A DNA stretch of 11,976 nucleotides, taken from Opitutales bacterium (GTDB lineage: Bacteria; Verrucomicrobiota; Verrucomicrobiia; Opitutales; Coraliomargaritaceae). The notes under the pieces were generated by a model that had not been told where the DNA came from, ran no database searches, and was given only the letters and a program-made list of their open reading frames with translations. How positions within the stretch are numbered: position 1 is the first letter of the stretch; each line of letters begins with the position of its first letter. Below, piece by piece: positions 1 through 11,976 of the stretch. The position numbers were made by a program, and so were the translations under genes. The stretch spans positions 1 through 11,976 of the forward strand of contig JBMYNR010000043.1 in assembly GCA_049598495.1 (NCBI GenBank), read 5' to 3'.

Positions 1-169
1 ATCCCGTAACAAGATAAAGAACGACAACAACAAACTGGTGCAATATTCGGGCTAACAACGACTCAACGGCGCGCGCGTCCTTTCTTCCAGAGGTAACCGT
101 TATCCTTGTGTGAAGGATGGATTGAGCCTTTAATCTTTTCCTTAATCCGATATTATCAAAACTGGATCC

Positions 170-535
170 ATGAATGACCAAGAGACGAATCTACAGGAAA
201 TCAAAGACAAGGTCCTCGACTTCGCGAAGGAGCGCGACTGGGAGCAGTTCCACTCGCCGAAGAACCTATCGATGGCGATCGCAGCAGAGGCTGCCGAGCT
301 GATGGAGCACTTTCTCTGGCAAAGCCCGGAGGTCTCGCGTCTGGATATGCATGCGAAGAATTTACGGGCCAAAGTAGAGGAGGAGCTTGCCGATGTCTTC
401 ATATTCGCAATCGAGTTCGCCAATATCACGGGCATGGATATCGCCGCAATTATTGAGGCGAAGATGGCTCAAAATGCAGAAAAATACCCCGTGGAAAAAG
501 CCAAGGGGCGAAGCGCCAAGTATACAGAGCTGTGA
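170..535 (+). CDS. MazG-like (all-alpha) nucleotide pyrophosphohydrolase, dCTP pyrophosphatase-like
   Basis: 121 aa with the family N-terminus FAKERDWEQFHSPKNL, acidic metal-binding helices AEAAELMEHF and EEELADV, and C-terminus KMAQNAEKYPVEKAKG. Confidence 0.9.
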   Translation: MNDQETNLQEIKDKVLDFAKERDWEQFHSPKNLSMAIAAEAAELMEHFLWQSPEVSRLDMHAKNLRAKVEEELADVFIFAIEFANITGMDIAAIIEAKMAQNAEKYPVEKAKGRSAKYTEL

Positions 536-572
536 ACCAATTGCCGTGCCTGGAAACTACACGGACACCACA

Positions 573-803
573 CTAGCCTTCTGTATTCGCTACTCGTGCA
601 GTTCGGGCAGAGCGCCAGTTCTCTCGATGTTTGCGAATCCAATCGAGGAGGGCGCGTTCGAAACCGATGTCATTCCCCTGTTTCTCGGACTCAATCCACT
701 TGTGTCGAAGAATTTCTTCACGTTCGGCCAAAAACTCCTGGTAGAGGGTCGAACGTTGGGCAAATCCCTGTTGCGGTCCGGTTTCTGGGGTCGTGGAGGG
801 CAT
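573..803 (-). CDS. Small conserved hypothetical protein, DUF4032-like
   Basis: 76 aa; EILRHKWIESEKQGNDIGFERALLDW resembles the DUF4032-type 'EI..HKW..SE..G.D.G...A..DW' pattern (recognised from memory); a sigma70-like promoter lies upstream. Confidence 0.75.
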   Translation of the reverse strand: MPSTTPETGPQQGFAQRSTLYQEFLAEREEILRHKWIESEKQGNDIGFERALLDWIRKHRENWRSARTARVANTEG

Positions 804-863
804 ATCTATCTTTTATGGCTTTTGTACGCGATGTGCTTGTTAAAAACTCGTTAAGATAAGCAT

Positions 864-892
864 ATTATGTTGCGTCCCTTGGCCAGTGTAAA
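864..892 (-). promoter_or_regulatory. Putative sigma70 promoter for the DUF4032-like gene
   Basis: Minus strand reads TTTACA (892-887), a 17-nt spacer, then CATAAT (869-864); each box is 5/6 to consensus, ~60 nt upstream of the ATG at 803. Confidence 0.5.
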
Positions 893-905
893 AAACGAAC
901 ACCGG

Positions 906-1979
906 CTATTTTTTTACGAGACGATCGAGTATTTGGCCGGCAATTTTTATGAATGCTTGTGCTGCGGCTGAGTCTGGATCGCTCACTACGATCGGGATGC
1001 CCTTGTCGCAACCGATACGAATATTCGGGTCAATGGGTATCTGGCCGAGCAGTTCGGTTTCGAGGGAGTTGGCGGTCTCCTGGCCACCGCCTTCGCCGAA
1101 AAGCCTTTGGTGAGAGCCGTCGGGGTTCTCGAGGTAGCTCATGTTCTCGATCACGCCAAGTTGCGGCACGCTCACTTTGTCGAACATTCTGGCCCCGCGG
1201 CGGGCTACGTTGGAGGCAGCAGGCTGGGGTGTGGTCACAATGATGGCACCCTCGAGAGGGAGCGTCTGGACGAGGGAGAGCTGAGCGTCTCCCGTTCCCG
1301 GAGGCAGATCGACGACGAGGATTTCGAGCTCCCCCCAGTTCACATTCTGTGCAAACTGCTGGATCGTCTTCATAATCATCGGACCACGCCAGACGACAGG
1401 TGTATCCTCATCTACGAGAAAACCCATCGACATGGTGCGCACGCCGAAGTTCTCGATCGGGAGGATCATATCGCTCTCGATCTCAGGACGTCCGGCGGCC
1501 CCCAGCATGAGTGGGATCGATGGCCCGTAAATATCGCAATCCATAATGCCGACACCCGCTTTGCCTTCTGCTTCGAGCAACTGCTGAAGGGCGCATGCGA
1601 GATTGACTGTTACTGTCGATTTGCCGACGCCTCCTTTGCCGCTGGCTACGGCGATGGCATATTTGACCTGCTGCATGGCGGGATTGTTGGCATTGCCGGG
1701 TTGCCCGCCACTTGCAGGATTCGGCTGTTGCTGGGGCTTCGAGATCTCCATCCGCACCTTGACCTCGGAGACACCATCCAAATCTCCCACGGTGGTCTTT
1801 ATATCGCTGGCGATCTTTTCCGGGATCGACTCGTCAGCGGTCGTTATTTCGATTCCGACCAGGGCCTGCTCGTCCTTTAGTTCCACCTCCCGAACCAAGC
1901 CGAAAGAGACGATGTCTCGGCTGAAGCCGGGGAATTTTACGGATTTAAGTGCCTCCTTGATTTGATCTGTGTCTGCCAT
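906..1979 (-). CDS. mrp: Mrp/ApbC/NBP35-family P-loop ATPase (Fe-S cluster carrier family) with N-terminal DUF59-like domain
   Basis: N-terminal VKFPGFSRDIVSFG, deviant Walker A ASGKGGVGKST, DIYGPSIP, WRGPM, VDLPPGTGD and ENMS motifs. Confidence 0.93.
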   Translation of the reverse strand: MADTDQIKEALKSVKFPGFSRDIVSFGLVREVELKDEQALVGIEITTADESIPEKIASDIKTTVGDLDGVSEVKVRMEISKPQQQPNPASGGQPGNANNPAMQQVKYAIAVASGKGGVGKSTVTVNLACALQQLLEAEGKAGVGIMDCDIYGPSIPLMLGAAGRPEIESDMILPIENFGVRTMSMGFLVDEDTPVVWRGPMIMKTIQQFAQNVNWGELEILVVDLPPGTGDAQLSLVQTLPLEGAIIVTTPQPAASNVARRGARMFDKVSVPQLGVIENMSYLENPDGSHQRLFGEGGGQETANSLETELLGQIPIDPNIRIGCDKGIPIVVSDPDSAAAQAFIKIAGQILDRLVKK

Positions 1980-2116
1980 GTTGGGATCTGTAATAAAAAG
2001 TGTAAGAAGGTGGTCTACTCAGCGCTCAATTCAACTCGAAATGGGTGAGTTTTGATCTTTTGTGCCCTCGGATTTTAGAGATTGCCAGCTTTGCGGGAAT
2101 TTCCAGACACTGCCCT

Positions 2117-3310
2117 ATGCGTTTACCTGTTCTGATTCTTCTCTGCTTGCTTTCGTTTTGTATCACGGCTCCGCTCTTTTCTGCGGGAGAAATCAATCTA
2201 CAGGCGCTCGAACGTGATGGGGAAGGCCGTGTCGCCATTTTTGTCGAAAGTAGCGATCCTGCCATCAAGACATTGGCTCGACGAGTCTTCAGTTTGCACG
2301 GCGGATATGCCTCCGCGCCTGCAGTAAGCGCTGCCTTTCAGATCCAGCTCGAGCGAGCCAGCGACAGGTCGGTTTTGCTTACGGTCGGATCGGGGCAACC
2401 TTATGTTGAACAGTTGCGTCAGACGCTCCCGGGTCGTGATCTGCAGGACGCGGTCCTGCGTGCCTGTGATCTTGTCGTGGAAGCGACCCTCCAATCTCCT
2501 GGTTTCTTTGCGGGTAAGCTGGCCTTCGTCGCGAAAAAGCGTGAGATTTCCGAAATCTACACCAGCGATCTACTGTTTAACCGTGTGACGCCTCTGACGC
2601 GCGACCGTGCCCTGGTGACGGGGCCGAAGTGGTCGCCCGATGGTCAAAGTATTGTCTATACGACTTATTTTAAAACAGGTTTTCCTGATGTTTACAGAAT
2701 TGATTGTGGAACCGGTCGTCGGGAGCCAATCGCGACCTACAGGGGCACCAATACCGGGGCTTCCTTTAGTCCGGATGGCAGGCGTCTTGCCATGTCGCTC
2801 TCGGGGACTGGAAATTCAGAGATTTACGTCTCTGATAATCGCGGAAAGGACCTGCAGCGTTTGACGAGTAACAAGAGTCTCGAAACCAGCCCAAGCTGGT
2901 CACCTGACGGTCGCCGTCTGGTCTATACCTCGGATGCCCCGGGTAAGCCTCAGCTCTATGAAATCTCGGCAAATGGCGGGCCGGCACGGCGTCTCCCGAC
3001 GAATATCAGCAGTTATTGCTCGGAGCCTGTATGGAATCCCGTCGATGACAGCTTAATTGCTTTTACAGCTTCTGTGAGCGGTGGTTTTCAGATTGCGCTT
3101 TACAATGCGAAGACGCGGAGCAGCAAGATTCTAACGCAGGGGGGCTCTTCCTTGGAACCGGTTTGGATGCGGGATGGCCGGCACCTCATCTTCACTCGAC
3201 GGGAAGGTGGCCATACAGGTCTGATGCTTCTTGATAGTGTGACTGGCCAAGAGCGCGCCCTTCATAAGTCGGGTCTCGGAAGCCTCTCGTCTGCGAGCTT
3301 CGTTTACTAG
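2117..3310 (+). CDS. tolB: TolB-like periplasmic beta-propeller protein (PD40 repeats)
   Basis: Start moved to ATG 2117 because MRLPVLILLCLLSFCITAPLFSA looks like a signal peptide; repeated WSPDG/FSPDG/WNP blades; GNSEIYV and GKPQLY segments typical of TolB. Confidence 0.8.
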   Translation: MRLPVLILLCLLSFCITAPLFSAGEINLQALERDGEGRVAIFVESSDPAIKTLARRVFSLHGGYASAPAVSAAFQIQLERASDRSVLLTVGSGQPYVEQLRQTLPGRDLQDAVLRACDLVVEATLQSPGFFAGKLAFVAKKREISEIYTSDLLFNRVTPLTRDRALVTGPKWSPDGQSIVYTTYFKTGFPDVYRIDCGTGRREPIATYRGTNTGASFSPDGRRLAMSLSGTGNSEIYVSDNRGKDLQRLTSNKSLETSPSWSPDGRRLVYTSDAPGKPQLYEISANGGPARRLPTNISSYCSEPVWNPVDDSLIAFTASVSGGFQIALYNAKTRSSKILTQGGSSLEPVWMRDGRHLIFTRREGGHTGLMLLDSVTGQERALHKSGLGSLSSASFVY

Positions 3311-3396
3311 AGCAGTTTCGAGTTTAACTTAAAGATGTAAATCTATTGCTGAAAAAGACCGTTCGCCTAAATGCAATAGGCACTGATACGGGTTTA

Positions 3397-3414
3397 ATTT
3401 GAGTCAGCTCAAAT
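3397..3414. terminator. Short hairpin between convergent tolB and ruvA, possible terminator element
   Basis: ATTTGAG-TCAG-CTCAAAT is a perfect 7-bp inverted repeat, but it is AT-rich and has no clear U-tract. Confidence 0.25.
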
Positions 3415-3439
3415 GCAGAATGCGCTGGACACCACGGTC

Positions 3440-4039
3440 CTAGGAAAGCGCTTCCCGAATAAGCGCTTCGACTTCGACCTCGGAGCCGAGTTTCGAAGAG
3501 GCTTTCCGGATTAGTTTATCCGCATCGGCCGGTTTGTATCCAAGGGTCATTAGACTGGAGACGGCATCCTGGAATGCACTCGGTTCATGGGCGACGGGAC
3601 GGCAGTCGGTGCCTTCGGTTACGGCCCTTGGTTGGAGTCCTACTATGTCCTTAAGCTCAATCACAAGACGTTCAGCAGTTTTTTTACCGATCCCCGGGCA
3701 TTTCGAGAGCAGCGCGATATCTGAGTTAGCAATGGCACTCTGTAGTAGTTCCGGTGACATCCGGCTCAACATGCTGATTGCGATCTTCGGGCCGATGCCG
3801 GATACCTTTTCAACGAGCAATCTAAAGAAATCACGGTCTTCACGACTGGCGAAGCCGTATAGTGTGGCACTATCCTCCCGATAGACCGTATGGATAAACA
3901 GTGTGCATTCGGCACCCGACTCAGGGAGATTCTCGGCGGTGGTTACGGGAATGTGCACCTCATAACCGATGCCCATCGTTTCGATCAGCACCATGAGTGG
4001 CGTCGATTCAAGAATGGTGCCTCGGATGCGTGCGATCAT
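3440..4039 (-). CDS. ruvA: Holliday junction branch migration protein RuvA
   Basis: MIARIRG start, GIGYEV, REDSATLYGF, HhH motifs VSGIGPKIA and CPGIGKKTAERLVIELK, C-terminal domain AVSSLMTLGY. Confidence 0.97.
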   Translation of the reverse strand: MIARIRGTILESTPLMVLIETMGIGYEVHIPVTTAENLPESGAECTLFIHTVYREDSATLYGFASREDRDFFRLLVEKVSGIGPKIAISMLSRMSPELLQSAIANSDIALLSKCPGIGKKTAERLVIELKDIVGLQPRAVTEGTDCRPVAHEPSAFQDAVSSLMTLGYKPADADKLIRKASSKLGSEVEVEALIREALS

Positions 4040-4043
4040 GCGT

Positions 4044-4144
4044 TGGAACGTCGAACGTCCGACATCGAACGTCCAATGGTGAATGTAAGGGTGGGCAACT
4101 TTGGCAGTGTGTAATTCAATATTCGAAGTTGGATGTTCGATGTT
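4044..4144. repeat. Inverted pair of degenerate heptamer tandem arrays
   Basis: Left arm TGGAACG-TCGAACG-TCCGACA-TCGAACG-TCCAATG (4044-4078); right arm ATTCAAT-ATTCGAA-GTTGGAT-GTTCGAT-GTT (4114-4144) is approximately its reverse complement. Confidence 0.8.
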
Positions 4145-4157
4145 TGTGCCGCAGGCA

Positions 4158-4895
4158 CTAGTCGGTTAGCCCCAATACGTCTTCCATATTGTAAACCCCT
4201 GGTGCCTGCCCAAGTGCCCACTGAGCCGCGCGGACGGCACCCTGGGCGAATATCTTGCGGTCACTCGCCTTATGGGTGAGCTCAACGCGCTCACCGTCGC
4301 CGATGAAATAAACCGTGTGTTCCCCGACGATGTCGCCACCGCGAATTGCGTGGACGCCGATCTCTTTTTGTGGGCGGGCACCGACGAGACCTTCACGACC
4401 GTGGACGACTTCTCCGTCGCTTAATTCATAGCCCTCTTTGAGAATCTCGATTAAGCGCTCTGCAGTACCACTGGGTGCATCCTTCTTATGATGGTGATGC
4501 ATTTCCAGGACCTCGGGTTCGTATTGTTCGCCGAGAATATTGGCCGCCTTTCGGGTGAGGTAGTTCAGTGTATTGACGCCTACGGAGTAATTGCCTGCCC
4601 AGACGACGGGGACCTTGCCATCCACCGTATTAAGAATGGCTTGTTTCTCATCTGCAGTGTGGCCCGTGGTGCCAATGACAAGTGGAAGGCCATGTGCGAC
4701 CGCAAGCTCTGCGATCCGCTGGGTGACTTCGTGGAAGCTGAAGTCGATGATTGCCTCACAGTCGGTTATTCGGGCGCTTGGATCATCGCCGACATCACAG
4801 GCTGAGATAATTTCGGCATTATTGGCTTCGGCAATTGCGATAATCGCCAAGCCCATGCGGCCGCGAGCGCCATTTAAGAGGAGTTTGAGTGCCAT
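4158..4895 (-). CDS. dapB: 4-hydroxy-tetrahydrodipicolinate reductase
   Basis: Rossmann motif NGARGRMG, IDFS, VIGTTG, catalytic EMHHHHKKDAPSGTA, RGGDIVGEHTV, FAQGAVRAA. Confidence 0.97.
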   Translation of the reverse strand: MALKLLLNGARGRMGLAIIAIAEANNAEIISACDVGDDPSARITDCEAIIDFSFHEVTQRIAELAVAHGLPLVIGTTGHTADEKQAILNTVDGKVPVVWAGNYSVGVNTLNYLTRKAANILGEQYEPEVLEMHHHHKKDAPSGTAERLIEILKEGYELSDGEVVHGREGLVGARPQKEIGVHAIRGGDIVGEHTVYFIGDGERVELTHKASDRKIFAQGAVRAAQWALGQAPGVYNMEDVLGLTD

Positions 4896-4908
4896 GGTAT
4901 GAAGAGGA

Positions 4909-5802
4909 TTAGTGGACGAGGCCGAGCTCCCCTAGGATGGTATCGAGTACGGATTGCGTTGCGCTGGTTAGGGGACTCAGTGGTAGGCGAACTTCATCGG
5001 ATGTAATGATGCCGGCCTGCTTGAGGGCATACTTGATCGGCACCGGATTTGGCTCGAGGAAAATCGCTTTGAAGAGCGGGTAATACTTCAGGAAGGTTGC
5101 TCTCGCAGCCGTGTAGTCGTCGGTATTGGCCGAACGTACCATTTCGACAAGCGGTTGAACTACCAGATTGGAGGCCACGCTAATGACACCCCTTGCCCCT
5201 GCTGACATAAATGGTAGTGTGAGACCATCGTCGCCGCTCATGACAGCATAGTCAGGTCCAAGTGTGCGAACATACTCGACAACCTTTTCGCAGGAGCCCT
5301 CGGCAGCCTTCATGCAGCACACGTGCGGATATTTTTCAAATAGGCGTGCCGTGACGTCTACGGAAATTTCAATGCCACAGCGCGAAGGAATCGAATAGAG
5401 GATGATGGGCTTTTCCGTGCTCTCAGCGATTTGACTGAAATGGGTGAAGAGACCTTCTTGGCTCGGCTTGTTGTAGTAGGGCGCGACCACGAGAAAACCG
5501 TCCGCGCCGGCCTTGTCGGCCTCGCGGGTCAAAACAGCGGCTTCGTGAGTCGAGTTGGAACCAGTGCCTGCATAGACGGGCACCTTACCGCCGGATGCCT
5601 TCACCGTAGCGCGGACGACCTCAATGTGCTCCGTCTTATTCAATGTCGGAGACTCGCCCGTGGTGCCGACCGAGACAAGACCGTCGATCCCGCCTTCCAG
5701 TTGATGAGCGACGAGTTTTTCTAAGTCACCATAGGCAACCTCACCTGCATCCATGGGAGTTGCCAGCGCGGTAAAAACACCTGAGAATTGGTTTGTATTC
5801 AT
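4909..5802 (-). CDS. dapA: 4-hydroxy-tetrahydrodipicolinate synthase
   Basis: Start moved to ATG at 5802 (MNTNQFSGVFTALATP, 297 aa). Motifs GTTGESPTL, GTGSNST, PYYNKPSQEG, ILYSIPSR, Schiff-base Lys in CMKAA, SGDD, EPNPVPIK; adjacent to dapB. Confidence 0.96.
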   Translation of the reverse strand: MNTNQFSGVFTALATPMDAGEVAYGDLEKLVAHQLEGGIDGLVSVGTTGESPTLNKTEHIEVVRATVKASGGKVPVYAGTGSNSTHEAAVLTREADKAGADGFLVVAPYYNKPSQEGLFTHFSQIAESTEKPIILYSIPSRCGIEISVDVTARLFEKYPHVCCMKAAEGSCEKVVEYVRTLGPDYAVMSGDDGLTLPFMSAGARGVISVASNLVVQPLVEMVRSANTDDYTAARATFLKYYPLFKAIFLEPNPVPIKYALKQAGIITSDEVRLPLSPLTSATQSVLDTILGELGLVH

Positions 5803-6069
5803 AGGGGCTGAAAAATGATATTCATTGGTAGCAAACTTACGTACAGCCCCTAGCACGAGCATAAGTTCTGTATGTTCAACAGAAAAATCATTCCAAACGA
5901 TGACAATTAATGGGGTATTATTCTCAACAACCCACGGCCCATTGGATTCGGCGATCAAAAATGGATCTGCTTAGAAGGGGCAATGCCTCAATCAATTCAG
6001 CAAATTCATGCCTGCTCGTGATCGACCCTAAGCGTATTTTCTGAGCATCGGTGGTATTGGAGTAGAAGT

Positions 6070-7266
6070 ATGCGCTGTCTTATTATTGGCAAGGTATGGC
6101 CGGAGCCGTCATCGACAGCGGCGGGGCGACGAACCCTCGACCTGGTCGAGACCCTGTTAAGCACAGGCTGGCAAGTGGATTTTGGGTGTGCCGCCCGGAG
6201 AAGTGAGCATGCCTGCGATCTTTGCGCTCTTGGAGTGCGAGAGCACAGGCTCCAATTAAACCATTCGGGTTTTGATGACTGGATATCAGCGCTTGATCCT
6301 GATGTGGTCATCTTCGATCGGTTCATGACGGAGGAGCAGTTCGGCTGGCGGGTGGCTGAGCATTGCCCTAAAGCGCTGCGAGTTTTGGACACGAGCGATC
6401 TGCATTGCTTGCGGGCAGCGCGCGAAGAGCAGTTAAAGCGTGGCGATCATTTGCGGTTACATAATGAGACGGCATTGCGTGAGGTCGCAGCTATCTTCAG
6501 GTCGGATCTTACGATGATGATTTCTGAGTTTGAAATGGATCTTTTAAATCGTGAGTTAGGGGTGCCCGACCACTTGTTGACCTACTGGCCCTTTGCGGTT
6601 GAACCCCCGGAGGTGGCTCCATCCTTTGAGCAGCGCGAGCACTTTATTATGATCGGCAGTCTGCTGCATGCGCCAAACCTCGATGCGGCCAGATGGTGCC
6701 GGGACTATGTCTGGCCGCAGATACGAAAAGAGCTACCTCGTAGTGAGCTTCATTGTTATGGATCCTATGGTGAGCGTTTCGCAGGTGAATTGGATTCGCC
6801 CGAAAGAGGTTTTCTGTTCAAGGGGCGTGCGGAGTCAGCACTCGAGACAATGGCGCAGTATCGTGTGAATTTGGCACCACTGCGATATGGTGCCGGCCTC
6901 AAGGGCAAGGTCTTCGACGGCTTTCTCTCTGGGACGCCCACGGTGATGACACCGATTGCTGCAGAGGGTATTTTTATTGAATCCGACTGGGGTATGGACA
7001 GCGCAGGGGCTTTTTCGAAGGAGGCAGTCAAATTGTATTCGCATCGTTTGGTTTGGGAGGAGCGATGCGAGAGGGAACACACTGTTTGTCGCGAACGCTT
7101 TGATCGGGCGGCGTGGCGGCAGCGATTGCCGCAGGTTCTCGAGTATGCCTGGCGATCGCGCCAGGATCATCGAAAAGTGAATTTTGTCGGTCAGATGCTT
7201 CGGCACCATCTGCACCGTAGTACGGAGTTCATGAGTCGGTGGATCGAAGAAAAGAACCGATCTTGA
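6070..7266 (+). CDS. GT-B fold glycosyltransferase (GT4-like), substrate unknown
   Basis: N-terminal IIGKVWPEPSSTAAGRR, DRFMTEEQFGWRV, LDTSDLH; C-terminal IGSLLHAPNLDA and APLRYGAGLKGKV...GTPTVMTPIAAEG nucleotide-sugar-binding region. Confidence 0.85.
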   Translation: MRCLIIGKVWPEPSSTAAGRRTLDLVETLLSTGWQVDFGCAARRSEHACDLCALGVREHRLQLNHSGFDDWISALDPDVVIFDRFMTEEQFGWRVAEHCPKALRVLDTSDLHCLRAAREEQLKRGDHLRLHNETALREVAAIFRSDLTMMISEFEMDLLNRELGVPDHLLTYWPFAVEPPEVAPSFEQREHFIMIGSLLHAPNLDAARWCRDYVWPQIRKELPRSELHCYGSYGERFAGELDSPERGFLFKGRAESALETMAQYRVNLAPLRYGAGLKGKVFDGFLSGTPTVMTPIAAEGIFIESDWGMDSAGAFSKEAVKLYSHRLVWEERCEREHTVCRERFDRAAWRQRLPQVLEYAWRSRQDHRKVNFVGQMLRHHLHRSTEFMSRWIEEKNRS

Positions 7267-7361
7267 CTGCCTCCTGGGAAACGAGTGGCGCTTCCTGTAT
7301 CTACCAGATATACAATGACTTTATAAGTTTTTGGAATGATTTTAAGGGAGATGCTGATTTG

Positions 7362-7379
7362 CTGGCATGCCACCTGCTT
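7362..7379 (+). promoter_or_regulatory. Putative sigma54 (-24/-12) promoter of the phosphatase / synthase-phosphorylase operon
   Basis: CTGGCATGCCACCTGCTT has GG (7364-7365), exactly 10 nt, then GC (7376-7377), close to consensus YTGGCACGNNNNTTGCW; intergenic, correctly oriented, with an AT-rich tract upstream. Confidence 0.6.
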
Positions 7380-7522
7380 AAAGGCTTTCATGTTTTCGCA
7401 ATGCATATGTCTTATCGAACATTGGCTGCGCCCCAGGGCATGGTGCCTGACGCCTATTGAGTCTGAATCGTTCCCGATTCGAGTTGAATCTTTTATCTGT
7501 GCGCTCACTCCCTGTTGGTGAG

Positions 7523-8317
7523 ATGAATACCCAGAGGAAACTCTTAGTCGTTACCGATCTGGATGCGTCTTTTCTGAACCATGATTACACATGGTCGGAA
7601 GCGGCTCCGGCTATTGGACGTCTGCGGGATTTATCTATTCCGCTGGTTCTCAATTCGAGTAAGACGGTCGCCGAGATGGAGAGCCTGGCCAGAGATTTGG
7701 ATTTGGACTCACCGATTGTGGCTGAGAATGGGGGCCTTCTTGCGGTTTGTGGGCAACGCGCGGGCGATTACAAATTAGAGATCACGGGGCTCGCTCGAAA
7801 GGATATCCTCCAAGTCGCCCACGATTTGCGCCGACAGATTGGCTATAAATTCGAGGGTTTTGCAGATTGGTCGGATCAAGAGCTTGCCGTGCGGACGGGC
7901 TTGTCCATTCCGATCGCACAGCGAGCGCATGCTCGAATGGCAACGGAGCCAATCGTTTGGAACGATACGGAGTCTTATCGATTGGCCTTCACCAGGGAAC
8001 TTGGCAAGAAGGGGATACGAATGCTTCGAGGCGGACGTTTTTGGCATCTCATGGGGACTGTTGATAAAGCGGACGGTCTGCGATCCGCCCTCAATCATTA
8101 TCGGGTAAAAGAGCCCGCCACTGAATGGATCGTGGTGGCGCTGGGTGATAGCGCCAACGATGTCGAGATGCTCGAGGCCGCGCATATTGCGGTCGTCGTT
8201 CCCCATGCAGATGGTCCCCATATTTTCCCGAAAGCTCCGAAAGTATTGCATGCGCCATTCCCGGCCTCAAGGGGTTGGAACGATGCCATGTTCTCAATTC
8301 TCAACGACTTCCTCTAA
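7523..8317 (+). CDS. HAD-IIB phosphatase, mannosyl-/glucosyl-3-phosphoglycerate phosphatase family (GpgP/MpgP-like)
   Basis: Start moved to ATG 7523 (MNTQRKLLVVTDLD). Motif I DLDAS, motif II NSSKT, ENGG, RGGRFWH, DK, motif IV ALGDSANDVEML; ends 9 nt before the GpgS-like ORF. Confidence 0.88.
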   Translation: MNTQRKLLVVTDLDASFLNHDYTWSEAAPAIGRLRDLSIPLVLNSSKTVAEMESLARDLDLDSPIVAENGGLLAVCGQRAGDYKLEITGLARKDILQVAHDLRRQIGYKFEGFADWSDQELAVRTGLSIPIAQRAHARMATEPIVWNDTESYRLAFTRELGKKGIRMLRGGRFWHLMGTVDKADGLRSALNHYRVKEPATEWIVVALGDSANDVEMLEAAHIAVVVPHADGPHIFPKAPKVLHAPFPASRGWNDAMFSILNDFL

Positions 8318-8326
8318 GACACGATT

Positions 8327-11314
8327 ATGGGTGATTTTCATCAACAAGGCCTCATTACCACGCTTCATCAGCTGAACAACCGACCGCTTGAAAAACTTGA
8401 GGCGGACCTGATGCAGTTTCGCAAGCACCGACCAATGGCGCTGGTGCTCCCATCGCTTTATTCCGAACTGCAAGGGCCGGCCCTCTCCGGTATTCTGGAC
8501 GAGATTGCCGAGGTTCCTTACCTCGATCAAATCGTGGTTGGGCTCGACCGTGCCAATGAAGAAGCGTATCGCCACGCACTCGAATTCTTCGGGCGTCTCC
8601 CCCAGCAACCCCAGGTGCTTTGGAATGACGGGCCGCGCCTGCGCGCCATCGACAAGTTGCTCTCGGAAAAGGGGCTGGCGCCCAAAGAACCGGGCAAGGG
8701 TCGGAATGTCTGGTATATGTTTGGCTATGTGATCGCGTCGGGTAAGGCGCAGTCCGTCGCTCTGCATGATTGTGATATCACTACTTACTCGCGCGACATG
8801 CTGGCACGTTTGATCTACCCGGTCGCGAACCCTTCATTTAGTTATAAATTTTGCAAGGGCTACTACGCACGCGTTGCCGATAACTCGATGAATGGCCGAG
8901 TCTGCCGCTTGCTGGTGACGCCCCTGATTCGCGCGCTCAAGAAGACCTGTGGTGCGACGGAGTATCTTGAATACTTGGACAGTTTCAAATACCCGCTGGC
9001 GGGTGAGTTCTCGATGCAGAAGGATGTGATCGAAGACATCCGTATTCCCTCCGATTGGGGTCTGGAAATGGGCGTGCTTTCAGAGATGCAGCGCAACTAC
9101 GCGACCAACCAGATTTGCCAAGTCGATGTTGCGGATACATACGACCATAAACACCAGGATCTTTCGCTCGAGGATCGCACGCGCGGTCTCTCCAAGATGG
9201 CCTCGGATATCACGAAGTCGCTCTACCGCAAGATGGCGACACAGGGGACCGTTTTCACCCATGAGCATATTCGTACGCTCAAGGCGGCCTATTACCGAAT
9301 TGCACTGGATCTGGTTGAGAGCTACAGTAGCGATGCTTCGATCAACGGCTTGAAATACGACCGCCATCTTGAGGGCCTCGCCGTGGAAGCTTTTGCCGAA
9401 AATATCCTCATGGCGGGCGAGGAGTTCCTCGATCCGAGCAAATCGATGGATGTCCCCTTTATGCCGAGTTGGAAGCGGGTCATTTCCGCGGTTCCCGATG
9501 TACTCCACCGCCTACGTGAGGCGGTCGAGGAGGATCGTCTCGAATACGGCTCCGCGCATGTCACTAACCCCGCACTGCATCCAAAGGCGCAACTGGTGCG
9601 CCAGCGTGTCGCGCTCCATGTTCAGGAAATCTACGGTAAGGAGGACGTTGACGAAATTACCGATGAGCTGATGGATGCCGCGAACATGTCGGAATCCTCA
9701 CAGCCCATCGCCTTGGGCACCAGTAAATGGGATCAGACTGATGTGATGATGATCACCTATGGTGACTCCATTCTGCGAGAAGGTCGGGCCCCGCTAAGGG
9801 AACTCTACAACTTCACCGTGCGCGAGTTGAAGGAGACGATCAGCGGTGTTCATATTCTCCCTTTCAACCCATATAGCTCGGACGATGGCTTCTCTGTTAT
9901 CGATTACACTGCGGTCAACCCCAAGCTTGGAACCTGGGAGGACATCACCGCCATCGGACACGAGTTCGACCTCATGGGAGACCTCGTGATCAACCACTGC
10001 TCCCGCGAGTCGGTTTGGTTCAAGAATTACATCAAGAACAAGGCTCCGGGGCGCGGCTATTTCATCAACGGAACGGAGTATGAAGACCTTTCCAAGGTCG
10101 TGCGTCCCCGCAGTACGCCGCTGTTGACCGAAGTTACCTGCGTCGACGGCGTAAAACACGTCTGGTGCACCTTTGGCGAGGATCAGGTCGACTTGAATTA
10201 TCGTAATCCCGATGTCCTTCTCGAGATTGTCCGGATTATTCGGCAATATGTGGATCAGGGCATTCGCTACTTCCGTTTGGATGCGATCGCGTTTCTTTGG
10301 AAGGAGTCGGGGAGCACTTGTGTGCATCTTCCGCAGACGCACGAGTTGATTAAACTCTTGCGCATTGTCATCGAGAATCTCGAGCCGACTGCGGTAATCA
10401 TCACGGAAACCAACGTGCCCAACCGAGAGAATCTCAGTTATTTCGGCAATGATAACGAGGCACATCTGATCTATAATTTCTCGCTGCCACCGCTCCTGCT
10501 CAACGCGATTCTGAGCGGCGACTGCAGCCACCTTATCACATGGATGATGTCGATGCCACCCGCCCGCCGAGGACGCGCCTACCTTAATTTCATCGCCTCG
10601 CACGATGGTATTGGATTGCGCCCGGCGGAAGGTCTTCTGTCGACCGATGAGTTGGACGGCCTCATTGAGACGATTAAGCAATGCGGCGGTGAGATTTCCA
10701 TGCGTCGCACACCCGAGGGTGAGCTGAAGCCGTATGAAGCCAACATTTCACTCTACAGTGCGATGGCTCGGCCGATCGGTGGCGCAGAGGACGGTCTACA
10801 AGCAGCTCGTTTCCTCTGTGCTCACGCAATTATGCTCGCGCTCGAGGGACTACCGGCGGTCTATATCCACAGCCTACTGGGCACGGAGAATGATCGTGAT
10901 GGTATGGCCCACACCGGCCGCGCTCGCACGATCAATCGTCACCAATGGCAGGCCGATGAGCTCTACGCCGCGCTCGAAGATGATGAACGCCACCATAAGG
11001 CGATCTTCTCGGAGATGAAGCGACTCATTCAAATCCGTCGTCAGCAGGCTGCCTTCCACCCGAACGCCACCCAATATACACTTCATTTCTCCGATCAGAT
11101 CTTTGCCTTCTGGCGCGAGAGCCTCGACCGCGATCAGTGCATCTTCGCGCTGCATAATGTCTCTTCAGAAAAACAAACAATCCCTTTGGTGGAGTTGAAC
11201 CTTATCGCCACTGAATCATGGAGCGACCTCATCAGCGGCCGAGTCTACGATGACCTCGGTGGCGTAATTGAGCTCGAGCCCTACGGCTGCGTCTGGATTA
11301 CCAACAAGGCCTAG
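8327..11314 (+). CDS. Apparent fusion: glucosyl-3-phosphoglycerate synthase-like GT-A domain plus GH13_18 sugar phosphorylase (probable glucosylglycerate phosphorylase)
   Basis: aa 1-~407: MGDFHQQGLITTLH start, GKGRNVW, DxD in HDCD (D148/D150), YPLAGEF, DWGLEMG, YDHKHQ. aa ~420-995: LITYGD-like MITYGDS, VHILPF, SSDDGFSV, DLVINH, QVDLN, RLDA (D652 nucleophile), TETN (E694 acid/base), SHDGIG (D760), YEAN. No in-frame stop over 995 codons. Confidence 0.85.
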   Translation: MGDFHQQGLITTLHQLNNRPLEKLEADLMQFRKHRPMALVLPSLYSELQGPALSGILDEIAEVPYLDQIVVGLDRANEEAYRHALEFFGRLPQQPQVLWNDGPRLRAIDKLLSEKGLAPKEPGKGRNVWYMFGYVIASGKAQSVALHDCDITTYSRDMLARLIYPVANPSFSYKFCKGYYARVADNSMNGRVCRLLVTPLIRALKKTCGATEYLEYLDSFKYPLAGEFSMQKDVIEDIRIPSDWGLEMGVLSEMQRNYATNQICQVDVADTYDHKHQDLSLEDRTRGLSKMASDITKSLYRKMATQGTVFTHEHIRTLKAAYYRIALDLVESYSSDASINGLKYDRHLEGLAVEAFAENILMAGEEFLDPSKSMDVPFMPSWKRVISAVPDVLHRLREAVEEDRLEYGSAHVTNPALHPKAQLVRQRVALHVQEIYGKEDVDEITDELMDAANMSESSQPIALGTSKWDQTDVMMITYGDSILREGRAPLRELYNFTVRELKETISGVHILPFNPYSSDDGFSVIDYTAVNPKLGTWEDITAIGHEFDLMGDLVINHCSRESVWFKNYIKNKAPGRGYFINGTEYEDLSKVVRPRSTPLLTEVTCVDGVKHVWCTFGEDQVDLNYRNPDVLLEIVRIIRQYVDQGIRYFRLDAIAFLWKESGSTCVHLPQTHELIKLLRIVIENLEPTAVIITETNVPNRENLSYFGNDNEAHLIYNFSLPPLLLNAILSGDCSHLITWMMSMPPARRGRAYLNFIASHDGIGLRPAEGLLSTDELDGLIETIKQCGGEISMRRTPEGELKPYEANISLYSAMARPIGGAEDGLQAARFLCAHAIMLALEGLPAVYIHSLLGTENDRDGMAHTGRARTINRHQWQADELYAALEDDERHHKAIFSEMKRLIQIRRQQAAFHPNATQYTLHFSDQIFAFWRESLDRDQCIFALHNVSSEKQTIPLVELNLIATESWSDLISGRVYDDLGGVIELEPYGCVWITNKA

Positions 11315-11335
11315 GTAGAATTGCCGTCAGATGAA

Positions 11336-11592
11336 CTGTAGCCACCGCAGTCGCCTGACCTGAGCCAGTCGGGGGTAGGGCGGTTTCGCCGAAACCGCCG
11401 TTCGTCAAGCGAGCTCGTACGCCATAGCTTTGAATTTGGACGAATGCTACCATTTGCGGGACGGCGCGCTCGGCGATCGCGCCCTACCTTTTGGCAAGAC
11501 GGATCCGGGAGCTAGGCAGAGACATGGTGAGGCGGCTACATCTCCGATTTGCTGTCGCCACCGCACTTGCCTGACCTGAGTCAGTCGAAGGT
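11336..11592. repeat. 41-nt imperfect direct repeat, two copies (11336-11376 and 11552-11592)
   Basis: CTGTAGCCACCGCAGTCGCCTGACCTGAGCCAGTCGGGGGT versus CTGTCGCCACCGCACTTGCCTGACCTGAGTCAGTCGAAGGT, 35/41 identical. Confidence 0.85.
11375..11487. repeat. REPIN-like doublet 1: two inverted GTAG-type REP palindromes
   Basis: GTAG-GGCGGTTTC-GCC-GAAACCGCC (11375-11399, perfect 9-bp stem); the inverted copy ending at 11487 reads GTAG-GGCGCGATC-GCC-GAGCGCGCC on the minus strand. Confidence 0.8.
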
Positions 11593-11651
11593 GTTGCCGT
11601 GTCCATTCAGTATGGTAGCGGTTGGCTCGGAGCTTGGAATCTTTGCATAGG

Positions 11652-11754
11652 GTAGGACGGCTGCCCTCCCGTGTCCGGCGTAGCTTCTGCGAAGTGGGAA
11701 GCCGTCCGGGATTCTCGCATGATGCAGCGGACACATGAGGGCATGCGTCCCTAC
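11652..11754. repeat. REPIN-like doublet 2: two inverted GTAG-type REPs of a different sequence
   Basis: GTAGGACGGCTGCCCTCCCGTGTCCG (11652-11677); inverted copy 11728-11754 reads GTAG-GGACGCATG-CCCT-CATGTGTCC-G on the minus strand. Confidence 0.75.
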
Positions 11755-11764
11755 CTTATCTGCT

Positions 11765-11976
11765 CTAAACTTGCTCTTCCACCTTGAGCACGGCCGTACA
11801 GTATCGGCACCGCTTGGCCTTCATGGGTATGACTGACAGGCACTCAGGGCATTTCTTCTCACTCGGTTCGCCGGGCGGCGGGGGCGGTTCGGCGAAGCGT
11901 TTCTCAAGATCATCCTCGATCTTATTATACAGCCGGATGGCGAAGAACATGGAAAGCGCCACGAGAATCAGCGCGA
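11765..11976 (-). CDS. mscL: C-terminal part of an MscL-like large-conductance mechanosensitive channel with zinc-ribbon tail (5' end outside window)
   Basis: Frame is open to the window edge. ALILVALSMFFAIRLYN resembles MscL TM2, followed by a Pro-rich linker and KKCPECLSVIPMKAKRCRYCT, a CxxC...CxxC tail seen on a subset of MscL proteins. TM1 is not visible. Confidence 0.7.
   Translation of the reverse strand, partial: ALILVALSMFFAIRLYNKIEDDLEKRFAEPPPPPGEPSEKKCPECLSVIPMKAKRCRYCTAVLKVEEQV

Follow-up and report, generated by a model that had tools for sequence, protein, structure and literature searches.

A predicted single-chain glucosylglycerate synthase and phosphorylase conserved among marine Verrucomicrobiota and their kin

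Glucosylglycerate phosphorylase (GGaP, EC 2.4.1.352) of the GH13_18 family is known from Escherichia coli (YcjM), Meiothermus silvanus and Spirochaeta thermophila as a stand-alone enzyme, with 559 amino acids in YcjM (PMC7178133, PMC11009771, PMC8950772). Its published signatures are a TETN motif and a loop-A glutamate that is replaced by glutamine in other clades, and PMC7178133 describes its role in vivo as unconfirmed. The glucosyl-3-phosphoglycerate synthase (GpgS) of mycobacteria has an Asp134-Lys114-Glu232 network and a DxD motif (PMC2581804). Split glyK-gpgP-gpgS-ggaP operons are found in marine Gammaproteobacteria such as Marinobacter and Pseudoalteromonas, and the genes A2021-A2023 of Synechococcus PCC 7002 have the same GpgS type, GGaP type and gene order (PMC10873239). 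Neighbouring solute genes are fused in GgpPS (PMC10873239) and in the bifunctional MpgS-MpgP (NCBIfam PRK14502), both of which join consecutive synthetic steps. A single chain is also known to combine a glycosyltransferase with a glycoside phosphorylase for an osmoregulatory glucoside; the families are unrelated to those described here, and the phosphorylase trims the tethered polymer of its own transferase.

We analysed a window of 11,976 nucleotides from an Opitutales bacterium, in which a GpgS-like and a GGaP-like domain lie in one protein (Table 1). Unlike GgpPS and MpgS-MpgP, this protein would link the opening step of synthesis with breakdown. In contrast to the known transferase-phosphorylase chain, its two activities are set apart by an intermediate that can diffuse and by a phosphatase on another chain. 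A word search for fused or fusion in PMC7178133, PMC10873239, PMC3736172, PMC11009771 and PMC8950772 found no description of such a protein, and a search for fused in PMC5381378 found no mention of it. Broader literature searches likewise listed no paper about it. The pathway itself is known, but the GpgS-GGaP fusion is apparently undescribed so far.

Table 1. Features of the fusion locus, in window positions
Feature	Position (nt)	Strand	Remarks
Sigma-54 (-24/-12) promoter-like box	7363..7378	+	motif TGGCATGCCACCTGCT, ahead of the gpgP-fusion operon
gpgP, HAD-IIB glucosyl-3-phosphoglycerate phosphatase-like	7523..8317	+	264 aa, ATG to TAA; TIGR01486 match
Fusion ORF	8327..11314	+	995 aa, no internal stop
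Predicted GpgS domain, GT-A glucosyl-3-phosphoglycerate synthase of the ~400-aa type	8327..9547	+	residues 1-407; NF040724, E 8e-108
Linker	9548..9589	+	residues 408-421, GSAHVTNPALHPKA
Predicted GH13_18 glucosylglycerate phosphorylase domain	9590..11314	+	residues 422-995; 227 identities in 572 columns to E. coli YcjM

The initial annotation had described one uninterrupted reading frame with intact catalytic motifs in both domains, and the homologs agreed with it. The homology search gave 119 full-length fusions among the matches listed (963-1015 aa, 97-100% query cover, 63-87% identity), some of them from named isolates in the genera Rubritalea, Lentisphaera and Thalassobacterium, and the 90% cluster of the protein itself holds 20 member sequences. 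Cultured carriers include Thalassobacterium sedimentorum, Rubritalea marina DSM 17716 and Lentisphaera marina. Two separate reading frames had been considered for close relatives; the fused ORF was present instead in 77 of 79 GTDB loci, and in the other two the contig ended at residues 437 and 460, beyond the synthase domain, before any stop was met. Since the loci are related to one another, such counts exaggerate their independence. The catalytic motifs of both halves were invariant in all 120 aligned proteins. In 15 disjoint pairs drawn from 73 genes, dN/dS was 0.045 for the GpgS half and 0.081 for residues 471-995, indicating purifying selection on both. An assembly or gene-calling artefact, or a dead domain, might be suspected since the window is an entire 12-kb contig of a fragmented genome and certain database entries (P0243, P0247, P0249) hold the C-terminal half alone. 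However, P0247 and P0249 lie at zero distance from the C-terminal halves of the fused genes L087 and L057. With the full-length homologs and the selection on both halves, this explanation is effectively refuted. We conclude that the one-chain fusion is real and conserved among many marine relatives. In the window genome, which is 95% complete, it is the sole copy of either half.

Residues 3-406 matched the NCBIfam model GpgS_Meth (NF040724) with 360.8 bits over the full model, whereas the cut-off is 700. A stand-alone Marinobacter homolog likewise stayed under this cut-off (374.6 bits), so the model is narrower than the GpgS subtype found here. The synthase differs from the GpgS_Meth type in this lower score and in carrying a phosphorylase domain. 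Its motif residues are K124, D148-C-D150, E247 and H274. K124, D148, D150 and E247 align with the motifs of the solved GpgS 7pdo, although the overall similarity to the solved enzyme is weak (E 0.001), and D148, K124 and E247 correspond to the DxD, lysine and glutamate of the mycobacterial network (PMC2581804). No Pfam model matched the synthase half. From the GGaP partner and the JGI names of homologs, we infer a glucose rather than a mannose donor, and 3-phosphoglycerate as the acceptor.

In the phosphorylase half, D652, E694 and D760 are the same in YcjM and invariant, and we take them to be the catalytic Asp, Glu and Asp of GH13. The TETN motif at 693-696 was found in 120 of 120 proteins, as was Y803-E804, which aligns with PYEIN of YcjM and places the GGaP-type glutamate (E804) in loop A. 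Residues 472-949 matched TIGR03852 (GH13_18) at E 6e-60 with 203 bits, short of the cut-off of 334. Loop A of the sucrose, sucrose 6F-phosphate and glucosylglycerol phosphorylases reads N(L/V)D(I/L/V)YQ, GFDVHQ, KxxYYQ or VGAIYQ (PMC7178133); with ELKPYEAN at this site and the low TIGR03852 score, these identities were rejected, and the label sucrose phosphorylase that databases give the fusion is probably a misnomer. A myxobacterial GH13_18 clade of unknown function combines GExRPYE in loop A with AETD (PMC7178133). The fusion has a similar GELKPYE, yet TETN instead of AETD in the acid/base loop, so it was not placed in this clade either. The two signatures, 40% identity to YcjM and a gene that adjoins gpgS, gpgP and glycerate kinase, as in the context given in the review, match the described GGaP enzymes (PMC7178133, PMC11009771, PMC8950772). 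Taken together, the profile matches, the YcjM alignment and the signatures bear out the GpgS-like and GH13_18 domain assignments. In the ESM Atlas, the fusion carries only automatic alpha-amylase names.

Between the two domains, the linker region (residues 406-424) had the highest dN/dS along the protein, 0.16, and stood near the top of 30 segments in length variability. The distance from D403 to Y436 was 33 in 97 of 116 proteins and ranged from 29 to 34. No dip in synonymous diversity and no synonymous-site constraint was detected at the junction. The linker is the least conserved part of the fusion, though still under purifying selection.

The phosphatase is encoded separately, as had been proposed, by a gpgP gene that ends 9 nt ahead of the fusion ORF; the fused partners are therefore non-consecutive steps of the pathway. 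Scored on a 286-aa frame from 7457, GpgP matched the MPGP-family model TIGR01486 with 182 bits, above the cut-off of 164.75, and 76 of the 79 loci have a homolog next to the fusion. Glycerate kinase and GpgP form one chain in six loci, where two proteins thus account for the complete cycle of four enzymes. This GLYK-GpgP fusion is also a new finding of the analysis. The kinase-phosphatase pair is fused in certain lineages, Pseudoalteromonas among them, which marks the operon as prone to neighbour fusions. The window genome also encodes GlgC (above cut-off). An upstream glycosyltransferase (6070-7266) was rejected as part of the system, since only 7 of the 79 loci, closely related to one another, have it next to the operon. 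As to a free phosphorylase, no internal sigma-54 box was conserved (best bin 9 of 73 genes) and a start codon with a Shine-Dalgarno-like 4-mer occurred in at most 10 of 73 genes, which agrees with the fixed 1:1 stoichiometry suggested earlier. Sigma-70 promoters and terminators did not exceed shuffles, and none was suitably placed.

The other new feature is a sigma-54 box before the operon. Counting boxes that score 9 or more out of 11 in the 300 nt ahead of the operon's first gene, we found it in 62 of 71 loci, compared with 1.4 in shuffles and 2 on the reverse strand. The box has the GG-N10-GC form at -24/-12, and rpoN is present. When the genome was scanned with a matrix made from the boxes of relatives, three of the top five matches stood in front of genes resembling urtA, amt and glnII. 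Strong matches across the genome (at least 16 bits) numbered 7, no more than in shuffles (5-9), so that the nitrogen link is drawn only from position and conservation. One of two enhancer-binding proteins matched the ntrC model best (494.6 against a cut-off of 558.6). The enteric-type NtrC palindrome was not enriched, with 2 of 60 against 3.9 in shuffles. The proposed tie to nitrogen status found support in the conserved box, and the operon is probably transcribed from a sigma-54 promoter under nitrogen limitation.

In an IQ-TREE phylogeny of 48 GpgS domains, 22 fused and 2 re-split rows formed one clade (support 97/89) with two changes in all, and a FastTree of the phosphorylase gave the same clade with support 93. 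The sister group of the clade consists of unfused gpgS and ggaP genes of marine Gammaproteobacteria, which lie side by side and retain the order glyK-gpgP-gpgS-ggaP. These operons share the GpgS type (66-71% identity to stand-alone homologs; 63% to Pseudoalteromonas donghaensis) and the GGaP type (56-62%). They differ in that the stop between gpgS and ggaP has been lost here and a GLYK-type kinase was not found in the genus of the window. In three split relatives (L188, L199, L254) a single in-frame stop separates the two genes, and the frame is shared in 8 of 15 split loci, three of them from one genus and two being near copies, a number too small to bear on programmed read-through. The trees point to a single origin of the fusion, most likely by two adjoining genes simply running together, with a probable re-fission in one nested lineage. 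The fusion was kept down to 56-60% identity; it was present in 18 of 19 sampled genomes of the window's phylum that have this GpgS type, with scattered carriers in two other phyla. A 'Polaribacter' locus was discarded, since its coordinates are the same as in a genome of the window's own family. Among the matches listed, no phage record had both halves, with the phosphorylase half only in the best 10 of 22, and the plasmid matches spanning both halves (7 of 333) were split Pseudoalteromonas genes in the three inspected. As opposed to a ratchet view, long retention and the high share of fused genomes could mean selection for the joint.

We favour, with some reserve, a bifunctional GpgS-GGaP of single origin that serves glucosylglycerate (GGA) turnover at its start and at its end, with domains that are most likely independent. 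Judged by family and motifs, the N-terminal domain would convert NDP-glucose, probably ADP-glucose, and 3-phosphoglycerate to glucosyl-3-phosphoglycerate, from which the separate GpgP would strip the phosphate, as in the literature, to give GGA. This nitrogen-free anion could replace glutamate in seawater under nitrogen limitation, again a role taken from the literature. The C-terminal domain, by its signatures, would phosphorolyse GGA to glucose 1-phosphate and glycerate, and the glycerate may enter central metabolism through glycerate kinase. The operon would be read from the sigma-54 promoter, probably under nitrogen limitation, through a putative activator and signal. Tree and gene order suggest that the stop codon was lost once in a glyK-gpgP-gpgS-ggaP operon of the marine gammaproteobacterial type, and that the fusion then spread in marine Verrucomicrobiota and kin and was rarely undone. 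With the two activities produced 1:1, control of net flux must act post-translationally. Each domain being most likely autonomous, the phosphorylase may act as an overflow or recycling valve set by the levels of Pi, glucose 1-phosphate, ADP-glucose, 3-phosphoglycerate and GGA.

Reciprocal regulation had been offered as the reason for the fusion. In that case the domains would share an interface and control each other, with Pi, 2-oxoglutarate, glutamine, K+ or GGA as a signal that averts a futile cycle. Opposing activities fixed at 1:1 behind one promoter, their retention within the phylum and across phyla, and the near-fixed linker length fit this idea, as do 16 positions conserved in fused but not in split proteins, the charged ones being K174, E236, K467, R750 and E931. 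However, the majority of these changes are conservative, and the re-split proteins retain E236, Q262, K467, R750 and E931, which therefore may be inherited lineage marks. The split relatives, with gpgS and ggaP as co-transcribed immediate neighbours that in three cases are one stop away from fusion, have the same futile cycle without being fused. In addition, the linker is the least constrained segment and one lineage has seemingly split again. No sign that the halves regulate each other was seen, and we regard an adaptive fusion as unlikely. The same doubt applies to its fullest form, a nitrogen-sensing make-or-break switch with sites reciprocally controlled across the interface, which in some lineages would gate a four-step cycle together with GLYK-GpgP.

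The phosphorylase could also work mainly in the synthetic direction, from glucose 1-phosphate and glycerate to GGA and Pi, so that the protein would offer two routes to GGA. The reaction is reversible, a starvation promoter fits two synthetic activities, and a 3.1-fold increase in glycerate titre followed the deletion of ycjM in a glycerate-producing E. coli, though the yield did not increase (PMC8788829). With the query used, a GLYK-type kinase was found neither in the window genome nor in any of 13 other genomes of the genus. On the other hand, the window genome encodes a class I glycerate kinase, and no glycerate source gene recurred in the neighbourhood of the fusion loci. Of the 79 loci, 26 have a glycerate 3-kinase homolog within the operon or next to it, as fits recycling of released glycerate. 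A second synthetic route, raised in the initial annotation, is therefore possible but less likely, and synthesis as the main direction is improbable. Fusions usually join consecutive steps, and a phosphorylase shifted to glucosyl-3-phosphoglycerate would make the halves consecutive, as a relief route against build-up of the phosphorylated intermediate. Within GH13_18, sucrose 6F-phosphate phosphorylase does act on a phosphorylated substrate (PMC7178133). Yet the acceptor-site motifs VRPR, TETN and PYE match YcjM and the split homologs, and the 4 phosphorylase positions that separate fused from split proteins lie outside these motifs, which makes such a shift very improbable.

For the marine Verrucomicrobiota, the fusion proteins are at present filed as alpha-amylase or sucrose phosphorylase. 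With these names, which the present analysis corrects, and with a synthase half that lacks a Pfam match, glucosylglycerate synthesis in this group is easily missed. Because a promoter that probably responds to nitrogen starvation yields synthase and phosphorylase at 1:1, transcribing the two enzymes separately is not available as a means to choose the direction, so how it is controlled could be examined with a single purified protein and with marine strains in culture. If the domains are independent, as we favour, the protein would be a tidy yet ordinary operon fusion. If the switch were true, one protein would offer a natural model of how cells decide between storing and spending a nitrogen-free osmolyte.

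As the initial annotation had stated, one stop-free ORF (8327-11314, + strand) encodes 995 aa, and NCBIfam matches placed two enzyme domains in this single chain, a GpgS-type synthase at the N-terminus and a GH13_18 phosphorylase at the C-terminus. The sole Pfam match on the protein was alpha-amylase. The phosphatase was confirmed as a separate gene of the HAD-IIB MPGP/GpgP family, located 9 nt upstream. The window is the complete contig C43 of a 1.75-Mb genome (95% complete) that holds each half in single copy, and its nearest named relatives are marine Opitutales.

Coordinates of matches, boxes and genes (window positions unless a residue range or locus is named)
Feature	Position	Strand	Remark
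GpgS_Meth match	residues 3-406		NCBIfam, E 8e-108; 360.8 bits, cut-off 700
GH13_18 model TIGR03852 match	residues 472-949		NCBIfam, E 6e-60; 203 bits, cut-off 334
Putative sigma-54 box TGGCATGCCACCTGCT	7363-7378		by motif
GT4-like glycosyltransferase, 398 aa	6070-7266	+	immediately upstream of promoter; adjacent in only 7/79 loci
76-aa ORF, weak DUF4032 match	573-803	-	between MazG-like and Mrp/ApbC genes
Glycerate 3-kinase-like domain + GpgP, ~575 aa	L073:4274-5986		also L077, L078, L082, L089, L091, L110, L111
Glycerate 3-kinase-like domain + GpgP, ~575 aa	L254:1766-3508		also L255, L256

In alignments of 120 proteins, K124, D148, D150, E247 and YDHKHQ (272-277) of the synthase half and D652, TETN (693-696), D760 and Y803-E804 of the phosphorylase half were invariant. 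The synthase motifs align with solved GpgS and match the Asp-Lys-Glu network of the mycobacterial enzyme, as described in PMC2581804. The phosphorylase half shares 40% identity with E. coli YcjM and has both signatures of glucosylglycerate phosphorylase (GGaP) published in PMC7178133, whereas the signatures given there for sucrose, sucrose-phosphate and glucosylglycerol phosphorylases are absent. The dN/dS values (15 disjoint pairs from 73 full genes) were 0.045 for the synthase, 0.16 for the linker, 0.15 for the first 46 phosphorylase residues and 0.081 for the phosphorylase core. Judged by sequence, both halves appear active.

The enzymes of this system and the clustering of their genes are known from PMC7178133, PMC10873239 and PMC11009771. 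No GpgS-GGaP fusion was found described in the accessible portions of the literature searched, word searches within papers included, where a passing mention is possible. Cyclic glucan synthase also combines a transferase and a phosphorylase in one chain but is unrelated (PMC10901819).

Full-length fusions in relatives, which the initial annotation had proposed to count, proved numerous. A protein search restricted to 547-1742 aa gave 209 matches among 8000 candidates, and among the matches listed at least 119 beyond the query's own cluster were fused (963-1015 aa, 63-87% identity, 97-100% of length covered). For this type of synthase there are at least 8000 matches of 222-709 aa, so fused proteins make up only a small part of the synthase family. 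Within the phylum, 80 of 401 genomes had a match, 19 at ≥55% identity (18 fused, 1 split); the others were four stand-alone matches at 36-38% and 57 weak ones to a shorter type. Outside it, the phyla of loci titled Myxococcota and Hydrogenedentota yielded 2 matches in 151 genomes and 3 in 101, all five with long open frames (791-999 aa). This patchy occurrence suggests that the fusion was transferred as a unit. Several other unexpected record titles turned out not to be reliable: loci L044, L050 and L064 are titled Yoonia, Polaribacter and Vicinamibacteria, and GTDB puts all three in the window's phylum. Unannotated 'Listeria phage' records (H21-H30) contain GH13_18 genes that probably come from host DNA included in the assemblies.

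Of the 73 genomes in the family census, 36 had the fusion and 23 had a stand-alone phosphorylase that belongs to another lineage (42-49%) and is accompanied by short-type GpgS; one had a fragment and 13 no match at the census threshold. The fusion and the stand-alone GH13_18 co-occurred in none of the 73 (36 versus 23), which suggests that one displaced the other. The family's fusions form two sub-lineages, at 77-90% and 56-60% identity.

Where named, the closest stand-alone relatives of both halves were mostly marine Gammaproteobacteria. FastTree, run with 82 synthase domains (thinned from 280 rows) and 103 phosphorylase domains (thinned from 247), placed every fused row in one clade (support 91 and 93, respectively), in which 5 and 11 unfused rows were nested. 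Some of these are fragments of fused genes: P0247 and P0249 have a tree distance of zero to L087 and L057, and P0243 begins within the synthase tail. Among the other nested rows were P0131, P0132 and several phosphorylases. One nested clade per tree had clean ends (synthases P0123, P0124, P0127, P0129; phosphorylases P0256, P0286), and these putative pairs, matched by contigs of equal length, probably represent re-fission. The stand-alone GpgS P0127 comes from a eukaryotic protein set, probably as bacterial contamination. IQ-TREE with 48 hand-picked synthase rows, without P0131 and P0132 and rooted on an assumed outgroup, joined fused and re-split rows (97/89) with two changes in total. Split loci maintain the order kinase, gpgP, gpgS, ggaP, with gpgS and ggaP spaced from an overlap up to a 123 nt gap and separated by a single in-frame stop in L188, L199 and Pseudoalteromonas L254. 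Given this adjacency, the simplest origin of the fusion is loss of the stop codon between neighbouring genes.

Of the 79 loci, 76 had a gpgP homolog next to the fusion and 26 had a P-loop kinase, whose best solved relatives are D-glycerate 3-kinases (6ckg, 7xpc). Six loci, from four Pontiellaceae, Haloferula and Lentisphaera marina, encode kinase and phosphatase as one protein of ~575 aa, so that all four steps lie on two chains; Pseudoalteromonas has this fusion with gpgS and ggaP split. The kinase-GpgP proteins are annotated solely as HAD-IIB hydrolase, and on their trees the distribution takes about three gain or loss events to explain, while no branch with good support makes any of these necessary. 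With a single query, neither the window's genome nor any of 13 congeners gave a match for the GLYK-type kinase; it occurred in 12 of 73 family genomes and, of the two fused sub-lineages, only in that at 56-60%. The window's genome encodes GlgC as well as a glycerate kinase of class I.

Of the 71 loci with sufficient flank, 62 had a sigma-54 box of ≥9/11 in the 300 nt upstream; shuffled sequence gave 1.4 and the reverse strand 2. In this count kin loci are non-independent, and two matches resemble palindromes more. The window's genome encodes rpoN and two activators. Its site ranked 7th of 37 genome matches to a matrix from relatives' boxes, and three of the five best were upstream of urtA-, amt- and glnII-like genes. 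Three results count against this: a box of ≥9 was present in just 1 of 10 split loci examined, several of which have little or non-first-gene flank; strong sites in the genome were no commoner than chance (7 versus 5-9); and a search for an NtrC palindrome found none. Sigma-54-like boxes at G000:C4:26932, C48:6353, C1:134527 and C11:12353 precede genes for a urea ABC binding protein, an ammonium transporter, a type II-like glutamine synthetase and PEP carboxylase, outlining a candidate nitrogen regulon of this small-genome verrucomicrobium. Nitrite reductase genes follow the fusion in four loci. The gpgP-fusion pair was also seen amid nitrate/nitrite assimilation genes (NirA-family reductase, molybdopterin oxidoreductase, NMT1-like ABC binding protein) downstream in L022, L028, L045 and L046, upstream in L022, L033, L045 and L047, and in L061.

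In 97 of the 116 proteins the D403-Y436 distance was 33 residues, and six lengths (29-34) occurred overall, whereas 22 of 30 segments keep a single length. Most of the stretch is accounted for by the synthase tail together with the N-terminal extension that the phosphorylase has in split homologs. Sixteen positions were conserved in 116 fused proteins and different in 106 or 94 split ones; the changes are mostly conservative, none lies within the catalytic motifs, and re-split proteins retain the five checked. These data neither show nor exclude a domain interface, and reciprocal allostery between the domains is unlikely. Synthetic use of the phosphorylase domain (PMC8788829) is improbable, and that this domain acts on the phosphorylated intermediate is very improbable. 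The ORF was fused in 77 of 79 GTDB loci, the other two being truncated by contig ends; the chance that the fusion is an artefact is negligible.

Glucosylglycerate (GGA) accumulates under nitrogen limitation and can substitute for glutamate, according to PMC5381378 and PMC11970481. The likeliest mechanism, which we consider reasonably probable, has two independent domains: under nitrogen limitation the synthase domain would act first and the separate GpgP second to produce GGA, the phosphorylase domain would recycle it, and substrate levels would set the direction.
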